From a virus, in IMG/VR virus record IMGVR_UViG_3300045988_109372, positions 1-37,407 of that record: a stretch of 37,407 nt of DNA. The stretch is one strand, 5' to 3'. Below, one piece after another: positions 1 to 37,407 of the stretch (positions within the stretch are counted from its first letter, which is position 1; each line of letters begins with the position of its first letter). The position numbers and the translations under genes are program-made. The notes below the pieces were generated by a model, which worked only from the letters and a program-made list of their open reading frames with translations, had not been told where the DNA came from and searched no databases.

Positions 1-59
1 GCGGCAATTGGAACAGCGGCGATTGCAACAGCGGCAATTGGAACAGCGGCGATTGGAAC
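1..59 (+). repeat. 15-bp coding tandem repeat (AACAGCGGCRAYNNN), left-edge part
   Basis: About 4 in-frame units (gcggcaattggaac / agcggcgattgcaac ...). Positions 1..36 are identical to 37372..37407. Confidence 0.9.
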
Positions 60-419
60 AAGTGTAGCTTTTCCAATGGTTGTTTTAACACCACAAGTCC
101 GAAAATTTACCTGTTCAATAAGCCGTCAAGCTGGACATATCGTGATTGGCTGAATAGTGAAGCTTGTTATCTGATTGAGCAGATATCGGAAAATTTAGTA
201 CAGTGGGTTCAGTATTCCGATATGACAGATGAAGAAAAGGCAGAACACCCGGAAGCTGAAACTACGGACGGTTATCTGAAAAAACTGGATGATTCCGAAT
301 TTGCCGTTCTTTGGTGGTCTGAGCTTTCTGATTGTCAAAAGGCAATTATCACAGCAATCCCGAACTTCGACAAAGCTATTTTCAAAGAGATCACCGGGAT
401 TGATGTAGATACGGATTAA
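1..419 (+). CDS. 3' part of a wrap-around pentapeptide-like repeat protein (NSG[DN]x repeats plus a non-repeat C-terminal domain)
   Basis: The frame is open from the window edge (codons at 3, 6, ...) through the listed ORF 222..419 to TAA 417..419. It starts with in-frame 15-nt units encoding NSGNW/NSGDC. Frame and repeat match the ORF leaving the window at 37167..37407. The tail (FNTTSPKIYLFNKPSSWTYRDWLNSEA...MTDEEKAEHPE...PNFDKAIFKEITGI) resembles, from memory, the non-repeat tail of phage pentapeptide-repeat proteins. Confidence 0.75.
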   Translation, partial: GNWNSGDCNSGNWNSGDWNKCSFSNGCFNTTSPKIYLFNKPSSWTYRDWLNSEACYLIEQISENLVQWVQYSDMTDEEKAEHPEAETTDGYLKKLDDSEFAVLWWSELSDCQKAIITAIPNFDKAIFKEITGIDVDTD

Positions 420-433
420 GAGAGAGGAAAGAA

Positions 434-574
434 ATGAAGTTTAAAGTTAGCACAACGGTTACTTCCTATAAAGAGGTAATGGCAATTGTTCAGGCACTTG
501 CCGGTATTGTGAACAATATCAATGTAACAGACTGTGAGGGCGAGGAGGACGAAGACGATGATGATCAGATATGA
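434..574 (+). CDS. Small hypothetical protein (46 aa, acidic tail)
   Basis: ATG 434 follows GAGAGGAAAGAA. The translation is MKFKVSTTVTSYKEVMAIVQALAGIVNNINVTDCEGEEDEDDDDQI. It is shorter than the ORF-track cut-off and its end overlaps the next ORF. Confidence 0.3.
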   Translation: MKFKVSTTVTSYKEVMAIVQALAGIVNNINVTDCEGEEDEDDDDQI

Positions 575-800
575 TACCCCTATTGTTAAACCTGCCGCCG
601 ATATGATGCCTGGTGATATATTCCGCACTCAGTACGGCGAGTACGGCAACTGGTGCGAGTTTGTGTTTGAAAGTTGCAACAAGTACCCCTTTGGAATGAC
701 TGAAACGCATTTTCACAGAATAGGGCAAACGCAGAGTGAGACGTGCTATGCATGTGCAAAAATAGATAAAAAGATCTATGTCGTTGTCGGCAAAGAGTAA
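558..800 (+). CDS. Hypothetical protein (80 aa)
   Basis: ORF 534..800. An ATGATG at 558 lies 9 nt after GGAGG (544..548), so the ATG start is preferred over GTG 534. No family was recognised. Confidence 0.45.
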   Translation: MMIRYDTPIVKPAADMMPGDIFRTQYGEYGNWCEFVFESCNKYPFGMTETHFHRIGQTQSETCYACAKIDKKIYVVVGKE

Positions 801-879
801 AAAAAGAGCTCCCGTAAGGGGGCAAAACAAACAAAAACGTTATTACAGTGATTATATCACAACATGAAAGGAAAGTCAA

Positions 880-2193
880 TTGATAAAAGACAATTACACC
901 TTTAAAGAAATAATCGAGGCGCAGAAAAAGCCTCTTGAAGAGAAAATACATCTATCTGTGGATGTTCTCAGAAAAGCGTATGCTCTGAGCCGTCACAATG
1001 TGGCGATTGCCTTTTCGGGCGGAAAAGACAGCACGGTGGTTGCTGATCTTATAGAACGCTTTTTGCCAACAGAGTTTTCAAAAACATTCTGCATATTCGG
1101 TAACACAGGCGTTGAATTTCCTGAGAGCTTGAAATTTGCACGGAGCTATGGCAAGGAACACTTCGGAGAACGCTTCAAAGAAACTAAGTTTCTTGAGTTA
1201 AAAGAGCCTGAACTTAGATACGATTTTGCAAAAAAGATAGTACAGCGACTTGAAGAAGAAAACGCACTTGATGAAATCTTAAAGCCGGACGGAAAGTTGA
1301 AAGGTCAGAAAGCATTGATTAAAGCGGCAGAAAAGAGAGGATATATCCTCGACCGTTCTAATTGCTTCCCGATTGGTACAAAGATGACATTTGCATACTG
1401 CTTGGAGCAATATGGCGCTCCGCTTCTCGGTAAATCTGCGTCAAAACTTGATGCGCATCGTATAAACATCGAATGCTTTTTGAAATACTCAGACACTGCT
1501 TCGGAAAAAGATGAACTGAAAGAGTATTACGACACATTGAGAGAATGTAAATACTCTCAGCATTGTTGCACGTTACTCAAAAAGAAACCGAGTGAAAAGA
1601 TACAGGCAGAGCTTGATTGCGATGTTATTATAAAGGGACTTATGGCGGCAGAGAGTCATACAAGAATGGTAAATTTTGCAACAAGAGGTCATATTTTTGC
1701 AAGCCATAGACCTCATGTTAAAGATGGCTCATTCTATCATGTATCGCCGATTGCGATGTGGACCGATGATGACATTTGGGAGTATATCCATAAATATGAC
1801 GTAGAATATTCGAGTCTTTACGACATCACATACACCGATAAGGATGCCAAAGAAAAGCATATCAAGCGCAACGGATGTATGTTTTGCGGTACGGATATTC
1901 AGTTCAAAGATAACCATCTTTCTGTTCTTCGACAAACACATCCTAAAGCATATCGTGTTTGTATGGATCAGTATGGATATAAGCATGAGTTAAACAAGCT
2001 CTTTGAAATGAAGAAAAATCAAAACATCTTAGCGGCAACAACCGATTTAGGCAGAACAGCAAGAATGATAGATGCAGCAGGAGAACAGCTTACGCTTCTT
2101 GACGTGCGACCTTGCGCTTATGATGATTTTGCCGAGATGGTTGATCTGAAAGGAACGGGACTTGATAATGAATACGATCCTGATGCGAATTAA
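880..2193 (+). CDS. PAPS-reductase-family (PP-loop ATP pyrophosphatase-like) protein with a large internal insertion
   Basis: TTG start 6 nt after AGGAAAG. It has the PP-loop motif AFSGGKDST, then CCTLLKKKP, AAESHTR and a C-terminal NGCMFCG, which is the usual PAPS-reductase layout. About 115 extra residues sit between the PP-loop and the CC motif. Confidence 0.8.
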   Translation: MIKDNYTFKEIIEAQKKPLEEKIHLSVDVLRKAYALSRHNVAIAFSGGKDSTVVADLIERFLPTEFSKTFCIFGNTGVEFPESLKFARSYGKEHFGERFKETKFLELKEPELRYDFAKKIVQRLEEENALDEILKPDGKLKGQKALIKAAEKRGYILDRSNCFPIGTKMTFAYCLEQYGAPLLGKSASKLDAHRINIECFLKYSDTASEKDELKEYYDTLRECKYSQHCCTLLKKKPSEKIQAELDCDVIIKGLMAAESHTRMVNFATRGHIFASHRPHVKDGSFYHVSPIAMWTDDDIWEYIHKYDVEYSSLYDITYTDKDAKEKHIKRNGCMFCGTDIQFKDNHLSVLRQTHPKAYRVCMDQYGYKHELNKLFEMKKNQNILAATTDLGRTARMIDAAGEQLTLLDVRPCAYDDFAEMVDLKGTGLDNEYDPDAN

Positions 2194-2316
2194 ATTATAA
2201 GGAGGAAAACAGCATAATAATTTCAGAAGTTTATTCACTACATACAGACACAGTAATCACGATCTGTTCGTAGCAAAAGCAAAGCAGTTTTTTACGAAAA
2301 TGACGGAGGAGATATA

Positions 2317-2781
2317 ATGCCATCACTTTATGACATCGACACCCGCCTGTACTTGCTCTTAGATGAGGATACAGGCGAAATCACAGACATCGAAGCGTTT
2401 GAGAAGATACAACTTGAGCGTGACGAGAAAATTGAGAACATCGCTTTATGGGTTAAAAACCTCAAGGCAGATGCAGAGGCACTCAAAGCTGAAAAGCTGG
2501 CTTTTGCCGAGCGCCAGAAAGCCGCTGAAAAGAAAATCGACAGCTTAAAGCACTTGCTGTCGGACGCTCTCGGCGGTCAGAATTTCAAAACGGCAAGAGT
2601 AGCGCTGTCTTTCCGCAAGAGCTCAGAAATACAGATAGACGATATTGAGGAGCTCTCAGACGAGTACCTGAGATATAAAGCACCTGAGCCTGACAAGGCG
2701 GCAATAAAAGCAGCAATAAACGAAGGAAAGGAGGTAGCAGGTGCAAAACTCGTAAGTAAAATCAACCTGCAGATAAAGTAA
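2317..2781 (+). CDS. Siphovirus Gp157-family protein
   Basis: The N-terminus is LYDI..LLDEDTGEI. A central coiled coil reads ENIALWVKNLKADAEALKAEKLAFAERQK, and the C-terminal part reads PDKAAIKAAINEGKEVAGAKL. This matches the remembered Gp157 consensus, and the gene heads a Gp157/ATPase/DUF669 replication-recombination module. Confidence 0.75.
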   Translation: MPSLYDIDTRLYLLLDEDTGEITDIEAFEKIQLERDEKIENIALWVKNLKADAEALKAEKLAFAERQKAAEKKIDSLKHLLSDALGGQNFKTARVALSFRKSSEIQIDDIEELSDEYLRYKAPEPDKAAIKAAINEGKEVAGAKLVSKINLQIK

Positions 2782-3419
2782 TGGGAATACCGGTTTTAAT
2801 TGTCGGGCGGAGCGGTAGCGGCAAAAGCACATCGCTCAGGCATTGTCAGGACTTTGCCGTGTTTAACGTAATCGGCAAGCCGTTGCCATTCAGAAACCCG
2901 CCTAAGACGTTAAGCACCGACGATTACAGCAAAATAATCAACGGGCTGTATAAATGCAAGGCTAAGTCGATAGTGATAGACGACGCAGGTTATCTGATGA
3001 CTAATCAGTTTATGCGTGGACATTCGTCGACAGGAGCAGGTAATCAGATATACAGCTTTTACAACAGCGTTGCGGATCAGTTCTGGGGGCTACTCGAGCA
3101 TATCAAGGCGCTCCCACCCGACAAGATAGTTTACGTTATTATGCACACCGATTTTGACGATAACGGCAATATGAAGCCTAAAACTATCGGCAAGCTGCTT
3201 GACGAAAAAGTCTGCATAGAGGGAATGTGCACAGTAGTGCTCAGAAGCGTTTATGATAACGGCAGATACGTATTCCTTACGAATAAGGAGGACGATACGG
3301 CACTTGAAAAAACGCCTATAGATATGTTCGCAGATACAGCTATAGACAACGACTTAAAGATGGTAGACAACACCATCAGAGAATATTTTAACATAACGGA
3401 GGATAAAGAAAATGCTTGA
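2781..3419 (+). CDS. P-loop ATPase (Sak4/AAA_24-like recombination-module ATPase)
   Basis: Walker A GRSGSGKST is near the N-terminus, with a Walker B-like IVIDDAG. The start overlaps the Gp157 stop (ATG at TAATG). The position matches known Firmicute phage modules. Confidence 0.7.
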   Translation: MGIPVLIVGRSGSGKSTSLRHCQDFAVFNVIGKPLPFRNPPKTLSTDDYSKIINGLYKCKAKSIVIDDAGYLMTNQFMRGHSSTGAGNQIYSFYNSVADQFWGLLEHIKALPPDKIVYVIMHTDFDDNGNMKPKTIGKLLDEKVCIEGMCTVVLRSVYDNGRYVFLTNKEDDTALEKTPIDMFADTAIDNDLKMVDNTIREYFNITEDKENA

Positions 3420-4008
3420 ACCTAAGGGCTATAAAGATGTACAGGAATTTGGCGAGTACGAAAAACTTGCTCCGGGCGGTCACGTCATGAAGATACTTAA
3501 GGTCGAGGAAACGACCTCAAGAAACGGCGATGATATGATAAAAATCTATCTCGACACTGACAAGAGCGACACACAGCCGGGCTTCTTCAAGAAGCGCTAC
3601 GACAACGATAACAGGGAAAATAAAAAGTGGGGCTGTATAGTAAATCAGCTTGTTCTCGACACCAAGACGGGACTTGCAAGCAGAGGTTTGAAGACATTCC
3701 ACACTTGCGTTGAGAAATCGAACAGCAGTAGCTTCAAGCTCGTGTGGGGCGACAAGTACGCCGACAGCTTCAAGGGTAAGCTCGTCGGCGGCTTGTTCCG
3801 CAACGAGGAGTATCTGAAGCAGGACGGTAAAACAACAGGTTGGGCGGTTAAATTCATGGCGTTCCACTCGGTCGGTGCTGTGCTTGAGGGCTTAAAAGTT
3901 CCTGACGATAAGCCGCTTGATCAGGGCAACGCTATGGGCAATTTCGGCAGTGTGATAGCACCACCGCCTGAAGCACCCGCACCTACAGACGAAGATTATC
4001 CATTCTAA
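3412..4008 (+). CDS. DUF669-like phage ssDNA-binding-type protein with an SSB-like acidic C-terminal tip
   Basis: The N-terminal YEKLAPGGHVMKILKVEETTSRNGDDMIKIYLD pattern is typical of DUF669. The C-terminus ends ...PTDEDYPF, resembling the bacterial SSB tip DDD[IL]PF. The gene sits between the ATPase and the helicase. Confidence 0.7.
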   Translation: MLEPKGYKDVQEFGEYEKLAPGGHVMKILKVEETTSRNGDDMIKIYLDTDKSDTQPGFFKKRYDNDNRENKKWGCIVNQLVLDTKTGLASRGLKTFHTCVEKSNSSSFKLVWGDKYADSFKGKLVGGLFRNEEYLKQDGKTTGWAVKFMAFHSVGAVLEGLKVPDDKPLDQGNAMGNFGSVIAPPPEAPAPTDEDYPF

Positions 4009-4030
4009 GATATAAGAGAGGTAAAAGCCA

Positions 4031-5878
4031 ATGGCAACAGAAGATATTGAAAAGTTAAAGCCTGTCGAGGAATTCACAAAAGAGGATTTTCTCACGGGAC
4101 TTGCGCCGTATCAGTATTGCTGTGCTTTTCTTGACGATCCTTTCGAGTTCGAACGTGCAAAGGCAAGAGTGACCGAGCGGGCGGCAGAGCTTAAAATAAG
4201 AAGCTTTATGACTCTGCTCGGCAACTACTGCCGAAAGTACGAGAAAAATCTTTCGGAAACCTTTACGGCTACAAACTTCCCACTCCAGCCGGTTCAACTT
4301 ATCTGCGGTAATTACATCTGCGATTATACCGGAGTGTCGCTTGACGGCGAAACTGTCTGCCCACACCCGATAATGCCGATAATGCGACTTTGCAATATCG
4401 ACACGGGCGCTGAAAAAATAAAAATAGCCTACTCACGAGGCGGAAAAGCGTTCCGATATCTGATCGTTGATCGCAAGACGATATCATCGGCGAACAAGAT
4501 CGTTGACTTGTCAGACAGCGGTATAGCTGTGACAAGCGAAAGCGCAAAAGCACTTGTAAAATATTTTGCAAAAATCGAACAGCTTAACCCTGAACTACTT
4601 CCCGAAACCGAATGCGTTACTCGCATGGGCTGGATTACGCAGGCAGATGAGCAGCTTGATTTTGCGCCGTATATCGACAGTATAGCGTTTGACGGCGAAG
4701 CAGAGTATAAGAAGCACTATGACAGCGTAAAGACGGCGGGAGATATTCGTAAGTGGTATGAGGTGATATATCGTAATATACGTTTGAAGTCGGTAGCGGC
4801 GAGAATGGTCTTTGCTTCCTCCCTTGCGTCTGTGCTTGTAAAGCCGCTCGGCTGCAACTGCTTCTGGGTGCATTTATGGGGCGAAACAGAAAGCGCAAAG
4901 ACAGTTCTTGCGATGACTGCGGCGAGTATATGGGGCAACCCCGAAATAGGCGATTATATCATGACTTTTAATGCTACAACCGTCGGAATGGAAAAGACAG
5001 CGGCATTTTATAACAACCTGCCGTACATATTGGACGAGCTGCAGATTATCAACGATAAGCGTGATCTGGACAATCTGATATATATGCTGACTGAGGGCTC
5101 AGGTAGGAGCAGAGGTAACAAACTCGGCGGACTTGACGCAGTGCCAAAATGGAAGAACGCAGTGATAACAACGGGCGAACGCCCGATTACAACAGCGCGC
5201 TCCGGCGGCGGATCTGTTAACAGAGTTATTGAGATCGAGTGCAAGGAAAAATTCTTTGACGATCCCAGACACGTTGCAAATACGGTAAAGGCAAACTATG
5301 GATTTTTCGGCAAGATGTTCGTGCAGAAGTTGATAAAAGACGGCTTTGGACACGCTGAGGAGCTGTTTGACGGCTATCAAAAAAAACTGATATCAGAGTA
5401 TGACATAATGCAGAAACAGGCGCAAAGCGCCGCTCTGATACTCACAGCGGACACGCTGATGTGCGAGATGCTTGGCGTAGAAGAAACAGCGCTGAAAACG
5501 GAAGAAGTAGCGGAGTTTTTAAAGACAAAGGCTTCCGTAAGCGTCAACCCGAGAGCATATGAGTACATGTGTAGCTTTGTTGCGCTGAACTCCACGCGCT
5601 TTGTTTATAACCCGGACAAGCCTATCGATCAGTGGGGAGTGCTTCCCGGTGACAAGCAATCGGTGTATATAGCGGTGCCGGTGTTTCGTAAGGTATGTGA
5701 AGAAGAAGGGTACAATTCTCAAGCGTTGCTATCATACCTGCGTGACAATCATCTTATTGAGATAGACAAAAAAGGCAAAAACTCTGTAAACAAGCGGGTT
5801 AATGGCTTAGGCACACGGTGCGTGCACTTGACGCTTCCGTCGGAAGACGATGCAAAATACGACGATATAGATTTTTAA
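4031..5878 (+). CDS. DUF927/VirE-like SF3 replicative helicase (primase-helicase type)
   Basis: It has a Walker-A-like HLWGETESAKT, followed by WGNP...TFNATTVGMEKTAAFYNNLPYILDELQ (Walker B DE). This matches the remembered DUF927 core. It lies immediately upstream of the iteron origin. Confidence 0.65.
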   Translation: MATEDIEKLKPVEEFTKEDFLTGLAPYQYCCAFLDDPFEFERAKARVTERAAELKIRSFMTLLGNYCRKYEKNLSETFTATNFPLQPVQLICGNYICDYTGVSLDGETVCPHPIMPIMRLCNIDTGAEKIKIAYSRGGKAFRYLIVDRKTISSANKIVDLSDSGIAVTSESAKALVKYFAKIEQLNPELLPETECVTRMGWITQADEQLDFAPYIDSIAFDGEAEYKKHYDSVKTAGDIRKWYEVIYRNIRLKSVAARMVFASSLASVLVKPLGCNCFWVHLWGETESAKTVLAMTAASIWGNPEIGDYIMTFNATTVGMEKTAAFYNNLPYILDELQIINDKRDLDNLIYMLTEGSGRSRGNKLGGLDAVPKWKNAVITTGERPITTARSGGGSVNRVIEIECKEKFFDDPRHVANTVKANYGFFGKMFVQKLIKDGFGHAEELFDGYQKKLISEYDIMQKQAQSAALILTADTLMCEMLGVEETALKTEEVAEFLKTKASVSVNPRAYEYMCSFVALNSTRFVYNPDKPIDQWGVLPGDKQSVYIAVPVFRKVCEEEGYNSQALLSYLRDNHLIEIDKKGKNSVNKRVNGLGTRCVHLTLPSEDDAKYDDIDF

Positions 5879-5880
5879 GC

Positions 5881-6150
5881 GTTACACCTGGTACACCTGA
5901 GTTACACCATAGGTGTAACGGCTAGATTGGCTCTGCGAGCGGTTTTAAGGGCAATGTTACACCTGTTACACCTTTTTTGGGTATAACGTTATATTCTGTA
6001 TAAACAATTTTATCGTTGTATTTATATAGATTTTTTCTATAGAGAAATGCGTTTTTAGGTGTAACGGTGTAACATAGTCGCTCAATCGCAGTCACAGAGC
6101 GGTTTCGCAGTGTTACACCTTAGGTGTAACACTGGTGTAACGGGTGTAAC
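5881..6150. repeat. Putative origin of replication: 12 copies of the 8-mer GTTACACC/GGTGTAAC around an A+T-rich core
   Basis: GTTACACC occurs at 5881, 5901, 5956, 5965 and 6112, with a variant GGTACACC at 5890. GGTGTAAC occurs at 5912, 6058, 6066, 6123, 6134 and 6143. There are two palindromic pairs (5901..5919 and 6112..6130). An A+T-rich stretch spans 5973..6056. The region is non-coding, between two helicase genes. Confidence 0.75.
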
Positions 6151-6177
6151 GCAGAAAGGAGGACAACACGCAGATAT

Positions 6178-7485
6178 ATGCAACTATATGACTATCAAAG
6201 CACTCTGATAGATAACCTGTCACGATCCTGGCGTGAGGGCTATAAGCGGCCGTGTATTGTCCTTCCGTGCGGAGGCGGTAAGTCGGTCATAGCATCAGAG
6301 ATAGCAAAGCGTACAACAGATAATCACAATCGTGTCCTGTTTATGGTACACAGGCAGGAGTTGTGCGATCAGATATACAGCACGTTTAACGGATACGGCG
6401 TTGATATGGATTTATGCTCTGTCAACATGGTGCAGACAATATCACGGCATCTGCAAGAAATTAAGCAGCCTACACTGATAATAACAGATGAAAATCATCA
6501 CTGTGTTGCGAGTACATATCGCAAGGTATACGAAGCGTTTCCGAAAGCGTACTGCGTGGGGCTGACAGCGACACCGGTACGACTTAACGGCGGTGGGCTG
6601 GGAGAGATAAACGATAGGCTCATAGAAGGTCCTACAGCAAAGTGGCTGATAGAAAACAACAGGCTTGCACCGTATCGGTATTATGCTCCTGCTCTTGCAG
6701 ATTGCTCACGATTGACATCACGATGTGGTGATTACTCGGCGGAAGACGTTGAACTGCTGATGGACAAACCTAAGATATACGGCGATGTTATAAAGTTTTA
6801 CAAGCAGTTATCGGACGGCGGTAAGGCAGTATGCTATTGCGCAACGATAAAACACAGCACAGCAATGGCACAGCAGTTTTGCGACGCAGGTATACCAGCA
6901 CGGCATATTGACGGTAGCACGCCTAAAGCAGAGCGTGCACAGGTAATATCAGACTTCAGGACAGGCAAGATTAAGATACTCTGTAACGTTGATCTTATAT
7001 CTGAGGGCTTTGATGTTCCAGACTGCTCGGTGTCTATACTTCTCAGACCTACAAAATCATTAACTCTGTATATACAGCAGTCTATGCGCTGTATGCGGTA
7101 TCAGCCGGGTAAGACAGCTATCATCATAGATCATGTCGGAAACGTACACAGACACGGGCTACCGGACGCAGAACGCAAGTGGACGCTTGAACCGAAAGCG
7201 CCGACGAAAAAGCAAGCGCAAGCGGAGATCAAGATAAAGCAATGTCCTGAGTGCTATTTTACTCACGAGCCTGCCGATGTCTGCCCGAACTGCGGGCATG
7301 TCTACGAAAAAACACAGCGAGAAATCAAGGAACAGCAGGAAGCAAAGCTGATTATGATTACGAGTGAGTATCAAGACGTTACTCAGTGCAGAAGTATTCA
7401 AGAGTTATATGCATATGCAAAACTCAAAGGGTACAAGCCCGGTTATGCGTATGTTAAAGCTAAGGAGTGGGGTTGGTTCAGATAA
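6178..7485 (+). CDS. SF2 DEAD/DEAH-box helicase (ResIII-type) with a C-terminal zinc ribbon
   Basis: Walker A PCGGGKS, DExH box ITDENHH, TATP, helicase-C motif QQSMRCMR, and a CPEC..x..CPNCG zinc ribbon. An AGGAGG RBS precedes ATG 6178. Confidence 0.85.
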   Translation: MQLYDYQSTLIDNLSRSWREGYKRPCIVLPCGGGKSVIASEIAKRTTDNHNRVLFMVHRQELCDQIYSTFNGYGVDMDLCSVNMVQTISRHLQEIKQPTLIITDENHHCVASTYRKVYEAFPKAYCVGLTATPVRLNGGGLGEINDRLIEGPTAKWLIENNRLAPYRYYAPALADCSRLTSRCGDYSAEDVELLMDKPKIYGDVIKFYKQLSDGGKAVCYCATIKHSTAMAQQFCDAGIPARHIDGSTPKAERAQVISDFRTGKIKILCNVDLISEGFDVPDCSVSILLRPTKSLTLYIQQSMRCMRYQPGKTAIIIDHVGNVHRHGLPDAERKWTLEPKAPTKKQAQAEIKIKQCPECYFTHEPADVCPNCGHVYEKTQREIKEQQEAKLIMITSEYQDVTQCRSIQELYAYAKLKGYKPGYAYVKAKEWGWFR

Positions 7486-7793
7486 GAGAAATTGACATAC
7501 AAAACAGCATACGCCTTGCGTTAAGCGAAAAGTGCGTTATATTCCGTGCAAATGTTGGCGTATTCAGCACAGCGGACGGAAGAACGGTATCGACAGGACT
7601 TCCGAAAGGATTTTCGGATCTATTCGGGTATCGAAAGTCTGATTGCAAGGCGGTGTTTATCGAAGTGAAAACGGCAACAGGCAAGGTAAGACCTCAGCAG
7701 GAGCAGTTTCTGAACGCTATGAAAGGCTACGGAGCTATCGCAGGGGTATGCAGATCAGCGGAGGAGGCGCTTAAACTGATTGATGACGGCTGA
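7467..7793 (+). CDS. VRR-NUC domain nuclease
   Basis: GFSDLFGY ... AVFIEVKTATGKVRPQQEQFLN matches the D..(E/Q)xK VRR-NUC core. The GTG start at 7467 is uncertain. Confidence 0.8.
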   Translation: MGLVQIREIDIQNSIRLALSEKCVIFRANVGVFSTADGRTVSTGLPKGFSDLFGYRKSDCKAVFIEVKTATGKVRPQQEQFLNAMKGYGAIAGVCRSAEEALKLIDDG

Positions 7794-8127
7794 TGAGATA
7801 ATCGAGCTTGCAAAGCACAATACACCGCTCCCGGATGATGCAACGCTTGCGGAGGGGTTATTGTATAAATCAATGCGTCTGACGTATGCGGCATTTCGTG
7901 AGGGAGAGATAACAAAAGAACAAGGCGCACAAGAGCGCAAGCAGGCAGTAAAGCAGTTTGACAAATACCAGCTGTACGAAAAAGTGTACAGAAACAATGC
8001 AAAGCGTGGCAAAACGATAGGCGAGTTACTTTGCGAAGTGAATAAACACGGCTGTGAACTGTGTAAAAGAATGGCTAAAATTTATGACGGAAGAGAGGCG
8101 CTTAAGGATGAACGGAGAGAAGATTGA
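7780..8127 (+). CDS. Hypothetical protein (115 aa)
   Basis: Same-strand ORF packed against its neighbours, with an ATGATG start overlapping the VRR-NUC stop. No family was recognised. Confidence 0.5.
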   Translation: MMTADEIIELAKHNTPLPDDATLAEGLLYKSMRLTYAAFREGEITKEQGAQERKQAVKQFDKYQLYEKVYRNNAKRGKTIGELLCEVNKHGCELCKRMAKIYDGREALKDERRED

Positions 8128-8458
8128 TCATCCCGAATACTACAAAGGCAATAAGTATGAAGCAATAGATATCATTGATGACTATCAGCTTGGTTTTAAT
8201 CTTGGCAATGCTGTCAAGTACATACTCCGAGCAGGCAAGAAAGGCGATACACTCGAAGACTTGAAGAAAGCAACGTGGTACATCGAACACGAGATATGCA
8301 AGCTGATGAATGAGCAGGAGGAGAGAAAAGAGAAACGCTCTAAGCGTTGCTCCGAGTGCAAATGGTACAAAACAAATGATTGCACGATGGCTTACTGGGT
8401 ATGTCAGGGCACGGACATACGCAATTATACTTGCTGTATGTGGGAGGCGAAAAAATGA
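8108..8458 (+). CDS. DUF3310-family protein with a Cys-rich C-terminal extension
   Basis: IDHPEYYKGNKYEAIDIIDDYQLGFNLGNAVKYILRAGKKGD..EDLKKATWYIEHEI matches the remembered DUF3310 consensus. The ORF is open from 8054. ATG 8108 is chosen because the domain starts there, so the start is uncertain. Confidence 0.65.
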   Translation: MNGEKIDHPEYYKGNKYEAIDIIDDYQLGFNLGNAVKYILRAGKKGDTLEDLKKATWYIEHEICKLMNEQEERKEKRSKRCSECKWYKTNDCTMAYWVCQGTDIRNYTCCMWEAKK

Positions 8459-8793
8459 AATCACATATTGCAGGAAGCAGTCTTACAAGCAAGGCAAGCC
8501 TTGAAGACGCAATAAAGCACGGCGAAATGCAGGAGTTATTTGCATTATATCGTATCTGCATTGCCATTGCCGCTAATGAGGCGTTCGGCTTTGGCAACGA
8601 TCGCCTGAAGAAGCTGTTTGATGCAACAGACGAGGCTATTCAGGTATTTGATGATTATGCAGGCTGTATAGGCGTAAGCAAATCAAGAGGGTATCTTGAT
8701 ATGGATACAGGCATTACAAAGCTGTTACAGATAGCAGAGAGCAGAAATATAGATCTTGCGTACATCGCAGGTATACGGATTATGGAGGTGTAA
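8455..8793 (+). CDS. Hypothetical protein (112 aa)
   Basis: ATG 8455 overlaps the upstream stop (ATGA) and follows GGGAGG. The upstream part of ORF 8380.. lies inside the previous gene. Confidence 0.55.
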   Translation: MKSHIAGSSLTSKASLEDAIKHGEMQELFALYRICIAIAANEAFGFGNDRLKKLFDATDEAIQVFDDYAGCIGVSKSRGYLDMDTGITKLLQIAESRNIDLAYIAGIRIMEV

Positions 8794-8795
8794 AG

Positions 8796-8939
8796 ATGAG
8801 AGAGATTTTGTTCAGAGGAAAAGCCATAAATCGTGATAAAGGGTATCGCAGAACAGAATATAAATACGGCGATTGGGTCTATGGATTATTAACTCGCCCT
8901 TATGATGAAATGTTTGAAAATTTACCCGCTGATTTGTAG
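8796..8939 (+). pseudogene. YopX-like N-terminal fragment (47 codons, then a stop)
   Basis: MREILFRGKAINRDKGYRRTEYKYGDWVYGLL resembles the characteristic YopX N-terminus (MREIKFRGK...WVYG). It stops after 47 codons. An overlapping alternative-frame ORF (8902..9039) ends in a zinc-ribbon-like YCPNCGAKMD. Confidence 0.4.
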
Positions 8940-9031
8940 ACGAACACATAAGTGTGTAAACAGAACACCTCCATATTGCCCTAACTGCGGGGCAAAGATG
9001 GATAAAAAAAGACGGACAAAGGAGAAAAAAT

Positions 9032-9682
9032 ATGATTGAAGAAGAGATCTTGAACAAATGTAAGAAAAGGTTTGCTGCGCATAAAGCAACTTTGATACAG
9101 GACACTGACCGCTATTTAATTTTTGATTGGCGCAAAGCCGATGGAAGTATAAATTACTATGTAAACTATATTCTCGATAAGAAAAGAGGAAGCCTGATAA
9201 TAAGCGGCGACTTGGGAGATTGCATTGCAACATGGTATAACGCAGTTAGTCCCCGACAAATGAGAAGCTATCTCAAAGATATTTATTACTTCATAAGCAA
9301 ATTCCAGTGCTCGACCGATAAATATATCTACGATCCGGACAGTGCTTTTGAAGACATAAAATATCGGCTTAAAGACTACATGGAGTTAGAGCTCGAAGAA
9401 CTGCTGAATGCCTGCAGAAAGCATTTATGGTATTCAGTTGAAACAGAAGAGGAACTTTGGGACGCTGTAAAATCGGATATAGATGAGAATTGGTTTTCGG
9501 ATACCAAACTGCATTATTCGACAGATATGACAAACTTCTTGCAAGAACTGGATTCGGAGTATTATGAGTGGCTTTATGACTGCGGAAGCAGTATAAATAT
9601 GCGTGTGTATCTATGGGCGGTCGGCTATGAAATGGCTTATACACAGCTGGAATGTGAAAAAAAGGACAAGGAGACACAATGA
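9032..9682 (+). CDS. Hypothetical protein (216 aa)
   Basis: Long same-strand ORF. ATG follows AAGGAGAAAAAAT. No family was recognised. Confidence 0.6.
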   Translation: MIEEEILNKCKKRFAAHKATLIQDTDRYLIFDWRKADGSINYYVNYILDKKRGSLIISGDLGDCIATWYNAVSPRQMRSYLKDIYYFISKFQCSTDKYIYDPDSAFEDIKYRLKDYMELELEELLNACRKHLWYSVETEEELWDAVKSDIDENWFSDTKLHYSTDMTNFLQELDSEYYEWLYDCGSSINMRVYLWAVGYEMAYTQLECEKKDKETQ

Positions 9683-9870
9683 AAACAGTAACACTAATAC
9701 TACCCGATTATTATGATGAAGCGATAACGGTTACCGCTGTCGGTCAGCGGAAAATTGATAAAAATCGCACAGTGGTAAATATTCATACTGCAACAGAGCG
9801 TGTTGAAAACGGACAGATTATCGATTTGAAGGAAACCTTTATCGGCAAGGAGAATGCTAATGAACGCTAA
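9679..9870 (+). CDS. Hypothetical protein (63 aa)
   Basis: ATGA overlap with the upstream stop, preceded by AAGGAGA. Confidence 0.45.
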   Translation: MKTVTLILPDYYDEAITVTAVGQRKIDKNRTVVNIHTATERVENGQIIDLKETFIGKENANER

Positions 9871-10285
9871 AGAATACCTATCACGCTATCACTTTATCAA
9901 CATACGCATAAATCAAAAGATAGATCAGCAACGACAGCTTCGGGAGCTCGCTACCAACATATCGCCGTCATCGGGGGGTGGACACAGTAGCGGGGTATCA
10001 GACAAGGTTGGTATGGCTGTTGCAAAAATTGCAACACTGGAGCAGGAGATAAACACAGAGATAGATGAGCTTATCCGTGTTAAAGCAGAGATAGAGCATA
10101 CTATATCGGCAGTGACTGACGAGCGGATAAGGCTGATACTGATAGCACGGTACATAAACTGTAAGACATTTGAGTATATTGCCTGTGAGATGCATTACTC
10201 ATATAAGCAGATATGCCGACTTCACGGTAAAGCACTTCTGAGGGTGCAAGATGTCCTTGAATGTCCTATTGCATCTGTGGTATGA
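9860..10285 (+). CDS. Putative late-gene transcriptional activator (RinA/ArpU/sigma-70 region-4-like HTH)
   Basis: It is the last gene before the packaging module. The C-terminus RLILIARYINCKTFEYIACEMHYSYKQICRLHGKALLRV looks like a sigma region-4 HTH. The N-terminal AKEYLSRY..I pattern is typical of these activators. ATG 9860 lies 7 nt after AAGGAG. Confidence 0.55.
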   Translation: MNAKEYLSRYHFINIRINQKIDQQRQLRELATNISPSSGGGHSSGVSDKVGMAVAKIATLEQEINTEIDELIRVKAEIEHTISAVTDERIRLILIARYINCKTFEYIACEMHYSYKQICRLHGKALLRVQDVLECPIASVV

Positions 10286-10312
10286 TTACGATAGAAAAGA
10301 AGCGAAAGCGTA

Positions 10313-10353
10313 GTGACCGAGGAGCGGCTAATAAGCCGCCAGGTCACCTTTTC
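10313..10353 (+). terminator. Rho-independent terminator candidate after the early operon
   Basis: The outer stem GTGACC/GGTCAC encloses the inner stem GCGGCT-AATA-AGCCGC, followed by CTTTTC. Confidence 0.55.
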
Positions 10354-10451
10354 TGTCAATTATGCGTACAAGAGTATCCATTGGATCTCCTTTTTCTTAG
10401 TCAAGCCGTCCGTTCTTCTGATTCTTTCGTGCGGACGGTGACGAATACTTC

Positions 10452-10483
10452 AAGCACTCTGCAAAGGGTGCTTTTCTTATATC
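10452..10483 (+). terminator. Hairpin element D (member of a 6-copy hairpin family)
   Basis: aagcactc-tgcaaa-gggtgctt followed by ttcttatatc. It lies immediately upstream of the HNH gene. Confidence 0.5.
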
Positions 10484-10490
10484 ATAAATT

Positions 10491-10874
10491 ATGTTAAAAG
10501 CATGTTCAAGATGTGGCAAGATCCACAAGCCCGGAGAATGCACAGCCGGGCAAATAAAATACACACAGAAGATACGGGACAGCGAAGCCGATAAGTTTCG
10601 TAATCGCAAGATATGGCGCAGAAAAGCCGATGAAATACTCGAGCGTGACGGTCACTGCTGCAGGGTATGCCTGTCGGCAGGCGTTATCAACAGCACGGAC
10701 CTGTCTGTGCATCATATCGTACCGCTTAAGGTCGACTATGATCGCAGACTTGATAATGATAACCTGATAACGCTATGTCGCTATCATCACGAAGCGGCGG
10801 AACGTGGGCGTATCAGCAGGCGGAAACTGGCAACTATGACTTGTACCGTCGATTTTTCACACCACAACATATAG
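10491..10874 (+). CDS. HNH endonuclease (packaging-associated)
   Basis: CSRCGK..., CCRVC, HHIVPL...NDNLITLCRYHHEAAE is an HNH/zinc-finger signature. The position directly upstream of the small terminase is typical of cos-type HK97-like phages. Confidence 0.9.
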   Translation: MLKACSRCGKIHKPGECTAGQIKYTQKIRDSEADKFRNRKIWRRKADEILERDGHCCRVCLSAGVINSTDLSVHHIVPLKVDYDRRLDNDNLITLCRYHHEAAERGRISRRKLATMTCTVDFSHHNI

Positions 10875-11008
10875 TAGCACGATACTATACGCCACAATAT
10901 ATAGTGTACCCCCCTACCCTTGTGGTTTCTAAGGAGTTCCGGTCTGACATCTGACCGGCACCTCTTTACACGATATATTCCCGATATGACTTTGAGAGGA
11001 GTGAGTAT

Positions 11009-11575
11009 ATGCCCAGAGGAGCAAAAACAATAGAAAACTGTGCGGGACACAGGACAAAGAAAGAAAAAGAAGCCCGTGAGAAAGCTGAAGCGGCTATGCT
11101 CACAGGGCAGAGGTGCTTCGAGCGTGACTGTGTAAAGGCTGATTTGGTAGCGCACAAGGAGTACCTGCGGCTGACAAAACTGCTCAGCACGATACAGAAG
11201 AATGATGCGCTGTATGGTGCAAGCATCAACAGATATTGCGAGCTGTACAGCGAAGTAAACGCTGTCAAAGCGGACTCAGTAACACAGAGAGCAGTGCTGT
11301 CAAAGATTGAGATAGCTTTTAATAATTTATCGGATGAGGAAATAACAGGCGATGAGCTGATGAAGTTTACAAAACTGATGTCCGGAACTCTTGCCAAGAT
11401 AGCCGACCTTGATAAGATAATAATGCAAAAGCGAAAAATGATGAGCGACATTGAAAAGGAAAACGGCTGGACGGTACTTTCCGCTATCAGAGCAATACCG
11501 AAGCAGGCAGAAAATTCCGAAGATGACGTTTTAATGAAGATATTACAGGGAGGTGAGAGCAATGAAGTTGTTTGA
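11009..11575 (+). CDS. terS: Terminase small subunit (P27-family-like)
   Basis: The layout matches remembered P27-family TerS. It has a basic N-terminus (PRGAKT...GHRTKKEKEAREKAE), then A..EYLRL...L...NDALYGASINRYCELYSE, and a C-terminal EKENGWT..SAIRAIP. It sits between HNH and the portal gene. Confidence 0.65.
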   Translation: MPRGAKTIENCAGHRTKKEKEAREKAEAAMLTGQRCFERDCVKADLVAHKEYLRLTKLLSTIQKNDALYGASINRYCELYSEVNAVKADSVTQRAVLSKIEIAFNNLSDEEITGDELMKFTKLMSGTLAKIADLDKIIMQKRKMMSDIEKENGWTVLSAIRAIPKQAENSEDDVLMKILQGGESNEVV

Positions 11576-13142
11576 TAAGATATTCAGACGTGAAACTGAA
11601 GGCACGGATATTGAAGTCGCTTTCGGGCTAAAGCAGATAAGCAATATAACGAGAGAACAGGCACTTGAGATCCCTGCGGTTTCAGCGGCTGTTAATTTTA
11701 TAGCCGGCACAATAGCAAGCCTGCCGATAAGGCTGTATAACAGCAACGATGAAGATCAGACGGCGGCGGAAATCACAGAAGATAACCGCCTGTATCTGCT
11801 GAATGAAGAATCAGGCGATACGCTTAATCCGACAGAAATCAAGCGTGCGGTTATCCGTGATATGCTACTTGACGGAACGGGATATATGCACATAGAGCGG
11901 AGCGGAAACGAGGTGTCGGCTCTCAGATATGTCCGTGACAGCGCCGTAAGTGTGGAGAAAAATTCGGACGCTATCTATAAGACGCTCCGTATGCTCGTTG
12001 ACGGAAGAGTGTACAATCCGTGGGATTTCGTTATTCTCAGCCGTAACAGCGTTGACGGAGGAAAGGGAGTAAGCATACTCGCCGAAAATCCCACACTCTT
12101 GACATCAAGCTATATGCTGTTACAGCTCGAAAAGGCGATGAGCCGCAGAGGCGGTAACAAGAAGGGCTTTCTGCGCACTGAGCAAAGAGTAGACGATAAC
12201 GCATTACAAAAAATTCGTGAAGCGTGGAAAAAGCTGTACAGTAACAACGGTGACGGTATGATGATACTGCAGAACGGGCTCGACTTCAAGGAAAGCAGTT
12301 CCACCGCCGTTGAGATGCAGTTAAATCAGAACAAGGTGACAAATGCAGAGCAGATAGCAATGCTGTTTGGCTTATCTCCCGATGTGCTGTCGGGCAGAGC
12401 CGATGACAGAACGTATATCAACAGCATAAGAACAGCCGTACTGCCTGTTGTGTCTGCGTTTGAAATGGCACTCAACAGGGCGCTGCTGCTTGAGAAAGAA
12501 AAGCATAGTAAGTATTTTGTCATAGATACTTCTGAACTGCTCAAGGCTGATATTCTGACACGCTATCAGGCTTATCAGATAGGACTTGCGGCGAATTTCT
12601 TACAGCCTGACGAGATACGCTTCAAGGAAAACCTTGCGCCGCTCGGACTTGACTTTATCAAGCTCGGACTTAATGATGTGCTTTACGACCCTACGACAAA
12701 GCAGATATACACACCGAATACCGACAGTCACGCTAAAATTGATGATGCGGGCTTGCAAAGCGGCGATGAGGGTGGTATAATAACAGAAAAGCGTCAAAAG
12801 TCCGGTAAAGGCGGAGGCGGAAATCCATATCACGCCGCAGACGGTAAGTTTACGAATGGACCGGGCGGGAAAATTATATCCGTTACGGTCGACGATGACG
12901 GTACAGTGACTACGGTTTATAAAGCACAGGCTAAAACAAAATATGCACCGTCACCGCAGAGAAATCACAGCGGTATACAGGTAAAGCCAAAGACTTATGC
13001 AAAGCTGTGCGGAGAGTTTAATACGAAGTATCCGGGAAGCAGAAAAGGATTTCAAGGTACGGTTTTTAAAGGAAAATATCAGTACTTGGCAACTTCAGAC
13101 GGAGAAGGCGGAGTGATTATAAACCGTAAAATTAAATTGTGA
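11562..13142 (+). CDS. Portal protein (HK97 family) with a C-terminal extension of about 120 aa
   Basis: Its size, position and motifs (ALEIPAVSAAVNFIAGTIASLP, NPWDFVILS, MLFGLSPDVL) fit the Phage_portal family. ATG 11562 lies 8 nt after GGGAGG. After about residue 400 there is a Gly-rich linker and a basic tail containing NPYHAADGKFT. Confidence 0.85.
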   Translation: MKLFDKIFRRETEGTDIEVAFGLKQISNITREQALEIPAVSAAVNFIAGTIASLPIRLYNSNDEDQTAAEITEDNRLYLLNEESGDTLNPTEIKRAVIRDMLLDGTGYMHIERSGNEVSALRYVRDSAVSVEKNSDAIYKTLRMLVDGRVYNPWDFVILSRNSVDGGKGVSILAENPTLLTSSYMLLQLEKAMSRRGGNKKGFLRTEQRVDDNALQKIREAWKKLYSNNGDGMMILQNGLDFKESSSTAVEMQLNQNKVTNAEQIAMLFGLSPDVLSGRADDRTYINSIRTAVLPVVSAFEMALNRALLLEKEKHSKYFVIDTSELLKADILTRYQAYQIGLAANFLQPDEIRFKENLAPLGLDFIKLGLNDVLYDPTTKQIYTPNTDSHAKIDDAGLQSGDEGGIITEKRQKSGKGGGGNPYHAADGKFTNGPGGKIISVTVDDDGTVTTVYKAQAKTKYAPSPQRNHSGIQVKPKTYAKLCGEFNTKYPGSRKGFQGTVFKGKYQYLATSDGEGGVIINRKIKL

Positions 13143-13157
13143 TAGGAGAATTTGAGT

Positions 13158-13454
13158 ATGACAAAACGACAATTTGAAAAGTATAATACGGCATATCAAA
13201 GTCTTTTAAAACAGCGGTATATAGAAAAAATACCTGAAAACAATGACACCAATGACAACTATGATCTGTTTAGTAAATTTCTGTTTGTCTTAGTTGCTCC
13301 CGAACAATATGAAGTAGAGCCTTTAATGCTGGAATATGTGAATAATCACGAAGACGCAACTGTGGAAGAATTGCTGTCTTACTTTGACAATATCGCTCCT
13401 CCCGGCTTACCTCCCTGCGCTTCTGAATGGGAAGATGACGAGGACGAAGAATGA
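13158..13454 (+). CDS. Hypothetical acidic protein (98 aa)
   Basis: ATG 13158 lies 7 nt after TAGGAGAA. The tail EWEDDEDEE is strongly acidic. It is inserted between the portal and protease genes and looks A+T-rich by eye. Confidence 0.5.
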   Translation: MTKRQFEKYNTAYQSLLKQRYIEKIPENNDTNDNYDLFSKFLFVLVAPEQYEVEPLMLEYVNNHEDATVEELLSYFDNIAPPGLPPCASEWEDDEDEE

Positions 13455-13467
13455 AATTGAATATGAC

Positions 13468-13499
13468 GACCGCTCTTTAATGGCGGTTTTCTTATACCC
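13468..13499 (+). terminator. Hairpin element F (hairpin family)
   Basis: accgc-tctttaatg-gcggt followed by tttcttataccc, directly after the stop of 13158..13454. Confidence 0.45.
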
Positions 13500-13500
13500 G

Positions 13501-13518
13501 TGTGCAATCGATTGCACA
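13501..13518. promoter_or_regulatory. Perfect 18-bp palindrome TGTGCAATCGATTGCACA
   Basis: The sequence is self-complementary. It lies between hairpin elements F and A, upstream of the lipoprotein gene. Confidence 0.4.
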
Positions 13519-13532
13519 AAACTTAATAATTT

Positions 13533-13564
13533 TACCGTTCCGAAAGGAGCGGTATTTTTATACC
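13533..13564 (+). terminator. Hairpin element A (GAAA tetraloop, hairpin family)
   Basis: taccgttcc-gaaa-ggagcggta followed by tttttatacc. Confidence 0.55.
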
Positions 13565-13591
13565 TAAAATACGAAAGTGAGGATTTTTAAC

Positions 13592-13990
13592 ATGAACAAA
13601 ATTAAGAAAGTCATTGTCGCCGCAGTTGGTGTTGTACTGTCAGCAGTTCTTCTATGTGGTTGTACCGAAGCGAGTAGAGTAACATACAATGTGCAGAAAG
13701 AAGCTGATAATTTTAATGTCACAAGGCGGCTGTCGGTTATAAACGCAAGAAGCGACAAACCTGTGCTTGAGCTTATCGGTAATTTTTCTATCTCAAACAA
13801 CGAGGAAAATGAGCTGGTTGTAACGATAGAGGTAGCTCCGAACGTGTACAAGGTTGATTATGTTTATCTTAACGACTGGACTATGTACACAGTAGAAGAC
13901 GTAAGCGGCGCATACGTTGACAAGTATCATTATGAAATGAATTTCTTGCCCGAAATGATTATACCGATTACTTTTACAAATAAAGACTGA
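13592..13990 (+). CDS. Predicted lipoprotein (132 aa) inserted in the head module
   Basis: MNKIKKVIVAAVGVVLSAVLLCGC has a basic n-region, a hydrophobic core and an L-C-G-C lipobox. ATG lies 8 nt after GTGAGGA. Hairpin elements A and B bracket the gene. Confidence 0.7.
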   Translation: MNKIKKVIVAAVGVVLSAVLLCGCTEASRVTYNVQKEADNFNVTRRLSVINARSDKPVLELIGNFSISNNEENELVVTIEVAPNVYKVDYVYLNDWTMYTVEDVSGAYVDKYHYEMNFLPEMIIPITFTNKD

Positions 13991-13996
13991 TAATTT

Positions 13997-14029
13997 TACC
14001 ACTCTGCAAAGAGCGGTATTTTTATACCC
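13997..14029 (+). terminator. Hairpin element B (GCAA tetraloop, hairpin family)
   Basis: taccactct-gcaa-agagcggta followed by tttttataccc, directly after the lipoprotein stop. Confidence 0.55.
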
Positions 14030-14053
14030 ACAACACAGAAAGGAGTGATAAAA

Positions 14054-14647
14054 ATGAAAATCGAAATCCGTTCCGCTGATCTTATGCACATCAGCGGATA
14101 TGTAAACGCTGTTGAGCGTGACAGCAAGCAGCTTCCTGCATCAATGGCGCCCGGCATGACAACGCCGTTTGTTGAGCGTATCGTAAGCGGTACGTTTGCG
14201 AAAAGTCTTAAAGATCATCCAAAGGTCGAGCTGAGATTCAATCACAGCAAGGTGCTTGACACTACAGACGGAACGCTTAAACTGCGTGAGGACAGCATAG
14301 GACTTCACGCAGAAGCCGACATCACTGACAGAGAAGTGATCGCAGAGGCGAGAGCAGGGCATCTAACAGGGTGGAGCTTCGGCTTTTCGGGAGCGCAGGC
14401 ACACATTGAGCCGTGTGACGAGGGTGTACAGCGCAGAATGATAACAGGGCTGACACTGCACGAGGTGTCAATCCTCAACCGCAATCCTGCATACATCGCC
14501 ACGTCAATAGAAACGAGGGGCGAAGAAACGACCGTGACGGAACAGCGCAGTGCCGGAAACGATACGGTCGAGGTAACAGACGAAATCCGGGAGTTTATCC
14601 CCGATTACAACAAGGAAATAGAAATCTTACAGCTTATGTCGGAATAA
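14054..14647 (+). CDS. Prohead serine protease (HK97 family, S78/U35)
   Basis: ISGYVNAVERDS..., RFNHSKVLD..., LREDSIGLHAEADI..., GHLTGWSFGF match the remembered Caudovirus prohead protease consensus. The gene sits between the portal and capsid genes. Confidence 0.85.
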   Translation: MKIEIRSADLMHISGYVNAVERDSKQLPASMAPGMTTPFVERIVSGTFAKSLKDHPKVELRFNHSKVLDTTDGTLKLREDSIGLHAEADITDREVIAEARAGHLTGWSFGFSGAQAHIEPCDEGVQRRMITGLTLHEVSILNRNPAYIATSIETRGEETTVTEQRSAGNDTVEVTDEIREFIPDYNKEIEILQLMSE

Positions 14648-14668
14648 TCCGGCGGAAAGGAAAACAGC

Positions 14669-15820
14669 ATGAATTTAAAAGCACTCATCGAAAAGAGAAA
14701 CGCTCTTATCGCCGATATGAAGTCACTCTGCGGTAAGGCTACAGCAGAAACAAGGGCGATGACAGCAGAGGAGCAGACAGACTATGACGCTAAGAAGGCG
14801 GAAGTCGAAGCGCTGAATAAGACAATCCGCTCAATCGAGGAGCAGAACGCTCTTAATCTGAACTCTGCAAAGTCAGACGGCACAGCAACCGACAAGAAGC
14901 AGGCGGAAACAAGAGCCTTCGAAAACTATCTGCGCACAGGTCAGATAGTCGAAACAAGAGATGATGTCAATCTGACAAAGGGCGATAACGGCGCAGTCAT
15001 CCCTGCGACTATCGCAAACAAGATAATCCGTAAGGTTATCGACATCTGCCCTATCTATCAGATGGCAACAAGATACACGCTCGGCGGCACTCTCTCGATC
15101 CCCTATTATGACGAAGAAACGCAGGCTATCTCAATGGCGTATGCCACAGAGTTTACGGACCTTGCAAGCACATCGGGCAAGTTCCTCAGCATCGAGCTTA
15201 AGGGCTATCTTGCAGGTGCGCTCTCTAAGGTTTCAAGAAGCCTTATCAACAATTCGCGGTTTGACATCGTTTCTTACGTTATAAACGAGGTTTCGATTGC
15301 GGCGGCAAAGTGGATCGAAAACCAGCTTATCAACGGCACAGCAAGTAAGATAGACGGTCTTGCCGCAGGCGTTACACAGGTGGTAACAACTGCATCGGCA
15401 ACAGCTATCACGGCAGATGAGCTTATCGACCTGCAGGAAACGATCCCCGACGTATATCAGGATAACGCCTGCTGGATCATGAACAAGGCTACAAGAACCG
15501 CTATAAGAAAGCTCAAGGACAACGAGGGCAGATATATTCTCAATCCCGATGCAACGGCAAAGTGGGGCTATACGCTTTTCGGCAAGCCCGTATACACAAC
15601 CGACAGCGTATCGGCTATTGCTTCCGAAAAGACAGCTATCTACTACGGCGATATGAGTGGTCTTGCAGTTAAGACCTCCGAAGATGTGTCTATCCAGATA
15701 CTCAACGAAAAGTACGCAACACAGCACGCTGTCGGCGTTATCGCATGGGTGGAGATTGACGCAAAGGTTGAGAATGCTCAGAAGATTGCCGCCCTTAAAA
15801 TGAAGAAAGCAGGAGGCTAA
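14669..15820 (+). CDS. Major capsid protein (HK97 family) with an N-terminal delta/scaffold-like coiled coil
   Basis: 383 aa, following the protease. The N-terminal part (about 100 aa) is a charged coiled coil (KALIEKRNALIADMK...EEQ). The body has typical HK97-fold family motifs. Confidence 0.9.
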   Translation: MNLKALIEKRNALIADMKSLCGKATAETRAMTAEEQTDYDAKKAEVEALNKTIRSIEEQNALNLNSAKSDGTATDKKQAETRAFENYLRTGQIVETRDDVNLTKGDNGAVIPATIANKIIRKVIDICPIYQMATRYTLGGTLSIPYYDEETQAISMAYATEFTDLASTSGKFLSIELKGYLAGALSKVSRSLINNSRFDIVSYVINEVSIAAAKWIENQLINGTASKIDGLAAGVTQVVTTASATAITADELIDLQETIPDVYQDNACWIMNKATRTAIRKLKDNEGRYILNPDATAKWGYTLFGKPVYTTDSVSAIASEKTAIYYGDMSGLAVKTSEDVSIQILNEKYATQHAVGVIAWVEIDAKVENAQKIAALKMKKAGG

Positions 15821-15826
15821 TAACCT

Positions 15827-16000
15827 ATGACAGTAAAGGCAACGACCAACTTTTCAGGCACCGTCAGTATGGCAAAGGGCGAGGAGCGTGAGCTCCCTGC
15901 CGGTCCTGTGCTGAACGACCTGCTCTCCTGCGGGTACATAGTGCCTGTAGACAAGGAGGAGAAAAGTGAAGCTAAGCGAGGTAACAAGCGCAAAGATTAA
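15827..16000 (+). CDS. Small hypothetical protein after the capsid gene (57 aa)
   Basis: ATG 15827. The translation is MTVKATTNFSGTVSMAKGEERELPAGPVLNDLLSCGYIVPVDKEEK.... It is below the ORF-track cut-off and overlaps the next gene by 35 nt. Confidence 0.4.
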   Translation: MTVKATTNFSGTVSMAKGEERELPAGPVLNDLLSCGYIVPVDKEEKSEAKRGNKRKD

Positions 16001-16271
16001 GGCGTTTTGCGGTGTCAGCGATGACGAAGACGGAATGCTTGAAATCTGCGCCGGAGCGGCGAAATCCTATATCAAGGGATACACGGGCCTTGACGATGCT
16101 CAGATAGACGAATACGAAGATATCACGGTGGCTTACTTAGTGCTGATAAATGATATGTATTCCTCCCGTGACTTCTCGTCCGACAGAGCGTCGCAGAACC
16201 CCGTGACCGCTCAGATACTCGCTCTGCACAGCATAAATCTGCTGAACGGAGTGAATGAGAATGACATTTAA
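15966..16271 (+). CDS. Head-tail connector (gp6-like, Phage_connect_1-type)
   Basis: IKAFCGVSDDEDGMLEICAGAAKSYIKGYTGL matches the gp6-like pattern (hLRv....D..l...i.aA..yi..ytg). GTG start after AAGGAGGAG. Confidence 0.6.
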   Translation: MKLSEVTSAKIKAFCGVSDDEDGMLEICAGAAKSYIKGYTGLDDAQIDEYEDITVAYLVLINDMYSSRDFSSDRASQNPVTAQILALHSINLLNGVNENDI

Positions 16272-16554
16272 CAGAAAAATCACGCTCATATCCTCCGAGC
16301 AGAAAAACGGCTCGCAGGGCAAAGCGGACAGGGCGGTAAAGACCGTATACGCAAAGGTTTCCGAACCTGGCGTAACGGCAAAATATGCCGCCGAAACAGC
16401 AGGGTACAAGTCGGAACTTACGGTGTATATGTGGAGACGTGAATACAGCGGTCAGTCTGTCGTACAGATTGACGGCAGGCGGTATCACGTCGAAACAACC
16501 GGAGCGGCTGACAGTGACCTGCATATAAAGCTGATACTGGCGAGAGGAGGCTGA
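16261..16554 (+). CDS. Head-closure / head-tail adaptor protein (SPP1 gp16-like)
   Basis: FNRKITLIS...KTVYAKV.....E......G......TVYMWRRE....SVVQIDGRRYHV fits the remembered head-closure consensus, and the position fits. Confidence 0.6.
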   Translation: MTFNRKITLISSEQKNGSQGKADRAVKTVYAKVSEPGVTAKYAAETAGYKSELTVYMWRREYSGQSVVQIDGRRYHVETTGAADSDLHIKLILARGG

Positions 16555-16556
16555 CA

Positions 16557-16901
16557 ATGATAACAGAAAAGATTGATTCGGCACTCTCGGCGGTATTTGA
16601 GCATTTTTACAGCTATATGCCCGAATTTGAGGACGGCGAAGAACCGGAGAAGTATGCGGTGTACAATTTATCGTACAGGGATACGTTCTTCAGCTCCGGC
16701 AGGGCAAATATACGGCAGTATTCCTTGTCTGTGAGCGTATTTTCGCCACAGGCAGACATTGAGCTGTATGACAAAACGCAGACGGCGATAGAGAATGCAG
16801 GCGGTATATTTACCGGCACTACCGATCTGTCGCAGTTTGATGTTTATCCCAACAGAAAAATTTTAGTCATGGAGTTTACGCTCTATGAGGAAAGGACATA
16901 A
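16557..16901 (+). CDS. Putative tail-completion / tail-terminator protein
   Basis: Called only from size (114 aa) and position immediately upstream of the major tail gene. Confidence 0.4.
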   Translation: MITEKIDSALSAVFEHFYSYMPEFEDGEEPEKYAVYNLSYRDTFFSSGRANIRQYSLSVSVFSPQADIELYDKTQTAIENAGGIFTGTTDLSQFDVYPNRKILVMEFTLYEERT

Positions 16902-16903
16902 CT

Positions 16904-17515
16904 ATGGCAAAAGTAATACAGGGTACAGATCGTAAGTCGGCTGTGTGCACAAAGCGTTTTGCGTATGCACCGCTTACAACGGATAACGCCGATACGCTGG
17001 CATACGGTGATGTGACCGAGATCAAGGACATACTTATCACAACAAAGTACACTCCTAAGATGAACAGCGCATCGCAGTATGCGAGCGGCGTTGAAGTTGA
17101 CAGCTATGTAGCTAAGGCAGGCGGTACGCTTGACGTAACAATTGTGAACACAAACTCCGCCGACGAGGTGGCACTTTTCGGCGCAAAGGTAAATACGTCA
17201 ACAGGCGTACTTGAAAGCGGTAAGGACGATGTTGTACCCGATGTAATGTGCATCTACAGCACTATGACATCAGACGGCAAGATAAACCTGTATAAGTTCC
17301 CCAAGTGCAAGTTCACTTCACAGGGCGAGAACGTACAGACGACCGATGAGAACGGCGTAACATTCAACAGCCTTGCATTACAGGCAAACTACAAGGCGCT
17401 TATCAACACAGGCGTTGATATGTACTGCGTAAAGGGTCTTGATCCCGTTACAGACAAGGCGAGCATTGACGCATGGTTTGCGACCGCTGCGGGTGTTATC
17501 GTGGCAGAAGCGTAA
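16904..17515 (+). CDS. Major tail (tube) protein, phi13/TP901-1-like
   Basis: 203 aa. The N-terminus (KRFAYAPLTTDNADTLAYGDV) and overall pattern resemble phi13-family major tail proteins. It sits upstream of the chaperone-like gene. Confidence 0.7.
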   Translation: MAKVIQGTDRKSAVCTKRFAYAPLTTDNADTLAYGDVTEIKDILITTKYTPKMNSASQYASGVEVDSYVAKAGGTLDVTIVNTNSADEVALFGAKVNTSTGVLESGKDDVVPDVMCIYSTMTSDGKINLYKFPKCKFTSQGENVQTTDENGVTFNSLALQANYKALINTGVDMYCVKGLDPVTDKASIDAWFATAAGVIVAEA

Positions 17516-17578
17516 AAAAAGTACAGATATGACGGGGCGGGAAACTGCCCCGAAAATTATCTATAAAGGAGATTCGAT

Positions 17579-18061
17579 GTGTTCACAGAACTTTTAAACA
17601 AGAAAATTTACATCACAGATACTTTATATCTGCGATATGACATAAAAGCGTTTATTGAAGCGGAAGAAAAGGGCATCAGCCCGTTTGAACTGACATTCCC
17701 TCTGCCGCTTGACTACATCAGAGCGGGGCTTCGGTGTTGCTTTGATGAACTGGGGTTCAGCTCGGCACAGCGTTCCGAAATAGTGTCCGACCTAACAACA
17801 CAGTTATCACAGGAATATCTGCAGGACAGGGTGCTTGCCGCAACGACCGCCGCACTTCCTGCGCCGATAGTGGGAAGCAAGCCGACAGAAGAAAAGCCCG
17901 ACTTCAAGAAGCTCCGCAGTCTGTTTATAGATATTATGGGACGAACGGAGGAAGAATTCACATATTCCACGCTGTACGAAATAACGGACAGATGGAACGA
18001 CTACGCAACGTTTATGGGGTACAAAGCCCCGACAGAGAGGTTTGTACAGTATGACGATTAA
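17579..18061 (+). CDS. Putative tail assembly chaperone
   Basis: GTG start 6 nt after AAAGGAG. It follows the tube gene. The C-terminal half (EEEFTYSTLYEITDRWNDY) resembles the T-part of G/GT chaperones. No downstream frameshift extension is possible, because TerL follows. Confidence 0.45.
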   Translation: MFTELLNKKIYITDTLYLRYDIKAFIEAEEKGISPFELTFPLPLDYIRAGLRCCFDELGFSSAQRSEIVSDLTTQLSQEYLQDRVLAATTAALPAPIVGSKPTEEKPDFKKLRSLFIDIMGRTEEEFTYSTLYEITDRWNDYATFMGYKAPTERFVQYDD

Positions 18062-19712
18062 AGACAGCCGTGCATACAAATACGCCGTGTGGGCATCGCA
18101 GGACAGCTCCGGCAAGGTCGGAAGATACGTCAGAAAGCAGTGCGCCGAATGGCTTAAAGCTGTCGATGACGGTTATGTAGATGTTCAGGAATGGAACAAG
18201 ATAACCGCACTGCTCAAAGCCATACAGCACCCGGACTTAGGCCGTGATATGTACTCATCGCTTGAAGATTACAGCTTGCTTTTTATCTATGCGGTGCTTT
18301 GCACAAAAACAGACGGAAAACTGTATTACAGCACGGGACTGCTCGAAATCGCCCGAAAGAACTACAAGACGTTCACAGCGGCGGTAATATTCATCATCGG
18401 TATGCTGACGCTGCCCCGATTTTCCCGTCTGTTCTCTGTAGCTCCCGACTTAAAGCTGTCAAGCGAGCTGAAAGTAGCAATTAAGAAAATCATAAAATCT
18501 TCACCGCTGCTTGAAAAGCATTTCAAGGTTATGCGGTCTGAGATACGCTGTCTGATGTGCGACACGGAGTACACGCCGCTTGCGTATAGTAAGGATAAGC
18601 TGGACGGTAAGCTGGCTCACTTGTTTCTTGCCGATGAAGTCGGGGCTATGGACGGCTATCCGGTTGAAGCAATGCGTTCCTCGCAGATTACGCTTAAGAG
18701 CAAGCTCGGAATACTGATTTCCACACAGTACCCGAATGATGATAACGGCTTAAAGGACGAAATCGACATAGCCAAGAAACAACTTGACGGGGTGTACAGC
18801 TCCGGCAAGAAATATTTTGCATTGCTGTATGAGCCGGACATTGAGCTTGTACCCGACTGGAAGACGAACGACAGCGTGCTGTATCAGTCGAACCCTGTAG
18901 CTGTCGATAATGCAGATCTGTTCTCGGAACTGAAAGACAACCGTCAACTTGCCGTGCTGTATGAAAACAAGCGCGAGAACTTCCTCTGCAAGCACTGTAA
19001 TATTCAGTACAAGGGTGTCGGCAGTGAGGGCTATGTTGACCTTATATCCGTGCAAAACTGCTCTGAGGACGTGCCTGACGAGTTCTGGCGGGGGAAGATA
19101 GTCTATCTCGGGCTTGACCTCTCACAGACTGAGGATAACACAGCGCTCGCTATGATATGCTATCACGAGGGCAAGATATATGTTAAGGTGGTAGCGTTTG
19201 TTCCTGCCGAAAAGGTTGAGGAAAAATCGGTAAAGGAGCACATCAATTACAAGACACATATCGCAAACGGTGATTGCTTTGCGTGCGGCGATTATATCAT
19301 AGACTACGGATTTGTGGAAAATTACATACTGACGCTGAAAGAAAAGTACGGCGTTATAATAGCTCAGCTTGGCTTTGACCGCTGGAACGCACTCTCAACG
19401 GTGCAGAAGCTCGAAAGCGCAGAAGATCCGATAGAGTGCGTAGAGATACGACAGCATTCAAGCGTGCTTCATGCTCCGACAAAGTGGCTCAAAGAACAGA
19501 TACTCACAGGAAATGTCGTTTTCGCAAAGAACGAACTGCTTGAGATAAATTTCAGCAACGCAAGATGTACAGAGGACACAAATTTAAATAAATACGTTAA
19601 TAAAAAGCGCTCTGCCGGCAAGGTCGATATGGTGGTGTCGCTGATAAATGCGGTGTATCTGCTTCAGCAGGAGATACTCAACGGCGATTGCGGCGTGTTT
19701 GTGCAGTATTGA
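18051..19712 (+). CDS. terL: Terminase large subunit (Terminase_1 family) in a non-canonical position
   Basis: The N-terminus is AYKYAVWA...GRYVRKQCAEWL. It has a Walker-A-like ARKNYKT, Walker B LFLADEVGA, the nuclease-half motifs GLDLSQTEDNTAL and FDRWNA, and a C-terminal KVDMVVSLINAV. All are in the order remembered for PF03354-type TerL. ATG 18051 is preferred over TTG 18042. Confidence 0.85.
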   Translation: MTIKDSRAYKYAVWASQDSSGKVGRYVRKQCAEWLKAVDDGYVDVQEWNKITALLKAIQHPDLGRDMYSSLEDYSLLFIYAVLCTKTDGKLYYSTGLLEIARKNYKTFTAAVIFIIGMLTLPRFSRLFSVAPDLKLSSELKVAIKKIIKSSPLLEKHFKVMRSEIRCLMCDTEYTPLAYSKDKLDGKLAHLFLADEVGAMDGYPVEAMRSSQITLKSKLGILISTQYPNDDNGLKDEIDIAKKQLDGVYSSGKKYFALLYEPDIELVPDWKTNDSVLYQSNPVAVDNADLFSELKDNRQLAVLYENKRENFLCKHCNIQYKGVGSEGYVDLISVQNCSEDVPDEFWRGKIVYLGLDLSQTEDNTALAMICYHEGKIYVKVVAFVPAEKVEEKSVKEHINYKTHIANGDCFACGDYIIDYGFVENYILTLKEKYGVIIAQLGFDRWNALSTVQKLESAEDPIECVEIRQHSSVLHAPTKWLKEQILTGNVVFAKNELLEINFSNARCTEDTNLNKYVNKKRSAGKVDMVVSLINAVYLLQQEILNGDCGVFVQY

Positions 19713-19737
19713 CAATATTGTCTGTTCGCGGTATAAT
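19709..19737 (+). promoter_or_regulatory. Consensus sigma-70/sigA promoter (TTGACA-17 nt-TATAAT) for the moron cassette
   Basis: TTGACA at 19709..19714, overlapping the TerL stop codon. An exact 17-nt spacer follows, then TATAAT at 19732..19737. AAAGGAGG and ATG 19763 lie downstream. Confidence 0.7.
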
Positions 19738-19762
19738 GTAGGTAGAAAAGGAGGAAATACTT

Positions 19763-20029
19763 ATGTATTTGAAATTGTTAACTATGGGCGGACAGGCAGC
19801 GACAGCGTCCAGTGCATCATTATCCCCGATTTTTTCGGCTGTGCTTATAGGAATAGCGCTAGGTGCCTTCATTTTTTATGGCATTTGTAAAATTGGAATA
19901 CCTAAGAATGCAGACAGAAACGAGAAATACTATTTGCAGGGGATTTACAGATTTTTAGCGGTAATATGCTTGATTATTGTGATTTCTGCATGTGTAGGTC
20001 TGACAATGGCAATATCGATGTTTATTTAA
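19763..20029 (+). CDS. Small integral membrane protein (88 aa, about 2 TM helices)
   Basis: There is a strong RBS, AAAGGAGG. Two hydrophobic segments are present (IFSAVLIGIALGAFIFYGI and FLAVICLIIVISACVGLTMAI). It shares its first 7 codons with the next gene. Confidence 0.65.
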   Translation: MYLKLLTMGGQAATASSASLSPIFSAVLIGIALGAFIFYGICKIGIPKNADRNEKYYLQGIYRFLAVICLIIVISACVGLTMAISMFI

Positions 20030-20050
20030 TGCAAAAAAGAGAGGTCACTT

Positions 20051-21067
20051 ATGTATTTGAAATTGTTGACTACTGATTCCGCAACCAATATCGTGAATGG
20101 CATATTTATTATAATTATGCTGTTTATATTGTGGGCGTGTATAAATTTGTTTTGTTATTCAATAAAACGTAGCAAACTAAACAAACAGTATATTGAAGAA
20201 AGCGGTTACAAGGCTACCGATGAATTGGGTGATCTTAAAGTAGATAAAAATAATTCTGTCTGGTGGGTAAAAAATTATTTTGGTGAGCCTAAAATTCATA
20301 ACTTCGGCGAAGTGATTGATTATGAACTTGTTGTAAATGACAACACTGTCAAAGGAAAAGGTGCATTTTCAAGAGCTGTTGCAGGTGGATTATTAGCAGG
20401 CGGTGTCGGAGCGGTGATTGGAGCATCTACAGCCAAGCGCATAACTGTTGTTACAGCACTGTATATTAACGTGTATCTGAAAGACGGCACACTTGAAAGA
20501 ATAAACTTCATTAACACCGCAACTAAAGCAGATTCTTTTACATATAACACGATGAAGGATTGTGCTGAAAAAGCCAGTGCTTTGTTTACGGCTATGATTG
20601 CGGACAATGAAAGCAAAAACGCCGCTCCTGCTCAGGCTATAAGTGCGGCAGATGAGATAGCAAAGTACAAAAAACTGCTTGATGACGGCGCAATAACCGA
20701 AGAAGAATACAACGCAGTGAAAAAGCAGACTTTTGAAAATGTTACAAGCGGACTGACTGAATATGATACGTTTTTCACGAAAGTAGCCGGCGTAACGCAT
20801 AACGGCATACAGCTTATATTGCCAAAATTAAAAAGCGGCTTACCTTTATGTTTTGTCAGAGAAGCAGATAATCCTTATGACGACAATGCTATAAGGGTAG
20901 AGTGCAACGGCAGAAAAATCGGATATTTGCGAGCTGAGCTGGCGGCTGATTTAGCGCCTATTGTAGATAATGGCGGTGCGATAACAGGCACTATTGCAAA
21001 AATAACGGGCGGCGACGGCGCATCGTATGGCTGTAATATAGAAATTACAGTATGGACAAAACTTTAA
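20051..21067 (+). CDS. Membrane-anchored protein: N-terminal TM, Gly-zipper-containing domain, SHOCT motif, C-terminal HIRAN domain
   Basis: The TM segment is IVNGIFIIIMLFILWACINLFCY, followed by KRSKLNK (positive-inside, so the C-terminus is cytoplasmic). It has a Gly-zipper (AVAGGLLAGGVGAVIGAS) and a SHOCT-like DEIAKYKKLLDDGAITEEEYNAVKKQ. The HIRAN signature is KVAGVTH...SGLPLCFVREADNPYDDNAIRVECNGRKIGYLRAELAADLAPIVDNGG. Confidence 0.8.
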   Translation: MYLKLLTTDSATNIVNGIFIIIMLFILWACINLFCYSIKRSKLNKQYIEESGYKATDELGDLKVDKNNSVWWVKNYFGEPKIHNFGEVIDYELVVNDNTVKGKGAFSRAVAGGLLAGGVGAVIGASTAKRITVVTALYINVYLKDGTLERINFINTATKADSFTYNTMKDCAEKASALFTAMIADNESKNAAPAQAISAADEIAKYKKLLDDGAITEEEYNAVKKQTFENVTSGLTEYDTFFTKVAGVTHNGIQLILPKLKSGLPLCFVREADNPYDDNAIRVECNGRKIGYLRAELAADLAPIVDNGGAITGTIAKITGGDGASYGCNIEITVWTKL

Positions 21068-21071
21068 GATC

Positions 21072-21105
21072 AAGCACATCTGAGAGGGTGTGCTTTTCTT
21101 ATGCC
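21072..21105 (+). terminator. Hairpin element E (hairpin family) after the HIRAN gene
   Basis: agcacatc-tgagag-ggtgtgct followed by tttcttatgcc. It starts 5 nt after the stop. Confidence 0.55.
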
Positions 21106-21121
21106 CAAAACTGAATAAATC

Positions 21122-21153
21122 ATCCACTCCGAAAGGGGTGGATTTTTTATACC
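21122..21153 (+). terminator. Hairpin element C (GAAA tetraloop, hairpin family)
   Basis: atccactcc-gaaa-ggggtggat followed by tttttatacc (a run of six T). Confidence 0.6.
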
Positions 21154-21177
21154 AAATTTTCTGAAAGGAGCGATAAA

Positions 21178-21675
21178 ATGTCCGATGATTTATTTACTCT
21201 TGATCTGTCCGGAATGGACCTTAAAGATCTCATTCAAGTAGTAAACGAAATGGATAGCAAGCTGAACAGCAAGATTATCCCCGGAATTCTTGAAGAAGTC
21301 GGCGATGAGCTGATAAACGAAGAACGGCGAATGCTGCAGGGCAGGTCAAACAAAGACGGCTCTCCGACAAAGCTCAGCGGTCTGTTGTCAAAGCAGATAA
21401 CGAAAACAGGCAAGCTGTACAAGGTAAAAGCCGGATATGACACAGCCGCAATAAAAGCGCACCCTGAAAGCGTGATTATCGAGTTTGGAAGACCGGGCAA
21501 GAAAAGCCGCAAGAAAGGCGGCAGGGATAAGCTCGGCAGAAAAATAGGCGCTGTGCAGTCATACTCGCACATCAGAGCGGCGCTTATATCAAAGAAGAAA
21601 GCAATCACGGAACTTGCGGAAAACCGCTTCCGTGACGAAATAGAAGAACTGTGGGAAAAAGGAGGTAAAAAATAA
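21178..21675 (+). CDS. HK97 gp10-like head-tail joining/tail-completion protein (displaced)
   Basis: KVKAGYD......HPESVIIEFGRPG matches the gp10-family core (..vg......ya..vEfGt). It carries a basic insertion, KKSRKKGGRDKLGRK. Such genes normally lie between the head-closure and tube genes, not next to the tape measure. Confidence 0.55.
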   Translation: MSDDLFTLDLSGMDLKDLIQVVNEMDSKLNSKIIPGILEEVGDELINEERRMLQGRSNKDGSPTKLSGLLSKQITKTGKLYKVKAGYDTAAIKAHPESVIIEFGRPGKKSRKKGGRDKLGRKIGAVQSYSHIRAALISKKKAITELAENRFRDEIEELWEKGGKK

Positions 21676-24600
21676 TGGCACAGGAACTTACTGCGAATTT
21701 CGGGGCAAACAGTACAAAATTTTCTAAGGGCGTACAGAAAATAAAAGCACAGCTCACTGAGCTTAACAAAGCCCTTGAGCTCAACAAACAGGCGATCGCG
21801 GACACAAACAAAAAAGCTAAGGAGTATCAAAAAGAGCTTGATGAGCTGAAAAAAGCCGAAAAAGAAAACGGCACGGTTACAAAGGAACAAAAAACTCGAA
21901 TTTCAGAGCTTGAAAAAGCTCTCGATAAAGCACGGACTAAAGCCGCACAGCTTAAAGCTGAGCAGATTGACTTGAAAACCGAGCTTAAAGAAACTACAAG
22001 CGAGCTAAAAAATCATAAATCCGGAATATCAAGTGTTTCAACCGAAATGAATAAGTTGAAAACTATGATAACCGGCTTTATAGCGGCTTACGGTGGTAAA
22101 AAGCTGTGGGATTTACTCATAGGCTCAAATGCTGAAATGGAGCAGTATACAACCTCGCTTGAAGTTATGCTCGGCTCTGCCGAAAAAGCGTCGGCAATGA
22201 TAGCGGAAATGCGTGAGTTTGCCGCTAAGACACCGCTTACACTGGATAATGTAATATCCAGCGGTACTATGCTGATGAGCTACGGTGTAGACGAAAGCAA
22301 CCTTATCGGCACTATGACAAAACTCGGAGATCTCGCAAGCGGTAACGCCGAAAAAATGGACAGAATAACGCTTGCCTACGGTCAGATGCTTGCAAAGGGC
22401 AAGGTCACAGGCGAAGAACTAAGGCAGATGGCGGAGGCAGGTGTACCGCTTCAGACGGCGCTTGCCGAAAGCATAGGTGTAACCGGTGAAGAGTTCTCGA
22501 AAATGGTATCAAAGGGCGAGGTCGGCATAGACGCTCTGAACAAGGCTATAACTGAACTTACAACGGGTGACGGTAAGTTTGCGGGAATGATGGAAAAGCA
22601 GTCGCAGACTATGCAGGGTATGCTGAGTACTATGCAGGACAACATAACCGAGTTCTTCCGCAAAATGGGTGAGGGCGCTTTCGGAGAAGTAAAGTCGGCA
22701 TTGCAAGATGTCAGCGATCAGCTGGCAGAATGGGAACAGGACGGAACGCTTGACGAATGGGCACAGGGAGTAGGCGTTATGCTGAAAAACCTTGTTGCTT
22801 TTATGAAGCAGGCTATCTCTGTAGGGCTTGACTTCAAGGAAGCGATAATAGCGGGAGCTGTGGCGCTCGGTACATTTAAAATCGGCATTGGAATAGGTAA
22901 TGTTATAAGCGCAACAGTTTCAGCAATAAGGAGCTTTACAACTGCGACAAAGGCGGCAACCACAGCGCAGGCGGCTTTTAATGCTGTCGGCGCGGCAAAT
23001 CAGTATGCGTTTATCGGTGCAGCCATATTATCGGTCATAGCAACTGTGGCAACCCTTGTAACCACTACAAATAATGCTACTCAGTCCATTGAAGAATTGA
23101 CACAGGCGGCTTCTGAGCTGTCTGACGAAGCGCAGAAATCTGCTGATAAAGCTAAAACACTTGAAGAAGTAATGTCAAAATATGAGGACGCTTCTACTAA
23201 AGTTCAGTCCGCCGCCGAGAAAACACAAACACTGAAAGACTTGCAGGAACAGCTTAACAGTGCATACGGTGATACTAAGGAAGCTATAGACCTTGTGAAT
23301 GACAGCTATACCGAGAATATAAAGAAACTGCAGGCGGCGACAGAAGCAGAGCGAGAAAATGCAAGGATTCAAGCGCAGGCGGCTGTAAATAAAAATAATC
23401 AGGCGCAGAGAGCGTTGACTGATGACGTAATTTCAGAAACGTCAGATTTAATGGGAAATAAACTCGGTGGCAGTGAATCTGCTATTATTGGAATAAATGG
23501 CATTAAAAACGGTTCTATAACTAATCCAAATATAAAAATCGGAAATGCGCCTGTCGGAATGGGTACGAGCGCAATGGCACCCGCCGTAATAATCGGCGGT
23601 GAAACATTTGCCGAAAAAGCGCAGGCGTATTTAGATTATGCTCACTATCTTGAATCGGTAGGACAGAAAGAATCAGAAATATACAACATAGTCGCCGAAA
23701 AACACAAGGAGTATACAAATTTATCCAAGCAAGCCGCCGAAGATGAAGCCCTCCTCGCCACCGCAACGGAAACCACAACGAAGAAAACCGAAGAAAACAC
23801 CGAAACCAAAAACAACAACATAAAAACCACCGAAGAACTCACCGACAGCACAGCAGATCTTATAAAAAATCTTGATGAGCTGGCTTCCGCCTACGCAGAG
23901 CAGGGGAAGAACGGCAATATATCCTATGACACTATGCTGAAGCTGATAGACGCAGGGTATACGCAGTGTGTCAGCCTTGACAACGAAACAGGCAAGATAA
24001 AGCTGAACACAGAAGCGTACAAGGAGCTTGCAAAGGCAAAGCTCGCTTCACAGATAGCGGAGTACGATGCTAAAATCGCCGAATCAGACGATTATCAGAA
24101 AAAGTACGATGAAGCCTTTAAGGCAAATGATGCCGCAGGTATGGCGAAATACTCAAAGCTGCTTATCTATGGCGAAATAGAGGGCGACACCGATAAGCTC
24201 AAGCGTGACGCACTGCAGGCGATGTATGACAACTTCGATACCTATATGGAAGCTGGCAGTTTCAGCGGTTCGGGCAGCTCTTCATCGTCAAGCAGTTCCG
24301 ATAACGAGTTTAAGAAAGCTTCGGAGGCATACAAGACCGAAGCAGACAAGAAAATAGCCCTCATAAAGCGTGAACTTGAAGCAAAGAAAGAGCTTCGTGA
24401 CGCTACGATAAAAGCGATTGACGATGAAATCGAAGCCCGCAAGCGTCTGAACGAGGACAACGACCTTGAAAAGCAGATAAACGAGGTCAAGGCTCAGCTG
24501 AAATACGGTCAGCTTGACGAATTTTCGCGCGAGCAGATGGAGAAAAAACTACAGGGGCTGTATGATGATAAAGCGGAAAAGGAATGGCAGAGAAATGCAC

Positions 24601-24869
24601 AGGCGCGCAAAAATGCCGCAAACGCAAAGTATGAAAGCGAGCAGAAAAGCTACAACAATCAGATCAGCGCAATCAACGAAAGTCTGAAAACCGTACAGCA
24701 GATTATGTCGGCTATGGCTGACGGCTCAAAAACCGTTGAAAGCATAGTCAATAACGACAATACACGGAATAACACGGCGAACGTTAACCTTATCGGTACG
24801 ACTCTGACAATGGCTCAGATAACAAAGGCGGTCAAAGACGCACTGATGGACGATATTGTAATCAGATAA
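21675..24869 (+). CDS. Tail tape measure protein
   Basis: 1064 aa with long coiled coils. A central segment (FAAKTPLTLDNVISSGTMLMSYGV...LGDLASGN...ITLAYGQMLAKGKVTGEELRQMAEAGVPL) is typical of the tape-measure N-terminal domain. It also has a hydrophobic Gly/Ala-rich segment. Confidence 0.9.
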   Translation: MAQELTANFGANSTKFSKGVQKIKAQLTELNKALELNKQAIADTNKKAKEYQKELDELKKAEKENGTVTKEQKTRISELEKALDKARTKAAQLKAEQIDLKTELKETTSELKNHKSGISSVSTEMNKLKTMITGFIAAYGGKKLWDLLIGSNAEMEQYTTSLEVMLGSAEKASAMIAEMREFAAKTPLTLDNVISSGTMLMSYGVDESNLIGTMTKLGDLASGNAEKMDRITLAYGQMLAKGKVTGEELRQMAEAGVPLQTALAESIGVTGEEFSKMVSKGEVGIDALNKAITELTTGDGKFAGMMEKQSQTMQGMLSTMQDNITEFFRKMGEGAFGEVKSALQDVSDQLAEWEQDGTLDEWAQGVGVMLKNLVAFMKQAISVGLDFKEAIIAGAVALGTFKIGIGIGNVISATVSAIRSFTTATKAATTAQAAFNAVGAANQYAFIGAAILSVIATVATLVTTTNNATQSIEELTQAASELSDEAQKSADKAKTLEEVMSKYEDASTKVQSAAEKTQTLKDLQEQLNSAYGDTKEAIDLVNDSYTENIKKLQAATEAERENARIQAQAAVNKNNQAQRALTDDVISETSDLMGNKLGGSESAIIGINGIKNGSITNPNIKIGNAPVGMGTSAMAPAVIIGGETFAEKAQAYLDYAHYLESVGQKESEIYNIVAEKHKEYTNLSKQAAEDEALLATATETTTKKTEENTETKNNNIKTTEELTDSTADLIKNLDELASAYAEQGKNGNISYDTMLKLIDAGYTQCVSLDNETGKIKLNTEAYKELAKAKLASQIAEYDAKIAESDDYQKKYDEAFKANDAAGMAKYSKLLIYGEIEGDTDKLKRDALQAMYDNFDTYMEAGSFSGSGSSSSSSSSDNEFKKASEAYKTEADKKIALIKRELEAKKELRDATIKAIDDEIEARKRLNEDNDLEKQINEVKAQLKYGQLDEFSREQMEKKLQGLYDDKAEKEWQRNAQARKNAANAKYESEQKSYNNQISAINESLKTVQQIMSAMADGSKTVESIVNNDNTRNNTANVNLIGTTLTMAQITKAVKDALMDDIVIR

Positions 24870-24879
24870 GGAGAAAAGT

Positions 24880-25788
24880 ATGGAGAAAATCACATTTTCA
24901 ACCGTTCTCGGTACGGCGGTAACGATAGACGATGTCAACACATCATCTGACGCAGACGGATACATACCGCTTCACCTGCTTAGCTTTGAGGGAAATGCGC
25001 TCGGATATAAGCACGACAGCTCCGAGCGTGTAGGCTTTGACGGTGCGGGATTTTACGGCGCAAAAGCGAATATCCGTACTATCACCGCAGAAATCGCTCT
25101 GCTTCCTCGCAGTGGAAAGCCGGCTACAATGTATGAACTTCGCAGAAAGCTCCTGAGGTACTTTCCCGCCGGTGTTGAAGGTACGCTTAAATACACGAAC
25201 AGCACCGGCAAGACGTATCAGATTGAGGGTGTTGTCAGTGAGCTTCCTGCGGTAGAACGGCAGGTAGGAGTGCTGTGCACGGCAAAGGTATCAATATTAT
25301 CTTATGTACCATTCTGGCGCGTAAAAGCCGATGATGTAGAATTAACTGCCGACGCGGGAGCAACGCAGGATATCAGTTTTACCGCCGGTACAGAAGAAAA
25401 GATACCTGCTATGCTGTATGTTTCGGCAACCGTACTGATGTCGGGAACTGACACGCATTCAGCTATAATTACGCTGAGCGGTCAGGATAAAGCGATACCG
25501 TACAGCTATATGAGTATTACCGGGAAAGAACCACAGCGGGGAAGCAAAACGATAACCGGAGAACTTCAACTGACAAAATATCTGAGCACAAGCGAAACGG
25601 TAAATATCGACTGGGGACTGCTCGGTAAGGTATATATTCCTCCCACTCAGCGAGCATTTATCGATCTGGTAAAATCGACATCTCAATATGTATATCCGGG
25701 ATATAACACGTTAACGATAAAAAATAACGCAACAGCGGGCACGATTAAAGCAAAACTGGTGCGTTTTGATTATGTAAGGAGTATCTGA
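24880..25788 (+). CDS. Distal tail protein (Dit-like, Sipho_tail family)
   Basis: 302 aa, immediately after the tape measure and overlapping the next tail gene (ATGA). The call rests mainly on position and size. Confidence 0.6.
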   Translation: MEKITFSTVLGTAVTIDDVNTSSDADGYIPLHLLSFEGNALGYKHDSSERVGFDGAGFYGAKANIRTITAEIALLPRSGKPATMYELRRKLLRYFPAGVEGTLKYTNSTGKTYQIEGVVSELPAVERQVGVLCTAKVSILSYVPFWRVKADDVELTADAGATQDISFTAGTEEKIPAMLYVSATVLMSGTDTHSAIITLSGQDKAIPYSYMSITGKEPQRGSKTITGELQLTKYLSTSETVNIDWGLLGKVYIPPTQRAFIDLVKSTSQYVYPGYNTLTIKNNATAGTIKAKLVRFDYVRSI

Positions 25789-28700
25789 TGATCGTAAGAG
25801 TATACAATTTTTTATCGGAAGAAAAACCGAAATTTTCACAGAACCTTGTCGGTATCGTATCAGATGTCACAAACTTTAAGTACACTCGCAGAGCGTATGA
25901 CATCGGAAGCTTTGAGATGACGATACCTACACACGCTGATGAAACCGAATGCATTCAACCGGATCGAATGCTGATAGTTGGCGAAAAAATAAAGCAGACA
26001 TACATAGACGGTGATCCTACGAAACGTATTGTAGTCGGCACGTTTTTGTATGTTACTGACGTTGAAAAAAAAGACGATACAATAACGGTTACAGGGTATG
26101 ACTTGAAGTATCTGTTTGCACTCCGTGTCACGCTTTTTCCGAAAGAAGAGCAGGACAAGGGGACATACGGCTATTATGTCACGAGCGGCACTACATTTTC
26201 GTGCATCTCGGACATCATTAACTACAATATCGTAAACACTACAGACAGCGACAGGCAGATATACGGTATGTTTGGAATAACAATGCCGGTTAATCAGATT
26301 AACGCAGATCCACCGCTGACGGGTATTCAGGACGATCGCTATATGACGCGTCTTGAGCCTGTTAGTACGGCAATTTTTAATCTGCTAAAAAACTGCAAGA
26401 CGCATTTTTACGATATGCGGCTGATTATTGACGATAACGCAGAAGACGGCGACAGTTATAATCCGCATATGGAGTCTAGCGAGGATAAGCCGACTATCAT
26501 CATAGACGAGAGCAGGTATAATATCAAGAGCTATACACGCAAGGACGGAACATCGGCATACAAAAACGCTATATATGCTGTTGTCGGCAGCGGCGACGCT
26601 GTTACAGTGAAATGCGTAAAGCGCCCTGATGATGCCGCAAGCGGCGTAAAACGTAAGGAAGTAGTGTTAGATGTCGATACTGACAGCGTATCCGAAATAG
26701 ACAGATACGCACTAAAGGCGGCAGAAGAGTATGTGATATCTGACGACTTTGAGATAGAACCACTATTTATGGATGACGAAGCCGAACCTGAGCTAGCACA
26801 GAAGGTATCTATCCGCATAGATGGCATTGAATACAATACCGTAATAACCGAGATCACGGACGAGTACGCAAATGGCAAGCACTCGCAAAGCTATGTATGC
26901 GGCGACAAAAAGCTGAAAGTGCTTAATGTACTGAACAAGGCAACAGCAGGAAATACGCAGAAGATCGTTAATAATAAGATTGCTACCGGTAATAAGCCGA
27001 CTGGCGTAGGTATGTACACAGATGAAGCCAAAAGCAGTGAAGTGTTTAACGACTACGGTCGTAATACGGCATATGGCAATTACTCGCACGTTGAAGGTCA
27101 TAAAAATAATCTGAAAAGCGAGGGGGCTGCTTGGAGCTGGGCAACGCACATCGAAGGTCAGGAAAATACAGAAGCAAGTCGAACATCGTGCCCTTCAGAT
27201 AAAAAAGCGTCAAATAATCACATAGAAGGCAAATTAAACAGTAGCTACGGTAGAATAAATCACGTTGAAGGCGTGAATTGCTTTGCTGAATATGATACGC
27301 AATGTTGCCATGTGGAAGGAAGTAACAGTCGGGTTTCTGAGGGTGCAAAAGTAGCACATGCAGAGGGAAAGGATTGCGTAGCAGGTGGGAACTGTACACA
27401 CGCTCAGAATCTCGGCACAATTGCAGAAAAAGATAATTGTACCGCATTAGGCAAGTATAATAAAGATTTTGACTATGCAGTCATGATTGGTGGCGGAAGC
27501 AGTGATACAGACCGAAAAAATATATTGACTGTTGAATGGGACGGAACTGTAAGAAATACAGGAAGCGTTTACACAGACGGAGATGTAATGGGCAAAAATG
27601 GTGTATTTGATGGAAATTTAAGCGTTTTAGGAAACGTCAATTTCTATGGCAAAACAAACTTCAAAGTCCCGATTGCAACTCGAAATGCTGTAGGCGGCAT
27701 AAAAATAGGCAACAACCTAAGTATAGCCGCCGATGGAACGTTGTCAGCGGAAGCGCAACCTGATATCGCCTCTGCTTCAAAAGCAGGTATTGTAAAAGTA
27801 GGTGAAAATATAGATGTAACCGCTGATGGAACTATATCAATCCCTGCACCGTGTACACTTCGCATAGATAATAAGGCTTCGGCAAATCTTGTGCACAAAT
27901 ATGTGCCGGTTACAACCTCAGAGGAAAAAATTTACTACGGAGATATCAGCAACAGTATCGTTTGTAACGGATATACTTTTTGGGGAAGCGGTATGACAAT
28001 TGCCGATCCGGGAGTTTTTCTTGATTTTTCGCCGACTTTAATGGTTGAAAAATTTGCAAAAACAGCTTCCGGAGAAATCATTGAGGACTGTGATTTTCAA
28101 GTTGCACTGGTAAACGTCGACTCGAAAGCGTTTAAAAGCTATCGTCTTGAAAGTAAAAAAGCGGAATTGACAACAACATCTGTTTATAAAAATTATTCGG
28201 TGCAGTTTGACCCTATAATACTCCCAACATGGAAAAGCATCATATCACCGACAAACAATCATCCGTATGGCAGATTACAAGTTACCTTATCTTTGATGTA
28301 TGTTAATTCGTCAAACAAAGTAGCTACCGGCAATAGTATAAGCGGGTATATAGATTTTGCAACAGAAGCAGAGTATAATGCGGCGGTATGTCTGACACAT
28401 TCGTCTGTGCGCACCACACGAATGGAAGAACGCACTAATGCGTTTATTATACCGTCCAGCATATCGTTAGTGACGGACACGCTACCGGAAACCGGTGAAG
28501 AAGACGTGCTGTATTTGATTTACGATGAAGATACAGCGCCTGCTATGAAAGAATATTTATGGCATAACGGTGCATGGAGATATCTCGGTACTACAGATGT
28601 CGATCTTTCTGAATATCTGAAATCAACCGACATATCCGCCTGGGCGAAAGCTGCAACAAAACCTACATACACTGCAAAAGAGGTCGGCGCGGCGACTGCG

Positions 28701-29330
28701 GCGGATATCACGGCGGCTATAAATGCAGTCAGCATAGGCGGTAGGAATATCGTCACAGGAACAGCCGATGTGGTTATCGGCTACGGCGGTCACAGTAAGG
28801 GTCACTGGCGAAAATACGGAGCGGCGGGAACGATACAGACCGTTGATATCACCAATACGCCGATATCGTGTGTAAGCAAAGGGATACGACTGACTTCTAC
28901 GGATGAAAACAGTCAGATAATTTGCGGGCAGGACGATATACCGCTTAATTCGGGAGTGATATATACTTTTTCCTGCCGGATACGCAGTAATTCGGCGGAG
29001 GGAGTTCCGTGCAGGTTACAGCCGTTCTATAAATCGACCACCGACCACAGCGGCAACACACAGGATATAATTATCTCGGACGAATGGCAGTATATCAGCT
29101 TTACGGCTAAATTTTCGCCGCAAAGCGCCGGGACATATTCGGGCGCGAGAATATATCTGCAACCTACGGCGGCGGGAAACTATATAGAGGTCTGCGCTAT
29201 GAAGCTTGAAGCGGGCAACAAACCGACTGACTGGTCACCTGCGCCTGAGGACGCAGAACGCAGAATAACAAGCCTTGAAGCAAGAGTGGCGGCGCTCGAA
29301 GCGGCGGCAGTATCGGGAGGTGAGGTATAA
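25788..29330 (+). CDS. Tail-associated protein / tail fibre (Tal-like N-terminus, repeat-rich receptor-binding region, C-terminal coiled coil)
   Basis: 1180 aa, following Dit. The N-terminus resembles prophage-tail (Gp37-like) proteins. Repeated H[VIA]EG motifs lie at about 27080..27420. A carbohydrate-binding-like segment is followed by ERRITSLEARVAALEAAA at the C-terminus. Confidence 0.65.
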   Translation: MIVRVYNFLSEEKPKFSQNLVGIVSDVTNFKYTRRAYDIGSFEMTIPTHADETECIQPDRMLIVGEKIKQTYIDGDPTKRIVVGTFLYVTDVEKKDDTITVTGYDLKYLFALRVTLFPKEEQDKGTYGYYVTSGTTFSCISDIINYNIVNTTDSDRQIYGMFGITMPVNQINADPPLTGIQDDRYMTRLEPVSTAIFNLLKNCKTHFYDMRLIIDDNAEDGDSYNPHMESSEDKPTIIIDESRYNIKSYTRKDGTSAYKNAIYAVVGSGDAVTVKCVKRPDDAASGVKRKEVVLDVDTDSVSEIDRYALKAAEEYVISDDFEIEPLFMDDEAEPELAQKVSIRIDGIEYNTVITEITDEYANGKHSQSYVCGDKKLKVLNVLNKATAGNTQKIVNNKIATGNKPTGVGMYTDEAKSSEVFNDYGRNTAYGNYSHVEGHKNNLKSEGAAWSWATHIEGQENTEASRTSCPSDKKASNNHIEGKLNSSYGRINHVEGVNCFAEYDTQCCHVEGSNSRVSEGAKVAHAEGKDCVAGGNCTHAQNLGTIAEKDNCTALGKYNKDFDYAVMIGGGSSDTDRKNILTVEWDGTVRNTGSVYTDGDVMGKNGVFDGNLSVLGNVNFYGKTNFKVPIATRNAVGGIKIGNNLSIAADGTLSAEAQPDIASASKAGIVKVGENIDVTADGTISIPAPCTLRIDNKASANLVHKYVPVTTSEEKIYYGDISNSIVCNGYTFWGSGMTIADPGVFLDFSPTLMVEKFAKTASGEIIEDCDFQVALVNVDSKAFKSYRLESKKAELTTTSVYKNYSVQFDPIILPTWKSIISPTNNHPYGRLQVTLSLMYVNSSNKVATGNSISGYIDFATEAEYNAAVCLTHSSVRTTRMEERTNAFIIPSSISLVTDTLPETGEEDVLYLIYDEDTAPAMKEYLWHNGAWRYLGTTDVDLSEYLKSTDISAWAKAATKPTYTAKEVGAATAADITAAINAVSIGGRNIVTGTADVVIGYGGHSKGHWRKYGAAGTIQTVDITNTPISCVSKGIRLTSTDENSQIICGQDDIPLNSGVIYTFSCRIRSNSAEGVPCRLQPFYKSTTDHSGNTQDIIISDEWQYISFTAKFSPQSAGTYSGARIYLQPTAAGNYIEVCAMKLEAGNKPTDWSPAPEDAERRITSLEARVAALEAAAVSGGEV

Positions 29331-29548
29331 TGCTTGATTTCGGAAAGTGGATCGTTGAGGTCGCTGTGAACGGCGTGAAAAGCGGCAGCTTTGACAGAGC
29401 ATGGGCGGCTATGCAGCTCGGCAATCATTACAGCCGTGACAGGATAACGGCGGAAGATATTGCGAGGTTTGACGCGGAGATCAATGAGTATGAAGCAGAG
29501 CAGGAAGAAATCGGTGAAGAACCGGTTGAAATAACAGATGCCAAATAG
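29330..29548 (+). CDS. Small protein between the tail fibre and holin (XkdX-like position)
   Basis: 72 aa with an ATGA-type overlap to the upstream stop. RITAEDIARF weakly recalls XkdX-family proteins. The C-terminus is acidic. Confidence 0.4.
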   Translation: MLDFGKWIVEVAVNGVKSGSFDRAWAAMQLGNHYSRDRITAEDIARFDAEINEYEAEQEEIGEEPVEITDAK

Positions 29549-29564
29549 GCAGAAAGGAAAAAAT

Positions 29565-29996
29565 ATGGAAAAATTAAGTAGTATTTTCAGTGCGATAGTT
29601 GCGACTATCGGCGGCGTAATAGGTTGGATATGGGGCGATTTTACGCCCCTACTTGCCGCTCTGATCGTGTGCATGGCTCTTGACTACATATCCGGCGTTG
29701 CGTGTGCAATCGTCAGAAAAGATGTGTCAAGCGAGGTCGGCTTTAAAGGCATAGTCAAGAAAATATTGATTTTAATGCTTGTAGGTGTTGCACACGTCCT
29801 TGATGCGTATGTGCTGAACAGCACACCAGTATTACAGTCAGCGGTAACGATGTTTTTTATTGCAAATGAGGGTATATCACTTGTGGAAAATGCGGCGGGG
29901 CTCGGTATACCGATACCTAAAAAAATGCTTGAAGTGTTAAAGCAGCTGAAGCTCAAGGGCGACAGCACAGAGAAAAGCGAAAGCGAGGAAGAATAA
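29565..29996 (+). CDS. Holin (Phage_holin_4_1 / TIGR01593-like)
   Basis: LDYISGVACAIVRKDVSSEVGFKGIVKKILILMLV....FFIANEGISLVENAAGLGIPIPKKM matches the remembered holin_4_1 consensus. It has three hydrophobic segments. ATG 29565 follows AAAGGA. Confidence 0.85.
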   Translation: MEKLSSIFSAIVATIGGVIGWIWGDFTPLLAALIVCMALDYISGVACAIVRKDVSSEVGFKGIVKKILILMLVGVAHVLDAYVLNSTPVLQSAVTMFFIANEGISLVENAAGLGIPIPKKMLEVLKQLKLKGDSTEKSESEEE

Positions 29997-29997
29997 T

Positions 29998-30906
29998 ATG
30001 AGCAATAGTCCGTTAATCAGTTACACGAGGATAAGCCCTCACAGAAACAGCCCCCGAAACCACAAGATAGACACTATCACAATTCACTGCGTAGTCGGCC
30101 AGTGTGCCGTTGAGCCGCTCGGCGAGCTCTTTCAGACGAAAGAGGCTTCGTCAAATTACGGTATCGGATATGATGGCAAAATCGCAATGTACGTTGAGGA
30201 AAAAGACCGCTCCTGGTGCTCCTCGAGTGCAAGCAATGACAACAGAGCTATCACAATAGAGTGCGCAAGTGACAGTTACGAGCCGTATGCTATCAATGAT
30301 AAGGTATACAAGTCACTGATTAAGCTCTGCGTGGATATATGCAAGAGAAACGGCATTAAAAAGCTAATGTGGAAAGCCGATAAATCGCTCATCGGACAGG
30401 TCGACAAGCAGAATATGACCGTACACAGATGGTTTAACTCCGGCAAATCCTGCCCGGGCGAGTACATATACAGCAGACTCGGTAAAATCGCCAATGAAGT
30501 CAATGCTCAGCTCGGTGTAAAGAACACTACAACCGCTGCTTCAAAGAAATCAAATACCGAGATAGCTAAAGAAGTAATACGCGGTTCATGGGGTAACGGC
30601 GTGGAACGCAAGCAGAGATTGACTGCTGCCGGCTATAATTACACGGCTGTACAGGCAGAAGTTGACAGAATGCTCGGTAAGAAAACATCGACAGTTTCCA
30701 AACCTGCTAAAATCAGCAAGGGTGACCGTGTGAAAATAAAGCAGGGCGCAACCTGGTACGGCGGAACTAAGGTCCTTACAGGCTGGCTGCTTAAAAAAAC
30801 GTGGATTGTCGATGAAATTGTCGGCAATCGTGTTGTGCTCGGCAAGGATACTACGGGCGTTTTTGACATACAGTCGCCGATAGACGTTAAGTACCTGAAA
30901 AAATAA
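29998..30906 (+). CDS. Endolysin: N-acetylmuramoyl-L-alanine amidase (Amidase_2) plus a Cpl-7 (CW_7)-like repeat and an SH3-like C-terminal domain
   Basis: IDTITIHCVVGQ, NYGIGYDGKI, NDNRAITIECAS, HRWFNSGKSCPGEY are Amidase_2/PGRP motifs. AKEVIRGSWGNGVERKQRLTAAGYNYTAVQAEVDRML is a CW_7 motif. Confidence 0.9.
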   Translation: MSNSPLISYTRISPHRNSPRNHKIDTITIHCVVGQCAVEPLGELFQTKEASSNYGIGYDGKIAMYVEEKDRSWCSSSASNDNRAITIECASDSYEPYAINDKVYKSLIKLCVDICKRNGIKKLMWKADKSLIGQVDKQNMTVHRWFNSGKSCPGEYIYSRLGKIANEVNAQLGVKNTTTAASKKSNTEIAKEVIRGSWGNGVERKQRLTAAGYNYTAVQAEVDRMLGKKTSTVSKPAKISKGDRVKIKQGATWYGGTKVLTGWLLKKTWIVDEIVGNRVVLGKDTTGVFDIQSPIDVKYLKK

Positions 30907-30917
30907 GTACAATAGTT

Positions 30918-30960
30918 ATCCCCCGGCGGAGCGATAAGGCTCTGTCGGGGGATTTTGTCG
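30918..30960 (+). terminator. Terminator after the lysis module
   Basis: The stem ATCCCCCG/CGGGGGAT has an inner GAGC/GCTC pairing and is followed by TTTTGTCGTTTT. It lies between convergent genes. Confidence 0.65.
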
Positions 30961-30983
30961 TTTTACTTTATGAACAATTTATA

Positions 30984-31490
30984 TTACTTATTTTTGCTTT
31001 GATTTTCTGATATAAAGTGCTTAATGCCTCTGTAATATCCAAGCAAGAACGCGGTTTGTTCTGCGCTACTTGCCACCTTGTCATTTGTGTAATCGCTGCG
31101 ATCAATAGTTGACATAACCTCAGCTATCCATATGTTCTCCTGCTCTGATAAAATGCACATTGGCATAGCTTTTTTGGCAAGTTCCAGCAATGCAATCGTT
31201 GGGTGCTCTACGGCATAAACTAGTTCGGTAGGTGCTGTGATTTTTGGAATTTTCGATGATATATAACCATAAATTTCACCGACGCTCTCAAACATATCTG
31301 CTCTTGTAAATTTAACTTTCTCGGCAACGTCAAAATCATCAAGAACGGTTTTAAGTTTTTTTACAAGTTCAGGGGAAGGATTTCTTAAGCCGTTCTCAAT
31401 CCTGCTTAATTGCGATTTATTCGTGTCACAAATCTGAGCTAATTGCACAAGCGTGTACCCTTTTGCTTTTCGCGCTTCTTTTAACGTCAT
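30984..31490 (-). CDS. XRE-family HTH protein with an uncharacterised C-terminal domain of about 110 aa
   Basis: MTLKEARKAKGYTLVQLAQICDTNKSQLSRIENGLRNPS is a classic XRE HTH. An AAAGGA RBS precedes it. It is the second gene of a leftward operon. Confidence 0.75.
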   Translation of the reverse strand: MTLKEARKAKGYTLVQLAQICDTNKSQLSRIENGLRNPSPELVKKLKTVLDDFDVAEKVKFTRADMFESVGEIYGYISSKIPKITAPTELVYAVEHPTIALLELAKKAMPMCILSEQENIWIAEVMSTIDRSDYTNDKVASSAEQTAFLLGYYRGIKHFISENQSKNK

Positions 31491-31543
31491 TCGTTTTCCT
31501 TTCTCTCTCTCTGCACTGTTGCAGAGGAAATGCGCCTGTTGAA

Positions 31544-31888
31544 TTAGTCCTTAATCTCTTCTTCCGCCGCTGCCCAGACATTTCCGCACTCGGCGAGGTC
31601 ATATTCGCCGTCCTCGTCATAGTGACGTTCTTCGATATAGCTGACTTCGCAGTCTAAAATTTTTCCACCCCACGTGCCGGTAAGACGCGCAACAGTCTTA
31701 TGCTTTGAAAGTTCTGTTTTTGCTTCTTCAAGGTTATCATATAGCTTTTCTTCAAAAGAACCGTTCCGTGTGCCGTTTAACTGATCGAAAGCTTCGTATA
31801 TTGAGCTTTTTCCTGCCTTGATATCCTTGATTGCTCTACTGTCGTTGATCTCGCCGTACTCTGTTACTAATGCGAATTTCTTTTCCAT
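31544..31888 (-). CDS. Hypothetical acidic protein (114 aa)
   Basis: ATG at 31888 (minus strand) follows GAGGAT. The longer ORF up to 32068 would run through the promoter. No family was recognised. Confidence 0.55.
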   Translation of the reverse strand: MEKKFALVTEYGEINDSRAIKDIKAGKSSIYEAFDQLNGTRNGSFEEKLYDNLEEAKTELSKHKTVARLTGTWGGKILDCEVSYIEERHYDEDGEYDLAECGNVWAAAEEEIKD

Positions 31889-31948
31889 GATTTTATCCTC
31901 ATCTTTCTCCGGAAGTGTTGCCGCTCCGGTCGGCTTTAGTATGTCTGT

Positions 31949-31977
31949 ATTATAACACGCTTTGCTGAAATTGTCAA
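31949..31977 (-). promoter_or_regulatory. Consensus promoter (TTGACA-17 nt-TATAAT) reading leftward
   Basis: The minus strand has TTGACA (plus-strand TGTCAA at 31972..31977), an exact 17-nt spacer, and TATAAT (plus-strand ATTATA at 31949..31954). It lies about 60 nt upstream of ATG 31888. Confidence 0.7.
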
Positions 31978-32088
31978 TAGAATTTTGGAAACTTTCAGAG
32001 TTTTGTACATTTACACAAATAAAAGCAATCTTTATTGTGCAATTTGCTATAGTGCTTAATACTGGCAAAATATTAGTTAGTTTCCTAA

Positions 32089-32112
32089 CTTGACATGCAT
32101 TTTGACATGCAT
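32089..32112 (+). repeat. attP arm-type repeat, copy 1 (CTTGACATGCATTTTGACATGCAT)
   Basis: This 24-mer contains two TGACATGCAT 10-mers and is identical to 32313..32336. A tandem AATTTCAGT follows at 32122..32130 and 32132..32140. Confidence 0.6.
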
Positions 32113-32180
32113 ACTACAGTAAATTTCAGTGAATTTCAGTAAAATTCACGATTTGATAATAATTACTGAAAATACAAGAA

Positions 32181-32209
32181 AACCGCTTAAGCAATACGCT
32201 TAAGCGGTT
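32181..32209 (-). terminator. Hairpin terminator downstream of the tRNA fragment
   Basis: A perfect 10-bp stem, CCGCTTAAGC-5 nt-GCTTAAGCGG. On the minus strand it is followed by TTTT. Confidence 0.55.
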
Positions 32210-32216
32210 GTTTCTA

Positions 32217-32266
32217 TGGAGCTTGTGACGGGACTCGAACCTGCGACCTGCTCATTACGAATGAGA
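32217..32266 (-). other. attP core: 3' portion of a tRNA-Thr(CGU) gene (anticodon arm to CCA end), not a full tRNA
   Basis: The reverse complement reads TCTCA-TTCGTAA-TGAGC-AGGTC-GCAGG-TTCGAGT-CCCGT-CACAAGC-T-CCA. That gives an anticodon loop with CGT, a variable loop, a T-arm with the TTCGAGT loop, the acceptor 3' strand and CCA. No D-arm or 5' acceptor strand lies upstream. Confidence 0.7.
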
Positions 32267-32312
32267 ACACAAAAGCCTTATAAATGGCTCTGTTGTGCGA
32301 AATATCTGCTTG

Positions 32313-32336
32313 CTTGACATGCATTTTGACATGCAT
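32313..32336 (+). repeat. attP arm-type repeat, copy 2 (CTTGACATGCATTTTGACATGCAT)
   Basis: Identical to 32089..32112 and in the same orientation. It ends 5 nt from the integrase stop codon. Confidence 0.6.
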
Positions 32337-32340
32337 GTTG

Positions 32341-33516
32341 TCACGCTTGCTTTTCGAGATACTCATCAAGCTTGTTAATGCTTTTCTTTTTGTACTTTTC
32401 GTCCAGGTGTGTATATATAGACATTGTAGTTTTTATGTCGGCGTGTCCCGCTTGTTCTTTTGCTGTCAAAACATCTACCCCTGCAAGGTACATCAAAGTG
32501 ATGAAAGTGTGTCTGAGCCAGTGCGGAGTGATACGAGGTATCAAGAACGGCTTTTCTATCGGTGCATACTTTGACGGACCTTTTCCGCCTGTCTGTATAC
32601 AACTCGCCCAGTCACCGTATTTGATATTTAAATCGTCAAGATAGCTTTCCCACATACGGCTAAATCCTGTTTCGGTCATCAAAGAGCCTTTGACCGTGGG
32701 ACACACAAGTCCGATCGGGTTGTGCGCAGTGCTTCTAAGGTAGTTGACGAGCTTACCGGGGATATATACTGTTCTTGTCGCCGCATCAGTTTTGCCGCCT
32801 TCTTTAACATATGGCTTGCCTTTTATCATTGCAACAGATCGCTCAACCTTTATAGTGTGTGTGTCAAGATCAATATCCTGCCACGTCAGAGCGAGCAGTT
32901 CACCTCTGCGCAAGCCCGCATACATCATAATCATAGCGGCTGTCTGTGCTCTGTGCGGGGTATCGGTTATCCAGGACTGCTCCTCTTCGGTCAGAGCTCT
33001 ACGAGTGGATTTTTCTGCCGTCTTAGGTATCTTTACCGCAGATGCGCAGTTGTAGTCAAGCACTCGATTTTCGATTGCTAGTTGTATAATTTGTTTTGCG
33101 ACATTTCGGATTTCAATTAAAGTTTGCTTTGCGTATGGCTTTCCAGTTTTTTCAGACGGCTCATCGGCACAGTCAAGTATAACATCTTGGATATCTGTAG
33201 CTTTTAGCTTAGATATGCTAAACCTATGTATAGGCTCGAGATTTTCAAAACGTTTTGAGTATGCTTCGTAGCGCTTTGATGATACTTCTATCTTTTTTAA
33301 TTTCAGCCATTTTTCACCCCAATATCCGAAGCTGTCGCGATCAGCTGTTATATCCAAGCCTTTACCTTGTCTGACTTTGATATCGTTAATTTGCTTGTCT
33401 ACTTCTTTTATGGTATCGCCATACACTACCTTGTATTTGCGTTTACCGTTTACCATGCCTAGATAGACTTGACCTTGATACCGTCCGTCAGATCTTTGAG
33501 TATATTTCTTTGCCAT
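32341..33516 (-). CDS. int: Tyrosine site-specific integrase
   Basis: It has an N-terminal arm-binding/SAM-like region. The catalytic region contains AGLRRGELLALTWQDID, HWLRHTFIT and GHADIKTTMSIYTHL (R..H-x-x-R..H/Y signature). It is adjacent to the tRNA fragment. Confidence 0.95.
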   Translation of the reverse strand: MAKKYTQRSDGRYQGQVYLGMVNGKRKYKVVYGDTIKEVDKQINDIKVRQGKGLDITADRDSFGYWGEKWLKLKKIEVSSKRYEAYSKRFENLEPIHRFSISKLKATDIQDVILDCADEPSEKTGKPYAKQTLIEIRNVAKQIIQLAIENRVLDYNCASAVKIPKTAEKSTRRALTEEEQSWITDTPHRAQTAAMIMMYAGLRRGELLALTWQDIDLDTHTIKVERSVAMIKGKPYVKEGGKTDAATRTVYIPGKLVNYLRSTAHNPIGLVCPTVKGSLMTETGFSRMWESYLDDLNIKYGDWASCIQTGGKGPSKYAPIEKPFLIPRITPHWLRHTFITLMYLAGVDVLTAKEQAGHADIKTTMSIYTHLDEKYKKKSINKLDEYLEKQA

Positions 33517-33558
33517 TTTCCGACCTCCTATGTACCCGCCTTTAGTGGCATGAAATAT

Positions 33559-34086
33559 TCATATATTTGCGTTTTTACCGTAGAATATCTTGCCGCTTTC
33601 CAAGTTCTTTTTGTAATAGCAGGATTTAGAACGGATTATATCCGGGTGCAAGCACTTTTTAGCATCTGAACACTTCAAATATAATCCGCAACATCCAAAA
33701 TGCTCTGTTGGCTCAAATATTCTGACATTCTCATCAGTAATAAGTTCAGCAGCTTTTACAGCTTCGTTTTTTGTGTGGAATGTACATTGTATGAAATTCT
33801 GAGGGCTTTTCAGCAATTTTGTACCTGCAGGAGATATTTCAAGCGTATCATAAACTCTTTTATTGCAAGAAATTACCGTGAATTTTGTATTCACTTTGAA
33901 GAAAAGACATTTTTCAAAATAGACTGAATACCCGGTAAGTTTGTCCTTGCTTTTGTTTTCCTGTATGCTGAAAAGTCCGTTTGAACATTTCCATTTTGCT
34001 GAAACTGTTAATATTATGTTTTCTAAAGTGGTTTTACAATCTAAATCTTCGGGTTCATTTTCAAATAATGCCATCTGCTCTATCAT
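33559..34086 (-). CDS. Hypothetical Cys-rich protein (175 aa)
   Basis: The start overlaps the upstream stop by 4 nt. The C-terminal cluster is HFGCCGLYLKCSDAKKCLHPDIIRSKSCYYKKNLESGKIFYGKN (6 Cys plus His, metal-binding-like). No family name could be assigned with confidence. Confidence 0.6.
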   Translation of the reverse strand: MIEQMALFENEPEDLDCKTTLENIILTVSAKWKCSNGLFSIQENKSKDKLTGYSVYFEKCLFFKVNTKFTVISCNKRVYDTLEISPAGTKLLKSPQNFIQCTFHTKNEAVKAAELITDENVRIFEPTEHFGCCGLYLKCSDAKKCLHPDIIRSKSCYYKKNLESGKIFYGKNANI

Positions 34087-35168
34087 AACTGCACGTCCTT
34101 TTCTTTTAGTATCATAATCGGATAGCCTTTGCTTCTGAGTTCTATTGCTTTTTTCGCCTTAGTGCCATAAGTTCCGCAAGCCCAGCTGTCAGACCCTCTC
34201 TCACCTATAAGAAGAATGTCGGTTTTTCTTGTAACGCCGCTAACTACTGTAGCGCCTATTTCGGACAATCTTTCTTGTACTTCTTGCCTACTCCCATAAT
34301 CGAAATCGCCGGTCAGACAGATAGACTTTTTGCTAAGTTCTACATCAACAGCGCCTATTTCTGTATTGAGTGGATCAATTTGTGCTTTGAAAAATTCAAG
34401 AAGATAATCAAGCTCGGATTGTTCTATTATCCCGTCCTCAATTACTTTCCAGATTGCGTTATTTATAATGTCGTATGGGTAATTACCTGCAAGCTGCTCA
34501 TTGTTAATCATCCATTCTTCAAGACCTAACAGTTCTTCTTGTGTCAGAATGTCATCGCAGGTTATACCTATCAATATGCCGTGCAATGTTTGTAACCCTT
34601 TTGTAATAGGATTCAGCACTCTTTGTTTCGGCGGCTTTATCTCAAGTACAAGAGCGGAATGATTTTTCAATGCTGTCATTAAGCTGTGAGTATGGTAGCA
34701 GTCTGCAAGAGCTCTGTGATGTATACCGCTATCTTTTATTCCGAGCTGTATTATCATATCTTCGAGCTTGTGGCTGACATCGGGGTATTCTTGCTTGCAC
34801 ACAGCTAAAGTATCATATGTATCATTTTTAAAATCAAGCCCACAAGCAACGCATTTTTTACTGATAAAATTAGCGTCAAATGCAATATTATGTCCTACAA
34901 CCGTATCATTATCAATAAATCGCAGAAAATCAGATAGGGTATCGTCAAGCTCTTTTGCATCTGCCAACATATCATCAGTTATGCCTGTAATCTGAGAAAC
35001 AGCTTTCGACAATGGCTTGCTTGCTTTTATAAGCCGAGAAAATTCAGCGACAACTAAGTTATTACGAACACGCAAAGCACCGATTTCAATTATATCATCC
35101 TTGTCCGGTGACAAGCCTGTTGTTTCAATGTCTACTATTGTGTAGTCGTTCAGTTCCTGTATATTCAT
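34083..35168 (-). CDS. DEDDh 3'-5' exonuclease (DnaQ/epsilon-like) fused to a helical middle domain and a C-terminal BRCT domain
   Basis: ExoI is VDIETTGL, ExoII is GHNIAFDANFI and ExoIII is HHRALADC. The C-terminus ICLTGDFDYGSRQEVQERLSEIGATVVSGVTRKTDILLIGE...KAIELRSKGYPIMILKE is BRCT-like, as in NAD-ligase C-termini. Confidence 0.8.
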   Translation of the reverse strand: MNIQELNDYTIVDIETTGLSPDKDDIIEIGALRVRNNLVVAEFSRLIKASKPLSKAVSQITGITDDMLADAKELDDTLSDFLRFIDNDTVVGHNIAFDANFISKKCVACGLDFKNDTYDTLAVCKQEYPDVSHKLEDMIIQLGIKDSGIHHRALADCYHTHSLMTALKNHSALVLEIKPPKQRVLNPITKGLQTLHGILIGITCDDILTQEELLGLEEWMINNEQLAGNYPYDIINNAIWKVIEDGIIEQSELDYLLEFFKAQIDPLNTEIGAVDVELSKKSICLTGDFDYGSRQEVQERLSEIGATVVSGVTRKTDILLIGERGSDSWACGTYGTKAKKAIELRSKGYPIMILKEKDVQL

Positions 35169-35398
35169 TGTTGCACCTCATTTTCACAATCTCCAACAAA
35201 TTTTATATCAGAATACAAATGACCTCTGCTTATATGCTTTAATTCATGTTTTAAAGCTAACATTTGTTTAGCAGGGCACTTGTTCTGATTTATAAAGACA
35301 ATGTAATCACCGTTTTTTATCACAGTTACACCGTTGACGGAAGACGGTAAATCTGCTGTATAAATATAAACGCCGTCAATATCACACTCAATTCTCAA
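35165..35398 (-). CDS. Minimal ImmA/IrrE-like metallopeptidase (77 aa)
   Basis: It has the HExxH motif LKHELKHISRGH, preceded by GVTVIKNGDYIVFINQN as in ImmA/IrrE proteins. The TTG start overlaps the repressor stop. It is much shorter than typical ImmA. Confidence 0.55.
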   Translation of the reverse strand: MRIECDIDGVYIYTADLPSSVNGVTVIKNGDYIVFINQNKCPAKQMLALKHELKHISRGHLYSDIKFVGDCENEVQQ

Positions 35399-35772
35399 TT
35401 ATCATCACCTTCAGACAACAATGCTTCAATTATTTTCGCAGCTTTTTCTACATCTTTTTTAGTGGCATTTTTGGTAAGTGAAAATATCATCCTAAGCTCC
35501 GGACGGTTTTTTAGTTCTTCAAGATATTCAGTGAGTTCCTCGTCATCATTAACAAGAGCGTCCGATGAATCTTCATTCCAACCCATTAAGTAAGCAGGAG
35601 TAGTGCTAAGTGCATTAGCAATCAGCTCAATCCTATCAGAAGGAATGTTAGTAATAATTCCTTTCTCGTATTTATAAATGTTTTGCTTGGTCGTGTTAGC
35701 TTTTTCGGCAAGTTCTCCTTGCGATAATTTAGCTTCTTCACGAAGTAGTTTTATTTTTTCGCCTATAGTCAT
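35395..35772 (-). CDS. CI/ImmR-like XRE-family repressor
   Basis: MTIGEKIKLLREEAKLSQGELAEKANTTKQNIYKYEKG is an XRE HTH. It is divergent from the Cro-like gene. ATG 35772 is preferred over GTG 35781 (AAGGGG RBS). Confidence 0.85.
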   Translation of the reverse strand: MTIGEKIKLLREEAKLSQGELAEKANTTKQNIYKYEKGIITNIPSDRIELIANALSTTPAYLMGWNEDSSDALVNDDEELTEYLEELKNRPELRMIFSLTKNATKKDVEKAAKIIEALLSEGDDN

Positions 35773-35792
35773 TTTTGTCACCCCTTGTATAT

Positions 35793-35821
35793 ATTATATA
35801 CTTAATACGGTAACTTGTCAA
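35793..35821 (-). promoter_or_regulatory. Leftward consensus promoter of the lysogeny operon
   Basis: The minus strand has TTGACA (plus-strand TGTCAA at 35816..35821), a 17-nt spacer, and TATAAT (plus-strand ATTATA at 35793..35798). The -35 lies inside the left arm of a 15-bp inverted repeat (35811..35825). Confidence 0.7.
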
Positions 35822-35854
35822 GACAAAAAAGTTAAAAAAAGTGTTAAAAGTGTC

Positions 35855-35883
35855 TTGACAAGTTACAAAAGACGTGATATAAT
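35855..35883 (+). promoter_or_regulatory. Rightward consensus promoter of the early (Cro-side) operon
   Basis: TTGACA at 35855..35860, a 17-nt spacer, and TATAAT at 35878..35883. The -35 lies inside the right arm of the inverted repeat (35851..35865). Confidence 0.7.
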
Positions 35884-35887
35884 CAGA

Positions 35888-35904
35888 GTAACTTAAAAAG
35901 TTAC
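35888..35904. promoter_or_regulatory. Operator-like 17-bp palindrome GTAACTT-AAA-AAGTTAC
   Basis: A perfect 7+3+7 palindrome between the -10 and the RBS of the Cro-like gene. The AAGTTAC half-sites recur next to both -35 boxes. Confidence 0.6.
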
Positions 35905-35916
35905 GGAGGTGAGAAC

Positions 35917-36141
35917 GTGGTAGACACAAATAAGTTAAGAGCTATGTGGGTAGCAAAAGGGCTAAGGCAGGCTGATGTTGCAAGACTGATTGATATGTCA
36001 GAAAGAACATTTTCAAGAAAAATGAAAAGAGGCATATTTGGCAGTGATGATATGGAAAAGTTAATAGACGCTTTGCAAATATCTGAGCCTTGCTCTATTT
36101 TTTTTGCTAACAAAGTAACTTGTAAAGTTACTAAGATGTAA
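35917..36141 (+). CDS. Cro-like/XRE-type HTH early regulator
   Basis: GTG start 8 nt after GGAGG. LRAMWVAKGLRQADVARLIDMSERTFSRKMKRG is an HTH. It is divergent from the repressor. Confidence 0.7.
   Translation: MVDTNKLRAMWVAKGLRQADVARLIDMSERTFSRKMKRGIFGSDDMEKLIDALQISEPCSIFFANKVTCKVTKM
36115..36131. promoter_or_regulatory. Second operator-like palindrome GTAACTT-GTA-AAGTTAC
   Basis: It has the same 7-nt half-sites and spacing as 35888..35904. It is located in the last codons of the Cro-like gene, about 227 bp downstream. Confidence 0.5.
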
Positions 36142-36166
36142 AACAGCAGAAAGCGAGGTGAACAAA

Positions 36167-36355
36167 ATGACCGTAACAGAGAAAAATGTTAAGACATCGG
36201 CGGCAATACTTAATATTCTTGCCGAAAACAAATGCACCGTTGCAGAAGCGGAAGAAATCTTGAGCTTTTGCTCAAGGATACTCCGCAGAAGAGCAACGGT
36301 GCCGGAAGAAGATTACTTAGCGGATTTTACCGCTCGTTTTCTGAACGGTAACTAA
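36167..36355 (+). CDS. Hypothetical protein (62 aa)
   Basis: ATG 36167 lies 8 nt after GCGAGG. It is a same-strand early-operon ORF. Confidence 0.45.
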   Translation: MTVTEKNVKTSAAILNILAENKCTVAEAEEILSFCSRILRRRATVPEEDYLADFTARFLNGN

Positions 36356-36375
36356 AGCAAGGAGAGGAGAACAAA

Positions 36376-36555
36376 ATGTTTATTTCAAAAAAGCGTTACC
36401 ACGAAATAAAAGAACAGATATCGTCACTTGAGACGCGTGTCCGCATTCTTCAAAGTCAGTCACAAGCAATGACATTCTATTACGGAAAAGTTGATTTTCC
36501 GAAATTTGCGGAACTTATAGAACACGATATCAGCGATCTGAAAGCAAGAAAATAA
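36376..36555 (+). CDS. Hypothetical protein (59 aa, coiled-coil-like)
   Basis: ATG follows AAGGAGAGGAGAA. The translation is MFISKKRYHEIKEQISSLETRVRILQSQ.... It is below the ORF-track cut-off. Confidence 0.45.
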   Translation: MFISKKRYHEIKEQISSLETRVRILQSQSQAMTFYYGKVDFPKFAELIEHDISDLKARK

Positions 36556-36573
36556 TGTAAAGGAGGTGAGTTC

Positions 36574-36699
36574 ATGAAGCCGCTGACGATAAACGTTGAC
36601 ACAAGCGCCCTTGACGAGGCAGAAGAAAAAGTGAGCCGCTTACTCTCTTTACTTAAAGAAGTAAAGGAGATCATCGGCTCGCTTAAGGTAGAAGATTAA
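36574..36699 (+). CDS. Hypothetical protein (41 aa)
   Basis: ATG follows AAAGGAGGTGAG. The translation is MKPLTINVDTSALDEAEEKVSRLLSLLKEVKEIIGSLKVED. Confidence 0.4.
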   Translation: MKPLTINVDTSALDEAEEKVSRLLSLLKEVKEIIGSLKVED

Positions 36700-36730
36700 A
36701 TCATAAGACACAAGAAAAAAGAGGTACACA

Positions 36731-36937
36731 ATGGCAAGCATTAAGACGCAAGTACGCAACTGGGACTTCTTGCCCGTGATGCTGTCGCAGGAGTACCTTG
36801 CAGGGCTTATGGGTATCACGATACCCGAAGTTACAAGGTACTGCAGACTGGGCAAGATACCCGGTGCAAAGAAGGTAGGAAAGTACTGGTTCGTTGAAAA
36901 ATCAGTGCTGAGAAATTATATGGAGGGACAAGCGTAA
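36731..36937 (+). CDS. Excisionase-family/MerR-like HTH DNA-binding protein
   Basis: LSQEYLAGLMGITIPEVTRYCRLGKIPGAKKVGKYWFVEKSVLRNYM fits the excisionase-type HTH pattern (..tv.r....g.ip..k.G..w.......l..w). Confidence 0.65.
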   Translation: MASIKTQVRNWDFLPVMLSQEYLAGLMGITIPEVTRYCRLGKIPGAKKVGKYWFVEKSVLRNYMEGQA

Positions 36938-37170
36938 TGAAGAAACAAATTATCCTGTACATACTCGCAAGGGTAGTACAGGTAATTGTAACGGCTCTTG
37001 CGAGCAATATAACAGTTCTGCTGTTTATGGACGTGGCATATCAAGAGCGTGGATACCTCGCTGTCGGCGGTGAAATGTTTCCCGTTGCCATAGTCGCTGT
37101 TGCGGTCTGGTACGGGCTTGGGTGGCTTATGCGGGAGTGGTGCAGGACGATGAGAGGAGGACGCAAATGA
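36937..37170 (+). CDS. Small membrane protein (77 aa, 2 TM)
   Basis: It has two hydrophobic segments (ILYILARVVQVIVTALASNITVLLF and MFPVAIVAVAVWYGLGWL). It overlaps its neighbours by ATGA-type junctions. Confidence 0.5.
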   Translation: MKKQIILYILARVVQVIVTALASNITVLLFMDVAYQERGYLAVGGEMFPVAIVAVAVWYGLGWLMREWCRTMRGGRK

Positions 37171-37407
37171 AAGCAAACGACCCTAACGCCCTACTCGCAC
37201 GTGACGCACGAAGCAGCAAGAGCGGCGATCACAACAGCGGCGATTGCAACAGCGGCAATTGGAACAGCGGCGATCACAACAGCGGCAATCACAACAGCGG
37301 CAATCGCAACAGCGGCAATCGCAACAGCGGCAATTGCAACAGCGGCTATCGCAACAGCGGCGATTGCAACAGCGGCAATTGGAACAGCGGCGATTGCAAC
37401 AGCGGCA
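37167..37407 (+). CDS. 5' part of the wrap-around pentapeptide-like repeat protein (open to the window edge)
   Basis: ATG 37167 overlaps the upstream TGA. The translation is MKANDPNALLARDARSSKSGDHNSGDCNSGNWNSGDHNSGNHNSGNRNSGNRNSGNCNSGYRNSGDCNSGNWNSGDCNSG..., with no stop before the end of the window. The frame is continuous with 1..419. Confidence 0.75.
   Translation, partial: MKANDPNALLARDARSSKSGDHNSGDCNSGNWNSGDHNSGNHNSGNRNSGNRNSGNCNSGYRNSGDCNSGNWNSGDCNSG
37221..37407 (+). repeat. 15-bp coding tandem repeat (about 12.5 units), right-edge part
   Basis: AGCGGC(G/A)AT NNN AAC units are repeated head-to-tail. The variable codon gives H/C/W/R. Confidence 0.9.

Follow-up and report, generated by a model that had tools for sequence, protein, structure and literature searches.

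The 37,407-nt window that we analyzed (IMG/VR record IMGVR_UViG_3300045988_109372; all features below are on the + strand) comes from a siphovirus-like prophage of Oscillospiraceae/Ruminococcus, a gut bacterium. Between its TerL gene on one side and the 165-aa and tape-measure genes on the other lies a two-gene moron. The larger gene is a chimera that joins a membrane-anchored PH_gly_zipper-SHOCT protein to a HIRAN domain; both genes are under purifying selection, and PH_gly_zipper-HIRAN fusions recur among relatives. Sequence comparison shows that the region is one allele of a cargo slot whose content is hypervariable and whose borders are conserved. We infer from context, tentatively and with a probability of about 0.45, that its products may be expressed from the prophage for exclusion or defense and protect the lysogen from superinfecting phages, acting when their DNA enters or shortly afterward.

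The slot was delineated among ∼140 related phages of Oscillospiraceae/Ruminococcus, and its cargo was counted in 46 IMG/VR relatives with TerL ≥96% identical. PH_gly_zipper genes occur in 22 of these 46 phages, toxin cassettes in 19, HIRAN in 11, the small (88-aa) gene of the window in 7, and lipoprotein cargo in 2; the fused PH_gly_zipper-HIRAN form is found in 9, and RHH and Bro-N modules are also among the cargo. Between near-identical phages, the region at the TerL/tape-measure junction is present, absent, or replaced; together with a host-type promoter, terminators, and deviant composition, this bears out its initial annotation as a moron. The idea that the two genes form a self-contained module does not survive: the 88-aa gene stands alone in the same slot in L014 to L017 and L108, the PH_gly_zipper gene does so in other sister phages, and the two are found together in only 5/46. 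The 88-aa and 338-aa genes are independent, alternative cassettes, stacked here by chance, rather than a coevolved pair. Because toxin cassettes and Bro-N/RHH modules occupy the same slot, location alone does not imply exclusion. The alternative cargo and the positions of PH_gly_zipper and HIRAN modules in other prophages are typical of interphage conflict genes.

A σA/σ70 consensus promoter, TTGACA-17-TATAAT, with a 12/12 match, spans positions 19709 to 19737, and the TerL stop codon (TGA, 19710 to 19712) falls inside its −35 hexamer, as first described. It is the sole 12/12 site within 14 to 27 kb; the whole window has four perfect sites versus 0.01 expected from shuffles, and the remaining three are all in the lysogeny/immunity region. 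Every relative with membrane or lipoprotein cargo keeps the hexamers, and the spacer occurs in two haplotypes; alleles with toxin cargo lack the promoter and have a TAG and a ribosome binding site (RBS) in its place. Retention of the promoter only with membrane-protein or lipoprotein cargo is among the moron features that favor an exclusion role. The G+C content is 0.33 to 0.34 at positions 19800 to 20400 and 0.39 to 0.43 in the remaining cassette versus 0.47 to 0.50 in the flanks, so the A+T richness noted earlier by eye is real.

Both hairpins that had been taken to close the cassette are present, but only one belongs to it. Terminator 1 (21072 to 21105; stem 21072 to 21095, then a T tract; −13.7 kcal/mol, z-score of −2.5) is found 3′ of HIRAN in L001, L098, and L106, regardless of the downstream sequence; it travels with the HIRAN module and arrived with the HIRAN piece. 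Terminator 2 (21122 to 21153; stem 21122 to 21143, then a T tract; preceded by CCCAAAACTGAATAAATC; −14.8 kcal/mol, z-score of −3.8) is conserved in nearly all alleles, the promoterless toxin alleles included, and is a phage-backbone terminator that forms the right border of the slot.

A feature not mentioned in the initial annotation is a 39-nt direct repeat (19746 and 20034). Its left copy (19746 to 19784), the left recombination border that the cassettes have in common, contains the RBS GGAGG (19750 to 19754), the ATG, and the first seven codons (MYLKLLT) of the 88-aa gene. The right copy (20034 to 20072; 82% identical) forms the start of the 338-aa gene, with a weaker RBS, GAGG, at 20041 to 20044, followed by the ATG and MYLKLLT. 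The two proteins start alike because this stretch of RBS, ATG, and seven codons is directly repeated.

Both open reading frames are as originally called. The first (19763 to 20029) encodes an 88-aa two-TM hairpin protein in which two hydrophobic segments, already recognized earlier, flank a K/R-rich loop; from hydropathy and charge, the loop is predicted to be cytoplasmic with both termini outside. The dN/dS ratio of this frame is 0.06. Homologs form only seven clusters, none of which has a Pfam domain, and include a chromosomal, nonprophage homolog (P0035).

The second frame (20051 to 21067) encodes the 338-aa protein, for which Pfam (PF27000, PF09851, and PF08797) and hydropathy (one TM segment at residues ∼14 to 36) uphold the proposed order of TM helix, Gly zipper, SHOCT, and HIRAN; the AF2 model has a mean pLDDT of 86.9. 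The N-terminal TM helix (20090 to 20158; Kyte-Doolittle maximum, 2.67), followed by KRSKLNK, is covered by an AF2 helix at residues 10 to 51, and its dN/dS of 0.51 is as for a simple anchor. With one K or R on the N side versus four on the C side, an N-out/C-in orientation is favored; the topology calls come from hydropathy and charge. The earlier placement of the C-terminal part, including HIRAN, in the cytoplasm agrees with the positive-inside flanks; BRCT-like extensions C terminal to HIRAN in relatives and zinc-ribbon N termini of TM-less PH_gly_zipper relatives also count for the cytoplasmic side.

The middle domain (20180 to 20635) was assigned to PH_gly_zipper, PF27000, via precomputed matches on relatives 87 to 97% identical across the domain, and it matches phrog_888 (E = 9e-39). 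AF2 models it as a PH-like β-sandwich (strands at residues 57 to 154) with a C-terminal helix (163 to 190), and Foldseek returns weak matches to PH domains (E ∼ 0.1). Its glycine-zipper loop, FSRAVAGGLLAGGVGAVIGASTAKR (20357 to 20431), shows the strongest conservation in the family, with glycines invariant or almost so among 109 members; with a hydropathy of 1.57, slightly below the TM threshold, and pLDDT <50 in both models, the loop may be a membrane-dipping element. The SHOCT bihelical motif (residues 201 to 226; 20651 to 20728; PF09851, E = 2.8e-7, 30.5 bits versus a cutoff of 27) coincides with AF2 helices at residues 199 to 211 and 217 to 232. For SHOCT, an intracellular location and a role in anchoring domains to the inner leaflet have been predicted (PMC11237479), which also favors the cytoplasmic side. 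The HIRAN domain follows (residues 239 to 335; 20765 to 21055; PF08797, E = 1.6e-16, 60.4 bits versus a cutoff of 24.7). Domain and profile searches found no catalytic domain in the protein, in agreement with the first reading.

HIRAN of the 338-aa protein resembles that of HLTF in sequence (E = 2.4e-7), and its fold matches that of DNA-bound HLTF HIRAN (4S0N; E = 6.7e-7, TM-score of ∼0.65, rmsd of 3 Å). The fold is shared with HLTF/Rad5-type HIRAN and the bacterial protein lp_0118 (4S0N, 4XZF, 5BNH, and 3K2Y), as are the NPYD.NAI motif and the aromatics lining the 3′-end pocket. HLTF HIRAN binds the 3′-OH end of single-stranded DNA, and an N90A/N91A mutant disrupts its function (PMC11237066); Y72 and Y93 make stacking contacts with the bases of the bound DNA (PMC4666394), and an R71E mutant does not bind 3′-OH ends (PMC11366124). 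Residues equivalent to N91 and D94 are invariant among 40 HIRAN family members, 30 of which have Tyr at the position of Y93 and 37 of which have Tyr at that of F142. The N90 equivalent is Asp in the 338-aa protein, and the R71 equivalent is Thr, as in 35/40 family members. Thus, the initial assignment of an HLTF-like, 3′-OH-end-binding HIRAN holds for the fold and for N91 and D94 but not for the critical R71, and the DNA-binding mode may therefore differ from that of HLTF. Unlike HLTF/Rad5-type proteins, the 338-aa protein is membrane tethered, by prediction, and lacks an SNF2 motor and RING. A PADLOC search matched no complete system; the sole match was the HIRAN component (PDC-M03B models, E = 1e-7) of the candidate PDC-M03, a two-gene HipA kinase-HIRAN unit in which HIRAN is a predicted antitoxin. 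HipA is absent from the cassette and the window, and no membrane anchor is described for PDC-M03B.

DNA alignment and the C25, P0184, and P0185 sequences show that the 338-aa gene is itself a chimera, formed recently by the in-frame joining of two cassettes that are otherwise separate, a 230-aa TM-PH_gly_zipper-SHOCT gene, in which SHOCT is C terminal rather than internal, and the HIRAN part of a 148-aa TM-HIRAN gene. The junction, AVKKQT (20729 to 20746), joins the parental sequences NAKKKQLMEI-stop and HKAKKQAFENVTSG at a KKQ common to both, a short microhomology. The event is recent, because the HIRAN part is near-identical to free-standing 148-aa TM-HIRAN genes. HIRAN has a dN/dS of 0.03, as it does within fusions (dS of ∼0.2), and PH_gly_zipper-SHOCT has a dN/dS of 0.11. 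PH_gly_zipper-HIRAN fusions are found in at least three to four HIRAN clades (the window type, P0016, P0036, and the P0039/41/42/148 group) and in both domain orders, a recurrence that points to a functional link between the modules; the fused P0001 cluster has 157 member sequences. TM segments are present in 33/40 HIRAN relatives, so membrane tethering is the rule for this HIRAN clade, and the commonest HIRAN form is a TM-HIRAN protein of 136 to 171 aa. Most PH_gly_zipper-SHOCT proteins lack any sensor domain. Their genes immediately precede the tape-measure gene in CDMH1 and phiCDKH02, two C. difficile phages, adjoin the integrase gene in an Enterococcus phage, and, in another case, sit between integrase and S24 repressor genes; a HIRAN-TM-BLIP gene (P0026) is also flanked by S24 repressor and integrase genes. 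The low dN/dS values, recurrent fusion, and presence of the modules in integrase-repressor regions of other prophages are evidence that the 88-aa and 338-aa genes are functional.

We considered what else these genes might do. It is unlikely, though conceivable, that the 338-aa protein is an abortive-infection sensor-effector: HIRAN would sense free phage DNA ends of linear replicating or packaged genomes, SHOCT/PH oligomerization would drive the glycine-zipper loops into the membrane, and depolarization would kill the cell before phage release. The zipper, which is hydrophobic and has no defined structure in the monomer model, is conserved better than any other element of the family, and the many TM-less zinc-ribbon relatives could be latent membrane-inserting effectors. 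The closest architectural precedents, AbiP of Lactococcus and PdpSau of an S. aureus prophage, also combine a TM anchor with a nucleic acid-binding domain and work through abortive infection once the DNA has entered; AbiP requires both parts, and PdpSau is a prophage accessory gene beside late or lysis genes. Their binding domain is OB-like rather than HIRAN, and no sequence similarity to the 338-aa protein was detected, no PADLOC Abi model matching at E ≤ 1. Against the sensor-effector reading, the common TM-HIRAN form has no effector-like part, PH_gly_zipper-SHOCT usually comes without a sensor, and a pore former made constitutively would endanger the host.

Lysogenic conversion unrelated to phages would draw on the same evidence of prophage expression and a cytoplasmic, membrane-proximal HIRAN. 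A membrane-bound DNA-end binder could intercept other incoming DNA, such as the single strand that enters 3′ end first in natural transformation or conjugation, in line with the binding of single-stranded 3′-OH ends by HLTF HIRAN (PMC11237066), or the cassette could change envelope physiology, and the 88-aa protein does have its nonprophage homolog. We regard this as distinctly unlikely given the conflict-type cargo and prophage positions described above and the lack of a link to competence or conjugation genes in all contexts examined.

A role in the phage's own lytic cycle deserves little weight. The 338-aa gene has the same orientation as the late genes and adjoins TerL, and its TM, oligomerization, and DNA-binding domains resemble a membrane organizer of DNA; transcribed mainly within the late operon, it could anchor replicating or packaging DNA ends, for which φ29 p16.7 is the model. 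Yet it is dispensable, with PH_gly_zipper missing from more than half and HIRAN from three-quarters of near-identical phages, it has its own host-type promoter, missing in toxin alleles of the same slot, and homologs lie in integrase-repressor modules elsewhere. We give slightly less weight still to a DNA-damage or DNA-end sensor for the lysis-lysogeny switch that controls induction together with neighboring RHH/Bro-N or ImmA/antirepressor modules. RHH repressor-like and Bro-N genes come after the HIRAN gene in many relatives, ImmA-like and ORF6N genes come after P0018 (TM-HIRAN-BRCT), and P0026 has the neighbors noted above; but an output domain is lacking, and RHH and Bro-N also follow HIRAN-less toxin cargo (L099, L105, L110, and L124) and are missing from the window and L098, so adjacency reflects slot stacking. 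Finally, it is very improbable that cassette shuffling produced the fusion as a neutral by-product, with HIRAN a passenger and only PH_gly_zipper-SHOCT or the 88-aa gene mattering, since the KKQ microhomology and recent origin that favor this are set against the dN/dS of 0.03 in fused HIRAN, the spread of the fused form (P0001; 9/46 relatives), and independent fusions in other clades, also in the other domain order.

Exclusion or defense, our preferred reading, has functional analogs. In keeping with the initial statement, a literature search found no paper describing a TM-PH_gly_zipper-SHOCT-HIRAN architecture, but AbiP/PdpSau, SNIPE, and HK97 gp15 are comparable in function. The gp15 moron at the TAC/TMP junction of HK97 mediates superinfection exclusion by blocking DNA entry, depending on the tail and tape measure of the incoming phage (Cumby et al. 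2012, reviewed in PMC3594210). Like the cassette, it is a self-promoted, terminated tail-operon moron just 5′ of the tape-measure gene, and its product is an inner-membrane protein expressed from the prophage, as is predicted here. However, gp15, which is small, YebO-like, and from Enterobacteria, has no DNA-binding domain, whereas the host here is Gram positive and the 338-aa protein has PH-like, SHOCT, and HIRAN domains that are predicted to be cytoplasmic. No homology is known between gp15 and either cassette protein; the 88-aa protein is nearer in size, by analogy only. SNIPE, a membrane-bound DUF4041-GIY-YIG nuclease, binds DNA, contacts tape-measure proteins, and acts on the phage genome during injection; its N-terminal adapters vary, being TM helices or, in some homologs, PH or DUF4428 domains (bioRxiv 10.1101/2025.11.03.685801). 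The adapters are of the same kind as in the PH_gly_zipper family. SNIPE needs its nuclease, whereas the 338-aa protein has neither DUF4041 nor a nuclease, and any effect would thus be through binding alone.

In the lysogen, the 338-aa protein would be produced and sit in the membrane with its entire C-terminal part in the cytoplasm, PH_gly_zipper-SHOCT serving as a membrane-hugging, probably oligomeric, scaffold and HIRAN binding free 3′ DNA ends directly beneath the membrane. By capturing the end of an incoming linear genome, it could hinder circularization or replication with no nuclease; a point against this model is that such a binder must work stoichiometrically on one or two DNA ends per infection, which may be feasible. 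An HNH gene adjoins the putative TerS and portal genes in the window phage, suggesting HK97-like cos packaging, and cohesive 3′ ends would be expected for this HNH/cos-type group if the assumed cos-end polarity is correct. The fusion itself may be only mildly beneficial, because both parents function alone. The 88-aa protein would act separately, as a small-membrane-protein exclusion factor like HK97 gp15. A single host σA promoter would transcribe two stacked, independently mobile lysogenic-conversion cassettes.

Directly behind TerL (18042..19712, + strand) lie two ORFs on the same strand, one of 88 aa (19763..20029) and one of 338 aa (20051..21067), followed by a 165-aa gene and then the tape-measure gene (TMP). 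They are preceded by a sigma-A consensus promoter, TTGACA-17-TATAAT with 12/12 matches (19709..19737, +), which holds the TerL stop TGA inside its -35 hexamer. No other 12/12 site occurs from 14 to 27 kb, and no other perfect site in the structural region; the whole window has 4 such sites, against 0.01 in shuffles. The other three, one at 31949..31977 (-) and a pair at 35793..35821 (-) and 35855..35883 (+), lie in the lysogeny/immunity region, suggesting that the cassette promoter belongs to the phage's host-RNA-polymerase promoter class. Two intrinsic hairpin terminators close the cassette (terminator 1, -13.7 kcal/mol, z -2.5; terminator 2, -14.8 kcal/mol, z -3.8), and its G+C content is 0.33-0.43 versus 0.47-0.50 in the flanks. 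The initial annotation had described these elements, including the promoter overlap and the A+T-richness, and each was recovered. By the definition of Juhala/Hendrix (PMC3594210), a moron is a separately transcribed unit that a phage genome has gained. The cassette has its own promoter, predicted from the consensus match, a terminator that moves with the HIRAN module, and deviant composition, and it is variably present in close relatives. We conclude that a genuine moron occupies this cargo slot.

At 19711..19722, a palindrome of 12 nt without mismatch, GACAATATTGTC, overlaps the -35 hexamer and is the same in the related phage loci L084, L106, L107, and L128; as an operator it was rejected, being absent from the other spacer haplotype, and it is probably due to chance. 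The divergent promoter pair flanks an HTH gene (35395..35781) and is probably the immunity switch. The promoter at 31949..31977, with lysis genes on one side and the integrase on the other, precedes a 114-aa ORF (ATG 31888, minus strand) and an HTH gene (30984..31490), which may form a second prophage-expressed unit.

The window is a siphovirus-like prophage with the gene order replication module, HNH, putative TerS, portal, protease, capsid, tail tube, 160-aa gene, TerL, cassette, 165-aa gene, TMP, tail genes, holin, amidase, and integrase. GTDB loci anchored on TerL come from Oscillospiraceae/Ruminococcus/Ruminiclostridium MAGs and assign the prophage to these hosts. We analyzed the slot that runs from the TerL stop to the 165-aa gene in 46 IMG/VR relatives with TerL at least 96% identical, a presence/absence comparison that the initial annotation had proposed. 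The borders are conserved around at least 12 different contents. Among the 46, 19 carry polymorphic-toxin-like genes and 12 a 230-aa gene for a TM-PH_gly_zipper-SHOCT protein alone. The 338-aa gene stands alone in one, is followed by RHH and Bro-N genes in four, and follows the 88-aa gene, with or without RHH/Bro-N, in another four. The 88-aa gene is found alone in one (and in loci L014-L017) and together with the 230-aa gene in one; a 148-aa TM-HIRAN gene, accompanied or not by the 88-aa gene, occupies two slots, and a lipoprotein gene two.

DNA alignments reveal how the 338-aa gene arose. The cassettes have a common left border, consisting of promoter, RBS, and first seven codons; as a result, both ORFs start with MYLKLLT and the 88-aa gene is flanked by a 39-nt direct repeat. 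A HIRAN segment together with terminator 1 was inserted between the SHOCT end and the ancestral terminator. The fusion point is KKQ, common to the end of the 230-aa parent (...NAKKKQLMEI, then stop) and the linker of the 148-aa TM-HIRAN protein (...HKAKKQAFENVTSGLTEYD...). The window's HIRAN nests among the free-standing 148-aa TM-HIRAN genes, suggesting that this fusion is recent. The promoter is present in every allele with membrane-protein or lipoprotein cargo and missing from all toxin alleles, in which TerL ends in TAG with an RBS directly after; it is thus cargo-linked, as expected for prophage-expressed genes.

These comparisons revise the view of a self-contained two-gene module with two terminators of its own. 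Each gene occurs alone in the slot of relatives, and the 39-nt repeat delimits the 88-aa gene as an insertion, so the two ORFs are not a co-evolved system. Terminator 1 goes with the HIRAN module; terminator 2 is part of the phage backbone and is also found in alleles that lack the promoter. The RHH and Bro-N genes are not HIRAN-specific partners, as they are also found behind toxin cargo. Terminator 2 (21122..21153), conserved at this position in relatives with any of the cargo types but replaced by a different hairpin in L107, L110, and L161, is strong and lies within co-oriented structural genes just upstream of the 165-aa gene and TMP, so late transcription must antiterminate through it or restart. 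The ORF at 9854..10285 has weak matches to DUF1492 and sigma-70 region 4.

The other cargo in and around the slot is varied. Toxin-like cassettes are found in the slot in L089-L093, L095, L099, L101, L105, L110, and L124 and between the tail-tube and 160-aa genes in L001, L006, L008, and L014. They lack their own promoter and have a common N terminus (MTLIQGYFGIIELCHSDRYDLFL...RYNHNHDPHTGRFTSG) with variable C termini, among them Ntox50, a PBECR3 nuclease, and a DUF6782-like putative metallopeptidase; the small ORF behind each is probably an immunity gene. One 225+58-aa pair is found in two different tail-module slots in different phages. L094 and L126 carry a predicted 172-aa lipoprotein (MKKFLLLFFTVLIVIVSTGCSG...) without a family match, under its own consensus promoter with an extended -10, which we take to resemble lipoprotein-type exclusion factors such as Ltp. 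The 88-aa protein has a 93-aa homologue, P0035 (loci L018-L022; 54% identity). On ∼97 contigs, its gene has a chromosomal setting outside prophages, with genes for a 101-aa protein and a DUF1413 protein behind it and a two-component system nearby.

TerL itself is not part of the inserted element, since it adjoins the tape-measure region in all relatives (L023-L163), down to 57% identity. It is the only large terminase gene and lies between the 160-aa tail-region gene and the tape-measure region, ∼6.5 kb away from portal and putative TerS, an arrangement uncommon among siphoviruses; in several relatives TMP follows TerL directly. Residues 104-110 (∼18351..18371) form a Walker A-like motif, RKN[YF]KT, with an aromatic residue where canonical GK[ST] P-loops have glycine. 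The motif is conserved in all ∼150 relatives and is therefore a family trait, not decay.

The 338-aa protein combines domains whose identity is well supported. Pfam places HIRAN (PF08797) at residues 239-335 (60.4 bits versus a curated cutoff of 24.7, E=1.6e-16) and SHOCT (PF09851) at residues 201-226 (30.5 bits versus 27), confirming both proposed domains, and the search found no catalytic domain, as the initial annotation had noted. The middle domain is PH_gly_zipper (PF27000), a recent Pfam family, assigned through precomputed matches on the homologue P0001 (92% identical, same length) and on 230-aa relatives. This part matches phrog_888 (function not assigned) at E=9e-39; all PHROGs matches are to families of unknown function. 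An exhaustive profile search found 4418 relatives, 1008 of them at E≤1e-10, and a word-indexed search with HIRAN alone gave 3 matches. No NCBIfam model matched the 88-aa or the 338-aa protein, and Rfam had no match across the whole window.

An AlphaFold2 model built from 143 sequences (mean pLDDT 86.9) consists of a long TM helix, a putative PH-like part, two SHOCT helices, and HIRAN. The PH-like part is a beta-sandwich with a C-terminal helix, at pLDDT >90 outside the glycine-zipper loop; its best Foldseek matches in the PDB are PH domains, weak at E=0.1-0.5, with none below E=0.09. The SHOCT helices (199-211 and 217-232) form the bihelical unit, which is internal here because HIRAN was appended behind it; in the 230-aa parent it is C terminal, the expected SHOCT position. 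HIRAN (residues 235-337, pLDDT ∼95) adopts the beta-barrel with two helices typical of this fold. In the structural search suggested initially, it matched DNA-bound human HLTF HIRAN (4S0N; E=6.7e-7, rmsd 3.0 Å over 106 columns) and 3K2Y (E=2e-5); it superposes on the HLTF domain and on L. plantarum lp_0118.

From hydropathy and charge, the 88-aa protein is predicted to be a 2-TM hairpin and the 338-aa protein to have a single N-out/C-in anchor, in line with the topology first proposed. A cytoplasmic C-terminal part is also favored by the BRCT-like domains that follow HIRAN in relatives, by the zinc-ribbon N termini of TM-less PH_gly_zipper relatives, and by the prediction that SHOCT is an inner-leaflet anchor inside the cell (PMC11237479). 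Were the Gly-zipper a second TM helix, HIRAN would be extracellular; this is unlikely, since the segment is subthreshold in hydropathy and inserted within a globular PH-like domain, and the same zinc ribbons and BRCT domains argue against it.

We mapped the HLTF pocket onto the 338-aa protein from sequence and structure alignments and scored conservation in 40 family members. HLTF N91 and D94 correspond to N274 and D277, both invariant (40/40). Y93 is Y276 (Tyr in 30/40), F142 is Y326 (37/40), and N90 is D273, a position held by D or N. Positions 71 and 72, placed through the 3K2Y alignment and the HLTF N-terminal sequence, presumably correspond to T249 (Thr in 35/40, the Arg not being conserved) and H250 (aromatic in 31/40). 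In HLTF, Y72 and Y93 make stacking contacts with the bound dinucleotide (PMC4666394), N90A/N91A disrupts HIRAN function (PMC11237066), and R71E abolishes 3'-OH end binding (PMC11366124). The signature initially called well preserved is so at the N91 and D94 equivalents but has Thr for R71. By alignment, the 3'-end pocket appears largely but not fully kept, and DNA-end binding by this HIRAN is likely, not assured.

Across nine further alleles of the 338-aa gene, HIRAN has a dN/dS of 0.03 (dS ∼0.2), compared with 0.11 in PH_gly_zipper-SHOCT and 0.51 in the TM anchor; that of the 88-aa ORF is 0.06. The cassette genes are under purifying selection. Close HIRAN relatives are almost all membrane anchored, as TM-HIRAN (136-171 aa), TM-HIRAN-BRCT-like, or HIRAN-TM-BLIP proteins. 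Fusions of PH_gly_zipper with HIRAN occur in at least 3-4 separate HIRAN clades (the window type, P0016, P0036, and the P0039/41/42/148 group) and in both orders; such repeated independent fusion argues that both modules act in the same place and process. Elsewhere, PH_gly_zipper-SHOCT genes lie directly upstream of TMP in the Clostridioides difficile myoviruses CDMH1 and phiCDKH02, adjoin the integrase in Enterococcus phage EH-TP1, and sit between the integrase and an S24 repressor in another prophage; a HIRAN-TM-BLIP gene is likewise found between an S24 repressor and an integrase. Sites upstream of TMP and near integrase or repressor genes are classical for lysogenic-conversion and superinfection-exclusion genes.

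Beyond the integrase, a gene at 34083..35168 (-) encodes a DEDDh (RNase_T-type) exonuclease fused to BRCT, which matches the PADLOC candidate PDC-S48 (E=1e-31); many TM-HIRAN relatives likewise have BRCT behind HIRAN. The replication module opens with 880..2193 (+), which encodes a PAPS-reductase-domain protein matching the BrxP and DndC PADLOC models.

A defense role for the cassette is plausible. Our best explanation, at a probability of about 0.45, is that the 338-aa protein is a prophage-expressed exclusion or defense factor at the inner face of the membrane. The cassette would be expressed in the lysogen, HIRAN would be cytoplasmic and close to the membrane, and PH_gly_zipper-SHOCT would serve as a membrane-hugging, probably oligomeric scaffold. 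HIRAN could then capture the free 3' end of a linear phage genome on its way in. The HNH gene adjoining TerS and portal suggests HK97-like cos packaging; the 3' polarity of the genome ends is assumed. Nuclease-free capture of incoming DNA ends is itself a tentative proposal, doubtful as the specific mechanism: the 3' end would be seized on leaving the injection channel, binding alone would block circularization and replication, and PH_gly_zipper-SHOCT would be an oligomeric adapter that enriches the binder at the membrane or around the tape-measure channel.

Several other functions could be served by the same parts. The Gly-zipper might be the effector of an abortive-infection sensor, a reading that we consider improbable; the loop concerned (residues 103-127) is the most conserved stretch of the PH_gly_zipper family and the sole unstructured part of the model. 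Slightly less probable is that the protein intercepts other incoming DNA or confers a different conversion phenotype, for which the same membrane-proximal HIRAN would serve. A role in the phage's own lytic cycle is still less probable, and just below it we place a DNA-end sensor feeding the induction switch. That HIRAN is a neutral passenger is very improbable given its dN/dS.

Under the exclusion or defense reading, the closest positional and conceptual analogue is HK97 gp15, an inner-membrane protein that blocks DNA entry; its gene is a moron flanked by those for tail chaperone and tape measure. The nearest in architecture are AbiP and PdpSau, each with a TM anchor and a non-enzymatic nucleic acid-binding domain; in AbiP/AbiC/PdpSau the cytoplasmic domain is OB-like, in contrast to PH-like plus HIRAN here. 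No PADLOC Abi model matched at E≤1. SNIPE, membrane localized, DNA binding, and acting during injection, with PH or DUF4428 adapters in some homologues, is the closest in mechanism; the 338-aa protein is not a member, as both DUF4041 and the GIY-YIG nuclease are missing (Pfam, PADLOC). None of these systems has recognized homology to the proteins here. The one PADLOC match of the cassette, from a scan also proposed in the initial annotation, is to the HIRAN component of PDC-M03, a candidate system composed of HipA and HIRAN (PMC13245101). There is no HipA among the window ORFs scanned, and the neighbors are TerL and the 165-aa tail-region protein, so membership was rejected. In the literature, we found no description of the TM/PH_gly_zipper/SHOCT/HIRAN architecture and nothing on glycine zipper, PH, and prophage together. 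This search supports the claim that no system of this architecture had been described; functional precedents exist. By analogy, the 338-aa protein would belong among prophage-carried, membrane-anchored nucleic acid-binding proteins for inter-phage conflict.

To our knowledge, HIRAN is known almost only from eukaryotic fork-remodeling enzymes, its bacterial and phage roles being essentially unexplored. Here, a large clade of membrane-anchored HIRAN proteins is carried as prophage morons in abundant, little-studied gut Clostridia and has been repeatedly fused to a second uncharacterized phage family, PH_gly_zipper/phrog_888, with >1000 relatives. Membrane-tethered HIRAN proteins, whether TM-HIRAN by itself or the recurrent fusions with PH_gly_zipper(-SHOCT) or BRCT, might even form a widespread nuclease-free class of prophage entry exclusion in gut Firmicutes, although we hold this generalization to be unlikely as it stands. 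The slot is a clean natural experiment, in which near-identical phages differ only in cargo, and is well suited to isogenic tests of prophage-prophage conflict in the gut. Should the function be unrelated to defense, the slot would still document well how cassettes stack and domains fuse at a moron hotspot. If DNA-end capture at the membrane does exclude phages, these proteins would be a nuclease-free counterpart to SNIPE and would open DNA entry into Gram-positive hosts to molecular study.

Follow-up and report, generated by a model that had tools for sequence, protein, structure and literature searches.

A DEDDh exonuclease carrying a BRCT domain and a small cysteine-rich protein are partners in a real, conserved module that recurs in hundreds of prophages. 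In the temperate phage described here, the genes for both proteins belong to the operon of the lysogeny repressor. The reading that we tentatively prefer, although we place it somewhat short of an even chance, is that this cargo is a lysogen-made nuclease, directed at nicks or ends of DNA, that keeps superinfecting phages out. The window, meaning the whole 37,407-nucleotide stretch of IMG/VR record IMGVR_UViG_3300045988_109372 that was analysed, is a complete temperate siphophage genome in which a portal, major capsid protein, large terminase, tape measure, holin, endolysin and primase were found. Gut Clostridia are its hosts.

Results

Organization and control of the lysogeny operon

An initial annotation, made from the letters of the DNA, had described four minus-strand genes overlapping by 4 nt at each junction, within an A+T-rich block and behind a consensus promoter, and all of these elements were recovered. 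The repressor gene (35395-35781), a mini ImmA-like gene (35165-35398), the exonuclease-MID-BRCT gene (34083-35168) and the Cys-rich partner gene (33559-34086) lie consecutively on the minus strand, with overlaps at 35395-35398 (TTGA), 35165-35168 (ATGA) and 34083-34086 (ATGA) and with a Shine-Dalgarno-like sequence 5-10 nt 5' of each downstream start. The GC content of the block is 36.9%, against 44.8% in the rest of the window. These four genes form one operon. After a gap of 42 nt follows a minus-strand tyrosine integrase gene (32341-33516; Phage_integrase, 4.1e-20), which has its own AGGAGG and is probably the final gene of the operon.

A perfect TTGACA-17-TATAAT promoter resembling PRM, at 35821..35793 on the minus strand, drives the four genes and probably the integrase; transcription from it would begin about 7 nt past the -10 box, where the ribosome-binding site lies. 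Divergent from it, a PR-like early promoter (35855..35883, plus strand), also of perfect consensus and with an extended -10 TG, faces a cro-like gene at 35917-36141 whose ORF has HTH matches. Perfect sigma-70 sites number four in the whole window, where 0.01 would be expected. A perfect 16-nt inverted repeat (35810..35866) marks the operator region, its arms (35810-35825 and 35851-35866) each covering the -35 box of one of the divergent promoters, and a third operator-like copy (78%) lies at 35887-35904. No credible terminator was found between the lysogenic promoter and the end of the integrase gene, the single terminator-like site, a 5-pair stem at 35505..35488 within the repressor gene, being weak and at chance level. 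The operon ends at a 13-pair bidirectional intrinsic terminator (32181..32209), flanked by attP-like direct repeats at 32089-32112 and 32313-32348.

The repressor matches Pfam HTH_3 (1.1e-12), phrog_8 (2.7e-23) and, over its full length, the PADLOC profile capH (3.8e-12). Its start is more likely the ATG at 35772, giving 125 aa, than the GTG at 35781, because the latter overlaps the AAGGGG ribosome-binding site. The 77-aa product of the next gene, which the initial annotation had called a mini-ImmA, is indeed an ImmA-like protein with an HExxH motif: its HELKH is invariant in an alignment with full-length ImmA-like proteins, and it matches phrog_20936 (2.5e-6) and phrog_87 (8.5e-5). As a member of the M78 peptidases it falls short, scoring 16.7 bits (0.0066) under the Pfam cut-off of 22, and, when aligned with full-length and mini forms, it stops at the E-x-x-A region of the third metal ligand (Glu), the C-terminal half being missing. 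At two other loci (L007 and L029) the exonuclease gene is preceded by comparably short forms, of 67 and 72 aa; an ad hoc mini-ImmA profile matches 14 of the 68 viral loci, and the mini form is found again in independent lineages.

A predicted exonuclease with MID and BRCT domains

All three DEDDh motifs proposed for the 361-aa protein were located: Exo I (D-x-E) in DIETTG (residues 13-18, 35115-35132), Exo II (x-x-D) in HNIAFD (93-98, 34875-34892) and Exo III (H-x4-D) in HRALADC (151-157, 34698-34718), with the catalytic columns conserved at 90% or above in 51 homologues. The domain that contains them (34689..35138, minus strand; RNase_T, 1.3e-30) exceeds the curated thresholds of both Pfam RNase_T (107.6 against 24 bits) and NCBIfam TIGR00573 (105.4 against 71.5), and its nearest solved relatives in the PDB are the PolC exonuclease 2p1j (1.4e-28), DnaQ, the DinG exonuclease and Cas2-DEDDh. 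As judged from its motifs and profile scores, the protein is a predicted 3'-5' DNA exonuclease of the DnaQ/PolC type with intact catalytic residues; the closest solved relatives are DNA exonucleases.

Residues 188-267 (34368..34607, minus strand) form an 80-aa domain of four helices, here termed MID, which AlphaFold models with a pLDDT above 90 over most of its length, which has no significant match in Pfam or the PDB and which occurs as a tandem duplicate in some relatives. A match to phrog_3989 (5.6e-41, residues 180-359) covers MID together with the C-terminal domain. The latter (residues 278-361; 34086..34337, minus strand) had been read as BRCT-like, an assignment that Pfam upholds (1.4e-5, 25.7 bits against a gathering cut-off of 21.3). 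It is of the LigA/RFC1 type, matching LigA sequences of the PDB at 1e-4 and, when its AlphaFold model was compared by Foldseek, the LigA model 9a6z_B (1.6e-5) and the RFC1 BRCT 2ebu (1.5e-4, probability 1.0), with RFC1 BRCT-DNA complexes also among the matches. An insertion of about eight residues (W..YG) is absent from the BRCT of LigA. From these structural neighbours, the domain may be predicted to bind 5'-phosphate DNA junctions.

The cysteine-rich partner

In the 175-aa partner, an alpha/beta N-domain that evolves fast (residues 17-123, 33718-34038) is followed by a C-terminal module that is invariant (residues 130-175, 33562-33699) and has the pattern F-G-C-C-x5-C-S-D-x3-C-x-H-x8-C-x-Y-x2-N-L-x2-G-K-I-F-Y-G-x-N. 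The dense cysteine cluster that had suggested a zinc or Fe-S site is a metal-type cluster, and its five cysteines are invariant in 253 relatives; the spacing first given needs correction to C132-C133-x5-C139-x5-C145-x-H147-x8-C156, and His147 is conserved in only 74%. We infer that the module binds a metal, as an Fe-S cluster or zinc. Substitutions with respect to a sister phage all fall within residues 5-107.

No Pfam, NCBIfam, PHROG or PADLOC family and no PDB entry matched the protein, and its modelled fold (AlphaFold, pLDDT 82) has no significant match, the best being the MotA DNA-binding domain (E 0.02). It does have 1,339 relatives (clusters at 50% identity). The family is almost entirely limited to anaerobes, and its distribution is sporadic, with 113 confirmed matches among 185,579 species genomes in a scan limited to exact peptide patterns.

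Partnership, neighbourhoods and spread

The initial annotation had asked whether the Cys-rich protein always accompanies exonuclease-BRCT genes, and it very nearly does. The DEDDh-BRCT exonuclease adjoins or is fused to it at 69 of 80 genome loci and on 57 of 68 IMG/VR viral contigs. Of 146 representatives of the Cys-rich family, 35 are fusions, in each case with no domains other than exonuclease, MID or BRCT (RNase_T was present in 10/10 and BRCT in 8/10 of the fusions scanned). RNase_T was likewise present in 8/10 partner proteins overlooked by phmmer when run with a single sequence. Over hundreds of lineages the two genes are neighbours, whichever of them comes first, or are joined by a fusion at one end or the other.

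Most copies of the pair lie in the immunity region of a prophage, with the repressor on one side and the integrase on the other. The layout repressor, exonuclease, Cys-rich protein, integrase holds in about 80% of the 68 viral loci, where a repressor lies upstream in 57, an integrase downstream in 55, and both in 52. Among the 80 genome loci, an integrase lies downstream in 28 and upstream in 2, and an HTH gene directly upstream in 26; individual examples of such lysogeny modules are L081, L086, L087, L089 and L090. The first of these is the sister phage, whose exonuclease is 95% identical and whose cassette directly follows an S24 (LexA-type) repressor with no ImmA, and S24 repressors occur at many further loci. 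The cassette moves between phages that differ in repressor and integrase. A group of 19 near-identical viral contigs retains it, as do many distant contigs, its flanking neighbours are non-syntenic, and comparison with the sister phage indicates purifying selection on both cargo genes (dN/dS of 0.15 for the exonuclease and 0.11 for the Cys-rich protein). Close relatives also contain in-frame deletion variants of the cassette, and ImmA::Cys, ImmA::MID-BRCT and exonuclease::integrase fusions are found among them.

A minority of loci lie outside prophages, and only for a minority does the possibility raised at the outset hold, that the pair is a housekeeping unit with no link to mobile elements; in these the Cys gene comes after a ligA. 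In three species (L008, L073 and L080) the Cys gene lies immediately against, or overlaps, this ligA, which is of the housekeeping type (NCBIfam, 2e-226), and at L056 an exonuclease-Cys fusion follows ligA; some other loci lie beside lepA or glgCD, and further ones occupy non-syntenic chromosomal sites. One setting resembles a defence island. There a homologue of comparable length, with no Pfam BRCT match and no Cys partner, lies beside Fic, E1/E2/JAB and a giant helicase; its exonuclease and MID parts match the PADLOC candidate PDC-S48. Finally, MID-BRCT proteins devoid of a nuclease are encoded right after the repressor on about 30 viral contigs (L192-L222) and in the K139 and Pseudomonas phi1 families.

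Comparison with known systems

A close parallel is Orf2 of Vibrio cholerae phage K139. It shares homology with the half of the window protein that comprises MID and BRCT (29% identity across 179 aa, BLASTP 2e-24), and the profiles of both domains match it at 1e-19 to 1e-21. Its gene comes right after the repressor in the operon cI-orf2-glo-int, which has a mapped PL promoter, and next to it come another small cargo gene and then the integrase, with stops and starts overlapping; in the window, the 77-aa ImmA-like gene alone stands between repressor and exonuclease gene. Orf2 differs in being MID-MID-BRCT, with neither an exonuclease domain nor a Cys-rich partner; the adjacent glo codes for an exclusion protein of the periplasm that has no relationship to the Cys-rich protein, and the hosts are Proteobacteria. 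Kin of Orf2 include kp3 of Kappa, PHROG 3989 and the 'BRCT domain-containing protein' of Pseudomonas phi1-like phages. We found no report of a function for K139 Orf2 in the literature.

The idea that the pair is anti-phage gained indirect support from PADLOC. The PDC families are 145 candidates whose prediction started from genes lying inside BREX, DISARM and type I restriction-modification loci. The profile of one of these families, PDC-S48 (411 positions), spans exonuclease, MID and BRCT. The window protein matches its positions 4-170 at 1.3e-31 and, weakly, 336-382 at 1.4e-4, whereas close homologues match positions 4-255, so that the helical middle part is matched only in the homologues. 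PDC-S48 is a single-gene candidate of those known defence loci; the window protein is instead encoded in the repressor operon of a prophage, together with a Cys-rich partner that looks obligate. Prophage-carried DEDDh exonucleases of another family defend against RNA phages (PMC13344964).

The mycobacterial non-canonical DnaQ also joins a DEDDh exonuclease to a C-terminal BRCT domain; it is a second proofreader whose antimutator function requires both the exonuclease activity and the BRCT (PMC11348249). It differs in being a core chromosomal gene with a C-terminal clamp-binding Q[Y/L]ALF and neither MID nor a Cys partner, and that motif is absent from the window protein, which ends in ...ILKEKDVQL. 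Equivalence with this type of DnaQ was rejected on the prophage location, the non-syntenic relatives and a score of 57.4 bits for NF004719 (PRK06063) against a cut-off of 389; the scores of the window exonuclease against NCBIfam DnaQ equivalogs are all far under their cut-offs.

Two further comparisons concern the layout of the operon. An HTH repressor followed by an HExxH metallopeptidase-like gene recalls ImmR/ImmA and CapH/CapP, from which the window departs in its 77-aa, sub-threshold ImmA-like protein ending at the third-ligand region and in a cargo that also occurs with S24 repressors. The cargo is therefore independent of an ImmR/ImmA-type pair. In lambda, cI is co-transcribed with rexA and rexB from the lysogenic promoter, so that this two-protein exclusion system is made only in the lysogen. 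The window likewise holds a two-protein cargo in the transcription unit of its repressor, but RexAB is a membrane-depolarising abortive-infection system rather than a nuclease and shares no sequence or domain similarity with it.

Discussion

Our best guess, a lysogen-made defence, draws on the operon, the domains, the partnership, the position in the lysogeny module, the low GC content and the likeness to PDC-S48 and K139 Orf2. In a possible scheme, the exonuclease-BRCT protein and the Cys-rich protein would form a complex in which the metal-binding module (Fe-S or zinc) regulates or targets the nuclease. The BRCT domain would dock on the 5'-phosphate junctions of nicks, gaps or ends, as the RFC1 BRCT does, and would thereby place the exonuclease on the facing 3' end. 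In the lysogen, such a complex might attack the DNA of foreign phages as it enters or replicates, either at the ends or at unsealed cos or Okazaki nicks before host LigA seals them, while the integrated prophage would be spared; the logic of the operon would parallel that of lambda cI-rexAB and K139 cI-orf2-glo-int. Several observations weigh against a defensive role. The loci adjacent to ligA, lepA and glgCD also fit a role in DNA repair, the best-studied exonuclease-BRCT protein, the mycobacterial DnaQ, works in replication as a proofreader rather than in defence, and the sequence offers no sign of how host DNA is spared. Also, since nuclease-less MID-BRCT proteins directly follow the repressor in the approximately 30 contigs, K139 and phi1, the conserved core may act on lysogeny control and not on foreign DNA.

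This last consideration leads to a rather unlikely alternative, in which tuning of the lysogeny switch would be the task of the MID-BRCT core, whether or not an exonuclease is attached. By binding or processing nicks, gaps or 3' ends it would alter the amount of RecA-activating ssDNA, and hence the firing of S24 or ImmA-type repressors; in these strict anaerobes, the Cys module could also make the switch responsive to redox state or oxygen. The repressor is the most constant neighbour of MID-BRCT, directly upstream and co-oriented even where integrase or nuclease is missing, RecA-dependent S24 repressors are common partners, a HIRAN (3'-end-binding) protein is inserted between repressor and ImmA at one locus, and the BRCT is of a type that binds the 5' junctions of gaps. 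The narrower form of this idea, coupling to ImmA-dependent induction as first proposed, appears unlikely because the cassette of the sister phage sits behind an S24 repressor without ImmA. Even the broader form must accommodate the same cassette with both S24 and ImmA-type repressors, its occurrence outside prophages, at ligA, at non-syntenic chromosomal sites and in the locus resembling a defence island, and the PDC-S48 relatives embedded in restriction-modification and BREX loci, where such control would be senseless. Moreover, a gap-widening exonuclease and a gap-blocking junction binder would shift induction in opposite directions.

A repair or fidelity factor, likewise unlikely, would be an end-cleaning or proofreading unit for nicks and gaps that works with NAD-dependent ligase, is carried as a fitness gene, and benefits the host or protects the prophage's own DNA, after the manner of the mycobacterial DnaQ-BRCT with its dual requirement. 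The four ligA-linked loci and the LigA/RFC1-like BRCT are consistent with it, and the near-exclusive restriction to anaerobes makes an Fe-S partner plausible. Most loci, however, belong to prophage lysogeny modules, and the sporadic distribution, the non-syntenic flanks, the lack of a Q[Y/L]ALF-type motif, the DnaQ equivalog scores and the in-frame deletion variants of the cassette among close relatives all argue against such a unit. That the block is merely a decaying leftover of inter-phage recombination, a truncated ImmA with useless cargo as the ImmA-like gene and the fusions in close relatives might suggest, is very improbable given the low dN/dS of both cargo genes, the intact catalytic residues and five cysteines, the retention of the cassette in near-identical and distant contigs alike, and the recurrence of the mini-ImmA.

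If the lysogen-made defence is taken further, to a more doubtful generalization, MID-BRCT proteins might be an as yet unrecognised, lysogen-made family of DNA-junction-binding proteins spread over several phyla and encoded just after the repressor, from orf2 of Vibrio K139 to the gut Clostridia. The Clostridial branch would then be a new two-component anti-phage system. Its Cys5 subunit, binding a metal that is probably Fe-S, would control or target a 3'-5' exonuclease tethered through its BRCT, and this exonuclease would destroy the ends or unsealed nicks of incoming phage genomes in competition with host LigA.

Conclusions

The Cys5 protein represents an undescribed family of some 1,300 relatives, for which adjacency and fusions supply a firm functional partner. 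The pair turns PDC-S48, an anonymous single-gene defence candidate, into a testable two-protein unit, and half of the cassette is homologous to K139 orf2, which has stood unexplained in its lysogenic operon since that phage was sequenced. Should the BRCT and Cys module recognise strand breaks, they would parallel the single-strand-break machinery of eukaryotes, in which zinc-finger nick sensors are combined with BRCT enzymes. Gut Clostridia have abundant prophages, which are difficult to study. Within the gut microbiome, superinfection, induction and the stability of genomes could all be shaped by a widespread lysogen-made cargo that acts on nicks or ends of DNA.

Organization of the lysogeny operon

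The 37.4-kb sequence is the complete genome of a temperate siphophage, in which PHROG profiles recognize a portal, major head protein, large terminase, tape measure, tail proteins, holin, endolysin and primase/helicase, all on the plus strand. The minus-strand lysogeny genes occupy the interval from 30.9 to 35.8 kb. Four of them, encoding the repressor (35395-35781), a 77-aa ImmA-like protein (35165-35398), a 361-aa exonuclease-BRCT protein (34083-35168) and a 175-aa Cys-rich protein (33559-34086), are joined end to end by 4-nt overlaps (TTGA, ATGA and ATGA). The tyrosine integrase gene (32341-33516, minus strand) follows 42 nt beyond the Cys gene with its own AGGAGG, and the earliest convincing terminator, at 32209..32181, lies past it. 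A perfect TTGACA-17-TATAAT promoter (35821..35793) precedes the operon and is faced by a second perfect promoter (35855..35883) that serves a cro-like gene; the window holds four perfect consensus promoters, where shuffled sequences predict 0.01. Each -35 box of the divergent pair carries one arm of a perfect 16-nt inverted repeat, which reads as a classical operator arrangement. The repressor probably starts at ATG 35772 rather than at GTG 35781, since the latter overlaps the ribosome-binding site. The GC content of the block 33559-35781 is 36.9%, against 44.8% in the remaining genome. The ORF placement, 4-nt overlaps, upstream promoter and A+T-rich character of this block, all proposed in the initial annotation, were thus confirmed in every particular. 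No GenBank phage matched the lysogeny region at the nucleotide level.

Several features of the surrounding genome are of separate interest. Direct repeats, CTTGACATGCATTTTGACATGCAT, occur at 32089-32112 and 32313-32336, and part of the sequence is repeated once more at 32325-32348. These copies bracket the bidirectional terminator (32181-32209) just downstream of the integrase gene and are probably arm-type integrase sites or an attP region. Between the lysis genes and this attP-like region lie two minus-strand genes (30984-32068), one for a 168-aa HTH protein (30984-31490) and one without assignment (31544-32068). The listed ORF of the latter contains a perfect consensus promoter with an extended -10 (31977..31949), so that the gene probably begins at an internal ATG just downstream; the two look like a separately expressed moron pair. 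The gene order of the head region is unusual, the portal (11553-13142) and major head protein (14669-15820) preceding the large terminase (18042-19712), and an RDF-like gene (13577-13990; phrog_478, 6.7e-35) is located amid the head genes. Another perfect consensus promoter (19709-19737) overlaps the final bases of the terminase gene.

Repressor and ImmA-like protein

The repressor is an HTH_3 protein with full-length resemblance to the CapH regulator (PADLOC, 3.8e-12). The 77-aa protein that follows shares an HExxH helix with the ImmA/IrrE peptidases, stops where their third metal ligand lies and scores below the Pfam threshold; it cannot be classed as a peptidase. Comparable forms of 67 and 72 aa, which likewise keep HExxH and lack the third ligand and C-terminal helices, precede the exonuclease gene in two other lineages (L007:3217-3432 and L029:1051-1251). 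The 77-aa protein is matched as well by PHROG families whose profiles are short, at 72 and 91 positions, and the mini-ImmA is therefore a form that recurs in independent lineages; it is also represented in PHROGs 20936 and 20886.

The exonuclease-MID-BRCT protein

The 361-aa protein consists of three parts: a DEDDh exonuclease, an 80-aa domain of four helices (MID) and a BRCT domain. The nuclease assignment made from the sequence alone was upheld by profile searches (RNase_T, 1.3e-30). The motifs occupy residues 13-18, 93-98 and 151-157, the catalytic columns are conserved among 51 homologues, and the closest relatives of solved structure are the DNA exonucleases PolC, DnaQ, DinG and Cas2-DEDDh. 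MID resembles no known domain and is present as a tandem pair in some relatives; against PDB sequences and Pfam, profiles of MID and of the Cys module described below yielded only noise, with faint TerB and EF-hand hits. The suggested C-terminal BRCT was likewise borne out, its predicted structure being nearest to the BRCT domains of bacterial LigA and RFC1, the second of which binds 5'-phosphate DNA junctions. When GenBank phages were searched at the protein level, the exonuclease domain alone was matched, with coverage of at most 55%. The best cultured example, phiCDHM13, encodes a plain exonuclease beside parA and is not comparable to the window protein.

Among known systems, the same three-part layout is found in the PADLOC defence candidate PDC-S48 (411 positions), to which the window protein aligns in its exonuclease (1.3e-31) and BRCT (1.4e-4) parts and whose positions 4-255 are matched by homologues of the window protein. 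PDC-S48 belongs to a set of 145 candidate PDC families, predicted on the ground that their genes lie within BREX, DISARM and type I restriction-modification loci (bioRxiv 10.1101/2024.01.29.577857). Mycobacterial DnaQ, a second replicative proofreader, is also an exonuclease-BRCT protein and bears a C-terminal clamp-binding motif (PMC11348249); the window protein, in contrast, lacks that motif and falls far under the matching NCBIfam cut-off. In another subfamily, DEDDh exonucleases encoded by prophages confer protection against RNA phages (PMC13344964), and DEDD 'diDNases' have been linked to genomic islands in Clostridia (PMC11706625). Our literature searches found no paper that combines DEDDh, BRCT and prophage, names PDC-S48 or describes the exonuclease-BRCT/Cys pair.

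An undescribed family of Cys-rich proteins

The Cys-rich subunit represents an undescribed protein family. The 175-aa protein has no match in Pfam, NCBIfam, PHROGs, PADLOC models or PDB sequences, nor among the proteins of GenBank phages, and a profile of its C-terminal module gave only noise against PDB sequences and Pfam. Its structural model comprises a confident alpha/beta N-domain and the C-terminal module; fold searches of PDB and BFVD (solved and viral predicted folds) returned nothing significant, a resemblance to the MotA double wing (E 0.02) being a lead only. An exhaustive profile search recovered 1,339 relatives, counted as representatives of clusters at 50% identity. The C-terminal cysteine cluster noticed from the sequence alone held up well: C132, C133, C139, S140, C145, C156, Y158 and G170 are invariant in 253 relatives, 74% of which conserve H147. 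The spacing of this Cys5 module, C-x5-C-x5-C-x-H, recalls Rrf2/IscR-type Fe-S sites, a resemblance that we regard as a lead only. All 13 differences from the copy in a sister phage (L081) fall within residues 5-107.

Partnership of the two proteins

Collections were scanned with exact peptide patterns, so the counts obtained from them are lower bounds that favour conserved members; genes at the fetched loci were called by a simple ORF rule, and gene context was assessed using profiles made ad hoc. The initial annotation had asked whether the Cys-rich protein always co-occurs with exonuclease-BRCT genes. In 80 loci from species-representative genomes, nearly all Clostridia and the remainder other anaerobes, a DEDDh-BRCT gene is immediately upstream of the Cys gene on the same strand in 39, immediately downstream in 15 and fused to it in a further 15. 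The two are therefore adjacent or fused in most loci, but not always, as the Cys gene is apparently alone in 11.

Pfam detected RNase_T in all ten fusions scanned, and BRCT also in eight, with the Cys domain at either end. Fusions make up 35 of the 146 family representatives and join the Cys domain solely to exonuclease, MID or BRCT domains. The possibility that a variable effector domain replaces the exonuclease was ruled out, because eight of ten partners missed by a single-sequence phmmer search contain a divergent RNase_T. A motif-only profile search for fusion partners in a large protein database returned just short fragments. Variable gene order together with fusions at both ends provides strong comparative evidence of a physical or functional partnership, and the cargo is a conserved two-protein module. 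Both genes are under purifying selection, dN/dS relative to the sister phage being 0.15 (exonuclease) and 0.11 (Cys protein).

Genomic settings of the module

Cys-protein relatives are encoded by 68 viral contigs of IMG/VR, although the set includes 19 near-identical copies of the window, which are not independent. The exonuclease is adjacent or fused in 57 of the 68, an HTH repressor lies upstream on the same strand in 57, an integrase lies downstream in 55 and both repressor and integrase are present in 52. At the 80 genome loci, many of the remainder being cut off by contig ends, an integrase is found within 2.5 kb downstream in 28 and upstream in only two, and an HTH gene is immediately upstream in 26.

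The composition of individual operons varies. The sister phage, whose exonuclease is 95% identical, has the order S24 repressor, exonuclease-BRCT, Cys and integrase, without ImmA; L087 has CI(S24), exonuclease-BRCT, Cys, RhuM and integrase; L086, beside clpXP, has HTH, an ImmA-like protein, an exonuclease-BRCT-Cys fusion and integrase; and L089 has CI(S24), exonuclease-BRCT and integrase with no Cys gene. The prophage L090 encodes HTH, a HIRAN-domain protein (L090:1959-2789), ImmA, exonuclease-BRCT, a 174-aa protein and a serine integrase. HIRAN domains bind 3' DNA ends. The start of the 174-aa gene overlaps the exonuclease stop by 4 nt, and this Cys candidate is assigned by position, not by profile. 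Immunity of either the S24 or the ImmA type can accompany the cassette, as can integrases of the tyrosine or the serine family; such free combination is the behaviour of cargo and argues against a specific tie to ImmA. The suggestion that the pair couples DNA damage or DNA-end sensing to ImmA-dependent induction is accordingly disfavoured by S24 variants that lack ImmA, such as the sister phage.

In close relatives of the phage the cassette also occurs in five forms altered by in-frame deletion or fusion, of which three are ImmA::Cys, one is ImmA::MID-BRCT and one is exonuclease-MID::integrase. One ImmA::Cys protein, P0003 (L082/L083:7001-7849), was recovered from nine contigs, of which six measure 50-200 kb; L082 (93.7 kb), the one inspected, is an integrated prophage. 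The other four forms (P0001, P0005, P0177 and P0200) each come from one or two contigs and are possible assembly artefacts.

Chromosomal loci outside prophages are a minority. The Cys gene overlaps or directly adjoins a housekeeping-type gene for NAD-dependent ligase, ligA, in three Clostridial genomes (L008:5683-8276, L073:5884-8426 and L080:5542-8186); a fourth has an exonuclease-Cys fusion behind ligA (L056:2902-6464), and further loci adjoin lepA or glgCD. The BRCT of LigA at these four loci is canonical and lacks the W..YG insertion, of about eight residues, that marks the MID-BRCT family; an insertion common to ligase and exonuclease was thereby ruled out. The class in which the Cys gene precedes a 357-aa exonuclease has non-syntenic surroundings. 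A housekeeping replication or repair unit unlinked to mobile elements, the case that would have overturned the initial proposal, is rejected as a general reading because flanks are non-syntenic and most loci are prophage-borne.

An exonuclease homologue of similar length, P0229 (35% identity over 96% of the query; L084:1-15122), has neither a Cys partner nor a BRCT that Pfam detects. Its neighbours are Fic, a Prok-E2/ThiF/JAB (E1/E2/JAB) protein, a 1,937-aa DUF4011/AAA_11/AAA_12/DUF3320 helicase and a serine recombinase, and the locus looks like a defence island. A 174-aa protein behind the giant helicase was rejected as Cys partner, as it is a membrane protein.

A wider MID-BRCT family

A scan of IMG/VR with the MID-BRCT half identified about 30 more viral contigs (L192-L222) carrying a 210-250-aa MID-BRCT protein immediately after an HTH-S24 repressor, with neither exonuclease nor Cys partner. 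Among cultured phages, orf2 of Vibrio cholerae phage K139 (L223:3201-4106) encodes a 301-aa MID-MID-BRCT protein next after cI, in a lysogenic operon, cI-orf2-glo-int, that has been annotated and promoter-mapped; the window protein aligns to it at 2e-24, and the literature searched gave no statement of its function. In Pseudomonas phage phi1, a BRCT protein also follows the repressor (L224:2962-3612). Unlike the window gene, the K139 and phi1 genes have no exonuclease or Cys partner. Co-transcription with the repressor is the constant feature of the MID-BRCT family, of which the window gene is consequently the nuclease-bearing, two-component Clostridial branch.

Candidate functions of the cargo

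We tentatively place superinfection exclusion or defence first, because the operon follows a rexAB-like and K139-like logic, the exonuclease is linked to PDC-S48, the cassette behaves as cargo and a relative sits in a defence-island-like context. The sequence evidence establishes the operon, the domain make-up, the partnership, the setting in lysogeny modules, the cassette's mobility and the selection acting on it. A reading in which lysogens produce the pair against phages is plausible. In such a mechanism, the exonuclease-BRCT and Cys proteins would form a complex, the Cys5 module may bind metal, and the BRCT domain would dock on 5'-phosphate nicks, gaps or ends and thereby let the exonuclease attack the facing 3' end, with the pair acting in lysogens.

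Tuning of induction by the cargo ranks second and is rather unlikely; it would account for the adjacency to the repressor, which is constant even where the nuclease is missing, and is consistent with the HIRAN neighbour at L090. Marginally less probable again is a role as a DNA-repair or fidelity factor, in third place, to which the linkage to ligA and the mycobacterial DnaQ precedent point. Simple decay of the cassette is highly improbable, given the purifying selection and conservation to which it is subject.

With superinfection exclusion or defence as the leading reading, we describe the pair as prophage lysogeny-operon cargo and a candidate defence nuclease. The observation is broader than cargo in one phage, extending to a conserved two-protein module with an undescribed family of Cys-rich proteins.
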